DNA of 64,000 nucleotides, taken from NCBI GenBank assembly GCA_052055015.1, contig JBQJIT010000014.1. One strand, 5' to 3'. This document shows positions 1 through 64,000 of the stretch, in pieces. The stretch comes from Malassezia furfur. Its lineage: Eukaryota. The notes under the pieces were generated by a model. That model worked only from the letters and a program-made list of their open reading frames with translations. It did no database searches and was not told where the DNA came from. Position 1 is the first letter of the stretch. Every line of letters starts with the position of its first letter. A program made the position numbers and the translations under genes.

Positions 1-3000
1 AGATGTGGAGGCGGTAGGCGTCGCTGGCGTCGTACATGCGCTCCTTGAGGAAGTTTGCCATGCCGTGCGAGATCATACAGTCGCGCTCCATCTCACCGAA
101 GCGCAGACCACCGTCGCGCGAGCGGCCCTCGACGGGCTGGCGCGTGAGGATCTGCACGGGCCCACGCGCACGCGAGTGGATCTTGTCGTCGACCATGTGC
201 TTGAGGCGCTGGTAGTAGGTCGGGCCCAGGTACACCTGCGCCTGCAGCTTGCGTCCCGTGTGGCCGTTGTACATCACCTCGAGGCCACGCGACTGGTACC
301 CGAGCGAGAAGAGGATGTCGGACACGCCCTTGACCGTGAGGTCGGTGAAGGGTGTCGCGTCGCCCTCCTGGCCCGAGAGCGTCGCCACCTTGCTCAGCAG
401 ACACTCGACCAAGTGGCCGATGGTCATACGACTCGGAATGGCGTGCGGGTTGATGATGATGTCGGGCGTGATGCCCTCGGCGGTGAAAGGCAGATCCTCC
501 TGACGGTAGGTAATGCCGACCGTACCCTTTTGCCCGTGGCGCGACGCAAACTTGTCGCCGACCTGCGGCACACGCGTCGAGCGCACACGCACCTTGACAA
601 ACTTGGCGCCCTCGCCGTTCGTCGTGATGAGCACCTGATCGATAATGCCCGACTCGGTGGACTTCATCGGCGTGCTGACATCCTTCTTGGTGTGCGTCTT
701 GCTCCGCATGCCGAGCTCGTCGCTGTCCGGCGGGAGCGGCGCCGTCTTGCCGATGATGATGTCGTCGCCCGAGACACGCGTGCCGGGCGGGACGAGGCCG
801 TCGATGTCGAGCTTCTCGTACGTGCCGTGCTTGAGACGGATCGCCGTGTCGCGCGTGGGCTTTTCAAACTCCTCCATGGTGATCACACCGACCTTCTTCT
901 CCATGTCCTGGAAGGTGCGGTAGTACAGCGAGCGGAACAGGCCGCGGTCGATCGCCGACTGGTTCATGATCACCGAGTCTTCCTGGTTGTAGCCCGAGTA
1001 GCACAGAATCGCCACGATCGCATTCTGGCCCGCGGGCAGCTCACGGAAGCGCAGGTACTCCATCGCGCGCGTCGTCGCGAGCGGCTTTTGCGGGTAGTAC
1101 AGGATGTTGGTCATGGTGTCCATGCGGATCTGGTAGTTGGTCAAGAACACGCCCATCGCCTGTTTGCCCATCGCCGACTGGTACGTGTTACGCGGCGACT
1201 GGTTGTGGTCGGGGAAGGGGATGATGCTCGCACACACGCCGAGGATCATCGCAGGGTGGATCTCGCAGTGCGTCCAGGTATCCGGCGCAAACGTATGCAC
1301 CGAGCGCAGGCGGCGTGTCGCGTCGGACGATTCCGTGTTCAGGTTGCCGTTCGTCGCCTTGTATTCGCGCGACTGCTCGAGATCGTACGGGCTCATGCAG
1401 ATCAGCACCGTCTCCTCCTCCTCCGTGTCGAGGTACTCGATCACGCCCGACTGCACCAGGCGCGTCCAGTCCCACCCCTCGCCGGTCTCGTCGTTGAGTG
1501 CCTGGATGTGGTGCCGCTTGATGAGCAGCGTCATCGTCGGCTGGTCCACAATGAACAGCGGACGGAGCATGCGCCCGCTGTCCGTGTAGATACGCAGCTC
1601 CTTTTCGCGGATGTCGCGCACGACGCTCACCTCGTGGCTGATGTCGTCCTTGCGGCGCAGGTCGCGCAGCGTGTCGACCAGCTGGCCGGGGTCGTCGTGC
1701 GTGCCGAGCCACACACCGTTGACAAACACCTTGGTCGCCTTCGGGTCGGCGACCTGCATGTCGATCAGGCTGTTCAAGCCAAACTCCTCGAGGAACTCGA
1801 CGATCGGCGCCGAGGGCGTCCCGACCGAGATGTTGGACATCAGACTCAAGTTCTTCACCAGACCACACGCCTGGCCCTCGGGCGTCTCTGCAGGGCACAC
1901 CATACCCCAGTGCGTGTTGTGCAGCTGGCGCGGCTTGGCGATCTTGCCGTCGCGCCCAATGGGCGTGTTGCAGCGGCGCAAATGCGACAGCGTCGACGCA
2001 AACGTGTAGCGGTTCAGCACCTGCGACACCCCCGCCTTGCTCTGCATCGCCTTCTTCTGGTCGCCCCAGTTGCCGGTCGCCAGCGAGTAGCGCAGGCCGT
2101 TCGTGATGGTCGCGTGCCGCACGGCGGCCTGCAGGTGGAACTCCTTTTGGTCCTCCACACACTTTTGCAGGTGGCGGTAAATGTCGCGCGTCACCTTGCG
2201 GAAGAGCATGCGGAACAGGCCGGACAGCAGCGGGCCGGCCAAGTCCAGGCGCTTCTTGCCAAAGTGGTCACGGTCGTCGATCTCGCGCCGGTCGAGCGCC
2301 GCGAGCAGCAGGCGGTGCACCATGAACCCGAAGAAGTACGCCTTCTTTGTGTTGGAGCCCTCCGCCATGGAGATGTGGGGGAGCATCTCCTTTTGAAGAA
2401 TCTCTTGTGCATACGTCGTGCGCTTGCTCCGCGACAGGCCCGTCGTCGTACCACGCCGCCCAATGAAGTCGAGCGCAGTCTCGCGGTCCTGGATGACAAA
2501 CGCCTCCTCAATACACGGCTTGAGCATCTCGAGCATCTGCGTGTCGTTAAAGTCGTAGCAGATGTGCTGCAGCACATCCTTGTCCGGCACCACACCCAGT
2601 GCACGGAACACGATCACGATCGGGATATCGTTGCGGATGTACGGCAGCGTCGCCTTGATCGTGTTGTTCAGGCTCTTTTCGCGGTTCCGCGAGAAGAGCT
2701 TGACCTGCATCGTACTGATCGTCTTGCCGCCACGCTCCACCGCACTGCGGATCTCGGCCAGGAACGTCACGGGCGACGGTGGCGCCTTGGAGAAGACGTA
2801 CACATGGTTCGCCGCCATACGCTCCTGCGCAATCAGCACCTTTTCCGAGCCGTTGATGATAAAGTAGCCACCCGAGTCAAAGGGGCACTCGTTCAGACTA
2901 TACTTGCCCTCGTCCGGCAGGTCCGTCAGCCAGCAGAACTGCGAGTGCAGCATGATCGGCACCTTGCCGAGGTACACCTTTTCGTCCACAATCTCGTCCC

Positions 3001-3430
3001 GCGACGGGTCGGGCACCCACAGCTGGTCGCCGTTCTCGTCCAGCTCGTCCTCCTCGCCCTTGATCAGCACCTTTTGCGAGACATCCACATGCAGACCCGC
3101 CGAGTAGGTCAGGTTGCGCTGCCGCGCCTCCTGGGGGAAGAGTGGAGCCGTGCTACCATCTGCCTCGGTCTGTTGCGGCTTGTTCATGTAAATCTGGCCA
3201 AACTCGATCTCGTACCGCCGCGAACGGTCCTCGGCATGGCCCGAGTGCTGGTCAGTCTGCTCCAACGTGAGACTCTTGCTCTCCTCCACGAGCTCCTGCA
3301 CCGTGTTGCTCATGAACTCATTGAAGCTGTCAATCTGCTGGCGGACCAGGCCCTTTTCTTCGAAAAACGCCTTGATCACATCCCAGCAGTCTTCTTGACT
3401 GATCTCTTCCACCTCCTCGTCCTCGTACAT
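1..3430 (-). CDS. RPB2: RNA polymerase II second-largest subunit (3' end runs off the window)
   Basis: Minus-strand read from ATG at 3430 gives [40 protein letters not shown]. Internal motifs [35 protein letters not shown] and [12 protein letters not shown] are present, and the frame reaches [17 protein letters not shown] at the window edge. Confidence 0.97.
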
Positions 3431-3675
3431 GGCCAAGTCAAGAAACTGCTACGTCCGTGTAGCACAGTCAGTACACCTACGCAAAGAACAACGCCTTGTC
3501 CTTTGCCGCGTGTCTGTCTGGGGACCCGACCGATGCGAGTCGTGGCACACGGAGCGGCGCCGCGCGCCGGGCGGCGCGGCGATGCGACGAAGGACCATCA
3601 CGTGGCTTCGGCCGAGTGCGCCACCACGCTTCGCCTCCACCACCTTGCACTGCAAGGCGAGAGCATATCGGCAAG

Positions 3676-5043
3676 ATGGGCGCGGGCGACTTGAATATGA
3701 AGAAGTCATGGCATCCTATGCTCCATAGCAACCAGGAGAAGGTCTGGTTGCAGGAGCAGGAGGCTATCAAGGAGCGCAAGCGCTTGGAGGAGCTCCGCAA
3801 GGAGCGCGAGCATGAGCGGCAGATGCAGGAGCTGCAGCGCATCCACGAAGAGGCCGGCGGCAAGAAACGCGTCGAGCGCGTCGAATGGATGTATGCGACA
3901 CCGGCGGCCAAGGGCGAGCCGTCTGAGGCCGAGCTCGAGGACTACCTACTCGGCAAGAAGCGCGTCGACAAACTCCTCCAGGGCAACGAGATGCAGCAGC
4001 TCTCTCGCACCGCCGACGTGGGCAAAGCGGACGCGGGCGACGCCATGTCGCAACGCGATATGGCGACCAAGATCCGCGAGGATCCTCTGCTGGCCATCAA
4101 ACAGCAGGAACAGGCCGTGTACGAGATGCTGATGAAGGACCCCACGCGCCTGCGCCAAATGCGCGCCAAGATGGGCCTTGAGCCGGATCGCAGCGAACGG
4201 CGCCACCGGCACCGTGACGGAGACCGGAGCACACGGCACTCACACCATGGGCGGCACAGTCGCAGCGAGCGGTCACGGTACGACGACGACCGCAGCGAGC
4301 GAAGCAGTCGCCATGACGACCGCAGTGAGCGCAGCAGCCGTTACGACGACCGATCGTCGCGTGATGCATACCGCAGCGAGCGTCACCGGTCGCATCGGTA
4401 CGACCGTTACGACCGTCGCGACGTCCGTCGTGACCCCGATGACCGCCGGCATGAGGAGGACCGCTACGCGTCGTCTCGGCATGGCCGGGACGACTACGAG
4501 CGCCGGCACAGCAGCAGTCGATACGACGATGCCGAGCGCTCCTACGTTTCGGGCCGCCGCGACCGCGATGGCCGGGACCGCCGTCTCGAAGATGGCCCAT
4601 CCAAATATGAAGACCGCGCTTCACGCTCGTCCCGCGCAGAGTCGTCTCAGGCCTCCGAATATACCCACCGCAACCGCTACCGCGCACAGGACCGACCGCG
4701 CGGCGGGCGCGAGCGGTCTCGTTCGCCTGCACGGATGGACGATACAACGCGGGAGGCCAAGCTTGCTGCAATGATGTCGGATGCACGGAAACTTGAGGAC
4801 CAGCGCAATGCGTGGATCGACAAGGTGAATGCCGAAGAGCAGAGCCGGCAGGCCGAGGAGGACCAGGCGCGCAACGACGCGCACGACCACAGCAAGTGGC
4901 GAGAAGGCGGCGGGACAGGCAAGGCCGCCTTCCTTCTGGATCAACAGCGCAGTTTGTGGGGAGAGCAGAGTGGCGGAATGGATTTGCACGAGCGCCTGCG
5001 CCGCAGCCGGAATGGTCTGCAGCGCGTCGGCGCCGAAGACTAG
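3676..5043 (+). CDS. CWC25: Pre-mRNA splicing factor Cwc25
   Basis: N-terminus MGAGDLNMKKSWHP, then RVEWMY, EDYLLGK and KIREDPLLAIK motifs, followed by an R/D/S-rich tail. Confidence 0.93.
   Translation: MGAGDLNMKKSWHPMLHSNQEKVWLQEQEAIKERKRLEELRKEREHERQMQELQRIHEEAGGKKRVERVEWMYATPAAKGEPSEAELEDYLLGKKRVDKLLQGNEMQQLSRTADVGKADAGDAMSQRDMATKIREDPLLAIKQQEQAVYEMLMKDPTRLRQMRAKMGLEPDRSERRHRHRDGDRSTRHSHHGRHSRSERSRYDDDRSERSSRHDDRSERSSRYDDRSSRDAYRSERHRSHRYDRYDRRDVRRDPDDRRHEEDRYASSRHGRDDYERRHSSSRYDDAERSYVSGRRDRDGRDRRLEDGPSKYEDRASRSSRAESSQASEYTHRNRYRAQDRPRGGRERSRSPARMDDTTREAKLAAMMSDARKLEDQRNAWIDKVNAEEQSRQAEEDQARNDAHDHSKWREGGGTGKAAFLLDQQRSLWGEQSGGMDLHERLRRSRNGLQRVGAED
4261..4350 (+). repeat. Imperfect 30-bp coding tandem repeat (3 units) in CWC25
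   Basis: Units at 4261, 4291 and 4321 each start cgcag(c/t)gagc and end gacgac. They encode RSERSRYDDD / RSERSSRHDD / RSERSSRYDD. Confidence 0.8.
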
Positions 5044-5154
5044 GCTAGGTGATCCACAGCATGGAAATAAGCATCTGCCAACTTGTTGTTTGTGGAAATA
5101 TGCTGGTGCCCCGCGCGACTGGTGGCGAACCTGTCACGAAACAATCGTGTCAGC

Positions 5155-5538
5155 ATGACCCCCACCACGACCATGCGTCCGCCACCTGAGAAACAACATC
5201 GCCGCCGTGCGCGCGGTGCGTCTCGCGGCGTACCGCGAGGCACAAGCACGGGCTCGTCATGCACAGAGCTCAGTGCTTGGCTCAGCGCGCGCTACCGTGC
5301 ACAGGAAGCCGCGGCACGCGATCCTTTGCTGGAGCGCAATAGGTCGTCTCGGGTCGACAAAGCGTCATCGCCCGAGGTCAAAACGACCTGTGCCACCTCT
5401 TCGGATGCACGGATGAAACAAAAGCAGAGCAATGCTGCACGTTCGTATTCCACGCTGATTCCAGCGAAGGATGCACATGCTTCGTTCCTCGCTGCACTGC
5501 GCAAGGCTGTGGCAGCGCAGGCCCAGAGTGCCCGATGA
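5155..5538 (+). CDS. Small basic hypothetical protein (~127 aa)
   Basis: ATG-initiated ORF MTPTTTMRPPPEKQHRRR... fills the gap between CWC25 and the PTM1 paralog. No recognised motif. Confidence 0.4.
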   Translation: MTPTTTMRPPPEKQHRRRARGASRGVPRGTSTGSSCTELSAWLSARYRAQEAAARDPLLERNRSSRVDKASSPEVKTTCATSSDARMKQKQSNAARSYSTLIPAKDAHASFLAALRKAVAAQAQSAR

Positions 5539-5607
5539 ATTCATGGAAACGAGTGTAGATACATGAATGAGTGATGTAATGCAGTGTATAGTTCAGTAAT
5601 GTCTCTT

Positions 5608-7137
5608 TTACATGCTATGGCCGTCCTGCAGCATAGTCGCTTCATACGCCTCCGCGGGATCTTCTTCATCCTTTGCCATCTCTTCGAGGAGGAGCTCAAA
5701 GAAGTTCCACTTCGGCGGCAGCACAAGGCACGAAAATACAACGAGATCTGGCGTGTCAGTCCGCCATACATACAACCCGTATAAGCCATACGTGGTAGGC
5801 CGTCCAAGAAAAGCCAAACGTTCGGCCATGTGTTGGCTGTGCCGTAGTTTCGTTCCGCGCGCAAAGCGACAAACAGAAACATGGACAGCACACCAATTAG
5901 CATGCTGGACAGTGCCCCCGTGGGAATCGCCAGGACAAGGCCAACCAGAATTCGCTTGTACTTGCCATGATAGAATTGACACGATTTCAGCATGGCAATC
6001 ATGAGCAGAACCAGATCAGCTGCGATGAACACAGTCAGTACAGCCATGGGAACCATAAGCATTGTTGAGTATTGATCGTTTATCCCAAATATTGCTCTTT
6101 GGCACGCCGCAGCTGCGAGTGCATAGCATACAAAAGAAAAGCCGCAGAGCCATCGCGTATTTTTCACCCCATGGGCGTGGAGAATGGTAGCTGAGTCCTG
6201 CTCAGCAGAGGCCGACATCAGTACATAGACGAGAAAAGTGATACGAGCAGCATCGGCTGCACAAGAGAGTGCTGAAACAATGCGAGAAGAGGACCAACCA
6301 CCTTCAAACATGGCCAGGATCCGGTCGCTGCGAAATGCATGTTGGTTGCTCCATGAATAGAGCAACCACGACGTAAAGATGTCAAACACAGAGAGGAAAA
6401 CAAGCTGGAAGCCTAGGTTCATCACTGTCCGGGCGTGCCTAGTCATGTACATGCTGCGTCGTTGGGGCGCAAGTTTCCACCATGCATAACCTAGAGCCAA
6501 GTATACCAGGCTCATAACTTGATAGAACGAGAGGAGTGGATACGCAGATGCAGGAAGATTGCCTCGGAACTTGTTGCGAAACTCTGCAGAAGCAACAACG
6601 TTCGGAACAGTATGGTTGGATCCCATACCAAGAAGCATGGCAACACAGTAATAACCGTCCACAGTCACATTGTACGCAAATGTTCTTGAAACACTCTCAA
6701 TAGTCGCATTCGGATACTTCATTTGCTGGATGGAATGGGTGTGGCCATCGTTCGCATTGATGAGAAACAGGTTCTCTTCCGAGGCATCACAGAGCCCATC
6801 GCGGATTGCTGCAGGTGTGCAACTGTATTCGATGTGCTTGGGTAAGGCATTACACGTACCTGTTTACCATACCGCTTCTGTTCGGGGTCAACCTTCCCAA
6901 ATTGCTCGATATCATTCATTTCAAATACAGCAACCGTCGCTATCCCAGCGACATGAGGATTGACGGCCACTGCGTAAGTGAAAGCTGCTTACCATGCACT
7001 GCAGTCCCAGAATCAGCCCATATTCCACTGCACACGCGCTCAGAGAGACCAGTCCCAGTGATTGGGACCGTAAACGCTTGAACAGACCATGGTAGTACCA
7101 GCCACGCCAACCAAGAAGAGCGATGCCATACCCGCAT
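5608..7137 (-). CDS. Divergent PTM1/TMEM87 (lung seven-transmembrane receptor, GOST family) paralog
   Basis: Signal peptide MRVWHRSSWLAWLVLPWSVQA. Introns at 6970-6992, 6837-6859 and 5748-5773 join the ORF pieces. YNVTVDGYYCV and FRNKFRGNLPA match the adjacent copy, followed by several TM segments. Confidence 0.8.
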
Positions 7138-7254
7138 CGACCGTTGCAGGTGGAGGCCCGAGCGATGCACTCATTGTAAAATTGGTCCATTTCAGCACAA
7201 TTCCCCATATTTGTCACCGCGAGAGCTGCTATTCTCAGGCGAGTGCTACTTGGT

Positions 7255-9061
7255 CTACCTGGACTTATGCGCATATTCGTCTTCATCTTCTGAAAGCTGG
7301 AGACGCACTCGCTCGGCATCATTGCCTGAGGCATCATAAGATGTCCGAGTGGGCGGGATCGGCTCTTGGTCCTCCGCATCGAACACGATATCGTCTTTCT
7401 GAACCTGCTTATACGGTTCGTTGCTTGAATATTTCGGCAGTTCCTCCTCACGCTGGATCGTTTCTTGCATGTGCGAAAGGTCCTGCAGATGCTCAGATCG
7501 AACCTCGACTGCATCCTGATCCAGTTCATCGTCAGATCCACCAAGCGTGTGCACTTCGTATTGACCCGCATCGGCTTCTTCGTCCGTTGCCAACTCGTCC
7601 GACATCGCCAGACGCATGTTCTGCCCTGTAGGTCGCCAGACATAGCAGATGGATGCAAAGACTGATGAGTGATGCATAACGTACCAATAAAGTAGAGCAG
7701 AGTCAAAGAACCGTCCAAAACAAACCAGCGGTACTCCCATGATGTGGTGGCCAGGTCACTAGTGTCGCTTGTCGCAAGCAAGAAAGACGAAAAGAAGAAG
7801 AAGCCAACGATGGCCACCACCGCACACATGAGAATAAGGTAGAGCCGCTGGAACATTTTGAATTTGTACGTCTGGCGACGTTCCGAAAGGTATTGCATGG
7901 TGGACTTGAGCGAATAGAGGATCCAGGACATGAATGCAGACAGCGTTCCCGCAAGGGGGAAGATGAAAAGCAGAGTCCAACTGCCACCCATTTCAAGAAG
8001 AATCAACACAATCCCCACCGAGTACAGGACTCCGAAGACAAAATGCAGCCCTGTAAGAAGCTGGACTTTGCGAATCACGGAGCCGATGGTCGGGCGCACC
8101 ACACCGTACCCCATCGACACAATGAGCAAAAGGAAGAAGGAGAGACTGTCCCGTGCAGCACCAAGGATACTTGTCAGGACGAGCAGAAAACGGGCCATAC
8201 CAGTCACGGCCGCGTTTTTGTCCACAGACTTGAACCGGAGGAAGTCGATTTCATGGTTGTTGTAATAGGCATAGAACAACCATTCACAGGCCATCTCAAG
8301 TACAAGGAAGGCAATCATCGCAGAGATGAAGTGTTGCACGGTCACAATCTGGTCGCGGTGAATGGTGCACAGGGAAAGCCAAGCGACGCCTAGCAATAGA
8401 TAGACCAGAGTCATCACACCATAGAATAGTAGTTTGGGGTGTTCGGCGGCCGGAAGGTTTCCTTTGAAGATATTGTGAAACACAACACGGCCATTAAAGT
8501 TTCCGTTTGACAATTCATTAGTTGCGAGAGAGGAAACTTCCGCAACCCCCACACAATAGTAGCCGTCGACCGTGACATTGTAAGAAAAGTTGGCGGTCTG
8601 GTTCGACTGCTGGTCGAAATTGAACTGCTTTTGCTGGATGGTGTATGTCTGTCCCAGGGATTCGTCCACAATGAACATGCCCAGTTGGTCTTGCTTACAC
8701 AGGCCATGCTGGATAGCGACGGAGCTGCAAACGTAGGTTTTGTACTAGGGTAAGAAGGAGAAAACGCACCAGTTGTCCATATTGCTGGCGCATGGGATCA
8801 AACTTTCCAATATTCCCAAACTCGGAGATCTCATAAATAATCGTAGTCGCCTGTCCCTTCGAGCCGGCGTCGAACACAACTGGGTCAGCACTGGCAGAAC
8901 ATACCGTCAATCGAGGTATTCTTCCCTGCATACATGCCGCTACATGCTTGACGCATGCCCTCTTTATCTTTTATCCCAACTGTGTATGCATGGCTGGGCA
9001 CTGCCAACAACGCGAGTGCTGCAACCAGCAACGCGGACACCCAGGCGACCCGCATCAGCAT
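7255..9061 (-). CDS. PTM1: PTM1/TMEM87-like Golgi membrane protein (lung seven-transmembrane receptor family)
   Basis: Signal peptide and CSGMY motif. Introns at 8880-8904, 8745-8769 and 7662-7684. Motifs GYYCV, GNLPAAEHPKLLFY, FFLLLIVSMGYGVVRPT and WRPT..N.RLAMSDEL, then an acidic tail. Confidence 0.9.
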
Positions 9062-9340
9062 CGACGTCGGACCAGAATGTGGAGGTGGCTCACGCTTGTC
9101 AATGCGCTGGGGCCAAATGGCACGGACTTTGACGGGGGAGTGGAGCACACGTGCTAGCCAACTTCGCAGCCACAATCGTTGAATGCTACAGCTGCAACGC
9201 ACTTCGAATCCATATCACAAGGATGACTGCATTTCGCTCGATACATAATTACTATATAACCGACTTTACATTAGTGTAAGACAACAGGTCAATTTAGCAC
9301 ACGACTACAGCAGAAACAATCATAGAGCAAACTCAAACCA

Positions 9341-10250
9341 TTACTGATATTCCGAGTATTTTGGAGGGGGTTCGTCTTTATGTGACTCTTGTGAGCGGTA
9401 CACTGACAGTGTTGTGTTGTCCTTTCTGCTGCTTTCCTCAAATCTTTGTTCAATTCCATTTTCATATCCGGCCCTGACGGCATAATCTTCCACGTATACG
9501 TCGTCCAAGAAAACGTCACTTGAATGAAGAAACTGCAAGTTTGCATCGCTACGGCGGATTATATAGCAGATAAAATGGTGCGCTAGTTTGTTCGTGCAAC
9601 GCACAAGGTAGCTGAAGGGCCACAATAATAGTAAGAACAATAATTCAGAACATCTTGGGAGACCCGGATGAATTTTCAAAATCCTGCCACTTGATTTCCT
9701 ACGAGTAAGCTCGGAACAAGCGTCAATGCCCAAAGTACCATGAATATGCTCATAGGTCCAGTATTCACATATGTCAGGTTTTTATAAAAATCTCTAAGTT
9801 CTTTATGGTGGTTCCTCGTTTTTTCTTTTACACAAATTCCATCGAAGATAGGACAAACGCAAACTATCACGTAAAGTAGGACTAATGTTTCGGTTGCAAA
9901 CAAAATCTCCAAAGCGGGCCAAGGTCTTTATAATTAAGTGCACTTGCAATCAAACATGTCGGTTTCGAGATGAAATACATGCGGGTAACGGGAGGGATTT
10001 CATTAAAGTTCTAGTCATATTTTGGCCCAATAATACTGTGGCCTTTGGATGCAATGATGGTCAAGGGCGGTAAACCACTTTCTTTTGCACAATCATTTTC
10101 CAGCATCAATGAAAAACGCATCCGCGCGATTGTTGTCTTCGTGCTGCCGTTGTCAGTTGAAGTCAAATTTAATAATTTCACTGAGTGATCGTTGATATGG
10201 ATAGCTGCTGAGAGTACCGTTACCACACATGTCGAGCCTAAACGGCCCAT
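9341..10250 (-). pseudogene. Low-GC degenerate membrane-protein relic, possibly a third PTM1-like copy
   Basis: Fragmented minus-strand ORFs with hydrophobic stretches. ICYIIRRSDANLQFLHSSD resembles PTM1 ICYVWRPTGQNMRLAMSD, and the last fragment ends EPPPKYSEYQ. Confidence 0.35.
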
Positions 10251-10396
10251 CCCCTCAAATCTATGGAGCGAGCATGGTTAAGGTAAACTGGAGGCTCGTG
10301 CATTATGAAGTAGATCGACCCAGGGCTCTGTAAGGTGCCTGGATCACGTCAGCGAGAAGCTCGACATGTTCGGCTAACGAGGGCCAATGGTTCCAT

Positions 10397-12079
10397 TCAA
10401 TCTGGGTTAGCCAAGTGACGTACGGAAACCGTGCGTGCAAACTCATCCATAGCATCCGTCTTGGTAGCATTCTGGTACAATGCAAATGTGGGCTCTTCAT
10501 GCTCTTCCAGGAAAAACTCGGTCCGGCTCTGGTCCAGCACTTCGGTGCGCCAAAGGGTAAGTTCGAGCAGCTCCCCATCTCCGAGCTCAGCACCAATTTG
10601 CCGAGGCGGCAATGGTGCATGCATCGGATTGGGGTCCGGACTCAAACCATCAGCACCGGGATAGGGCTCCTCGCCCCATGCATGGATGCTCTGAAGGTAG
10701 ATGTCCAGGGCGGTTTTCCGCAGAGCACGCGGACTTGCCGGTGCTGCGTGTTTGATGATTGCACGCGCATCGACGGGAGCTGCAGGGCATAAAATCTGCG
10801 CTGCAGTGGTCGTTATCCACTCGGCGCCATGGAAAGTCAGCTTTTTGTTCGATTTCTTAAGCGAAACGACGAGGTCCACCGGGCGAGAAGCCTGGTGGCC
10901 ACGGTAATAAAGCCGCACAAAACTAGATTCACTCTTGTGATCTGGCTCATAAGGGCCCAGCCGCGTGGGCTCATCCATACAGCTAGGCGGGAAGGATGGC
11001 AAGAAGCGCGGAATGTCCAGTGATTCCACTGCACTTGTTTGCGCCGCGTCAGCAGGGTACACTGCATGGCCAAACGCGACCTCAAGGCGCTGTTCCCATT
11101 CTTTCTCGAGCAGCCAGTCTGGTAGAGGCACAGGCTGAGCCATGTCTTGCAGCTGGTCCCACTGGTGATGGTCGAGCTGGAGCTCAATGGCAGCATCCGT
11201 AGGTGCCATATACCGTACATGCTCGCCCTGCATCGCAAATGCGTCATCCACGCAGGATAGCGAGCCCGGAGCAAAAGGAACGGCATTCAGACGATCTCCT
11301 GAAACACCAAAGCACACAAGCTGCTTGGTCGTATCCTTGATCGCTGACTGCTCCAGTAACACACTGGCTGTGTGCGCTGCGGAGACATCCAGAAAGCGGA
11401 ACTTTGCCGAGGCGCCGTGCCGCTCGATGTAGCATCCCGAGACTTCGGAAATGCGAAGCAGCAGTCCAAGAGATGCATCGAAAGGCAGCGTCACTTCTGT
11501 CTTGTGAATGTGACGGCGGAATGATTGCACCCAGTCGCGTACGCCGGCGATCGCATCGTCACTCCCGCGGATGACAGCACCTGTCTCCCCATTTTGCTTC
11601 TCGATCGAAAAGGACGCCAAAGTGTTCTGCGCAATGCGTAGCATTTCATGACCATGGGTTGCGAGAAGAAATACTTCGCTCAGTTCCAAGGGCAAAAACA
11701 GCGCGGATGCGGCGGAGGCGGCATTTGGGTCGTGTAGAGCAAACCGCTGCTGAAGAATGGCACGCACCAAGTCTGACTTGGTCAACGACGTCTTGATGTT
11801 TTTTAAGTTGGCTTCCTTCGATAGCCGATACAGCTGCGGACGGGTGAACGACACTTGAAGGCGCTTGAATGTGGTATCCCAAGCTGTGCGCGCAACTTGG
11901 GCGTTGGATGCGCGCGACCTGGGCGGGCTCTTTGGACGGAGCGCATCGAGCGCCTCAAGCGTGGGCTCACTGTCTGCATTTGCAGCCGCTTCGCCACCGA
12001 GTCGCTCGGCGTCTCGTGCGAGGCGCGCCCAATGGAAGGTGCGCCGCGGCACCTGCAAAGCGCGCTGCATCGCGAACAT
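10397..12079 (-). CDS. Mitochondrial SLS1-like inner-membrane regulator (putative)
   Basis: Arg-rich presequence-like N-terminus MFAMQRALQVPRRTFHWAR. The segment SFTRPQLYRL...LTKSDLVRAILQQRF resembles the SLS1 N-terminal domain. Confidence 0.55.
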   Translation of the reverse strand: MFAMQRALQVPRRTFHWARLARDAERLGGEAAANADSEPTLEALDALRPKSPPRSRASNAQVARTAWDTTFKRLQVSFTRPQLYRLSKEANLKNIKTSLTKSDLVRAILQQRFALHDPNAASAASALFLPLELSEVFLLATHGHEMLRIAQNTLASFSIEKQNGETGAVIRGSDDAIAGVRDWVQSFRRHIHKTEVTLPFDASLGLLLRISEVSGCYIERHGASAKFRFLDVSAAHTASVLLEQSAIKDTTKQLVCFGVSGDRLNAVPFAPGSLSCVDDAFAMQGEHVRYMAPTDAAIELQLDHHQWDQLQDMAQPVPLPDWLLEKEWEQRLEVAFGHAVYPADAAQTSAVESLDIPRFLPSFPPSCMDEPTRLGPYEPDHKSESSFVRLYYRGHQASRPVDLVVSLKKSNKKLTFHGAEWITTTAAQILCPAAPVDARAIIKHAAPASPRALRKTALDIYLQSIHAWGEEPYPGADGLSPDPNPMHAPLPPRQIGAELGDGELLELTLWRTEVLDQSRTEFFLEEHEEPTFALYQNATKTDAMDEFARTVSVRHLANPD

Positions 12080-12154
12080 TTCGTGTGGAGGTAAAACGAG
12101 GCTGGGTATCGGCGGGGATCACTACCGCAGAGGCTACAAAGGGCGCAAGGCTGG

Positions 12155-12888
12155 TCACGCTTGCTTCTTCTTCTTCTTTTTCTTGGAGTCGGAGTCCGTT
12201 TTGTGCTTAGACTTGGAGGACTTTTCGCTGTCCTTGGTCGCCTTGACATCGGCCTGGTGCAGCTTGTCCTGCGCAAAGGCCTCGAGGTTGGAGGCGGCCT
12301 CTTTCTTCTTTGTCTTTTTCGTCTTGGATTTTGCACTCATTTCCGATGTTGCACTTGGATCCTTGGTTTTCTTTTCTTTCGCAGGGCGCGACTTCTCCTC
12401 ATCCTCGTCAAAGCGTGTGTGCTTGCGCTTTTCGCCTGCCGCTGCCGCAATCATACGCGAGGCAGCAGCTGCGTCGATCCGTTGCGAGGGGCCGGCATTG
12501 TCGGCTTCCCCATCTTTGTTCTCGGCCTTCTTGAGCTTGGCAAAATAAGTGTGCACACGTTCCAGTTCCATGTGCACTGGGTGCGTCTTGGGATCCACCC
12601 CTTTACTTTTGAGGTACACTGGGTCAGCAAGAAAGACGTACTCCAGATAACGTCCAGGAAGACATATGCGGCGCTTACGAGGAGTTTGGCGCCCGTCAGA
12701 CGCCCATGCAACACGGCGTTAGCGTCCTGGGCCCGCGCATCGGCGTCTGAGCCCTCGAGATCAGCGAGGATTTCTGCCATGGGTTTATTGAACGTGGCTT
12801 CCACAGCGGATTTTAGTGCCGAGACCTCCTCGTTCAGAGACGAGATGGTCGACGTAGGGTCATTGACAGTGTGCGCGTACGAGGTCAT
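12155..12888 (-). CDS. LRP1: Exosome cofactor C1D/Rrp47/Lrp1 (Sas10/Utp3/C1D family)
   Basis: Spliced AKLLVSAAYVFLDVIWMYLKSKGVDPKTHPVHMELERVHTYFAKLK using a 23-nt intron at 12619-12641. Lys-rich C-terminal tail. Confidence 0.88.
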
Positions 12889-13077
12889 CGTCGCACGGCA
12901 GACAAAAAAATACGACGCCGACCTCCACACCTCATGCCAGCCCAGCGCGGGGGTTAGAAGGGTGCCAGTGTGATCCGTGTCGTTTGATGGATCGCCTGCG
13001 CATCCAAATCGCAATGCATACGGTCCTGCTATTCTAGTGCATACTTTGCCATCTCTATGGCTGCGGCCACGCCGCCG

Positions 13078-14001
13078 TTAGGCGCATGTCCGCCAGATGT
13101 GTTCGGTTGACGGTCCCTCGGCGTGTGGCTGCGCGCTCGAAATGGACTGTGAGAGACGGATCACATCGTCAACCCAATCACCCACGCGGTCCTTAGCACC
13201 GACTTTGATGCGGTCGACAATCTGTTCCCAGTCTGCACGGAGCTCGTTGAGGAACCGCTCGCTCGCCTCGGGAAACACCTGGCGCAGTGTGTACGCCGGG
13301 GTATTGGTGTGGGCACACATCAGGTTGCGAGTCACGCCATCGACGGCCCTTGGTCCGGCTGACCAGTTGCGAGACTCGTGTGTGCCGCCTTGCTCGTGCT
13401 GGAGCGCCCATGCGATCTCGAGAAGCATCGCCTTGTCGCCCTTGGCGTAGCTGCGCAGGAACGTGGTCCATCCGGATCGACGGCGTGTGTTGATGAACCA
13501 CAGAACTGCTTGGTTGTACAAGAGACACTCCGACTCGCTCTTGGCCTCTGCATTGGTTTCGGCGAGGATGCTCTTTTTCGCGCTGCGGGAAGGGAAGGGG
13601 TGTCCGAGGTTCCGGAGAAACCATGCGCGCATACGGCCCGCATTCAACGAGGCATCGCCCTTGTCATGCTGTGCGTCGTGTGTCTCGTGGGGTACCATGG
13701 TGCTTTGGAGCAGCTCGTGCAGCTCGTTGCGCGTTGTGCTGCGCATGAGCGTCGTCTCGTGCTGCTCGGCACGCAGGAGATGAGCGACGCGCTCGAGACG
13801 CTGTCCGACGCGCGCACCCAGGTGACGGGTCGCGGGCGCGAGTGTTCCCTGCTGCTCGCTCTCGAGGATGGCGCAGCGTATGCGCTCGGCGGCCGCATGC
13901 ATCTGCGCGAGCCGCGCGCCGTGCGTGTTGCTCGCGAGGGCGCTGAGTAGCAGGTTCTCGAAGGCGAGCAAGTCCATACACAGCTCCTCCTGCGATCGCA
14001 T
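13078..14001 (-). CDS. bE: Mating-type HD1 homeodomain protein (bE)
   Basis: Atypical homeodomain MRAWFLRNLGHPFPS...QAVLWFINTRRRSGW. Divergently paired with an HD2 gene; ATG at 14001. Confidence 0.92.
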   Translation of the reverse strand: MRSQEELCMDLLAFENLLLSALASNTHGARLAQMHAAAERIRCAILESEQQGTLAPATRHLGARVGQRLERVAHLLRAEQHETTLMRSTTRNELHELLQSTMVPHETHDAQHDKGDASLNAGRMRAWFLRNLGHPFPSRSAKKSILAETNAEAKSESECLLYNQAVLWFINTRRRSGWTTFLRSYAKGDKAMLLEIAWALQHEQGGTHESRNWSAGPRAVDGVTRNLMCAHTNTPAYTLRQVFPEASERFLNELRADWEQIVDRIKVGAKDRVGDWVDDVIRLSQSISSAQPHAEGPSTEHIWRTCA

Positions 14002-14130
14002 AGTGGGTCGGTTGCCTACCGATCGTTCCCTTGTCGCATTGGCCTTTGACACGACACACAAAGGGCCTCCACTGTGGCAGCGCACGGACCCTGCCATTTA
14101 AGCCGGCGGTGTGCCGCACCCGTATCCTGC
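14002..14130. promoter_or_regulatory. bE/bW bidirectional promoter with PRE-like HMG-box sites
   Basis: 129 bp between the ATGs. ACAAAGGG at 14058-14065 and reverse-strand ACAAGGGA at 14027-14034 are near matches to the Ustilago PRE ACAAAGGGA. Confidence 0.6.
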
Positions 14131-15573
14131 ATGCGTGTCGAGCTCGACTTTCTCGATGGCTGTCTGGCCGTCCTGCAGGATCTGCGGGCGGGGGTGAGCC
14201 CCGCATCGTTGATCTCTCCGGCGTCGGGCGCGCCAAGCGCCACGCTCAACTTGCGCTCCATCACCGTCGACGCCTTCGCCGCGGCGGTGCGTGAGCGTCC
14301 GCTCGCCAGCGACGTGCAGGACGCGCTCCTCTCGCTGTTTGAGCGCGCGGTCCAGCGGCTCAAGTCCACCTTTTCCCAGCACTTCGCGGATGCGCAGTCG
14401 CGGTGGGGCGCGTCGCGCGCGCATGCGCTGCCCCTGCTCCACGAGCTATTTGAGACGCAGTGCGTCATGGCGGTGCAAGAGACCCAAGACACCATTCTCA
14501 GTTTTGTGGACGAGCGACTCGACGCGTACATGACCGAAGCCAACTCGTCACACCCATGGCCACGGCCGCACAACGCCAAGGCGATCGCTATCCTCGAGAC
14601 GGCCTTCCAGCACGCGCCCAACATCACCCAGGCGGAGAAATACAAGCTCGCGGAAGCCACGGGGCTCCAACCGCGACAGGTCACTATATGGGTACGTGCG
14701 CCACTGACGCAGTTCCAAAACCGCCGCAATCGCCGCACGGGCTCGCGCCGCCCACTGAAGCGCGTCGGCGGCCGTAGTCAGGTCGCTCGGCCACGCACAC
14801 CGCCACGGCTGGCGCCGGTGCCCCTGGCGCGGCGCAAGGATGTTGCCGAGACGGTCTCTTCTTCACAAGGCTCCAGCGAGCCGAGCGAGCCGAGTATGCC
14901 TATTCCGCCGACGTCTGCCGACGCCACTGCCAAGGTCGAGCTGGGGCTCGATGCGCCAGGCATGGAGTGGGCCCCATCGTCGCCCGAGCCGCTCGCTCCT
15001 ATGGAGCTGCCATTGCTCGGTCCACCGCCACTGTGCCCGATCCCCGAGCCGGTCGCGAATGCGCCTGCGGCGCTGTCGCTCGACGATCTCTTGGTGATGG
15101 ACAACGCGCGGCAGTGCCTCGTTTTTTCTCCGCTCGACTCCTTGCCGCGCCTCGACTTTGCCGACCTGCACCTCGACATGGAGACGCTCGAGCAGGCGCT
15201 GGGCCTCGCTCGGCCCGGCCCGTCGCTACCGTCACTGTGCACGGTACCAAGTGTGCCGTACGACGAGCTGGCTGCTGCCCAGGCGCTGCTAGCCCAGCCG
15301 CTCAGCGTCGCGGACGAAATCGTGGCGCACGCACAAGCCGAGGGCTGGTCTTTTGGCGACCTTGTGACACCCATGCGTATGCCGCCCGGACTGCATCCGT
15401 CGTCGGAGCTCGAGCGGCTGGCCGTGCATCTCGAGGGCCATCTGCATTCGCCGCTGCGCCCGCGGTATGAGCCGATGCGCACCTCGGCGCCGGTCACCGG
15501 CCCGCCGCGGTGGCTGTCGATGCCGTGCATGGGTGATCCGGGCGAACCTGGAGTCGCAGCGACAGGCAAGTAG
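14131..15573 (+). CDS. bW: Mating-type HD2 homeodomain protein (bW)
   Basis: Homeodomain HNAKAIAILETAFQHAPNITQAEKYKLAEATGLQPRQVTIW|FQNRRNR after removing a 21-nt intron at 14692-14712. Pro/acidic C-terminal region. Confidence 0.93.
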   Translation: MRVELDFLDGCLAVLQDLRAGVSPASLISPASGAPSATLNLRSITVDAFAAAVRERPLASDVQDALLSLFERAVQRLKSTFSQHFADAQSRWGASRAHALPLLHELFETQCVMAVQETQDTILSFVDERLDAYMTEANSSHPWPRPHNAKAIAILETAFQHAPNITQAEKYKLAEATGLQPRQVTIWVRAPLTQFQNRRNRRTGSRRPLKRVGGRSQVARPRTPPRLAPVPLARRKDVAETVSSSQGSSEPSEPSMPIPPTSADATAKVELGLDAPGMEWAPSSPEPLAPMELPLLGPPPLCPIPEPVANAPAALSLDDLLVMDNARQCLVFSPLDSLPRLDFADLHLDMETLEQALGLARPGPSLPSLCTVPSVPYDELAAAQALLAQPLSVADEIVAHAQAEGWSFGDLVTPMRMPPGLHPSSELERLAVHLEGHLHSPLRPRYEPMRTSAPVTGPPRWLSMPCMGDPGEPGVAATGK

Positions 15574-15617
15574 GATGTACGAGCTAGAGAAGGGGACGTG
15601 GCTATGAGAGCACAGGC

Positions 15618-18600
15618 CTAGCGGCGCGCAGCGGGGTCCTCTTTGCCAGTGCGCGCCATGTGGCGTGACGTGCCGAGCGCCTCGAGCGTGAGGGCAAACA
15701 GCGTCTCCTCCTCCTTGTCCCACGGACGACCGGGGTTCTCGTAGCTTGCCTGGAGGCAGCGTGCGAGCTGCGTGCGCAGGACGCGGATTACCACGAGCGT
15801 CTTGGGGTCCATTGTGGCCATGCGCACGCGGTTGTGGTCGATGTACAGCGAACGACTCGTGTATTTGAACTCGGGCTCGCCGCCGGTGATGAGCACGTTG
15901 AGGTCGTCGACGTACGCCGTGTCCCAGGCGTACAGGCGCTTGGACATCATGATGGAGTGGTACAGCAAAAAGTGCGAGGGGCCAAAGCGCGGACGGGTCT
16001 GGAAGTTGACCGAGGTAGGGTGCACCGTGATCAGCTGGTTGTTGGTCATGGTGCGGATTGCGCCGGTGCGTGTGTCGATCCAGGCGACCTTGGGATACAG
16101 CGCTGCGACCAGTGCGAGCTGGATCGCCTGGGGGCACTCGGCGTACTTGTCGAGCTCCTGCGGCACCTCGATCAGGCGTGGGCGGCCCTGGCGCGTGCGG
16201 TTGCGCGTAAGGTCGCGGCGCAGCTCCTTGCTGAGCGCCACAAAGCCCGTGTCGGCGAGGTAGCTGAGGTACTGCTGCCGCAGTTCCTCCACCTGGTATA
16301 GGATGTCCTGCGACAGGCCGTTCACCGAGCACCACTGCGCGCTGCGCTGCTGCCCCACCATACGGCGCCAGGTGCGGTACATCTGCACAAAGCTCAAGAA
16401 GTCACTCCGGTGCTGGTTGAAGCGCGAGCGCGACGACGACAGGAAGCGGTTGTTGGGCAGCTGCAGGAACGGCGACTTCGAGTTGAGGATCGCCGCGATG
16501 GTCAGCGCCGCGTCCACACAGCGGAAGCGCGTCGCGATCAGCAAAAACTTGCCGAGGTGCACGTCCAGCGGCATGTGGCACAGGTGGCGTCCGAGCGTGG
16601 TGATCTCCTCGTTCGGCGTGAGTGCCTGTACCTCGACGAGCGAAGCCACTGCACGCTGCACGTTGATCGCTTGCGGCGGGTCAAGCGCCTGGCTCAGCGC
16701 GTCCTCGATGCTGTCGCCCACCTTGATCTGCATCACCTTGAGCGTGAGCGCAAGCTCCTGCAGCGAGAGACGCAGCATCTCGGGCAGCGGATGCGCGTCC
16801 ATAATCTCGTCGTGCCGCATCTTGGTGAAGAGGTGGAAACACATGCCGTGCTGCACACGACCCGCACGGCCGCGGCGCTGCTTGGCGTTGCTGCGCGCGA
16901 TAAAGCACTCCACTAGGCGGCTGATCTTGCGCTTCTCGTCGTAGCGCATCTCGCGGTGCCGGCCCGTGTCGATGACACACGTAATGTCCGGGATCGTAAT
17001 ACCGGTCTCGGCAATGTTGGTCGCAAGCACCACCTTGCGCATGCCCTTCGGCGGCGGGTCGAACGCCGCCGCCTGGTCCTCGGGCGCAATGGTCGAGTGC
17101 AAAATGTGGATCAGGCAGCGCTGCGGCGCAAACTCGGGCAGCCCAGATAGTGCGCTCTCGCAGTGCCGAATCTCGCCGATACCAGGCAGGAACACGAGCA
17201 CGGCGTGGCTCATCGGCTCAAAGCGCGCGTCGGTGAAGAGCTTCTGGAGGAGCTTCGCGATCAGCTCGTAGTTGATCATGTACTCGTTCAGCTCCGCGAG
17301 CGTCTCGAGCGTCTTGGGGCTGTACGACTTGGTGTTCGCACGAACACTCGAATGCTGCTTCTCCTCGCCGTCGTCGTCGTTCATCTCAAAGTCGGAATCG
17401 TCATCGTCCTCGGTCCGGAGCTTGACCTTGCCTTCGACCGGCTTCGGCAGCACGTACGGCGAGTTGGGCTCCGGTGTGTAGTCACACATCTCCACCACGT
17501 CCTCGAGGTAGTACTCGTCCACGGGGAACGTGCGGCCAGGCACCTGCAGCATCGGGCACCCACCAAAGTACTCACTAATCCGGCCTGCATCGAGCGTCGC
17601 CGACATGAGCACCACCTTCAGGTTGGGCCGCTCCTGCATCAGCACCTTGAGTACCATCAGCAGGAAATCCGACTCAATGGAGCGCTCGTGCACCTCGTCG
17701 ATGATAATGTGCGTAATCTCGTCAAACGAGCTCGACTCGAGCATGCGCAGCGCAATCCCCGTCGTGGCATAGATTAGGCGCGCGTTGCGGCCCACCTGGC
17801 TGTCAAGGCGGATGGCGTAGCCGACGTAGCTGTCCGGACCACCAATCGCGCCACGCGCTTCGCCGAGTTCCTGCGAGACACGTTCTGCGAGTGAGATGGC
17901 CGAGATACGCCGCGGCTCGGTGACGTAGATCTTGCAGGGGTAGCCGCGCTGCAGCGCGTCTTCAAGCAGGTACGCTGGCAGCTGCGTCGATTTACCACAG
18001 CCCGTCTCACCGCTCAGCACCACCACTTGTGAGTGGGCCACAGCGTCGAGGATCTGCTGCCGCGACGCGGCAATGGGCAGCTGCTCACGCCCGGGCACCA
18101 TGGCCTGGTACGCGTCCGACGCACGCCGAGCGGCATACTCCTGTGCAAGTCGGTCGTCCGTGCGCAAGATGCGTTCGGCACGCGGCTTGGACGGTGTCGC
18201 ATCCGCCTTGATCGAGCGAGGCATGCGCCGCGGCGCCACAGGGTGCTTCGCGCGCCGCTCCAGGATATCTTGCATGCGTGCATAGTCGGAGCGCAGGAAC
18301 GCCTGCTTCTCCGTGTTGCGAGCCGCCTCCAGCTCGTCCCAAAACGCACGGAAGCCAGCAGGGAGCAGTCGCTGGATCTGCTGGTCGCGCGCCAGGCAGT
18401 TGAGTGCAGCCGTGGCAATGAGGTCGTCCGCAAGCTGCTGCGTCTCGCAACCTTGGTTGGTCAGCTTAAAGGTATCAAACACCACGCGCGCAGCCGATTG
18501 CCGATTCGCCGTGTTCCATCGGATCTCGAGCTGCGTGCGATGCACCGAGCCGCCGGAGATGGGCATGAACCGCTGCGTGGCGTACGGATCGGTCCGACGC

Positions 18601-20361
18601 AGTACATCGGACAACAGCACACGGGGCGAGCGGGGGCCCTGGGTCCCAGAAATGACGCGCAGCTGCACCGTCTGCGTCTCGACCGGCTCCGGCTTCTCAT
18701 CCAACAGCGCGCCAAGAATCGACGGGGAGTTGTCGTCCGAGTCGGAACTGGACTCCTCCGTATTTTCGGTGGTCTGCTTGGGCATTGGCGGCGCACCCAA
18801 AATATCGTCATCGTCGTCCAAGTCACTTTCATTACTCGCATCCTGGGTTCCACGAGCAGGGAAGTGACCCACAGGGTCATAGTCGCTCTCATCGTCTGCC
18901 CCACCCTTCATCGCCCGCTCAATCTCGGCACGACGGCGGGCCTGCATGTCCGGTTGCGCAGATGCCGGCGCCTGTCCGAGCGGGGTATTGTCGCCCGAGG
19001 GCGCATTGCTGGCGGGCGTCTCGCGCATGCGCTCCTTGAATCGGTCGGCCGCCGCCTTCTTGTTGAACGACGGCTGCATTTCGGCCTGCTTCATCAGGTT
19101 GTTTGCGTCATGGGCAAGCTGCTGGAAGAGCCGCTTGCATGTCGGCTCATACGCCGCATCCTCTAGATAGGGGTCCAGCTTTTTGCCCAGGATCTTTTCG
19201 CGGCGTTTCCTCTCCTGGTCAATGCGCACCAGGACGACGCGTGCCGTGCAATAAGCCTCGACGGAGTTCTCCACGGCATCTGCCAGCGGGTTTTCCGGAT
19301 CCAAAATACTCTGCTGCTCCTTGATCATGCGCTCTGTCTCCAGCCACAGCTGCCGCGGAAGGCCGCGGGGAAGCGAGTCAATGGTGGTGGGCGGCGGGTC
19401 CTTCGGGTGGAGCCTTTGCTGCTCCTGCTCCGCCATAAACTGCTCGCGGGTCTTTCGATCAAAGGAAAATGCATTGTGGTGAGGGGCGATAGTCTCATCC
19501 ACAGCGCTCGCAAACTCGGTCAGTTCGATTTCGCGTTTCTTCGGCTCGGGCGGCTCGAGAGAAAAGGTCGTCACACTGCGAATTTCAGGATCCGGGAGCT
19601 GGATGAAGAGGTAAGCAGCAGCCTCCTCAAATTCCAGGTTGGGTGCGTACTCAATGGCAATGTCTGCCTGTGCCGGCGTGAATCCAATCGAGGTAAGAAG
19701 ACTCCAGGTGGTCAATGCCGTCTCAAGCGTCCGGGCCTTGGTGTCCGTATAGGAGTTTGTGCCGAGTGATTCCTGTACAATCTGGGAGGGGAGAAGGGGG
19801 TCCGTGGCTTCCTTCGTTGGCTCGTTTTTGGACGACGCAGGCTTGGGTGCCTCTGTCTTGGGTGGCTGTGGTTTGGGCGGCGGTGGCGATCCCAGTGAAT
19901 AGATTGCTACGCCACTGGACGAGCCCCGCGGTGCCGTTTTTACGCCAATGCTCGGCTCCTCCTCTTCGACGTATTCGCCCTTGGCAAACGCCACAATCTG
20001 ATCACGAATGGGACGGAATAGCCCGTACGTAGGCAGAGATTTCGCGAGCCGCTGGTTGAACTCGATGGCCTGGATCAGTACGGCGAGTACACACCTTAAG
20101 TTTCCGCGGCGCCTCCTTTTCGACCTTGGGGTTAATCAGGTCGACGAGCTTCTGTAGTTCCGAGGTCTCCTCCGACACAGGCTCCGCCTCTGGCTCTGAT
20201 GCGGGGGCCTCGGCAGCAGTCGGCGGTTTGGGCGCCGGCTCCGGCGCCGGGGCTGGCTTTGCCTCAGCCTCTTTTGGCGCTGGCTGCTCGCGTTTTGGCA
20301 CCGAGGTGGTAGCGAAACCGCGCTGTACGTTCGATTTCAGCGACGGTTTCTTCTTGCCCAT
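15618..20361 (-). CDS. DEAH-box RNA helicase, DHX29/DHX57-like
   Basis: Motifs GETGCGKSTQ, DEVHER, MSAT, TNIAETGITIPD and QRRGRAGR plus an HA2 region. Exon 1 MGKKKPSLKSNVQRGFATTS is joined by a 25-nt intron at 20070-20094. Confidence 0.92.
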
Positions 20362-20418
20362 CTCGTCGTAAGGGTGGGTGTGTGGAGCCGATTGCCCGAT
20401 ACGCTCCCTCTTCTCGCC

Positions 20419-22458
20419 ATGGGTGACAAGGACGTGGAGAGCGGTGGGAGCGCGCATCCCGCCAGCAACAAGGCGTATGTGCAACACTGACGCAGGTCCA
20501 GCGCCATGCGTAATCAACCTGTGAAGAGATACGATGGCGAGCCATTGACGCGCGTCGATGTGCAGCACGCGATGCTGTGCTACCTCTTTTCGGACACGCG
20601 CCGCGTCTTTACCAACCCTCGTCCTGGTCCACGCGGCGCGCCCACTTCCACGTTTGTGAATGCACTGGGGGATGCGCCGCATGGAGAGGCGGACAAGGGA
20701 CTAGTCGCGAGCCAGCCACCAGCCGTGCAGGTGCAAGTCGCCGAGGCGATCAGTGGGCCTTTCCCTACGCCGCTCTGGCCGTACGGGCAGTCGGCTGGCT
20801 CTGCACGCCGCAGCGATGAAACGCCCGAAGAGCTCAAAGACTGGGAGTCGCGGCGTGCAGCGTACCTCGACTGGCGCAATGCCGAGTACCCCAACTCGAT
20901 CACACCCGTCGCCGAGCTCGACCATCCGAATATGCAGTGGCAGCACCCTGGCGCCGAGAAGCTCACGTTCAAGGAACTCTATATTGAGGCGCTCATGAAC
21001 AGCTCCAAATGTACCAAGAGCATGCGCGAAAAATGTTTGCTTGACGAGGAATATGCCGAAGACTTTTCCAAGGTGTGCCTGCTGGTGAATGTGGGGCGCA
21101 TCAACACGACGCTCGCATTCTACCCCGAGATGAAGACCATTCTCCGCTCCTACCACCCTGTACCCTCTCTGCAAAAGTCGGAAAACACGCGCCGCAACAT
21201 GCAGGATGCGCCGCGCATGAAGTCGCTGCTCAAGGCGGTGCTGCTGCCGTACGAGCGGCCTGGGCCGCCAGGCGGCACTGCGACAGCGTCTGCCGCGGCG
21301 CGCCACAACCCCGGAGAGGATACCGAGGAGGTGCCGTCGGACCTATCCGAGATTGCGCGCCGGCTGCGCCGCGACCACCTGCCGCCGACGTCCGTGGTGA
21401 CGCTCATCTTCTTGCTCACACAGCAGGCAAACGACGTGACCAGCCTGCACTTCCCCGCGCCGTACGACATCCACTCTCTCTTCTTCCCCCAAGCATCACA
21501 CCCCATCTCGGCCAAGCAGCGCTCTGAGGCGTTCCTGTGGCTCATCTACCACTACCTCGAGGGCCCTGCGGCCAAGAACCCGGGCGAGCCCGGTTCGGAA
21601 AACCCGTTCGACAATGCGTCCTCAATCGCCGCACGGGAACAGGCGCACCGTGCATGGGTCGAAGCCGGCTCGCCGCCGCTCACCGAGACTCAGCCATTGT
21701 GGCGTGGCGTGTGCAACCCTGCGTACACGCTCTGGAAAGAGACCCACGAGGTCGGCGCCACCGAGGAGGAGCGCAAAAAGGCGCGCCAGCGTGCCGAACA
21801 GACCGAACCGTGCCCAGAGGCGTACACGGACCGTTTGCTTGTCCCCGGCTTCTCGCCCGTGTCCACCGAGGCATTCGCCGCCGAGGACGCAGACACGCCC
21901 GAGGAGATCGAGTGGGGCAAGCAGATGCAGCAGGAGCGCGCCGCGTTCCTGGTCCGCTTCCAGGAAGAGGAGCAGGCCAAGGTCCTGGCCAACGGCGGCA
22001 CGGTCGACGAGGATGCGGCAAATGAGGAGGCCAAGCCGAAGCGCCGCATCCATGCGGGTACACAGAGCTGCTATCCTCTCGCCAACATCCTGGCGAACGC
22101 GGCGGCCGCCGGCTCGAACCAGGGCGCCCTGGCGCGCTCGCCGATCGGGTTCGTGAAGCGTGCACGGCTCTCGTCGCGGCAGACGCACAAGGACTCGCGC
22201 GAGTCATCTGTTGCCGTTGCAGAGGACCTGCCGACGAGCGAGGCTGAGCCGCTGGATTGCCAGGGCTCGTCGCTGTGGGACCTCTCGTTGGAGGAGCCTG
22301 CGAGCCAGGCACAGACCTCGTTGGTGGAAGAGACGTGGCAGAGTATTCGCAACGCGAAGGGCGACGAGACCGTCGACGAGCCCTTCTCGAATGCGAGTCT
22401 CGCGCGTATCTTGCTGGTGCACCGTAATCTGCGCGAGATGCGCGAGGCGCCGTTGTAG
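20419..22458 (+). CDS. IES1: INO80 chromatin remodelling complex subunit Ies1
   Basis: Motifs KRYDGEPLTRVDVQ, TFKELYIEAL..SSK, CLLVNVGRINTTLAFYPEM..LRSYHPVPSLQ, QDAPRMKSLLK and AFLWLIYHYLE. 21-nt intron at 20475-20495. Confidence 0.88.
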
Positions 22459-22502
22459 ACGTAGTCCCTTGTAGCCTTGGCGACTCCTCCACTTGGCTCA
22501 CG

Positions 22503-24257
22503 ATGTCGCTCTTCCCGGTGGACAAGGCGCAGCTCCGCCCGCAGTTTGCGGCGTACCGGCTCAGTTCCGACGACGGACCCACGCAGCAATGCCATGCACT
22601 GCCGGTGCGTGCGGCCGCACATGGGAATACGGCCGCGCTGGGGTACAAGGAGCTCAAGGCGCGCGCTATGCACGGCGCTTTGGTGCCGCTCCCCGCATCA
22701 ACGCTCTTCGCGTATATGGACGCCGAGGGGTGGGTAACGCTCGTATCGACGGCACCGGTTGCGTTTGAGCGCATCTATCATGTAGGCGCATTTGCGACGC
22801 TATGTGTCGCTGACGACCGCACGCTGGTCGTCTGCGACGGCGACGCTGTCGCCCATGTAGCGGTCGAGGCCGCCTCCTTGCGTGCACAGGAGACGGCGCG
22901 GTACGCGGCACCAGATGTGCCGCTGCAGGCGGATGAACATGCAATGCCGTGGCGCGTCGTCGCGGCCTCGGGCGCGGATGTGCTTCTAGAACGCGCACGG
23001 CGCAAGGTCCAAACGGGGGTGACGCCGGGCCTCGGTGCGTCCTCTGGCACGCGGCACGCACAGACACAGACATGCTTCGATATAGCATTGCTGCGTGCCG
23101 GGCAGCCGGCTTGGCACTTTGTGGTCGACGAGCCTATAGCGTTCGCCTCGCTTGGCGACACCAGCGTCCTGGGCGCCGAAGCGCCGCTTGGGCCAGCTGC
23201 CGCGCCCGTCCAGAATGGCGCCGCCCCTGTCCGCGACACGCCACCGTACACTTGGTCACAGACCGAGGATACTGTCACCGTTGCCCTGGCCCTGCCTGCG
23301 TCCATCACCAAGCATGACATCCGCGTGCACTTCTCGCCAAAGGGACTGAGCCTCAGCCTCGCAATGCAACCGGCCAAGATCACCGAGCTGGATGTCGCTG
23401 CTGAGCCCCACTCCAGCACTGAAGACGCGCTGCGCAATGGCACATATGAGTCTCGGGCGCTGTGGGACCTGATCAACGTCGGCGAGAGCCTGTGGACCTG
23501 GGAACATGTACAGACGCGCACAGGCGGCGAAACGCACGTCACGGGTCTTCTCACGCTCCATCTCGCCAAAGTCCACGAAGGTACACGCTGGGCTCAGGTG
23601 CTCGAAGGCGATGATATTGCCGAGACGCTCGATCCTTCGGAGATGCTCATGATGCTCGAGGGGCTCGAAAAGTACACCGAAGGGCCAGGATCGTCAACCC
23701 TGCTGAACGACGGCCTCGAAGAGGAGGATGCTCTGGCCGGCACCCGCTTCGTTCTGTCCGAGGTGCACGCCGATGGCTCTGTGACGCAGGCCGAGCCATC
23801 AGATGCCGGGGTACTAATTGCGCGTCCCGCGCCTTCGAACATCCCTGCTTCCCGGCTCCTGCTCAAGTACGATGTCGATGGCATCGTGTATGCGCCGCCG
23901 CCGACCTCTGCACTCGCACCGTGGACACCTGAGGAGGTGGTCCCGGCGATCAGCTATGTGCTTGCCTCCAAACGTGATGCACACCCCGTGTACTTCTACA
24001 AGAACCCCGATGCATCTGCCTCGAATGTATTTGCCTTTGAGCCGCGGCAAAGCGCCTCGCACAGTGGTCTCGGGCACAATGCGTTTGTGTACTATACACC
24101 GCCAGGATCCAACGACGGTGTCAGCCGTGTGTTCCGCCTGGCAGACGACGTGGAGGGTACAGGCGCACTGCTGGGCGTCGGTGTGGCACCGGACGCGCGG
24201 CTCGTGTGTCTCTTTGAGTCGGTGCTGCTCGTGATCGACAATGCCCTATTTGTGTAG
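22503..24257 (+). CDS. NudC domain-containing protein 1-like (CS domain co-chaperone)
   Basis: CS domain PPYTWSQTEDTVTVAL...LWDLI...SLWTW...LTLHLAK...TRW. Later segments KYDVDG and ISYVLASKRD are typical of NudCD1. Confidence 0.8.
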   Translation: MSLFPVDKAQLRPQFAAYRLSSDDGPTQQCHALPVRAAAHGNTAALGYKELKARAMHGALVPLPASTLFAYMDAEGWVTLVSTAPVAFERIYHVGAFATLCVADDRTLVVCDGDAVAHVAVEAASLRAQETARYAAPDVPLQADEHAMPWRVVAASGADVLLERARRKVQTGVTPGLGASSGTRHAQTQTCFDIALLRAGQPAWHFVVDEPIAFASLGDTSVLGAEAPLGPAAAPVQNGAAPVRDTPPYTWSQTEDTVTVALALPASITKHDIRVHFSPKGLSLSLAMQPAKITELDVAAEPHSSTEDALRNGTYESRALWDLINVGESLWTWEHVQTRTGGETHVTGLLTLHLAKVHEGTRWAQVLEGDDIAETLDPSEMLMMLEGLEKYTEGPGSSTLLNDGLEEEDALAGTRFVLSEVHADGSVTQAEPSDAGVLIARPAPSNIPASRLLLKYDVDGIVYAPPPTSALAPWTPEEVVPAISYVLASKRDAHPVYFYKNPDASASNVFAFEPRQSASHSGLGHNAFVYYTPPGSNDGVSRVFRLADDVEGTGALLGVGVAPDARLVCLFESVLLVIDNALFV

Positions 24258-25140
24258 TTCCTGCGCTTGGGCCTCCACAGCACGAACCCAGCGCTGCTCC
24301 AGGTGTTTCTTGAGTAGAGGGAATGTCTTGAACGTTTGCTCTGTGTCGAGGTCAAGCAGGGGTCCTTTGAGGAGGTTTTCGTAGTAGCTTCGTGGGTGCG
24401 GAAGCGTACGCACCCCTTCGCTCGCCATCCTTTGCGCCTCAGAGAGGGGAAGCCAATATCCTGCGCGCGGATGGAACGAGAGGTAATGCTGCATGAGCCA
24501 TGCACGTACCTTTTTGTGTTTCATACGCTCTGATACGAGCTCGCCAGAGACAACCTGGGTCAGTATGCGACCTACATGGAGATGGACATGCCGCATCGAC
24601 GGGATGGAGTGGAAGCCGCAACGAATGTCCCACTCTACACCCTGGGCTGCCTCGCCGTCTTGCGCATAATCGCAGTCCTGTGGATGCTCTGGAGGTATAA
24701 CCAGCTGCCTCATGCCTTTGCGTATGCGGGCGACGAGCTGCGTCAGCCTGCCACGTACTCGATCGCTTGCGCGCTGGAGGCACTCGAGGATGAACGACGC
24801 GTGCCGACTAGCAAGCACGGAGCTGATCGAGTCCAGCTCGCGGGTGGGAATCTGAATGCGTTTTCGTTTCCCATTTTCAAGAACCTCGTCACAGTAGAAT
24901 GGCAGCCGGGGCAGCACAAGGAAATGGAACTGCGCCTTGGGGTAGCCATCGTAGATGGTATAGGTGTGCTCATCCGCGTCAATCAGCACCTGCTCCGGGA
25001 GCGCCGACTGGATTACTCTCACCACATACCTCTTCCGTGCGCGCTATTTGCTTGAGCGCTTGGGACCACGCGCCTGCGCCCAGCGTCCAGGGACGCGTGT
25101 GCCGCGCGAGCTGCAGGTGTCCCTGCGCACGCGCCATCAT
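24246..25140 (-). CDS. HNT3: Aprataxin (HIT-family DNA 5'-AMP hydrolase)
   Basis: Motifs WSQALKQIA, IYDGYPKAQFHFLVLP, GFHSIPSMRHVHLHV and KHKKHYLSF. Introns at 25008-25029, 24738-24758, 24555-24575 and 24489-24509. Confidence 0.9.
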
Positions 25141-25235
25141 GGTCGAGACCACGTGATCTGCAGGCCGCGGTCGTGTTGATTTTCTACGCTCGCGGCGAGG
25201 TGCAGCGGACCCAAGGGGTCCCGGCGTTGCTCACA

Positions 25236-26402
25236 ATGCCGACTCGCGCTGGAAGCCATCGTGCTGCTTCAAGTGCACAGCAAGATCCAATGCCCTCTGC
25301 ACCCATCCGCCGGTCACAGCGCCTCGCAAAGAAGAGCGAGAGCGAAATATCCAAGTATACCCCGCCGCCTGCGCCCAAGCTGGACGCGTCGCCTGTCGCA
25401 TTCGAGGGTCCCCGACCGACCTGGTTGACCGGCGATGAGCCCAAGCCGTCATCCCCATCTATTGCAGCGGAGGATGCCCCTAATCCCCATTATTTGCCTC
25501 CTCTATCTCTGCACGCGCTCGATGCGATGCCCACACAGCCTGGTGTGCGTGGGGTAGGCATTACCTCGGGCATGCCAAAGGCCACCAACAAGCCTGCATC
25601 CAAGGACGATGCGTCTAGCACCCCTGCCTCCTCCCGAGCCTCTTCTGACAAACAAGAACCCACCGACACACTCCTGCCTTTGGCGAAGGACATAAAGGTC
25701 CCGCAAACTCCCCGTCTCTTGCCACTGGTGGACGGCAAATTCCCGCCCAACGACCTCCCAGCACCGGACGGTATTCTTCATCGTGCGGATGACAAGGAGG
25801 CGCATGTCCTGAATCGTACCAGCCTGGAGTCGGCGCTATCCAAGCGAACCAAGGCGCAGCGGCCGCCGGTATCGCTTGATCGCATGCCGCAGGAATGTGG
25901 CCTGGCCGGTCTGGGTATTTCTATGCCGAGCCAAGAAAACAAGGCCCCTGAGGATGGCGTTGCCGGTGTCATGGACTATCTCGAACGACTTTCGCTCAAG
26001 AGCAAGCCGACAAGTCGGAAGCCATTTCGCGAGCGTTCCTCGGATATCAATGTGCTTTCCAGCCAGGGCACCGCCCATTCCTCGCTGTCCAAGACCAAGC
26101 AGTCATCCGCAAAGCCGCCCATGTCGACTTCGAAACCCAAGGTTGGCGATAAAGCACCCTTGCTGGACAAGGCGTCCAAAGTGGCCCCGTCGACCGCTGG
26201 CATGCCTTTGGGTATGCTCGACGAAAACGGGCGGCCCATTTCGTACAAGGCGCCCACTAAGCGCTACCCCACTTTCCCCGACCGGAAGCCGCGGAGCAGT
26301 GTGTCCGCTCCGCGTCTCCTACATGATCGCACAGCTTTTGCGGTACACCGCAGCTACACTCGGCCTGCCGTGGGCGCTGCGCGCCCCACTCTTCTTCGTT
26401 AA
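25236..26402 (+). CDS. Hypothetical Pro/Ser/Lys-rich, probably disordered protein
   Basis: Uninterrupted 388-codon ORF from ATG 25236 with low-complexity composition. No family recognised. Confidence 0.65.
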   Translation: MPTRAGSHRAASSAQQDPMPSAPIRRSQRLAKKSESEISKYTPPPAPKLDASPVAFEGPRPTWLTGDEPKPSSPSIAAEDAPNPHYLPPLSLHALDAMPTQPGVRGVGITSGMPKATNKPASKDDASSTPASSRASSDKQEPTDTLLPLAKDIKVPQTPRLLPLVDGKFPPNDLPAPDGILHRADDKEAHVLNRTSLESALSKRTKAQRPPVSLDRMPQECGLAGLGISMPSQENKAPEDGVAGVMDYLERLSLKSKPTSRKPFRERSSDINVLSSQGTAHSSLSKTKQSSAKPPMSTSKPKVGDKAPLLDKASKVAPSTAGMPLGMLDENGRPISYKAPTKRYPTFPDRKPRSSVSAPRLLHDRTAFAVHRSYTRPAVGAARPTLLR

Positions 26403-26535
26403 TCATGTATTATAGATATAGGCCAGTGGCTTTTTTTTATCTACGAGTTGGGTGCTCGTCACGGCACAAGGGCCGTCAGGGCATGCACCTGACCGTTCTG
26501 GCATTGGCCCTTCGTAGGCTTCCATGTGGAACGTT

Positions 26536-27906
26536 TTATGCGGTCGGCAGCGGGCCCATAGGGCACAGCTGGAAGAAACGCTCGCGTGGAATCCATACCA
26601 GGGCAGCGCGCTTGTGTCCAAGGTCAATCAGCTTTTCGACATGGCCTCCGCACATGCATTCGTACTCCACCATTTTGGTGTTGCTCGCCCGGGGCTCACT
26701 GACCACGCGCATCGTCCGTGGATCGAGCAGGAAAAGAAGGTGAATCACACCGCCCATCCAGGAACGCACGCGGTGAGGGCCACGGAAGCGCTCCTCACCC
26801 ACCAGTGCATGGAAGCCGCGGTCGTACTCATTCGCGACGTAAAAGTCGCGCAGGTTGCTCTGTTTTGCATGGTAGATCTCAAGGTAGCCAAACGGCTCAC
26901 CGTCCCACTCGCCAATAAGCGCCGTGCAGGAGGGCGAGGCCTCCTGCGCCGCAAGGTACTCGCGGTGCTTTTCGCGTGGCATGTCCTGCCGCCAGCCCGT
27001 GTTGACACGCTCACTCGCATGCCAACGATGGACCAAATCCACGTCAGTCTCGGACGACGAGCGAGCGAGACGGAACGTAAGCGTCTGCTTCAGCTCGGGA
27101 ATGTAGCGGCGGTATAGAGGTACCTGGGCATGCTGCAAGCTCCACAGCCCAAGCTTGGGAAGGCACGCTGCATACAGACTGCCAGGCGCAGAGCTGTCCG
27201 GCGCGGCACGAAGCATCTCGCTCACATTGGCCGCGCGCGGGTCCAGCTCAATGGCGGGCACCCATCCGCCCGCAGGCAGCGGACCGGCGCCCTGCCAGAA
27301 CGCCGCGCGCGACACCAGCACCGAGGCCGGCAGTGGGTCGGCGTCCGTGCACGCCGGGTTGGGCAGCGCCAACTCCGAGTGCAACAGCGGGGCGACCCAT
27401 GCCTCGGGCGAGATTGAGGGCTGTGTGGCAAGCACAAAGTACTCCTGGTCGGGCCACAATGTAAAGAAGACGTAGGCAAACGTCCAGACCTGGAGCAAGG
27501 TGAGCTGCGCCGGGGCCGCGAGCTCGACGTGCGCAAACCGCAAGGCACGTGCCTTTAAGGTATTGTCGTCCGGCTCCTGCGAGGGGTGTGTATAGGGAGC
27601 GGCAGGGGGCGCGACTTTCATGACGCCATCGTGCACGATCAGTGCGGATGGCTGTGCAGCCGACGGAGTTACGACGTGCAGGGGCCCATTTTGGTGCGCA
27701 GCGCTGCTGTCCGCGTGCGCGACATAGATGGTGAGCGTGGTGTCGCCATTCACCACGAGTGGGTAGGTTCCAGGTGCGACAGTCGTAGGCCAAACGCCCT
27801 TCTTCGCGAGCCAACCGGACATGGTGATCTGCAGCGGTGTTGCTCCACGTGCTGGGCGCCAAGATTTTTTTGTACGCCAACGGCCCCGGGTAGCGGAAAA
27901 TGGCAT
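26536..27906 (-). CDS. Siderophore N5-hydroxyornithine acyltransferase (IucB/AlcB GNAT; SidL/SidF/Fer5-like)
   Basis: Motifs HRWH..ERVN..W, GEWDGEPFGYLEIY, YDRGFHALVGEERFRG and LFLLDPRT.RVVSEPRASN. Start is 27906 or the downstream Met at 27822. Confidence 0.9.
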   Translation of the reverse strand: MPFSATRGRWRTKKSWRPARGATPLQITMSGWLAKKGVWPTTVAPGTYPLVVNGDTTLTIYVAHADSSAAHQNGPLHVVTPSAAQPSALIVHDGVMKVAPPAAPYTHPSQEPDDNTLKARALRFAHVELAAPAQLTLLQVWTFAYVFFTLWPDQEYFVLATQPSISPEAWVAPLLHSELALPNPACTDADPLPASVLVSRAAFWQGAGPLPAGGWVPAIELDPRAANVSEMLRAAPDSSAPGSLYAACLPKLGLWSLQHAQVPLYRRYIPELKQTLTFRLARSSSETDVDLVHRWHASERVNTGWRQDMPREKHREYLAAQEASPSCTALIGEWDGEPFGYLEIYHAKQSNLRDFYVANEYDRGFHALVGEERFRGPHRVRSWMGGVIHLLFLLDPRTMRVVSEPRASNTKMVEYECMCGGHVEKLIDLGHKRAALVWIPRERFFQLCPMGPLPTA

Positions 27907-28011
27907 GCGACCGTGCGTAATCGATCAAGATCGAGCGAGTTACCGGTCGTAGATCTGATGTGTGTCGCACAAAAGTCTGCCGATAAGTCGTCCGTTTCTT
28001 CTCACCGCAAC
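27907..28011. promoter_or_regulatory. Bidirectional promoter of the siderophore pair with GATA-type sites
   Basis: GATAAG at 27982-27987 and ATCTGAT at 27953-27959, similar to Urbs1/SreA iron-repressor sites. Confidence 0.5.
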
Positions 28012-29747
28012 ATGGGAGAGCGTGTGTATGATCTCGTTGGCATCGGCTTCGGTACGTGAGGAATACGCTTATCTAGGTCCGGCAAACCTGGCCTTGTGCA
28101 TCGCGCTCCATGAGAGCGACGAGGCAAAGATGAAGAACTTCTCTATGCTGTTCCTGGAGAAGCAGCCGCAGTTTGCCTGGTACGTGATGTGCTGACCCCA
28201 GGCACCCCTCGCTGCTTCTGCCCGGCGCACAGCTGCAAGTTTCGCCTATCAAAGACCTGGCGACGATGCGCGATCCGACGTCGGCCTATTCTTTCCTCAA
28301 CTTTTTGCACACGCAAGGCCGCCTTGCGCAGTACATCAACCGTGAGGAAAAGGTGCCGAGCCGTCGCGAATGGAGCGCGTACCTTGCGTGGGCCGCCCAG
28401 CGCATGGACTCGTACGTGCAGTACAACCGCGTCGTCACCGATATCGAGCCCGTCGAGCGGCACGGGAAGGTTGCGTTCCTCAAGGTGCTCGCCAAGAACC
28501 TGGCGACCGGCGAGCAGGAAACGGTGCTGGCACGCAATGTGACGACCGCGGTGGGCGGGAGCGCCAACGTCCCGGCCGTGTTCCGCGAGATGTACCAGTG
28601 GCCGCCGAAGAATCCCGACGAGGTCTCGCGTGTGGTGCATGCGTCGACGTTCCTACCGCAGATGGAACGGCTTGACAAGGTGCTGCAGCGTATCCAGCTT
28701 GACGAGCGCAAGGAGCCACTGCGTCTGGCCGTCGTGGGCGGTGGCCAGTCGTCTGCAGAGATGATGTGCTATCTGCGCGACCGCTTCCCCGAGGCCGACC
28801 TCGACATGATTGTGCGGGCCTCGGCGTTGGTGCCGTCGGACGACTCGCCCTTTGTGAACAGCGCGGCATTTGACCCCGAGAGCGTCACGACGTTCTGGGA
28901 GAGCAGCGCACGCGCGCGCCGCGCGCAGCTGGACGAGTTCAAGCGCACCAACTACTCGGTGATTCGGAGCGACCTCTTGTCGCAGGTGTACGAGATGGTC
29001 TACGACCAGGAGATCGACTACCACGACCCCTACATGGCGCCAAAGGGCACCGTGCGGGTCATGGCGAGCACGGCGCTGCTCGAGGCAAAGCAGCTCGATA
29101 ATGGCAAGATCCGCGTCACGACCACGACGACCGCCGGCGACAAAATTGTGCGCACGGACGAGTACGATGCACTGTTTCTCGGCACGGGCTTCCAGCGCGC
29201 GGCCAGCACCCTCCCCTTTGTCCATACACTCTCGGAGCACTTCCCCCTGCTCTCGGCGGAGGGCATGCGCGAGCTGCGCGAGCGCGAGCTGGCCGAGGAC
29301 GACCTGATTGCCACGTCGCCGGACCCCGATGCAGCGCGTGCAACGGCGCGCGGCATCACGCGCGACTACCGCCTGGTTCCGTCGAACCCCACGCGGTGGC
29401 GCCACGACGCGGCGTCGGCTGTGTCGCTGCACCCGTCGGTGCTGGAGCGTATCCCGCAGAGCCGCATGGGCCGCGAGGGCAGCCGCGAGAACAGCGTGGC
29501 GTCTGCGCGCCGCGGCGACTCGGGGTACAGCTCGAGTCCGCTGCCCGGCTCGCCGAAGCGTGAGCTGGGCGACGCGCTGCACCGGCCGGGCGCGCCGGCC
29601 AACGTGTATGTGTTTGGGTGCAACGAGTATACGCACGGCCTTTCCGACAGTCTGATGTCGATGGTCGCGCACCGTGCGGGGGTGGTGAGTGCGTCGCTGC
29701 TGGCGTCGACGCCGATGGCGGTCGGCGCGAGCGCCGCCGAGAAATGA
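28012..29747 (+). CDS. sid1: L-ornithine N5-monooxygenase (Sid1/SidA)
   Basis: Spliced N-terminus YDLVGIGFGPANLALCIAL (introns at 28052-28076 and 28180-28201). Motifs FAWHP.LLL, KDLATMRDP.S.YSFLN, VVGGGQSSAE, DDSPFVN, TNYS and THGLSDSL. Confidence 0.95.
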
Positions 29748-29888
29748 GGGCGAGTGACTGGCTTGCTGGCCGCGCGTATGCAGGCGCGGGCCGGTGCCGT
29801 GGAATGCGTCCATAGCTGCGTGGCCGAGTACGAATGCACCGCTTTCCCGGTCCGATGAAGCGAGAGTCCGCTACGACGTGGCGTGTCG

Positions 29889-32800
29889 CTACTTGCGCCG
29901 GACTGCCGGCGGGGTCATGTGGAAGGGACGGCGCACGTCCTGCGAGGTATAGTCCACATGCAGCGCGTCGTTGTAGCACGTCTTGAGGATGCGCAGGAAG
30001 CGGTCCGTCTCGCGCGCGAACGCATCCTCGCTCGCGCGCCACACCTGGCTGAGCACCTCGGCGAGCTCGTCGCGGTCGAGCGCGACCGGCGCACCGGCTG
30101 TGCCCGCGTCGTCGTCGTCGGCAAAGTGCTTTTGCACGCGCTTCGACATCGCCTCCACGGCCTTGCGCAGGTCCTTGGCGGTGTAGTCGCGCACGAGCTT
30201 CTTTGCCGAGGACTTCGAGTAGGCGCTGTGCAGCGTCACCTCGTTCGCGGGCGTCGTCTGGAGCAGCGCGTCGATGCCATTGCCGAAGTCGATCATCTTG
30301 CCGAGCGGGCGGCGCAGCACGGTCTGCATGTAGCCGCGGAGCGCATGCGCATACATTGCCTGGGCCTGCTCGCGCACCTGTACGAGCGCTGCGTTGGGCG
30401 GCAGGCCCGGCTGGATGCGTGTGTGGAGGTGGTGTGTGTTTTCGAGGAGGACGACGAGGTGGTGCAGCTGGCCCTTGTCGTCGTCGGCGCCGACCGCGCC
30501 GGCGCTCGAGAGCGACTGCAGCAGGGTGAACATGGCACGTGCGATCCGCTCGTACGCCTCGTTGATCGTCGTGCGCACCGGGAGGTCGTCGGCGTCCACG
30601 AGCTGCGCCTCGATGCGCTGCACTAACGGCGCAAACGACCGCACAAACGGCACAATGCCCTTGCGCTTCTTGAGCGCAAGCGGCGTGTGCTCCACAGCGT
30701 GCAGCTGCTCGTCGATGAGGCGGGTAACGTCCGCGTGCATGCGCGCAAGCACCTTGCCGAGCGCCCCCACCAGAAACTCGCCGCTGCGTCGCGCCGCCGA
30801 CTCGCGCACGACGCGCTCCGTCTCGGCGAGCATCCCGACGACGTGGATACGGTCGGCCGCTGCGACGCTCGCGACAAACGCGTCGAGCTCCGGCGTGAGC
30901 GCCGCAAACACCTGGCTCAGCGCACGTGTCATCTCTGTGCCGTCCGTTGCCGACGCCGACATGGTGATCACAGCGCGGTGGCGGTAGTGCGCCTCGAGGT
31001 CCATGTAGTCGGCAAACGTCACGTTCGAGTCGTTGATGTGCAGCAGGTCCGACAGGAACGCGTGCTCGTCCTGGATGCGCGCAACGAGTGCCGCATACAC
31101 GCGCTGCAGCGCCTCCCAGGGCAAAGTCTCTGCGCCGCGGCTCGGGCCGAGCACGCTCTTTTCGCGCTGCAGGCCGCCGCGCCGCGAGCGCTGTGCATCG
31201 TCGGTGAGCAGCTGCTGGCGCCACGCGGCCAGCACGCGCTGCAGCTCCACCTGGTAGAGGTACGCGGCGCTGCGCAGGTACAGCGAGGCGAGCTGGTCAA
31301 AGAGACCGGGCGTCGTCTCCTTCATGTAGAGCATCAGGCCGCAGTAGCGTCCCGCGGACTGCTCGAGCCGCTCGTGCGGCGGGAGCGTCGCGTTCGGCGC
31401 CGACGTCTGCCGCACCTCGTTGGGGTCGGCGAGCGTCGCCTTGACCTCGCGCTCGAGCACGTCGGCGACGCCGCGCACGACACGCGTGCTGAAGCGGTCC
31501 GCGAGCGTCTCGTACTGCTGCAGGCGCGAGGCCATCGTGCTCAGCTCCGTGCCCGCCTGGCGCATGTGCTGGTCGGGGCGCGTCTGCAGGATACTCTTGT
31601 ACAGCGTCGCGGCCGCCGCCTCGATCTGCGCCACGTCCGCGAGCGCCTCGACGTCGACGGTCGACAGCTGCCGCACCGTCTCGCTGTCGACATTGTCGCT
31701 CGCGAGCATCGTCTGGATCTCGTGCAGCAGCACACGCTGGTTCGACGTCTGCACCTGCAGCCCGCGGTTCTGGCTTTCGACGTACGCAATGTCCTCCGCA
31801 CGCGCGTTCAGCTCCCGCTTGTACCCGGCAATGCTCCCGTCCAGCTGGTCCAGATAGCTCAGCGCCGCGTCCATGTTGCGCAGCACCTCGCTAACGCGTT
31901 CGTCTGACTCAATCATCGCGTGGATGTTGGACGACTCCAGCGCCGCCAGCTCCTCCAGCAGGCGCGCCTCGATCACATCCGCCGTGCCTGCCTGGCTCTT
32001 GGCCGTGCGCACGTCGAGCGACAGGGTGCCGCCTTTCCACTCAAAGCCCTCTAGCATCTCCTCAACGTGCGTCAGCGTCGGGTTCTCCTTGCCGCCCGCC
32101 CGCCGCGCCGCCGCACTCTCGGCCGCAGTCGGTGCCAGCGCCGCAGCAGGGCGCGACAGTCCGGCGGGGCGCGCAGTGGGCGAGGCGCGCGCACTGGCCA
32201 AGTCGGTCTGGACGAGCGACGGGCGGCGCAGCACGTCGGCCGCCGCCGAGCGCGGCGGCGTTGCGGCCGCGTCGCGCTCGGAGACGACGCCCATCTGGGC
32301 GAGCACGTCCGAAGAGACTGCGGGGGGTATGCTGGGCTCGGTGGGCGCCGGTGCGGGCGATGGAGCGGGCGCCGACGCAAGCGCAGGAGCATGCGTAGGA
32401 GCGGGCGCTGGAACGGGCACCGGCGCCGGCAATGGGGCCGAACGCTCTGTGTGCCGTACGGACGATGCAACAGGCGGCTCCGCCTTGGGCACAGACACCG
32501 GCGGCTCAGCGCGGGGCGCAGGTGCCGCTCTCGGCGCCGGTTCTGGCCGCCGGACGGCCTCGGGTGACTCGGGCAGCGCGCCAGGGAATGCCGCCGGCAT
32601 GCTCTGGGGCGGTGACGCTAGCACCGGAGCCGGGGCGATCGGCGGCAGCTGCGGCGCCGCGCGCACCGGCGAGGTCGGCAGGGTCGTCGATACCGGCGAC
32701 GGTGCTGACGGCTCGAGCGCCTGCGGGGCAGGCGCGTGCGTCTGTACGGCGGGCGCGGGTTGTGGCGTAACGGTCTCGCCAAACGACCAGCCGACGCACC

Positions 32801-33191
32801 GCGGCGCGCGGCCCGTGACGCGCTTGAGCGTCCGGGCGACGCTCGTCAGAAAGTCGGTGGGGTCCTGTGTCTTGTCGGCCTGCCAGCGATACGAGCGTGC
32901 GAGTGTGATTTTGATGAACGAGTCGGGCTGCAACTCGAGCTCTTTCAGCGTCGCGAGGTCCCATTCCTTGCCGATACTGAACGAGCCGTTCGCGTTGCGC
33001 TTCGCCTTGTACAGTGCCGCGGACTGTGCGTCGGGCGACTGCGCGACGAGCAGGTACCGCGTCTTGTGGGTAGTGGCGGGGCCCTTATCATCTGGGAACT
33101 CGTACACTTTCACATGCGCCGTGTACTCGCGCGACGCACCGCGGCTCTGCAGTGCCGCCGCGAACTGCTCGCGGAACGTCGCGCCAGACAT
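29889..33191 (-). CDS. SEC3: Exocyst subunit Sec3
   Basis: N-terminal PH-like domain KTRYLL...YKAKRNANGSFSIGKEWDL, coiled-coil IAYVESQNRGLQVQTSNQ..LL.EI, and a helical C-terminal domain. Confidence 0.92.
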   Translation of the reverse strand: MSGATFREQFAAALQSRGASREYTAHVKVYEFPDDKGPATTHKTRYLLVAQSPDAQSAALYKAKRNANGSFSIGKEWDLATLKELELQPDSFIKITLARSYRWQADKTQDPTDFLTSVARTLKRVTGRAPRCVGWSFGETVTPQPAPAVQTHAPAPQALEPSAPSPVSTTLPTSPVRAAPQLPPIAPAPVLASPPQSMPAAFPGALPESPEAVRRPEPAPRAAPAPRAEPPVSVPKAEPPVASSVRHTERSAPLPAPVPVPAPAPTHAPALASAPAPSPAPAPTEPSIPPAVSSDVLAQMGVVSERDAAATPPRSAAADVLRRPSLVQTDLASARASPTARPAGLSRPAAALAPTAAESAAARRAGGKENPTLTHVEEMLEGFEWKGGTLSLDVRTAKSQAGTADVIEARLLEELAALESSNIHAMIESDERVSEVLRNMDAALSYLDQLDGSIAGYKRELNARAEDIAYVESQNRGLQVQTSNQRVLLHEIQTMLASDNVDSETVRQLSTVDVEALADVAQIEAAAATLYKSILQTRPDQHMRQAGTELSTMASRLQQYETLADRFSTRVVRGVADVLEREVKATLADPNEVRQTSAPNATLPPHERLEQSAGRYCGLMLYMKETTPGLFDQLASLYLRSAAYLYQVELQRVLAAWRQQLLTDDAQRSRRGGLQREKSVLGPSRGAETLPWEALQRVYAALVARIQDEHAFLSDLLHINDSNVTFADYMDLEAHYRHRAVITMSASATDGTEMTRALSQVFAALTPELDAFVASVAAADRIHVVGMLAETERVVRESAARRSGEFLVGALGKVLARMHADVTRLIDEQLHAVEHTPLALKKRKGIVPFVRSFAPLVQRIEAQLVDADDLPVRTTINEAYERIARAMFTLLQSLSSAGAVGADDDKGQLHHLVVLLENTHHLHTRIQPGLPPNAALVQVREQAQAMYAHALRGYMQTVLRRPLGKMIDFGNGIDALLQTTPANEVTLHSAYSKSSAKKLVRDYTAKDLRKAVEAMSKRVQKHFADDDDAGTAGAPVALDRDELAEVLSQVWRASEDAFARETDRFLRILKTCYNDALHVDYTSQDVRRPFHMTPPAVRRK

Positions 33192-33258
33192 GGCGGGCGG
33201 ATCGGGAGGCGGTCAATGTGGAGGGTGGAGCAAGGGGAGGGCGGCGAACCCGGCTCGG

Positions 33259-35031
33259 CTATGGGACACGGATACTTTCGCCGTGGTTGATCAGCGCAAA
33301 CGTCGGCACGTCGGATGCACCGTCATAGTGGCGTGCATACTGCACGTTCTGGATGGTACACGCGGCCTGCAGCCGGAAGATAGTCTCGGTAATCTCGTCC
33401 GGACCACACACAAACGTGCCCCAGTGGATCGCCAGGCAAACGGGCGCGCGCGGGCCTTGGTGCGCTCGCGTCATCAAGCGGAAAACGTTCACCGCGTCCG
33501 CCGTCGTCATGTGGTTCGCGCCCGTGAGTCCGTCCGAGAGCCGCGGGAATGGACTGAGCCAGTCGGGGAACACGTCAAAGCTCTTCAAGTACGCAAACGT
33601 CGCGCCCACCGAGATCGGCAGCAGCAGCATGTCGGGCGGCCCAATGCGCTGCGCAGCCTCGGCAAATGCAGGGCACGCGGGGTACTTGTGCGCACTCTTG
33701 CGCTTGCGTTTTCGGTCCGCCAGGCGGAACGGCAGCGACGACAGGCGACCCGGCGACGGTGGGCGGTCTTCCTGCTTCCGCAAGTGCTCTAGTCGGCTGC
33801 GGGCATCAAGGAACGAGCGCGCCCACTCGGGCGGGCGCGGGCGCAGCTTCGGCGAGCTCGTGGGCGACGCCGTCAACGTCGACGACAGCACAGGTGACAC
33901 GGGTCGACCCGAGTCAGAATTGTTGGCGGACGACCCCTCCTCGTCCGCACACATATGGGTATCATCACAACGGTCGTCGCCGTCGTGAAAGCGGTAGCCA
34001 GAGTCCCCGCCGAAAAAGACACGGTACACGTCCTCTGGCTTGTCGCCTGTGCGGTGCTCGAGCATCCAGCTGGACCACAGCGTGCGGCCCGCATCGGTCG
34101 CTGTGCGCCCAGAGCCATGTTGCGCCGGCGTACACACAATCCGTAGCGGCACATACGCATGGGATGCCGGCGTGCTGGGATACGAAGGCGTCGAGCCCCG
34201 CTCCGACACCGTCGATGCGCTGGACCGTGCGGACGACTCCGGCGCTTCCCAGGTGGCGCGGCGGCGGGGGAAGATGTGTGCCTCGTCCCACCAGTCCATC
34301 TCAGTGACGCGTTCTGGCGCAACACCAGGCGAGTCCTGGACAAACCACTTCTTGTTGCCGAGCGGCACAAAGAAGTGGATGGTGTCATAGAAGCGCTCCC
34401 AAAGCGCAACGATCGTGTTAAAGTCGAGATGATCGTAGTGATTGTGTGAGATGAGCACCGCGTCGATGGGCGGTAGGTCTTCAACCGAGCACGGCGCAGG
34501 GAAGAAACGGTGCGGCCCCACGAGCTGCGATGGGGAGCACCGTGCGGAAAAGATGGGGTCAAACAGCGCATGGAAAGGGCGCGATGCATCATCGAGGCCG
34601 GGTAGCTGCACTAGCACACCGGCGTGCCCTAGCCATGTTGCGCGTGCGTGGTCCGTGTCGCCAAACGCGAAGTTGGGCTTCTCTACCTGCAGGGGCAGCG
34701 ACGAACGCCGGCGCAGCAGGTCGAGTGAGAAAAGCCCCGACTCCTTCTCAGGCGTCTCGGTGCGTGTGTCCGGCGGCGACGAAGAGCGCAGCGACAGCGA
34801 GTGGCGCAGCTGCGACACCCAGCTGGCATGCTGCGTCTGGGCGGAGGTGCCGTCTCGTTCGCCCCACTCGAGGGCTTGTACGACCTGCGCCGTGGACGGC
34901 TTCAGCCAGCTATCCCATGGGTTTTGGAAGCCCACCGTCACCGCACGGCCGTCGTGGCGCTCAACGATGTGGTGCGCCGGCGGGTCGGCATGCTGCACAC
35001 GCTTGAGCTCGACCCGGAGCGGACTTGGCAT
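33259..35031 (-). CDS. NAPE-hydrolysing phospholipase D-like metallo-beta-lactamase (Fmp30/NAPE-PLD family)
   Basis: Motifs TWLGHA, DPIFSARCSP, ISHNHYDHLD, PAQH.SGR, LWSSW, FFGGDSGY and IHWGTF. Confidence 0.88.
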   Translation of the reverse strand: MPSPLRVELKRVQHADPPAHHIVERHDGRAVTVGFQNPWDSWLKPSTAQVVQALEWGERDGTSAQTQHASWVSQLRHSLSLRSSSPPDTRTETPEKESGLFSLDLLRRRSSLPLQVEKPNFAFGDTDHARATWLGHAGVLVQLPGLDDASRPFHALFDPIFSARCSPSQLVGPHRFFPAPCSVEDLPPIDAVLISHNHYDHLDFNTIVALWERFYDTIHFFVPLGNKKWFVQDSPGVAPERVTEMDWWDEAHIFPRRRATWEAPESSARSSASTVSERGSTPSYPSTPASHAYVPLRIVCTPAQHGSGRTATDAGRTLWSSWMLEHRTGDKPEDVYRVFFGGDSGYRFHDGDDRCDDTHMCADEEGSSANNSDSGRPVSPVLSSTLTASPTSSPKLRPRPPEWARSFLDARSRLEHLRKQEDRPPSPGRLSSLPFRLADRKRKRKSAHKYPACPAFAEAAQRIGPPDMLLLPISVGATFAYLKSFDVFPDWLSPFPRLSDGLTGANHMTTADAVNVFRLMTRAHQGPRAPVCLAIHWGTFVCGPDEITETIFRLQAACTIQNVQYARHYDGASDVPTFALINHGESIRVP

Positions 35032-35071
35032 GGACGTGCTGACAAAACAACAGTGCGGGGTTGACACCAGG

Positions 35072-36126
35072 ATGGAGACACGGTGCATCGCAGGCGCACG
35101 CGCACTCCTGTTTCACAGCGCACGGCCGCGTGCTGGTGTGCTGTTTGTGCCAGGTAAGCAGGCGCACTGACACAGGCAACCCGGGTATGGCCGAGTACTA
35201 TGCCTCGTTTCTCGATACGCTGTGTGCACAGCATGCGGGAACGACGGCACTGTGCGTCTCGTCGCTGGGACAGGACGTGGGCAAGGGCGCCACCGGCGCG
35301 AGCCTCGAAGAGGGAGCCGATGTGCCCCTGCCTCCGACGGGCCGCTTCCAGGTCGCGGGGCACACACGCACCTACTACTCGCTGCAGGACCAAATTGCGC
35401 TCCAGCGCCGCGCTTTGGACGCATTGACGCGCCTCCTGCCGCCTGACGCGCCCGTGTTTGTGTTTGGGCACAGCGTCGGTGCCTATATCTCATTGCAGCT
35501 CCTCCAGCAGCACGAGCATGTTCGGGGCGTGTACCTCCTGTTCCCGACGATCAGCTACATTGTCAAAGCGCCGCGTGCGTCGTCGCTGCGGCTCATCCTG
35601 ACGCCGTGGGGCGCGTGGTTGGCGCAGGGACTCGCCAACTTCCTTGCACTCTTCCCATTTGCGTGGATTTGTGCACTGATCTCGTTCGTGACGCGCATGG
35701 ATGCGCGCTCTGCCGAGATTACCACCGCGTTCGTTACAGGCCCTGGTGCCGCATGGAATGCGCTGTGCATGGCTATGGACGAGATGCACACCATCACGAC
35801 GATCCCGCCTCACCTTGTCGAATACCTTGATAAGAACCAGACCCTGCTCCGGGCCTACTTTGGCCACGGCGAGACGGTACGTGCCACACTAATCCAGGAT
35901 ACATGGGTGCCTTCGTGGCAGCGCAAGCACGCGGAGGAGGTGCTTTCGCTCGCACCCGCGTCGGACCCGCTGCTCCCCCGCACATCGGCGGTGTGTGAGC
36001 TGGGCATGCCGCACGCATTTTGCCTACGTACGTTCTATTTCTTACGCAGGGCACAGTCGCCCGATGGCCGAGATCGCGGCGCGCTGGCTGGCGGCGGATG
36101 CGGCCGGTGGAGGTAGTCGTTCCTAG
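35072..36126 (+). CDS. Lipid droplet-associated hydrolase (LDAH/YPR147C family alpha/beta hydrolase)
   Basis: Spliced VLFVPGNPGMAEYY..FL, YSLQDQI, nucleophile GHSVG, LLFPTI, DTWV and PHAFC. Introns at 35154-35175, 35877-35897 and 36028-36049. Confidence 0.88.
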
Positions 36127-36131
36127 TGACC

Positions 36132-39100
36132 ATGGCCAAGGGTTTGCCGACGCTGTCGCGCGACTGGGCGTCGTTGGGCGCGTCCAACGCGCCCAAGGCC
36201 AACGTCCCGGCCGACTCGCCGCGCATCGCCACGGCGCTCAACACATTTGCGACGTACATTGACGCGGAGCGCCAGGTGTACATCAGTGTACGTCGCTCGC
36301 CCACTCACTCAGGCGCAAGCGAGCGGCCGTCGGATCAATGTGTTTCTGGGGCGTACGCGCACGATGCAGTGTGTATCGTTTGATGACGTGCCGGGCAGCG
36401 CTGGGCGCCTGCGCAGCGCGACGGTGAGCAGCATTGCGCTCGGCGCAGACGCCAAGGACTCGGACAACCTCCTGGTACGTCGCGCGACTCACGCAGCTCG
36501 CGGCGTCGTTTGCGGGTGTCATTGCATTCTGGCGCCTCGATGCACTAAACCGCAGCAAACAGACCCAGACGCCGACGTACACGCGCTGGCGCCTCGATGG
36601 CACACTGCCGATCCCTCGCGAGTTTGTCACGACGCTCGACATCCACGAAGGGCGCCTTGCGGTCGGTACGGACCACGGCGTATCGGTGTACAAGCGCCCG
36701 CCCCGCACGGGCGCGTCATGGCGCCGCGTCTTTCGCAAGAGGTACGTCTATGGCTGACGCAGCGCGCCCCGCTCCCTGCTCTCCGTGCGATGGTCGCCCG
36801 ACGGGCAGTACCTCGCGGCGGTCCCGCTGTTTGACCGGCGCGTGCTCGTGTGGTATGCAGACGCATCGGAAGGCAAACAGATGCAGCTGACTACGCGGCT
36901 TACGCACACGCGCGTCGTACATGCCATTGCTTGGCGCTGGCCACGCGCGGGACATGCGCCGCGGCCCGTGCTGGCGGTCATTACGTCGAACCGGGCGGCG
37001 TACATCTACTCGCCGGTACTCGACGAGCCGCATGCGCTGCGGCAGTGGGCGGCAGTCGACCCTGCTATCGACCTCGGCCTCGAGTCGACGTCCAAGCCGG
37101 CCGCCCTGATGTACTGCGACGCATATCGCCTGTCGGTTGCGCTCCAGCACGATATGGATCAGCTCGCTCATGCCGAGCAGCGCGCCAAGGCTGGCGTGAC
37201 CAGCGGTGCGAATGAGGAGATCGAGCGTTCGCGGCGGCACCGCATCCAGCAGCTGCTGGACCATGCACCGGACTTGTTTCTCGCACTGCTTGCGGATGGA
37301 AGCCTTGCGGTGTACGCACTGATGAACGTTGAAAGCAGCAGCCCGGTGCTGTGGCAGACGTACATTGTGCTCCAGTTGCCACAAAGTGTCGCGGTCGACA
37401 CGTCGGCGGCGCCGACGCTCCTGCAGTTTGTGCCGCTCGCGTACGGCGGTGCGCCGCCCATGGGGGAGATGGTTCCTACGGCGCTCATCCATGCACAAAG
37501 CGCCAACGGCATGCGCGGAACTGCAGCCGTGTCGATGGCACTGCTTCTGGATGGCGATCAGCGTGGCCTGTTTGTGCAAGACACGCTGCTAACGACGGAG
37601 CGCGACGCACCGACGGTGCCATCGACCGGTACGCCCGTGCGCTTCTTGCGTGCCGAGCATAAGACGGACATTATTGCACTGCAACCCGCGAACAGCGGCC
37701 ACGGCCTAGTGTCGCTCTCGCTCGATGGCGTGTTGATCGGCTGGCATCTCCATGAGCGAGGACACGCGGCACTCCTCTCTGAGCACCGTGTGCGCCTGCG
37801 TGGCGCAACGGCCGCGACGGTGTTGCAGACGGATGCACACGCTGCTATGCTGGTAGAAGGCCACATCGCGCTCGTTGCCATGGACCCCAGCTCGGGCAGC
37901 GGCGGCACCCGTTCGTTTGCCACGACCGACATGTCGGTCGAGACCGAGCTGCTGCCCACTAATATCACCGAAGAAGCGATGCTGACATTCACGAGCGTGC
38001 GGTGCGCTGATGGTGCATTCGCCATTGTGGCGTGCACGCGGGACGCTCACATGTGCGTATGGCGCATTAGATCAGGGCCTGAGACGTGCCAGCTCGAGGC
38101 GCCCGTCACGTTCCGTCTCGGGGAAGAAGCGCCGTCGGAGCTGCGGGCTGCGGCGGTCTTCGACATGCTCCACCTCGACACGTATGCCGGCCCGGCGCTG
38201 TGCACCGTCGACACGCACGGTACGCTGGTCGTGTGGGATCTGGAAGGGCACGCGCATGTGCGCATCCACACAGCGCATACCGACGCCCGCGCGCTCGCCG
38301 CGAGTCGCACGGGCCACCTCGCGCTCGCCGCGTGGGAAGGCGGCAGCTGGCACGTGTCGGTGTGGGATATGACGCGCGCGGCGTTCTCGTACGCGCGCGT
38401 GCACAGCGCCGATGTGCCGGGCGATGCGTCGCACTGCCCTGCGCTGGCATGGAGCATGCCCGAGCGCGGTGCGGCGCTGCTCGCGATTGGTGTCGAAACA
38501 TCGGTGCGCATTTGGGCTCCTTGTACGCCTCAGGCCGGTGTGGGGAGCCGCGGCGCGATGTGGGCGCCGCTTGCGCAGGTCGACCTGGAAGAAGGCGGCA
38601 CAGGCAGCGTGAGCCACGTCGCGTGGCTTGCGGGCGAGCGGCTGCTCGTTGCGTCGACGTGCCAGCTGTTCCTGTACGCGGCAGGCACCGATGCACACGA
38701 CGTCGCACACTGGCTTCCTGTCCTGGCCTCTGAGCATGCGGCGCTTCTGCCAGCGTACCACCCGCGGCATCTGCAGTACTGTGTGCAGATGCGGTTCCTC
38801 GACGCGGCACACACCATTGTGCGCGACCTCCGGCGTGCCATGACCTCGTCACTCTACAGCCCCGACACAGTGGCCGAGTGCTCGGTCGCGTGGGATGCCT
38901 ACCTTGTGCGCGCGCCGCCGGACACGCACGGCACGGACCGCGTGCCGGATGAGCAGCTTGCTGAGCTGATCGAGACGCTCACCGAGCGCCGTGCGCCCGG
39001 CCTGTCCGATGTGGATACCCGCCTTTTGCGCGCCGTGCTGAGCTCGTTCCGTGCAACGCTTGCCGAGCCCGTGGACGAGTGCGGCAGGCTGTTCCTCACA

Positions 39101-40213
39101 TACCTCGATGCCGCGCTTTCCGAGGAGCCGGCGCCCGCACCGACGCTACCGCCCGGTGCGATGCTGTTCTGGGCGCAGCACAGCGCGACACAAGAGATCC
39201 TCGTGGGCCGAACACAGTCCGCGTGTGGCCAGACCATGGCATGGCCGCAGCTCTGTACATCGGGCGTATTTGCGTGGTCGCGCGACCGTGCGACGCTGCT
39301 CCCGCTCATGGAGCAGGCGGCGCGCATGGCCTATACAGCGGGCGACGACGTCGACCCGGTACAAAGTACGCTCTTCTACCTCGCGCTGCGGCGTGAGACG
39401 ACGGTGCGCTCTATCTGGCGGCGTGCCCACGGCCACCCCGACCAGGCCAAGATGAACCGCTTCCTCGCAAACGACTTTAGCGTGGAGCGCTGGCGCATCG
39501 CCGCCCAAAAGAATGCGTTTGCGCTGATCAGCCAGCGGCGCTTCGACTTTGCCGCAGCCTTTTTCCTGCTCGGTGATGCACTGCAGGACGCCGTGAACGT
39601 GTGTGTGCGCAACCTGCGCAATGTCCCGCTCGCGATTGCGATCGCACGCGTGTACGAGGAGGACGACTGCGGCCCTGTGTTCCGCCGGCTGTTGGAGCGA
39701 CACATTGTGCCCCATGCCGTGGAGCGCGGGAATCGCTGGCTTGCGTGCTGGGCGCTGAGTGTGCTAGAGGAGCACGATGCAGCCATGCGGGTGATCGAGG
39801 TACGTGAATGACTCACCCAGACCCCTCTGCGTGCGTTTGCCGAAGACTCGCGGCATGCCGCCTGGCACGTCGCGGACGTCGAGTCTGTCGGCACCGACGC
39901 GCCGGACCCGGCGCTTGCGCTCGCCGTGGAGTATGCGCGGCAGCACGACTGGGCCTCGGTCGCGGACGAGCCGGCATTTGTGGCGCTGTGTGCGCGGCGC
40001 TGGCAAGAAATGGGTACGTGGTGTGCTGACCATGCAGGCTGTGACTACATTGGGCTTGGCACGCTCGCGACGTGGTCGTTCGCGGCACCGGAGGCGCCTG
40101 CGGAGCCTCCTGCGGCACCCACGAAAAAGATCGCGCCGCTGCTCGCGCCCGAGCATGCGCCGCCTGCGTCACAGGGCGCGGCCGAGTTTGACTTGGACGC
40201 GTTTGGATTCTAA
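36132..40213 (+). CDS. RAV1: RAVE complex subunit Rav1 (V-ATPase assembly, WD40 + Rav1p_C)
   Basis: Rav1p_C segment FLANDFSVERWRIAAQKNAFALISQRRFDFAAAFFLLGDALQDAVNVC. Introns at 36288-36312, 36475-36496, 36742-36762, 39800-39820 and 40014-40037. Confidence 0.88.
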
Positions 40214-40305
40214 CGCACAGGCCACCTGATCCTATCACACGTGGGTAGATACGTAAATAAGAGTCGGAGTGGCCGGAACGCAGCCTCCCACATTGAAATT
40301 CCATC

Positions 40306-41580
40306 ATGAGTGCTCGTTTGCTGTCCCGCAGTGTGCGTCCACTGCTGTCCATCCCACGCGCGGTGCGCTTTGAGAGCGTCTGGGCCGGTGTCCAGGCTGG
40401 CCCGCCCGACCCGATTCTCGGTGTGACCGAGGCGTTCAAGCGCGACACGGACCCGCGCAAAATTAACCTCGGTGTCGGTGCCTACCGCGACGGCAACGGC
40501 AAGCCGTACGTGCTGCCGTCCGTACGTGAGGCGGAGGGCATCATCTTTGCCGAGCAGCTTGACAAGGAGTACCTGCCCATCACCGGTCTGGCGCAGTTCG
40601 ACCAGCTCGCGGCGAAGCTCGCGTACGGCGAGCAGTCGAAGCCGCTCGTGGAGGGCCGCGTCGCTGCGACGCAGTCCATCTCGGGCACGGGTGCGCTGCG
40701 CATCGGCGGTGAGTTCCTTGCGCGCCACTACCCCGGCCCCAAGACGATCTACGTCCCGACGCCGACGTGGGGCAACCACATCCCGATCTTTAAGAACTCG
40801 GGTCTAGAGGTGAAGCACTATGCGTACTACGACAAGAACACGGTCGCGCTCGACTTCGAGGGCATGGTGCGTGACCTGCGCAACGCGCCGGAGAAGAGCA
40901 TTGTGCTGCTGCACGCGTGCGCGCACAACCCGACCGGTGTCGACCCGACCCAGGAGCAGTGGAAGCAGATCGCCGAGGTGGTCAAGGAGAAGGGCCATTT
41001 CCCCTTCTTCGATATGGCCTACCAGGGCTTCGCGAGCGGCGATGCCGACCGCGACGCGTTCGCTGTGCGCTACTTTGTCGAGCAGGGCCTAGAGGTTGCG
41101 CTCTCGCAAAGCTTTGCCAAGAACATGGGCATGTACGGTGAGCGCACCGGTCTCTTCTCGCTGGTGACTGGCTCGCCCGAGGAGAAGAGCCGCGTCGAGA
41201 GCCAGCTCAAGATCACCGTGCGCCCGATGATCTCGAACCCGCCGCTGCACGGCGCTCGCATCGCCGCGCGCATCCTGAGCAACGACGCGCTCAAGGCGCA
41301 GTGGCTCGCCGAGGTCCGCGGCATGGCTGACCGCATCAAGTCGATGCGTGCGATGCTCCGTGGCCTGCTGGTGGACGAGTACGGCTCGAAGCGCAACTGG
41401 GACCACATCACCAACCAGATCGGCATGTTTGCCTTCCTCGGCATCACGCCCGAGCAGGTGGAGAAGCTTAGCAGCGAGCACCACGTCTACCTCACCAAGG
41501 ACGGCCGTATCTCTGTGGCCGGCATCACGGAGCACAACGTCAAGCACCTGGCCGAGTCGCTCGCCAAGGTCACGGCTTAA
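40306..41580 (+). CDS. AAT1: Mitochondrial aspartate aminotransferase
   Basis: Presequence, then PPDPILGVTEAFK, KINLGVGAYRD, HACAHNPTGVDP, DMAYQGFASG and the PLP lysine motif SFAKNMGMYGER. Confidence 0.96.
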   Translation: MSARLLSRSVRPLLSIPRAVRFESVWAGVQAGPPDPILGVTEAFKRDTDPRKINLGVGAYRDGNGKPYVLPSVREAEGIIFAEQLDKEYLPITGLAQFDQLAAKLAYGEQSKPLVEGRVAATQSISGTGALRIGGEFLARHYPGPKTIYVPTPTWGNHIPIFKNSGLEVKHYAYYDKNTVALDFEGMVRDLRNAPEKSIVLLHACAHNPTGVDPTQEQWKQIAEVVKEKGHFPFFDMAYQGFASGDADRDAFAVRYFVEQGLEVALSQSFAKNMGMYGERTGLFSLVTGSPEEKSRVESQLKITVRPMISNPPLHGARIAARILSNDALKAQWLAEVRGMADRIKSMRAMLRGLLVDEYGSKRNWDHITNQIGMFAFLGITPEQVEKLSSEHHVYLTKDGRISVAGITEHNVKHLAESLAKVTA

Positions 41581-41581
41581 T

Positions 41582-43370
41582 TTAATCGGCGTTCCGTAGG
41601 CGCGGCGGCATCCGCGGCAAGCCCAATAGGGCATAACTGAGTGAGCTACGCCACGCACACACTCGCCTCGCTTGGCGTCGTCATCAGCGCGCCGTCCGCC
41701 TCGCGCGTCACGCCCGTCGCGGCAAACTGGGTTAGCCAGGCACCTACCACATAGCCACGCGTGCGCGCCCAGCGCCGCAAATCGCGCTCGTACAGTACGC
41801 TTCCAGTCCACCCGAGCAGCGCTGCGCCATACTGCGCGCGGGGGGCAAACACAATGTCCACGCGGCGATGCACGCTCGTCGGCGAAGCACGGTACACGAG
41901 CTGTGCTACGTCCACACCGTGAGCGTGCGAATGGGTATGCGCACGGCGTGCCAACGACACGGTATGTGTCACGCGCCCCGATGCACGCAGCTCGCGCACG
42001 AGGCGCGCGAGGGCATCGCCCGGTGATACTGCGTCGTCCGCGCCCGCCGTCACCACTAAGTCGACGTCGCCGCTCGTCGGTGCACCGCGCCGAAAGCTCC
42101 CTGCGATTGTGCCGATAGCATGTGGCAAGAAGGTGCGCAGTTGATGCATAATCTGGTCCGCAATGTTCACCACCTCGGCCCGGGGGATCCTCAGCTCGAG
42201 TTCGGGCAGCAGCGCGAGACTCTCCACGACTCCCAGGTGCGTCGACAGCGCCGTCGACTTGTGACGCGTCAGGTCCTCGAGCGTACGGCACCCTTCATTG
42301 TAGGCGCGCTCGGCGGTGCGCGGCCCAATACTGTACAGCGTCGTAAAGCACAGCAGTGTCTGGATCGCGGGGTCGGCACGCACTGTATCCGCCTCAGCAA
42401 TGGAGCCACGCGCGTAAAACTGGCGGATAACGTGTGCCATCTTCTTGCCGATGCCTTTGAGGGTGCACAGTGCATCATCGTCGGCGGTGTCGAGCGCATA
42501 TGGTACCGCCTTAACGGCCGCTGCTGCGCGCATGTATGCCATCTCGCTGTACATGTCGCTCGTGAGCCGCCGGTGCTGTCGCAGCAGCTGAAGCTCGTCA
42601 ACAAGCGCCTGGTTATATGCGCTCCGCAGCGGCGTGGGGCGGAATACGGAAAGATCAGTGTTCGACCATGCCGGTGCATGTCTGTAAGCATCCGCATCGG
42701 TTAGCTCGTCTGGCATGTCGCCTGGCACGCTGCACCAGCTCGGCAAAGGGGAGTCCGGCCGAGGGTGGCCCGAGCGCATGGGAGAATCGGGCCGCGAGGA
42801 GGGGCGCGGAGAGCGCGAGCGCATGGACCCTGCTCCTGTCCAAGTTGCATCCTCGACACTGTTGTCCTCAGGGCTCGGCGTTGCGCTCGAGTCGCTGCGC
42901 ACGGACTCTGGGGATCTCGGCGCCGGGGGTATCTCTGCAAGGGGACCTGGCTGTGCCGCTGCTTCTGGCGACCGACATGTCTGTCTTGCTTTCTTCTCAG
43001 TTCCCCCCCTGCCCTCCTCTGTAGGAGAGTGACTCCGTTTCGTTGGCGTGGCAGCACTAGGGTAGACCAGGAACGCATCTGGAGAGACGCTTACACCCTC
43101 GTCCGCACATGCATCGAGCCATGCGAGGCTCGCGATGGGTTTGTTTTGCTGCATTAGAGGGCCACATACTCTTTCCTCTTCTGTTACGTGCCGTTCGAGC
43201 CGACGAGGTGCGCGCATCGCGGTCAGCAAGAGGTTGGCATCCTCGCGTGTGTCGCAGACAACAGCACCGAGCGCACGAGCGCGCTCGTTTGCGCGCGCAA
43301 GCTGATCACTGGTGAGAAGCTGCGGGAGTATGTAGATGCCTGTTTCAGTACCCGCACGTACGCGTTGCAT
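41582..43370 (-). CDS. POL4: Family X DNA polymerase, Pol mu/TdT-like, with N-terminal BRCT-like domain
   Basis: HhH motif LKGIGKK, GSFRRG...GDVDL, RRVDIV and LLGWTGS (GW, Pol mu type). Spliced C-terminus YALLGLPRMPPRLRNAD. Introns at 43149-43169, 41727-41747 and 41637-41658. Confidence 0.9.
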
Positions 43371-43465
43371 GGCTCAGAACGCGCGACGGGGCGCGCACGG
43401 ATCGCTGCAGCCGCCCAAAAACGTCGCGGGGCCGCATTCCTTCCTCCACAAGGCCGTCCTCGTAG

Positions 43466-44668
43466 ATGCATGGAAGGACGAGCGAAACGCGCCGTCCACG
43501 ACCTGCAGCCTATACGCAAGGCACGCGAGTCGACGTCCGCGGTATCCATTCGCGAGATCCGGCCTTTGATGACTTGTATGTGGCATCCTGACACAGTTAC
43601 CATGCATTTGTCGGATCGCAGCGAAGAAGCGTAACGCCAGCATCGCGGCACGCGTCGCCGACCGCTAGCACGAGTGCAGACACGTCCGTTCCCATGCACT
43701 CAACCCCGGTACGCGCTCCCCCACCGGTGCAGCCAGCTGCGGCGCGGCGTGAGCCCGTGCCGCCGATGCCCCTTCCTCCGCCCAAACGACCCCGCGGACG
43801 GCCGCGCAAATTCCCCGTGAAGTCGTCGACGTCGCAGTCCACGCCGCAGCTTGAGTATGACCGGTCGACGCCCAGTGCATCCCCTAGCATGCAGGAGCAT
43901 GCAAATCCAAGGCCCGCGCCGTCGTCTACGTCGCCGCCGAACAGTACATTACCGCCAGCAGGCGACGTCTTTGACGACCCTCCCACGTCGCGCGCCTCGC
44001 CCACACTGTCTGATACCGCTGCGCCCAAGCGCAAGCGCGGAAGACCGCGAAAATACCCCTACGATGCGAATAAAGAGGCTGCGCGTGCCGCGGCCAAGGC
44101 GGCCGCTTCTATCACACCCTGGCGGCGGATAGCGATGATCGAGCGGCCGCCGGTGTACCCAGAAACGCACGTCATGATACCCATGCGTCGCGCGCCGACT
44201 CGCTCGCTCTGGGACTCGCCGCAAAAGACCCAGGCGGCGCCACAGCCAAGCTGGATGTACTACGAGCGCCCTGTACGGCAAGACTTGATCGGTAAGCGGC
44301 CTGACCAGCGTGCGCCTGAGCCGCTGCCGCCGGCGCCTGTGGGACGGCGCGGCCGTACGCGTGTAGATTACCCCGAGCTCGCGCATTGGCAGCTTGCATG
44401 CCGCGCGCGGGGCGAGCGGCTCGACCCCCGCGCGCTATGGGCGATCTGTGTCGAGCGCTGGCGACAGACAAACGGCGTGCGCCTCTCGGAGGAGCCCGCA
44501 CCGAGCGAGGACCACGCGCCGGACACGCTGGGCGATGAACCGTCTTCGCCTGCACCGCTGGGCACCGAGATATCTGCAGCGCCTGTACGTATGCCAGAAG
44601 AAACGCCGCGTGCGGCCGATGCCCACACAACGCAAGACGCCGCTGCATCGTCCCAGGCCGCTGCATGA
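43466..44668 (+). CDS. AT-hook DNA-binding protein
   Basis: Two AT-hooks (KRPRGRPRK, KRKRGRPRK). A probable exon 1 from ATG 43466 is joined by a 21-nt intron at 43576-43596. Confidence 0.7.
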
Positions 44669-44706
44669 CAGTTTAATGTGTGATGCATTCCTCTAGTACC
44701 TTGTAT

Positions 44707-45951
44707 TTATAGTCGAATCCGATGGAAAATGCGAAAGAGAGAGATCTGCGTGAGGGTAGCACGTACCATAAAAACAAAGAGGTATACCACCACCGAGATG
44801 AACACGACACAGATGAGAGCAATTTGCAGGTCACAGATCGTGCCTTTCGCATCCGGGTGGGTGAGAGTAACGCCAAACCGGCTCGCATGCGAGTAAAAGG
44901 GCGATTTGGGGCTGACGCACACCACGTTGGAAGTAAAGTAGTTGTCCATCGACAGCGACAGCTCCGCAGACCACAGACAGATGAAGACGAGTTCGAGCGC
45001 CGTATACCAAAGCTTTGAACTGAGCTTCCAAAGACCGATGGGCCGGCTCCGATACTCGATCCAGATCTGGGTCAATGCATACACGATCGCCGGCGGCGAG
45101 AAGATAATGGCGGCCAGGGGACTCACACCCACCGACATCTCTGCATCGTTGTTCACTAGCTGCTTGCGCAGGCGCACACCAATTCCCAGTGTCGCCGAAA
45201 GCACACCCACATTCAGTGCACGGCACAGCAGCGGCACAAACACGTTGCGGAGCATAAACATACGCACACGGTAGCGACGGCGCTGCACGCGGGTCAGATT
45301 CGCAGTCTTTTCCTCGCTGAGCCCGGCGATGGGGATGATTGGTTGCGCCGAACCTGCACCAATCGTCTCGTCAAACTGCCATGGCTGATTCCAGGCGTCT
45401 TGCGACGAGAGGTGCATCGTCAGCGCTGCCTTCGCCTCGGTGTCTTGGGGGTGAACATCGATGCGTCCCTCGCGCGCAGCAACGGCGGCCCAGCCAACCG
45501 TGTCGTGCATGCCTTGGTGCGGTACATCGGGTGCCTCACTCACCGATTCCACCTGTGGACGCGGCGCGACATGCTCGTCTTCCCGCTCGGCGTCGTGATC
45601 CGGCCGCTTGATCGGTTTGTAGTAGCGATGCGCGATCTGCTCCTGCAGGTTGTGCCAGTACATAACTTCGGCATGACTGTAGTTCGCATGGATGGGCAGC
45701 ATCGAGCCAGTCACCTCGGTGCGGAACGGCTGCAGGAGCTGTGAGGGACTCGTGTCGCGCAGCTCGTCTGGGACCGGTCGCACGTCGCCCAGGACCGGCT
45801 GGAGACGCATGCGCACGGGGTTCCCTGAGTACATCGGCGAAACCGCCGGTTCTGCTCCCTCCGTGGTCGATCCATGGCGCGAATGGGTCCCGCTGGGACC
45901 TTCGCCGAGTCGCAGTGGGGACACTGGCGCCCGCGTCGGCGTCTGGGCCAT
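44707..45951 (-). CDS. Regulator of phospholipase D Srf1-like membrane protein
   Basis: C-terminal four-TM region LRNVFVPLLCR...IEYRSRPIGLW...ELVFICLWSAELSL...ICDLQ. 21-nt intron at 44746-44766. Confidence 0.75.
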   Translation of the reverse strand: MAQTPTRAPVSPLRLGEGPSGTHSRHGSTTEGAEPAVSPMYSGNPVRMRLQPVLGDVRPVPDELRDTSPSQLLQPFRTEVTGSMLPIHANYSHAEVMYWHNLQEQIAHRYYKPIKRPDHDAEREDEHVAPRPQVESVSEAPDVPHQGMHDTVGWAAVAAREGRIDVHPQDTEAKAALTMHLSSQDAWNQPWQFDETIGAGSAQPIIPIAGLSEEKTANLTRVQRRRYRVRMFMLRNVFVPLLCRALNVGVLSATLGIGVRLRKQLVNNDAEMSVGVSPLAAIIFSPPAIVYALTQIWIEYRSRPIGLWKLSSKLWYTALELVFICLWSAELSLSMDNYFTSNVVCVSPKSPFYSHASRFGVTLTHPDAKGTICDLQIALICVVFISVVVYLFVFMVRATLTQISLFRIFHRIRL

Positions 45952-45977
45952 GGAGGGTTTCGATCGGGGCGATCGGG

Positions 45978-47184
45978 CTACGACCAACCACTCAGTTCTA
46001 CGACAAATGCCATGCTGAGGCGCACGAAGCGCAGCAGGTGCGGGAACGAAAACTCGGGCGCACTCGCCACGTCCTGGGAGGTATGGATGCGCTGCTGGTT
46101 GCAAAGCTCGAACGGCGCCTCGATCGCAAACGCGCTCTCATAGCCCGCACGACGCCAGCTCGCATGGTCGCTGCCGCCGTAGCCAAGCTGGGTGCGTTTA
46201 GGCGGGATGTCGAGGTAGGCACGTACGAGGCGCTCGACATAGTCAGTGAGCGCCGGTGAGACATAGTCGGTCACGATGCCCACCGACTCCTCGGTGCCTT
46301 GGCGTACAAACGCCGTCATGTCCTGCTGCAACATCGCACGGACCTTGACGCCCTCTTCTTCATAGCGCTCCGCGACCGCCTGGGAGCCCAGCAGGCCGCC
46401 CTCTTCGCCCGAGTACCAGTGTACCTCGACACTAGACTCGGGCTGCCAGCCGTCCGCCGCGAGCGCACGCAACGCCTCAAGAAGCGTCACTGTGCCGCTG
46501 CCGTCGTCGTCGGCGCCGGGCGAGCGAAGGAAGGAGATAAAATTGGTACTGTCAAGGTGCGCACCGAGAATTACCAGGCCACGCTCGCGGGTCAGCTGCG
46601 CATCCGAACCCGGGATGTGCAACAGGATGCTCCGCTGCGCCCACGGGTGCTCAAATTCGCGCACCGTCGCATTGGGGTGCAGCTGAGCCGCAAGCGCCTC
46701 GACCTGCTCGAACAGCCACTTTTGGCTTCTGCGCCCCGACTCACTGCGATAATAGCGAGTAAAGAACGACGTAAACTTGTCGAGATCCGCGCGCGGACCA
46801 CGCTCGCTCACCTGCTTAAACGCGGAGCGCAGCTGTTTTTCGTAGTGGACGGTATCCGGGAACGAAGCCTTGGACGCAGTGACGCGCATGGCATTCTTGG
46901 CGCCCAGGTTCGGGTAGTCTGTGATGTCCATAAACGTCTTGTGCTGCCAACGCAGCCACCACTTGTCCCACTCGGAGGCACGCACCTGCGTGTGGTCGTC
47001 GACTGCGTCAGCATCGCAACGTACGTTGGAGAACGCGATCGCGGCGCATCGATGGCCACCAAGTTGCACCAGGAAGCGTCTCCTGTGCGTCAGACGACAG
47101 CGCAAACACCTGTTGTTCGCCCACGGGTGCCGCAGTGGCCACGGCCGCGGCCGCCGCGGCGCTGATCCACCACCCCAGACGCAT
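45978..47184 (-). CDS. LAP1: Secreted leucine aminopeptidase (M28 family)
   Basis: Signal peptide MRLGWWISAAAAAAVATA and a 22-nt intron at 47003-47024. Motifs FMDITD, GAHLDS, PGADDDGSG, GEEGGLLGS, QQDMT, SDHASW and IHT..D. Confidence 0.92.
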
Positions 47185-47234
47185 CGGTCAATTGATAACG
47201 TAAGCGTGGCTTTTTTTTCTTGCTTGGTGTCTTG

Positions 47235-50200
47235 ATGAAGCGCAGCAAGGCGAGTGCGCCCAGCGACGCAGCGCCATCTGCAAAACGCAAGGCGGACGAC
47301 GCAGGGAATGTGCGGCGCAAGACGGCTGAGAACGGTGCCTCGAAGCGTATGCGCACCGAATCGACGCCCGTCGCGCCGCACCTCGCGTCGCGACCGCAGC
47401 TCGAAGCGTTCCCCCGTGGCGGCGGGACGGGCCTGACCCCTGCCGAGTTCCGCCAGACGCTGCTCGAGGGCAGGCGCGAGACTGCAGCGAGAGACGACCT
47501 CTTTGCCGAGTCGAGCAGGAAGCCGTCGCAGGCTAAGGGTAAGAAGAGCAAGGCACCGCGCGCGGCGTCGGCGCCGTCGGAGCCCAAGGAGAAGACGCGC
47601 GTCGAAATGCTCAACTACAAGCGATTGATCCCCGGAACCAAAATGCTGTGCAACGTGCTTGCCGTGCATCCTTTGGCGCTTGTTGTGTCGATGTGCGATC
47701 AGCTGCTGGGCCATATCCCTGTTACATCGGTCAGCGCACGGCTCACCGACCGGCTGCAGCGCGCCCTCGATGAGGAAGAGGGCGAGGTGGAAGACGAGGT
47801 GGATGCGCCCGAGCACGACCAGTCTCCTCCGGAGCTGCGTGACATTTACGAAGTGGGCCAGTGGGTGATGGCCAGCGTGGAATCCGTCACGCCGCCCAAC
47901 GCCAAGCGCCAGTGGGGCATGGGCCGCGAGGGCGGCGAGTATGAGCGCGAGAGCCAGCGTGTGCAGTTGTCAATGGAGCCGAGCAAGGTGAACGCGGGTG
48001 TGCGTGTTGGCGACCTGAGCAGCGGCTTTTTGCTGCCTGCTGCTGTGGCCTCGCACGAAGACCACGGATATGCACTCGACTTTGGCATCGACGTGCACGG
48101 TTTCCTGCCGCTCGACCAGGCCAAAGTGCCGCTACGCCTTGGCCAAGTAATCCTCGTGGCGGTCGACACGGTCGCAAGCAACGGCCGCCTCGTGCGGTGC
48201 ATGTGGCCGAACGATGTGCCGCGGCAACTCCAGGTGCCCCCCAGCCAGTCGGCGCTGCTGCCCGGTGCATGCGTGCGTGCGCTGGTGACGTCGAGCACGC
48301 CGCACGGTCTGGGCGTCAAGCTGTTTGGTATGCTCGACGGCACCGTCGACAATGCGCACCTGCCGCTCGCGGCGCGCGAAGACCCCGCAGCGGTCGATGT
48401 CGGGAAAAAGGTGATGCTGCGCGTGTTGTGGAATATGCCCGCAGATGCATACGAGGCACTTGCCGGTGACGATGCCGTCGGTGCGCGCCGCATCGGCCTA
48501 AGCGGTGCGCCGCATATCCTCGCGCTGCGTGCGCCGCTCGCGGATGGGCGCACGCTGCCCGATGCATTCCCGATCGGTACCAAGGTCGAGGCGCGCGTCG
48601 TGCGTGTGGCGAGCGAGTGGGGCCTGCTGTGTGACGTGCAAGGCGAGGACGTGCAAGGATTTGTTCACATTTCGCGTGTGGCCGACGAGCACATTGATGC
48701 GCTCACGCCGAACGCGGGCCCGTACAAGGTCGGCTCGGTGCACAAGGCGCGCGTCGTCGGCCACGCCATGACCGACCGTGTGCTGCAGCTGAGTCTGCAG
48801 CCGAGCGTGCTTGCGAAAGACTTTATGCGCGTGAGCGACGTGCCGCTCGGTAGCGTGGTGCGCGCGAGCGTGCGCCGCGTGACGCCCAAGGCAATCTTCT
48901 TGCGCCTGAGCGGCAACGTGGACGGCGTTGTGTTCCCGCTGCACTACAGCGACGTGCACCTCAAGCACCCCGAGAAGAAGTACAAGCCGAACCTGGAGCT
49001 CAACGCCAAGGTGATCCACACGGACCCCGGCCAGAACCGCATCGTGCTCTCGCTGAAGCGCTCTCTGATCGAGTCGGAGTTGCCGTTCGTGGCGACGATG
49101 CACGATGCGCGTGTCGGTGTGGTGACGCACGCCGTGGTGATCAAGCACCTCCAAAAGAGTTTCCTAGTCGAGCTGGGCGGCACAGTGCGTGCGGTTGTAC
49201 CCTTCACCGAGGCGTCCGAGTCGGCACTGAATGCGCGCCAACTCGACGAGCTGTACCCCCCCGGCAAGGTCGTCAAGGTGCGCCTCACGCACGTCGAGCC
49301 GGACACGGGCCGCATCGTGGCGAGCGTGCGCCAGGCCACGACCGCGTTCCTCGAAAAGCTCAACGTGGATACGGTCGAGGTCGGCGAGCAAATCGCGGCG
49401 CGTGTTGCGGCAGTGCGTGATGACGTGGTGATCCTCGTCGTAGAGCCCGCTGGGACGCGTGCGCTGCTGGCGCTGGCGAGCTTGGCGCGCCTGCGCAAAA
49501 CGACGGTCGCAACACTCCGCGAGGAGCTGGCGAACGGCGAACTGATCGAGGGGCTCTACGTCCTCAACAAGATCCCCGAGAAGGGCCTTGTGATCCTGGG
49601 CGACCATGCACCGAACGCCAAGGCGAAGCTCGTGGCCGGTGCACAGGCGACGGGCAAGGTAGCCGAGGTGCACGAGAAGCAGCTCTTTGCGATCGTGCAG
49701 CTGCCTGGCTGCCGCGCACGACTGCACCTCACCGAGACCGCTGACGACTTGAGCCAGGCGGTACTCCCCGAGGTCGGCGCCAACGTCACTGCGACCGTTC
49801 TCGACGTGCGCCGCAGCGGTCGCGACGCGGACCTGTCGACGCGTGTGTCGCGCGTTGATGAGCACATCGAGCCGGTCGACCCGGTGGTTGACAGCGCTGC
49901 GGCGCTGCAAGTGGGCGCCCAGCTGCGTGGCTTCGTCAAGGCCATCACCGACAAGGGTGTGTACGTCTCGCTGGGCCGCCACACGGATGCGCGTGTGATG
50001 ATCAAGGAACTATTTGACGAGTACATCAAGGACTTCCGGAGCAAGTTCCAGGTCGGCCAGCTCGTCCGTGGTGTGGTGCTGAGCGTCGATGGCGACAAGG
50101 TTGAATTCTCGCTCAAGGCGTCGCGCCTTGCGCCTGCGGCGTCGGCGAAGCGTATCACTTCGACGCGCATTCGTGATTACCACCCTGGAGACAAGGTGGA

Positions 50201-50711
50201 TGCAGTAATCCGCGGCACGGCAGAGTACGGCGTGTTTGTGCAGATTGCGGGCACCGACATCAGCGGTCTCGCGCACAAGAGCGAGTTGAGCGACAACCCC
50301 AACGCGGACGCCGTGCGTGCCTTTGACGTGGGCGACCGCGTCAAAGCCGTCGTGCTCAAGGTGGATGCCGACAAGGGCCGCATCTCGTTTGGACTGAAGC
50401 CGTCGTACTTTGACGAGGCGGACTACGACGCGATGGACGATGACGACGAGGACGACGAGGACGACGTCGACCGCGCGTTGGATGCCGACGATGACGAAGA
50501 GGAGGACGACGAGGAGGACGACGAGGATGAGGTGGATGACGACGAAGACGAAGACGAGGTCGACGAAGACGACGACGACGACCTCGATGGAGAGATCGAT
50601 ACGGCCAAGCTTCTGGACGATGAAGCCGAAGTGAGCGATGACGATGAAGAGGAGAGTGAGGAAGAGGACGAGGACGAGGACGAAGATGACGATGACGATG
50701 GCTTCATCAAT

Positions 50712-50743
<32 letters not shown>

Positions 50744-51794
50744 TGAAGATGAGGATGAAGATGAGGACCAGGGCCGCGATGCGGCATCTGATGCGTCTGA
50801 ATCCGAGTCCGACGACGCTTCGCCTGCCCGGCCCAGCATGTCGCTGCAGGATGGCATCCGTTGGGATGCGTCTGCGCCTATGGGCATGGAGGAGGACTCG
50901 AGTGACGACGAAGAGGCGGCGCCGAAGCGGCGCACGGGTGCCAAAGTCAGTGAGGACATCACGGCCGACTTGGACACCAAGAAGCTGGAGTCGTCGACCG
51001 ACTTTGAGCGCCTGCTCCTCGGCTCGCCCAACAGCTCCTACCTCTGGATCCAGTTCATGGGCTTCCATCTGCAGCTCGGTGACGTCGACAAGGCGCGACA
51101 GGTCGCCCGGCGTGCGATCCAGACGATCAACTACCGCGAGGAGCAGGAGAAGCTCAACGTGTGGATCGCGCTGATGAACCTCGAGAACATGTACGGCACG
51201 CCCGACACGCTCTCTTCTGTCTTCCGCGAGGCAACCCAGATGAACAACCCCCTGGAGGTGCATCTGCGCCTGATCTCGATCTACGAGCAGTCCGGCAAGG
51301 TCGATGAGGCCGCCGAACTGTTCCGTCGCGCTGCGAAGAAGTTTGGGTTCAGCACGGATGTGTGGGTGCAATGGTACCAGTTCTACCTGCGCCACAACCG
51401 GCCGGACGATGCGCACGCCCTCGTGCCGCGCAGCCTGCAGAGTCTCGAGCGCCGCAAGCACATCAAGGCGCTCACGGCGTATACCCTGTCGGAGTACAAA
51501 ATGGGCGACGTCGAGCATGCACGGACGCTGTTCGAGACGCTCGTGGAGCGGTACCCCAAGCGCCTGGACCTGTGGTGGCAGTACATCGACCAGGAAGCCC
51601 GGCTCGAGAACATCTCGGGTGTGCGCATGCTGATGGAGCGCGCCATGACCTCGCGCCACAACTCCACGAAGCAGACCAAGGCGCTGCTGCAGAAGTGGCT
51701 CGTGCTCGAGAAGCGCATCGGCGACGCACGTGGTGTGCAAGCCGTGCTCGACCGCGCGCGTGCGTTCGTCGCAGAGGTGCAGGGCAGTTCGTAG
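47235..51794 (+). CDS. RRP5: rRNA biogenesis protein Rrp5 (S1 repeats + HAT/TPR)
   Basis: FPRGGG..LTP N-terminal motif, multiple S1 domains, then DFERLLLGSPNSSYLWIQFM and REEQEKLNVWIA. Confidence 0.96.
50431..50770 (+). repeat. GAC/GAG/GAT low-complexity tract encoding the Asp/Glu linker of Rrp5
   Basis: Runs such as gacgaggacgaggacgag and gatgaagatgaggatgaag. Confidence 0.85.
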
Positions 51795-51936
51795 AAATCA
51801 TGCTAGCTTCACCCATTGTGCAACGGATAGGACAGGCCGGGCTCGGTACGCAACAACCGCGCCGCGCGCCCCGCCGAGCCTCGGAAGCGGGCCGCGGGCC
51901 GCCGCAGGGTGCTTCGCCACTCTCCTTTCTACGTTA

Positions 51937-54900
51937 CTACAGGTCGTCCTCCGTCGCATGGTAGCCCGCGCGGCGCATCGCGCCGAGCACGCGACGCGCC
52001 TGCATGAGCTCCTTCTCGAGCTTGAGCACCTCGACCTGCTGCTCCATCTCGCGCACCTTGAATTCGTGCGTCGGCATCCGCGAGTAGTCCATGTCACCCG
52101 TGTCGGACTGCCGGTCGGTGATGGTGCGCACCTGGCGCACCAGGGCGCGGCACGCGTCCGTCACCGCCTTGGCCGCACGCTCCAGGCGGTCCTGCGTTTT
52201 GGACATGAACTCGGCCTTGACGCGCGACGCCGCAACGAGCTGCACCGTCGCGGCGCTCACCTCGTTCGACGCGACGATCAGCTGCTCGAGGCTGTGCGAG
52301 CCCATGATGACACCGTCGGCGGCCTCGATGAGCATGGTCGATGCAAAGGCAACCGCACGTGCCGCCGAGATCAGGCCCTCGGTCCAGCGGTTGTGCTTCT
52401 TGTAGAACTGCTGCACGGTGCTCGTGCCGCGCCCGCGGGCCACAATCTCTTCCTGGCTCTCGGTTGCGGCGCGGATCAGGCCGCCGATGGCACGCATGAT
52501 GGCGAGCGCCGCCTCGAGGATCGTGTCGTGCACCTGCAGCTCGGTGGTCGAGAAGCGCGAGCCCGACTTTTCGCGCGAAAGCAGCGCCTGGAGCCGCTGC
52601 GTGGCCTGCTCGATGGTGTGCGCAGCACCGAGCATCTCGCGCTCTACCATGTCACCAATGTCGCCGCTCGCCTTGATCTGCTGCCCGGCGGCGATGAGCG
52701 ACTGCGCGGCGTCGGCGAGGCGCCCAAACGCCTGGTTCGCCTGCACGTTTTGTTGCGTCGCCACGTTGGCACGCTGCGCCGGGCTCATGCCGGCCAGGCG
52801 GAAGGACTGCAGGTTGAGGAACACACGCAGCAGCACGCCGCCGACATCGATGCCGAGGTTCGTGAGCCGCTCCATCGAGTCCTCGTCACGGGCGAAGCGC
52901 AGGATGCCCTTGTACGACGTGAGCGTCTCGGCAGCAGCCTGTGCGAGCTGGTTGGCGGTGCGGATCACATCGACGTGGTCGCCGCCCGCCTGCTGCTCGA
53001 GGTGCAGCGAAAAGACGGCGGCAAACTCGTTCGCGGACGCCTGGCCCTTTTCGATCATCGACAGGACGTACTCGGGCGTCGCGGCGGTGTTGCCCGAGGC
53101 GGTCGGCGCCTCGAGGCCGTACAGCGCCTCGTCGATCTTGTCCGCGCACGCCTGCAGGATCGAGTCGATGATCGTACTGAGCTTCTTGGCGTTGTCAAGG
53201 ATCACCGTGTCGATCTGCGCGTTGACTGCGTCGTCGTTCACGCCGCGGTCGAGGCGCAGGTCGTTCAGCTCGCGGATCGTCGAGTCCATGCCCTCCTGCA
53301 CGATGAGCAGCTCGGCGTCCTTCGCCTCCAGCTGGCCCTTGTGCGAGCGCAGCTCCTCCTCGAGCTCGGCGATCTGCGCATTCATGCGCGACATGATCTG
53401 CGACACCTCCGAGCCGCGAGCCTGTGCTGCGTCCTCGGCGCGCTCCTCGGCAAAGCGCAGCTCGCGCTTGAGGCGCTCCACCTCCTCCTTCTGGCCGCCG
53501 CGCAGCCGGTCAAGCTCGAGCCGTGCACGGTCGCGCTCGCGGATCATGTCGGACAGCTCGAGGTTCTTGGCCTTGACATCGCGCTCCATGCGCTCCATCT
53601 TGTTGATCGACTCCTGCGCGCTGCCTGCCTTCAGCTGCACCTGCTTGTACTTGGCGAGCAGGTCGAGGTGCTCCTTGCGCAGCTGCGAGTAGAGCTTCGC
53701 CAGTGCCTCGTACTTGCTGCGCCACGTCTCGGCCTGCTCCTGCAGCTGGGCCACCATCTCGTCCTTGGACGCCATCTGTGCGGATGTATTCGCATTGATC
53801 GCCGCCAGCTCCGTCTCGAGCTGGCGCACACGCCCGTCGTACTGTTGGAGCATCAGCTGGTCCCGCTCGTACTGTCCGCGCATCAGGAGCAGCTCACGCT
53901 CCATCTCGGCAACCCGGCCGTGGATGTGGTTCATCTGCTGCGACCGCATCAGCTGCTCCTGCGCCGCGCGCTGCTGCTCGGCCTGCTCGGCCTGCTGCGC
54001 CTGGAACGCGCGCTCCTGCTCGGCGGCACGCTCCATCAGGCGCCGCTGCTCGGCGGCCTCCGACTCCTTAAGCGCACGCTGCTTGTCCTCGTACTCTTTG
54101 AGCATGCGCGCCTGCTGGTCGATCTCGTCCTGCGTCGCCGTCGGCTCGGCGGGCGGCGGCGTCTCTGCGCGCGGCGCCTCGCGCGGCGGGAGCGCCGGCA
54201 CGTCCGGCGGCGGGGCAAGCAGACTCGGCGGATCGGTGTTGAGCTTGGGCACATTGATCAGGCTCGTGAGGAACTTGAGCGACGCACACTCAAAGTAGAA
54301 GCGGCGCAGCTCGTGGTGCTGCTCGTTGTAGCGCCCACGCAGCGGCTCGAGCGCATCCATCGCATCCATGCGGCGGTGCATCGCACGGAGCATCGACGTG
54401 AGGAACTTGTAGATGCCGTACGACTCCTTCACAAGTGGCACCAGCGACGAAATCTGGCACTCGTTGTTCACGCGGCCCTGCAGCGACGAGAACACCTGCT
54501 TCTGGAAGCGCTCAATCCGATCCTGCAGGTTCATCAGCTCAATGATCGTCTCGTAGCCCTCGTCGGGGTTATCAATGTTCTTCAGCGAGATGTACTCCTC
54601 GTACTCAAACAGGCCGTTGAATTCCTTGTGGATGCGGTGGAAGCGCAGCTTCGCATTGATGAATGACACGTACGCAGAGATCAGTGTGCCATAGCCACGG
54701 CGCACCGAGTTGCCCGACATACGCGCGCACGTATCAAGCCAGTTGCTTTGCGACTGCGCCTCGCGCAGGACAATCGGGTGGCCCTCCTGGAGCACCTTGT
54801 GCACCAGGATCAGCGCCTTGAACGTCTGTACTTCATCGTTCAGGATGGGCAGCACACGCAGACCCGACCACACCGACAGGGACGACTTGTGGTCCCAGGT

Positions 54901-55076
54901 GTACACAATGCATTCTGCGTGAGCCAGCGCGACGTACTCCGGACATGCTTTTGCTTCGGCGCAGTCTCTTCAGGGCTCGTCGCCTTTTTCAGATGCACCA
55001 CGAGCTCCTGCTCGGTCTTGTCGCGATCAAAGGGGCGCGTCGCGCTACCCAGCAGCTGATCGGCGTACCGCGACAT
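51937..55076 (-). CDS. SLA2: Endocytic adaptor Sla2/End4 (ANTH, coiled coil, I/LWEQ)
   Basis: KKATSPEETAPKQKHVRKCIVYTWDH after removing a 23-nt intron at 54915-54937. C-terminal FYKKHNRWTEGLISAA...LVAASRVKA talin-like domain. Confidence 0.96.
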
Positions 55077-55168
55077 CACAGCGGCGCTCTTCCAACCTCC
55101 GCGCACGCGCACTCCACCGGTGGCGGGTCGTGCGCAAGCTGACTAAGCAAACGGGACCGGGCGGGGGG

Positions 55169-55177
55169 AAAAAGAAA
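55169..55177 (-). terminator. Pol III terminator of the tRNA gene
   Basis: TTTCTTTTT immediately 3' of the tRNA on the minus strand. Confidence 0.7.
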
Positions 55178-55260
55178 TGACCAAGGTGGGGATCGAACCC
55201 ACGAATAACGGCGTGAAAGGCAACCTAAAGCCGTCGCAGTAACCACTTTGCTACTCGGCC
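55178..55260 (-). tRNA. tRNA with UAG anticodon (putative tRNA-Leu), 10-nt intron, short variable loop
   Basis: Cloverleaf: GGCCGAG TA GCA AAGTGGTTAC TGC G ACGGC TTTAGG[TTGCCTTTCA]C GCCGT TATTC GTGGG TTCGATC CCCAC CTTGGTC A. A and B boxes are intact. Confidence 0.85.
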
Positions 55261-55301
55261 GCAAGATCCCTGCTACGGTCGGAAGGAACGCGTTTTGGAG
55301 T

Positions 55302-56674
55302 CTAGGCTACGGCCATACGCAGCTCGGCAAGCACCGCGTCCCAGAACAGCATCGCGTCGGGCACAAGGCCCACGTTAAACACAGTGTGTGGCGCAGGCGA
55401 CTCCTGGCCCAGCGTGATCTCCGCCAGGGGGATATCGCCAAGCTGGGGGTGCACCTGCGACGACCACAGCCGCCCGTTGGTGCCACGCACCGTGTCGCGG
55501 CCGTCGAGGTAGAGCGACGCGGTGCGCGCGTTGTTGAGCTGTGCCACGCGGTTGGCGTACACAAACGGACGGTCGTTCGAGTCGTCGGTCGGCTTGAACG
55601 ACGCACGCAGGCTCTCGAGCAGTGCACGCACCGAGCCGTGTGCGTCCGGCGCCGGGAGCGGCAGGCTGCGCCACGCAACGCGCGCGTTGCCGACCGTCTT
55701 TTGCAGCGACGTAATCATGTCAACGGTGCGCGCGCGCCAGTTTTTAATGCGCTGCTCCGTGAGGTCCTGCGAGGTAACGAGGCCCATCTGCGCGTCCTCC
55801 ATGGCCCACGTCGCCAGGTCCCACAGGCCCGACGAAAACACGGCAAGGTCCACGCCGTTGCGGCGGAGAGGCAGCGAAGCGACAGAGCGGGGCGCCTTGA
55901 GCGACTGCAGGTAAACGCTCAGCAGCTCCTCCATGCGCGCCTCGAAGCGTTGCGGGGGGTAGTACGTCGGCTGCTTGTGCCAGACATTGGATGTCTCAGT
56001 ACCGTAGTGGTAGAACGAGGTGAAAAGCGCGTCAAACTGGTCGATGTAGCAGTAGTCGGCCAGCAGCGTGTCTCCCGGCGGCGTCTCGCTGTCGACATTC
56101 TTGAGCGCACCGCCGAATGCGTGGTCGGCCGTGACGCTGACGCTCGAGGTGCCGAGCATCGTGCACAGGTTCTGCACCATAGCACGGTCCAAGGCGTCAC
56201 CGACGAGCAGCACCGTGCGGTTCTGCAGCACACGCTCTAGCTCCTGCCGGTCCTGCGCCGACATGGTCACAGGGCGGTTCGTGGCCACTGGACCCGCACT
56301 CGCAGTAGGCACGGCGGTGAGTAGGTGCGCAAACAAACGCGGGGATTCGCACGACTCGTCAAACGACTTCCACACGGGGTAAGGATCGTGCGCGACGTAG
56401 CCCGGCTTCGTAAACGAGCTGCAGGCGCCGCTGCGTGCGACACGCGACGCCATCGAGTTCGGCACCGAGCTGTGGGGTAAGCACATGGCGAAACAACCTA
56501 CCCAGGTACCCCACCCAGCGAAGCAAGCATGGAGATCACGAAAAACACCAAGGACAAAACTGCGTCAGATCAGTACAACCTACCCGTCAGAATATTACCC
56601 AGGCGCTGCACCTGGGAGTCGCCACGCGCAGCGCGCGAGCCACCCGTCAAGGGTCGATGCCCAGCGTCAGACAT
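55302..56674 (-). CDS. Type II membrane protein with SGNH/PC-esterase-like (Cap64/Cas3-like) domain
   Basis: Spliced N-terminal TM anchor ILTVLSLVFFVISMLASL (introns at 56560-56583 and 56470-56501). Segments LQNRTVLLVGDALDR and DLAVFSSGLWDL. Confidence 0.65.
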
Positions 56675-56722
56675 GGTCTATGAAGGCTAGGGAAGAGCGC
56701 GGCGCCGAGCCCCACGTGGCTT

Positions 56723-57562
56723 TTACGCTACGGGGCACCCCGGCCGTGATGGCGCGTGCGCCGCGGCGGCGTCCTCGGCCATTTTTTGGGCAAGCACGAG
56801 TTGCTCAGACTCGGACAGCAGGCCGCGCGCATGCCGCGCCTGCATCGCGCGGATGGCCGAGCGGCGCTCTTCGGCGGCGCGGCGCTGAGTGGCGCGCGAG
56901 GCCCGTGCAGCGGGCGGCGCAGCCGATGGCGGCGGCGACGGCGCGTCCAGGGGGGGCGCACTGGCGCCTGAGGGTATCGATACGGCCGCCAGCTTTGCGC
57001 GGCCGGCGTTCCCCGCGGCATGGATCTTGTCTCGGAGGCTAGGAAGGGCGCCGCGCGGTGCGTCGGTGCGACCGCGCACGGATGGGGTCGATGCGCATGC
57101 GGCACAGTCATGCTGCTGCTGCGCGCGGTGCTTGGTGCAAAACCGCGCGTGGCATTGGGGGCACTCGATCGCGACATGGAGCACCGTAGTACACGTAGGG
57201 GCGGCACACTGGCGTGTCGCGGGCCGTACGGCCTGCTCGCCATCTTCGGCGAGTACAACCTTACATCCACCAAGGGCAACGGACGGCGCAGCCCAGTGCC
57301 GCTGGAGCTGGCGCTGCGTCTCCTGGGGCGATGCGCCGCGCACCCAGCCGCGGGGCGGCTCGCGACAAAGAGGGCACAGCGGCGCGAAAAATTCCCGCAC
57401 GCCTTGCGGGCACGCGTGTGCGTCAGGCGTGGCGTGGTCGGCGCAGAATTTGTGCTGGCATGCCTGGCACATCAGCGGGAGGAACTCTTCGCGCCGGCAC
57501 GCGAAACAGGGCGCGCCGATGAGGAGCATCGGCCCCGTGTCGCGCTCGGCGCGCGAGGCCAT
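56723..57562 (-). CDS. AN1-type zinc finger protein (Cuz1/ZFAND2-like)
   Basis: Two AN1 fingers, IGAPCFACRREEFLPLMCQACQHKFCADH...HAC and CPQCHARFCTKHR...HDC. The protein ends CPVA. Confidence 0.85.
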   Translation of the reverse strand: MASRAERDTGPMLLIGAPCFACRREEFLPLMCQACQHKFCADHATPDAHACPQGVREFFAPLCPLCREPPRGWVRGASPQETQRQLQRHWAAPSVALGGCKVVLAEDGEQAVRPATRQCAAPTCTTVLHVAIECPQCHARFCTKHRAQQQHDCAACASTPSVRGRTDAPRGALPSLRDKIHAAGNAGRAKLAAVSIPSGASAPPLDAPSPPPSAAPPAARASRATQRRAAEERRSAIRAMQARHARGLLSESEQLVLAQKMAEDAAAAHAPSRPGCPVA

Positions 57563-57679
57563 GGCGTACCTGTTCGCCTGGGAAGTATGCGAATTTTTGC
57601 TGGGGCGTGCGGGCGCCGGGAGCCAGTCACACAGGTCGGCGCAGCGCCGTGCGCCCTTTAACTTTCTGCCAAGCCTGTC

Positions 57680-59880
57680 ATGGTCGGCGGATCCTCGGGC
57701 CCGTCGTGTGAGGTGCTTTTGCACCTCACGAGCGAAATCGTGTGGACATGTCCACCGACGGCCACGAATGTGCCCACACAGGACAAGATGCTGGATGGTG
57801 TCGTGGAGATCGAGTGCCCCGTACGTGTGTTGTCTGACCGCAGAGCGACCGGATGGTCCACGGTGTGCAGATCCATCTGCGCGGCACGCAGATCGTGGGG
57901 ATCCCGCCAGATACGCCGAGTACGAGCAGCAAGGAGCGCGGCCAGCTGCGGTGGGAAGAGCATGTGGTGCTCGATCGCACGCTCCGCTACCAGATACCCG
58001 GGAAGGACGGGCACACAGTGCACGACCATCCCACGCGCGCGCGCTCGCTCAAGGACCGTGTGCGCGACAAGACGCACGCGAGCGAAACTGAGGCCGGCAG
58101 CGGCGCGAGCTCCATGTTCCTCGAGCGCGGCTTCCACGACTTTGAGTTCCACTTTATCATCCCCGCGTGGGCAGCGCCGTACGAGCGGTGCCGGTATGGG
58201 CGCACGCGCTACCTGATCACAGCGAGTGTGCCGGGCGCCGGACGCAACGGCTCTACCGTGGTCGCGCAGCGCGAGGTATTTGTCGTGCAGCAGCACACGA
58301 CCGACGGCGGGCCGCTCCCGGTCGAGATGCACTTCCACGACATGCACGACGCGCTGGGCCTGATCTCGATCGGCCTGACGAGCGCCTCGATCACGGTCGG
58401 CGGCATTGCGGCGCTGGCGGTCGTGCACCCCAAGCCGCCGCCGAACGTCAACGTGCACATGGTGCGTGTGTTTATCGAGCAGCGCTACGAGATCTACAAT
58501 CACCGCACGCAATCCAACGTCTCCCCGCCGCCCGAGAAACTCAAGGTGTGGGAGGTGGGGAGCCTGCCGCGCCTCGGCACCAACGCGGGCGCCGTCACCA
58601 CGCCGGCGCTGTGGGCGCAGGGCGTGCTGAGCGCCGCGGGCGTCCAGCCAGGGCGGCGCCTGGGCAATGCGGCGATGCACGTCTACCCCACCGTCCAGCC
58701 GCTCGCCGAGTCGCTGCAGGTGGATGAGCGGCCGCTGAGCGAGATCCCCGATGCGGGGCGGTATGGCTACCGGATCAAGTCGGTGGTGCGCCTGCCGGAC
58801 GACAACCGCCTGCGGCCGACCACGGCGCGCGGCACACGCACCGACATCCGCATCTCGCACGAGATGGGCGTCGAGGTGCTCTTCTCGCGCACCGACGTGC
58901 TCGACCAGCGGCCGGATAGCGACTTGTACGGCCAGCCCAAGGTGCAGGTGTTCTCCGTGGCCAAGGCGGTGACGATCCCGTCGTGTGCATTCACCTTTGA
59001 CGCCATCCACCTCCCGCCATACTCGCAAGAGTCGCCGGCCATCTCTCGGCCGCCATCGCCGCTGCAGCACGGGCGGCGTTCCGAGACGTTTACGCCGCTC
59101 ACCACGCTCACCGGCACCGCAACGCGCACGCCGCCGAGCGGGAGCGGCGGCAGCAGCGCACGCACGCCGCCCCCGATGACCGGCGGTGCGCTGTCCACCG
59201 AGCCGGACTGGAACCGGTTCTTGCACTCGCTCACCAACTCGCTGTCCGCGACCAAGATCCGCTCGCACGGCTCGTCGCGTGCCGCGAGTCGCGACACGTC
59301 GCCGACACGCTTCGGCTTCGGACGCTCCCGGCCATCGTCGCGTACATCGTCGCGCCCCGCCTCGCGCCCATCCTCGCCGCCCCCAGCGCACCACGAGGGG
59401 AGCGGCACATCGACCCCCGTCGTCGCCGTACACCGCCCGAACGACACGAGGCCCCGCTCGCGCTCCGGCACGGTGATGTCGGGCGACCGCTCTGCGCCGC
59501 GCAACCTCCCAGCGGGCACGCCGTGGGCCGTGTCGAATCTGCCGCCGCGTGTCGGCGAGAGCCACGACATGTGCAACTGCGGCGAGACCACCGAGCACCT
59601 TGTCGAGGCCGAGGAGCGCTTCCTCGAGGGTGCACCGACCGCGCCAGGTGCGTGGGTCGACACGGTGCCACAGGGCGCGCGGCTCCCGCCGTGGACGCCG
59701 TCGTCGCGCCCCACGAGCCCGACACAGGAGTGGCTCGCGTCCTATGCCCAAAATTCCGCACCCACGCCGCCGCCCGTCAAGCGCGACTCGCGGCGCGGCG
59801 CGCCGACGGCGCTCACCAGTATGAACCCCACCACGAGCCCCGCGGCGACGACCGAGACGACGCCATACATGGGCAGTTGA
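57680..59880 (+). CDS. Alpha-arrestin-like protein
   Basis: Arrestin-N-like LERGFHDFEFHFIIP...PYERCRYGRTRYLITA, an LPPY motif and a Ser-rich tail. 23-nt intron at 57821-57843. Confidence 0.75.
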
Positions 59881-59895
59881 TTTGCGCTACAGAAC

Positions 59896-62800
59896 CTAAA
59901 AGTAGAGACTCGCAGCAAACACAATATCTCGGCGGATCAGCTGCTGGCACGTCTCCATCTTTTGGAGCAGATCCATGTCGCCAATCACGCGCGAGGCGTC
60001 GCGCAGCTCGCGGAACGTCTCGTCGAGGCGCGTGATGCACCGCACGATGGTGCCCTCGCCGATGTCGGTGAGCTGCATGATCTCCTGGAAGTTGGTGCCG
60101 CGCGCCCACTCGTACACGACGTGCACGAGCCCCGTCTTGAGCGCAGACGCGTCCTCCTCGGTGCTGATTTGGTGCGCGATCTGCACCGTCGACACGCGCT
60201 CGGCCACCTGCACAATGCGCTGGTAGCCCTCCTGGAGTCGCGGCGCAAGCGGCGCCTCGGTGGCCGACTTCTCCTTGAAGTGGAACACGGTGAGCAGCGC
60301 GGCGATCTCCGCGGGCTCGTACTCCATAAACATGTTGTCCAGCACCAGCTCGGTGAGCACCAGCTCGTTGGCGCTGCGCATCTCGCACGCGACGCGGCCC
60401 TTGAGCAGCACCGTCTCCGACTCTGGGTCGATGAACCGCAACGCCTTGAGCACCTCCACACGCTGGTAGTAGTCGGGGAGCAGCTCGAGGTTCTGGTCGG
60501 AGAGCGAGGCGGCGATGCGTGCGGTTTGCTGCTGGAGCTGCCGGTACTTGTGCATCATCTGATAGTCGCGCAGGAACGTCGGCTCACGCTGCGCGGCCTG
60601 TAGCGGGACCAGCTCGCGCAGCGCGAGGTCGCGCGCGCTCTTGGCCTCCTGGAAGTCGAGGCGCCGCAGGCGCGTCCAGTCCACCTCGAGCGACAGTACC
60701 GACACCGGTGCCTCGTCGCCCGACTGCTCCAGCAGCGTCGCGAGCGCGTTCATCGCGGGGCGCAGCTGCTCCAGGGCGCGCCGCATCGCCGACGGCCGCC
60801 GCGTCTCGATCGCCGGTACAGGGATCGACTCGCAGAAGGAGGTCACAAACGCGACGCTCGCAAGCGGCACCTCGCGGATCGCCGGCAGGATGTCGGTCGC
60901 ACGCAGCATCGGCGCGACGGGTGCCGAGAGCCACGCGGGCGTCACCGCATCTGCGCGCAGCGTGCGAGCCGTCTTTTGCTCGGGGGTCAGCGCGGCAAGC
61001 ACGAGGTAGTGTTCGCCCGTGACCGGGCGCACAATGAATGCGGGCGTAAAGTCAAAGAAGCCGTCACGTAGCAGTACGACACGCCCGGAGCCGAGGCACT
61101 TGCTCCCCTGCGGGTGGTTGTACGCGAGGCCGAGCAGTGTCTGATTGGACTGCACGGCGGTGCGCGACGCGTCGTAGAAGCGCTCGAGCGTCGCGCGCGG
61201 CAGCGTGCACGACTTGAGATCCTGCTCGAGCTCGGCGATGCGCCCCTCGAACTGGCGCAGCTTATCCTGCTGCTGCGGCAGCAGGCGTTGCGTTGCGTTC
61301 TCCGAAAAGGAGCGCTTGATCATCTCCTCGACCTTGAGCGCCTCGACGCGCAGCAGATTGAGCACCATCGAATAGGTGATGCGGAACTGCGACTGGAGCT
61401 TGCGCGACTGCCCAAGAATCATCTTGTTGAGGCCGTTCACGTCGGGCAGGTCGTCCGAGTGCATCAGGATCACCACACCGGTCGCGTCGAGGCCACGGCG
61501 GCCCGCGCGGCCCGACATCTGCGTGTATTCACCGGAGAGCAGGTTGCGGAAGCCCGTGCCGTCGTTCTTGCGCGTGCTCGCAAACACCACCGAGCGCGCC
61601 GGCATGTTGACGCCCATCGCAAACGTCTCGGTGGCAAACAGCACCTTGACCAGGCCGCGCTGGAACAGGATCTCGACGAGCTCCTTGAGGATGGGCAGTA
61701 GACCGCTGTGGTGCACACCGATCCCGCGGCTCAGCAGGTCGCGCATGCGCAGGATCTGTGGCAGCTCGCGGTCCGCGTCCTTGAGCCGCATCAGGCTGCG
61801 CTCCACCACGACGTGCACCTCGCTCTTCTCCTTTGCGGTGGACAGGTCCGTGCTCGAGAGGCTGTCGGCGTACTCCTCGCACTTGCGCTTCGAGAACACA
61901 AACACCACGACAGGCAGCAGCTGCTTCTTCTTCAGCAGGCCCACGAGGTGCACAAACGCCGAGCGGTCGACGCCCATGCGCCGCGGCGCACCAACGGCAC
62001 CGCCGCCACGTCCACCGCCGCGCGCGCCACCGCCACCGCCACGTCCGCGCGCCGGCGGTTTGCCGCGCTGGCCGCCAGCCTCGCGTTCGCGCACCTGCTT
62101 CGGCTTGGCGGCCTCCATGGCGTCGTGCGCGCCGTTTGACAGGAAGCGGCCGTTGGCATCGACAATCTTGTACAGCTGCTTGCCGGCGTACACAAAGTGC
62201 TCGAGCGGCACGGGGCGTTTCTGTGTCGAGATGACATACACGTCCTTCTTCTTCGTCCGGCCGACCCACCCGGCGAACTCGCGCGTGTTGGGCACCGTCG
62301 CCGAGAGCAGGATGATGGTGATGTGCGCGGGCAGCAGGATGATCACCTCTTCCCACACCACGCCGCGCTCCTGGTCGTTGACATAGTGCACCTCATCAAA
62401 GATGACAAACTCCACGTCCCGGATCAGGTCGGCGCCGCGGTACAGCATGCTCCGCAGGATCTCGGTGGTCATGATCAGGCACGGCGCCTCGGGGTTGATC
62501 TGCACGTCGCCCGTAAGGATACCGACGTTCTCCGCGCCGAAGGTCTTTTTAAACTCGCGGAACTTTTGGTTGGAAAGCGCCTTGATGGGCGAGGTGTAGA
62601 TGCAGCGCGTCATGTGCTTCATCGCGAGCGCAATCGCGTACTCGGCCACCACCGTCTTGCCTGCAGACGTGTGCGCGGCGACAAACACCGACTCGCTGCG
62701 CTCCAAGTGGTACACAGCCTGCTTCTGGAACGTGTCCAGCTCAAAGGGAAACTCGTGCGCCATGTCGGGCACCAGCTCGTGGAAGTTGGGCATCTCCTTG

Positions 62801-63589
62801 TGCGTGTTCACCATGCGCGCCCACTGCCGCTTCTCCTCGGGCGGTGCCTCTTCCACGCCGTGGAACATGCGTGGAATGGACTCCACCGGCAGCATTTCGT
62901 CGACGAGCGCATCGTCGTTGCGGGGCGCCGGCGCCTCGTCAGGCATGCGGTACAGTCCGTCGGCATCAGCCGTGATTACCGTGCGCTCCGGCGCCGTAAT
63001 TGCCGGCAGCCGCGCAGCCCACTCGGGCACCGCATCGCCGTGCACCGCCTCGGTGTCCAGGCCGCGCGTAAAGCCCGGCGGCACACGGCGCAGCGCTTCG
63101 CCCGTCGCGCCGCCGGAGGCCGTGTCCTCCTCGACCGCATCCTCCTCGAGGCCACCGGGACGGAATGGCGCAGCACCCGACTTGCCACGTACGAACGTGT
63201 GCGCGGGATTGATGGGACGCTGCATCGACATGTTGGGCGTTGCACCTTGGCTCAGTTCCTGCAGCGCTGCGGCGGTCGGCACCTCGCGGTAGCCTACCAC
63301 GGCGCCGTGCAGGCCGCTGCGCACAAATTCAAGCGTTGCAGTGCTCGGCGAGGGGTCCATCGCCAGCATCGTGTCGTAGCGCGGCTCGCGCGTCCAGTGC
63401 CTGGGTAAGTGCGCATACGACGTACGCTTGGTCCTGCACCATCCACGCATGCTCCGGCTCCCACTTGGGCGTCAGCAGTGTGTCTGCAATCTGTGCGCGA
63501 CATTTTTCGGCGTCCGGACCGCCAGGTCGCAGCGCAAGGTCGCGCAGCAGGGTATCCAGCGACGGCGCCTCGTCCAGTGCCGTGCCCAT
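59896..63589 (-). CDS. SKI2: Ski2 RNA helicase (cytoplasmic exosome cofactor)
   Basis: Motifs FPFELDTFQKQA, AHTSAGKTVVAEYAI, DEVHYVND, QMSGRAGRRG and the C-terminus RRDIVFAASLYF. 25-nt intron at 63401-63425. Confidence 0.96.
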
Positions 63590-63666
63590 GGTCAAACGTC
63601 TGGAAGAAGTGGAGGGAACAAGGGGGCGACCCCACGTCTACTAACGCTACACACGCCGGGGTATCC

Positions 63667-64000
63667 TTAGAAGCCTGCGTCAGCCATCAACACGCACAGC
63701 AGTCGCAGTCAAACGGACATAGCGGAGTGCCTGTGTCAGTAAGCCGGCGACGTACCTCCGCCTTGGTTCAATTTCAGCTCGTCCTCCGTAAAAATGCGGA
63801 AACCTTCTTCGGTGCGTTTGCCTGCATAAGTAGTGCCACGTACGGTCCTTGCCGCGCGAGTCTGCGAAGGACGCATCCTCGTCATCGAGTTTTGCGGGCC
63901 GCGGCTGCGACGGCGCGCTGCGCGTCTGGTTCGACGTGTCGTGCACGACGGTAGGCGCACGCGTCTTGGGTTTTGTGGGCACCGCAGCGCTGCCCTTTGC
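63667..64000 (-). CDS. DUF1764-family protein (5' end outside window)
   Basis: Spliced C-terminus FADSRGKDRKRTEEGFRIFTEDELKLNQGGGTPLCPFDCDCCF. Introns at 63822-63843, 63731-63755 and 63675-63697. Confidence 0.85.

Follow-up and report, generated by a model that had tools for sequence, protein, structure and literature searches.

The window, by which we mean the whole 64,000 nt stretch of Malassezia furfur DNA that was analysed, has a mean G+C content of 63.0%. It contains a tRNA gene on the minus strand, and long intron-free open reading frames (ORFs) in the neighbourhood of this gene encode RRP5, SLA2 (with ANTH and I/LWEQ domains) and SKI2, as assigned with Pfam. Elsewhere in the window, between positions 5500 and 10500, the G+C content falls to 41-53% per 500 nt. 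Long ORFs are still present in this low-G+C stretch, including one on the minus strand (6921-8678) that encodes a GOST seven-transmembrane domain. The features of the tRNA locus are listed below in the direction of transcription.

55302..56486, minus strand: ORF of 394 aa without a Pfam family, upstream of the tRNA gene and ending 42 bp before it.

55178..55260, minus strand: whole tRNA gene, 83 nt with its intron and 73 nt as the mature form before CCA addition (Rfam RF00005, ARAGORN, orthologues).

55224..55260, minus strand: 5′ exon, tRNA positions 1-37, ending in TTTAGG (U32 U33 U34 A35 G36 G37); 37 of 37 positions are invariant in 8 of 8 sequences.

55243..55253, minus strand: internal promoter stretch resembling an A box, TAGCAAAGTGG, which agrees at 10 of 11 positions with the consensus given in the available part of PMC3333845.

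55225..55227, minus strand: anticodon TAG (UAG), from the sequence, from ARAGORN with the intron fixed at 37/38 and from ARAGORN with a free intron position in seven related loci.

55214..55223, minus strand: predicted intron, TTGCCTTTCA, located at 37/38; it is 10 nt long here and 10 or 11 nt in the lineages compared.

55178..55213, minus strand: 3′ exon, running from C38 through the 3′ side of the anticodon stem, TATTC and the T arm to the 3′ side of the acceptor stem and A73; 35 of 36 positions are invariant.

55189..55199, minus strand: B-box-like internal promoter stretch, GGTTCGATCCC, recognized from the sequence; the usual B-box consensus is GGTTCGANNCC.

55169..55177, minus strand: trailer rich in T, TTTCTTTTT, which probably serves as the RNA polymerase III terminator, recognized from the sequence.

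51937..54906, minus strand: SLA2 gene (ANTH and I/LWEQ domains by Pfam), downstream of the tRNA gene and used here as a synteny anchor; its product is 100% identical to 'SLA2 [Malassezia furfur]'.

The tRNA gene matches the Rfam tRNA family (RF00005) with 51.8 bits (E 3.2e-08), the sole match in 64 kb on both strands, and ARAGORN delimits the same span (55178-55260) as the only tRNA in the window. The RF00005 alignment places a 13 nt insertion within the anticodon loop. Read from its 5′ end at 55260 on the minus strand, the gene yields a cloverleaf with a 7 bp acceptor stem (GGCCGAG/CTTGGTC) that includes the wobble pairs G2:U71 and G5:U68 and carries C3:G70 in place of G3:U70. The D arm is preceded by U8 and A9 and followed by G26; its stem has three pairs (G10:C25, C11:G24 and A12:U23), with A13 facing C22, and its loop is AGTGGTTA. 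A perfect 5 bp anticodon stem (ACGGC/GCCGT) closes 17 nt, TTTAGGTTGCCTTTCAC. Beyond it lie a variable loop of 5 nt (TATTC), a T arm (GTGGG-TTCGATC-CCCAC) and the discriminator A73 at position 55178. An earlier note, made from the letters of this DNA, had described the cloverleaf, the A and B boxes, the T run, the 3 bp D stem, the TTTAGG loop with G37, A73 and the TATTC loop, and had remarked on the two acceptor-stem wobbles and the lack of G3:U70. All of these are correct on reading the minus strand.

The hallmarks of a nuclear pre-tRNA gene, namely an A box, a B box and an oligo-T terminator, are present, and transcription is predicted from them. A run of 4-6 T residues no more than 10 nt from the 3′ end occurs in all four of the Malassezia lineages compared below. 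Rfam also reports a Vault RNA match over 55175-55260 with 20 bits, below the gathering score of 34, which is most likely a by-product of shared polymerase III A and B boxes. An exact-pattern scan of prokaryote genomes for this tRNA returned 0 matches, as expected.

The assignment of the tRNA to a structural class depends on its variable region. A type I tRNA-Leu is recognized by the U8:A14 combination, A73, a short variable loop and a Leu anticodon, and all four are found here. Features of a class II tRNA-Leu are found as well, since the anticodon belongs to the Leu set (NAG or YAA; UAG in 8 of 8 sequences) and A73 is invariant. What is missing from class II is the long variable arm (at least 10 nt, folded as a stem-loop), the place of which is taken by an invariant loop of 5 nt.

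To find relatives of the locus, metagenome contigs were searched with SLA2. This search yielded 35 loci, of which seven are Malassezia-like (SLA2 75-79% identical to that of the window). For comparison, the best database matches of the window SLA2 after the M. furfur protein itself are those of other Malassezia species (75-90% identity), followed by Ustilaginomycotina (66-69%). The seven loci fall into three lineages besides M. furfur: L001-L003, with SLA2 proteins that are identical among themselves and 86% identical to the M. pachydermatis protein; L004-L006, with SLA2 proteins 98-99% identical among themselves; and L007. Gene order around SLA2 in the Malassezia-like loci matches that of the window. 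ARAGORN finds one tRNA in each of the seven, 300-700 bp upstream of SLA2 and on the same strand, and the four of these loci that were scanned with Rfam give tRNA scores of 51.8-52.6 bits. Among the 28 other fungal loci, ARAGORN places a tRNA upstream of SLA2 in none. In the Tilletia-like locus L008 (1-4021), whose SLA2 is 100% identical to the T. maclaganii protein, neither ARAGORN nor Rfam detects a tRNA in the 4 kb upstream of SLA2, and the linkage of tRNA and SLA2 is therefore not common to this locus. The 394-aa ORF has orthologues at the same position in L001, L003, L004, L006 and L007 that are 41-43% identical, compared with 75-79% for SLA2, and it has the look of a fast-evolving, genus-restricted gene.

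An alignment of the tRNA from the window with those of the seven Malassezia-like loci (eight sequences, four lineages) reveals near-complete conservation of the exons, which are invariant at 72 of 73 positions in all eight sequences. The one variable position is T-loop position 59, with T or A. Invariant positions number only 1 of 30 in the 5′ flank and 2 of 10 in the intron, and the neighbouring proteins are 41-79% identical between lineages (i.e. they differ by 21-59%). This pattern indicates that the tRNA gene is under strong purifying selection. As part of the reading that we favour, it is probably a working nuclear gene common to at least four Malassezia lineages.

The excision of any 10 consecutive nucleotides from the 17 enclosed by the anticodon stem gives TTC, TAC or TAG as the anticodon, and the sequence of the window alone does not decide among them. 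The corresponding inserts in the related loci are TCTCCTACAC in L001-L003, ATTCCTAATC in L004-L006 and TCCTGCTATTC in L007. When the eight sequences are aligned, the variable block is bounded by invariant TTTAGG before it and by an invariant C after it. Because the boundary between frozen and free nucleotides falls exactly at 37/38 and before C38, the mature anticodon loop is expected to be UUUAGGC, with the anticodon UAG.

The predicted structure of the precursor is consistent with this boundary. A helix of 3-5 pairs between the anticodon loop and the intron is predicted in every lineage (AGG:CCU, UAGG:CCUA, UUAGG:CCUAA or UAG:CUA), and in the window the intron CCT is predicted to pair with AGG of the anticodon loop. 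The register of this helix shifts among loci, with UAG:CUA and an 11 nt intron in L007 (5311-5396) and a 5 bp UUAGG:CCUAA helix in L004 and L006 (L004:5579-5662). In these folds, drift of the intron sequence does not seem to have abolished its pairing with the anticodon. The 37/38 site is the canonical intron position of nuclear tRNA genes, an anticodon-intron helix is the usual architecture of nuclear pre-tRNAs, and the S. cerevisiae tRNA-Leu(UAG) gene also has an intron at 37/38. The conservation pattern thus supports a canonical 37/38 intron, the anticodon UAG and G37, with splicing itself as the predicted step. The earlier note had proposed a 10 nt intron at this site, and it is there that the conservation boundary across four lineages falls.

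The meaning of CUA in Malassezia was assessed with CTA codons in protein-coding genes, both against distant fungi and within the genus. For the distant test, the SLA2 genes of L001, L004, L006 and L007, which together contain 26 CTA codons, were aligned with 104 non-Malassezia fungal SLA2 orthologues (P0017-P0120; the Malassezia-like sequences P0001-P0016 were excluded). Twenty-two of the 26 codons lie in columns that are at least 85% Leu, and 13 of these columns are Leu in 104 of 104 orthologues. In the remaining four, F, M or G predominates and Leu accounts for 18-43%. When pooled against the distant orthologues, CTA columns are 88% Leu, compared with 68-72% for CTG, CTC and CTT.

The within-genus test covered five genes in four lineages, with 86 CTA codons, 85 of which have non-CTA partners. 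Of these 85, 64 (75%) face mostly non-CTA Leu codons, nine face some and 12 face none. Comparable proportions facing mostly Leu were obtained for CTG (433 of 625), CTC (304 of 420), CTT (156 of 234) and TTG (136 of 193), whereas the control codons GTG (31 of 653) and ATC (26 of 358) rarely do so. The share of CTA codons without a Leu partner (12/85) is similar to that for other Leu codons, and the partner residue profile of CTA within the genus, which is 78% Leu, is the same as theirs. Among the nine CTA codons of the window itself, seven face mostly Leu, one some and one none. Three of the window CTA codons can be placed on yeast Ski2: SKI2 residue 584, within the helicase motif HHxGLLP, and residue 950 both align with Leu, and residue 794 aligns with Phe.

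CTA is rare in the window, accounting for 9 of 462 Leu codons (1.9%), and makes up 8-9% in two lineages of lower G+C content. The loci of these two lineages (L004, L006 and L007) have approximately 52% G+C, compared with 63% for the window, and CTA, TTA and TTG are several-fold commoner there. Codon usage has shifted strongly within the genus, and the tRNA has stayed identical. Judged by these alignments, which would be blind to low-level insertion of another amino acid, CUA is an ordinary leucine codon in Malassezia. Since CUA still means leucine, the result argues against reassignment and in favour of a class-I-shaped tRNA-Leu. The earlier note had left a choice between such a tRNA-Leu and a tRNA charged with another amino acid. 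The former finds support in the meaning of CUA, with leucine charging as its predicted part, and the latter does not. No evidence was seen for the match with genome compaction that the note had attached to the former.

The nucleotides expected to direct leucylation are also in place. According to the available portions of PMC3488233 and PMC9976931, G2, G30, C61 and C62 of S. cerevisiae tRNA-Leu(UAG) have moderate effects, A35 and G36 are important in vitro, and position 2 forms a G:U wobble. The Malassezia tRNA shares with this yeast tRNA (as described in the text available from PMC3488233) the anticodon UAG, G37, A73, G2:U71, C28:G42, G30:C40, C61, C62, G18 and the Leu codon; with A35, G36 and position 55 in addition, all the yeast tRNA-Leu(UAG) determinants that were tested are present. 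Unlike the canonical cytosolic tRNA-Leu(UAG), it has a 5 nt loop and no long variable arm. The arm is regarded as structurally important in the accessible part of PMC3488233, and the LeuRS enzymes of humans and archaea reportedly make use of the variable region (PMC9976931 and PMC6614811, from the sections available). Leucylation without the arm is described in the same portions of these two papers, for minimal variants of E. coli tRNA-Leu and human mitochondrial tRNA-Leu (PMC9976931) and for the type I tRNA-Leu(CAA) of Streptomyces coelicolor (PMC6614811).

Taken together, these features make it likely that the gene specifies a spliced, leucine-accepting, short-armed (class I shaped) cytosolic tRNA-Leu(UAG). 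The separate parts of this proposal can be stated with different degrees of assurance. A conserved class-I-shaped UAG tRNA is almost certainly expressed and spliced, to judge from comparative sequence data. It most likely accepts leucine, given its identity nucleotides and the meaning of CUA, and the Malassezia leucine-charging enzyme would then probably accept a short-armed tRNA. If a long arm is taken to define the class II tRNA-Leu family, the molecule lies outside that family, and yet it most likely works as a tRNA-Leu.

In the mechanism we propose, RNA polymerase III would transcribe the gene from its internal A and B boxes and stop in the T run. The 10 nt intron would be excised at 37/38, a position that is supported by conservation, from a precursor in which the anticodon is paired to the intron. 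The product would be a mature 73 nt tRNA with the anticodon loop UUUAGGC. Cytosolic LeuRS would charge this tRNA by way of A73, A35, G36, G37 and the corner formed by the D and T loops, with no need for a long variable arm, and the charged tRNA would decode CUA, and probably CUG by wobble, as leucine.

Several other explanations were weighed against this one. We regard it as very improbable that the insert is cut elsewhere than at 37/38, whether by an earlier cut that produces a tRNA-Glu(UUC) or through retention of the insert, which would give a long variable arm and the anticodon UUA. ARAGORN provides some grounds for both, since in the window it calls Glu(ttc) with an intron at 34/35 when the intron position is free and Stop(tta) when introns are disallowed, the two calls having nearly equal scores (108.8 and 107.9); the intron must be fixed at 37/38 for the window to be called Leu(tag). 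In seven of seven related loci, however, the free-position setting returns Leu(tag) with a 10 or 11 nt intron at position 38. The Glu(UUC) form requires CTTTCAC, which is present in M. furfur only, the 3′ part of the insert being CTACACC, CTAATCC or CTATTCC in the other lineages. The earlier note had read CTTTCAC in the insert, which holds for M. furfur and fails in three other lineages; the Glu(UUC) splice form that it had raised is accordingly removed by the comparison, and the motif appears as an accident of the M. furfur intron. A Val(UAC) form, left by cutting another 10 nt, was likewise rejected, as only TTTAGG...C is conserved. The unspliced fold has a poor anticodon stem and a 16 nt unpaired variable region in the window. 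It would trade the perfect, invariant ACGGC/GCCGT stem for 2-3 pairs, it forms no consistent arm helix, and its anticodon differs between lineages, being tta for the window and L001 but tag for L004 and L007. Intron positions other than the canonical one are not known from fungi. The proposal that the tRNA reassigns CUA or makes its meaning ambiguous, a situation known from Ascoidea and from the CUG-Ser and CUG-Ala yeasts, also appears improbable, even though it has points in its favour: the class I shape is typical of non-Leu tRNAs, budding yeasts have class I or Ser-type tRNAs with CAG anticodons (PMC4937558, PMC5951914 and PMC6041473, in the text available), and CTA is rare in the window, as captured codons are. 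Against it stand the 22 of 26 SLA2 CTA codons at conserved Leu columns, 13 of them at 104/104, and the within-genus alignments, where CTA behaves like CTG, CTC, CTT and TTG. Moreover, CTA accounts for 8-9% of the Leu codons in two lineages, whereas a captured codon would be expected to be depleted. The codon of a reassignment tRNA, such as tRNA-Ser(CAG), tRNA-Ala(CAG) or the yeast mitochondrial tRNA-Thr(UAG), should align in conserved proteins with its new amino acid, and CTA instead aligns with Leu. The tRNA itself lacks G3:U70 for AlaRS and a long arm for SerRS, and at position 36 it has G, whereas ValRS or IleRS would call for C or U; the identity rules of these four enzymes are established knowledge, covered in part by the available text of PMC9976931.

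A pseudogene or tRNA-derived repeat would be scarcely credible here. This explanation is prompted by the tRNAscan-SE authors, for whom a short-armed body carrying a Leu or Ser anticodon raises suspicion of a pseudogene or repeat, for example in Serpula (available text of PMC8450103). The Malassezia tRNA, however, occurs once in the window and once in each locus, it is syntenic with unconserved flanks, and its exons have stayed invariant across lineages whose neighbouring proteins have diverged widely. The earlier note had named absence from relatives as a sign of a pseudogene, but the gene is present in 7 of 7 Malassezia-like loci with near-invariant exons. An unlikely explanation, although one that deserves more serious attention, is that a conserved spare or specialized tRNA exists beside a normal long-armed tRNA-Leu(UAG), perhaps poorly charged and having a non-decoding role (in regulation or as a source of fragments) or undergoing mitochondrial import. 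The short-armed tRNA would be free for another role if CUA had a second reader, either a long-armed tRNA-Leu(UAG) or a tRNA-Leu(AAG) bearing inosine. Nevertheless, no position of the anticodon loop varies, and each lineage maintains the anticodon-intron helix with pairs of its own, which fits a decoding tRNA. Import would not be needed, since the mitogenomes encode trnL: those of M. furfur carry 24 tRNA genes including trnL (PMC8510979), and Malassezia mitogenomes carry 22-32 tRNA genes (PMC10113387), according to the available parts of both papers. Finally, the Leu anticodon is old and common to four lineages, unlike that of a human tRNA gene described in the accessible text of PMC8450103. 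This human gene resembles the Malassezia gene in being nuclear and short-armed with a Leu anticodon. It arose through a recent single-base change, is confined to three apes and has very low expression, whereas in Malassezia anticodon and body are fixed across the genus.

The short-armed cytosolic tRNA-Leu(UAG) that we favour can be compared with other tRNAs in which arm class and leucine identity diverge. One counterpart is the S. coelicolor type I tRNA-Leu(CAA), which is likewise short-armed and, as in the arrangement proposed here, presumably shares a compartment and one LeuRS with long-armed tRNA-Leu (PMC6614811, in the part available). Unlike the Malassezia tRNA, the Streptomyces tRNA is bacterial, is charged by a bacterial-type LeuRS, lacks an intron and shows modest effects of A73 changes (same portion of PMC6614811). 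Animal mitochondrial tRNA-Leu, also of type I, has a short variable loop, and its main determinants as given in the available text of PMC9976931, A73 and A14, are both present in Malassezia. The animal tRNA is organellar, with a relaxed structure and a dedicated bacterial-type LeuRS, whereas the Malassezia gene is nuclear and GC-balanced, contains an intron and internal promoter boxes, and is followed by a T-run terminator. The nematode nev-tRNAs (available sections of PMC3333845) provide another conserved nuclear case in which arm class is mismatched to anticodon, and one that also bears on the choice of substrates by LeuRS. They are the mirror image of the Malassezia tRNA, having a long-armed Leu-type body with Gly or Ile anticodons, being charged with Leu and decoding alternatively, whereas the Malassezia tRNA has a non-Leu-type shape and a Leu anticodon, and its codon keeps the standard meaning. 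Given the nuclear intron and promoter boxes, an origin independent of the mitochondrial, Streptomyces or phage type I tRNA-Leu is the more likely one.

In descriptions of eukaryotic cytosolic tRNA-Leu, the long arm is a constant feature. A lexical literature search, which covered a portion of the journals, yielded no description of a cytosolic short-armed tRNA-Leu in fungi or in the eukaryotic cytoplasm at large, and a search of PMC12820176 and PMC8826637 gave no relevant Malassezia tRNA data. The earlier note had allowed that a short arm might already be documented as normal for this clade; within the reach of the same search no such report was found. In eukaryotes, according to the available text of PMC6614811, a membrane separates type I from type II tRNA-Leu, and each type is served by a LeuRS of its own. 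A conserved short-armed tRNA-Leu in the fungal cytosol would be an exception both to the long-arm rule and to this separation of compartments. We put at about even the chances that this is the first short-armed tRNA-Leu described from the eukaryotic cytoplasm, with one archaeal/eukaryal-type LeuRS charging both arm classes in one compartment, and perhaps the only dedicated CUA reader of the genus. If so, the genus offers a natural experiment in which the long arm is dispensable for cytosolic LeuRS. It would also supply a natural substrate for studying how an archaeal/eukaryal-type LeuRS recognizes a tRNA without the long arm, and how SerRS and other synthetases are kept off.

The gene also has a practical bearing on annotation in Malassezia, a skin yeast of medical relevance. 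Tools for annotation do not agree on its identity, with ARAGORN naming it Stop, Glu or Leu according to settings, and isotype filters may flag it as a pseudogene. In its default mode (bacterial, without introns), ARAGORN calls a tRNA-Stop(tta), which might be taken for a suppressor tRNA.
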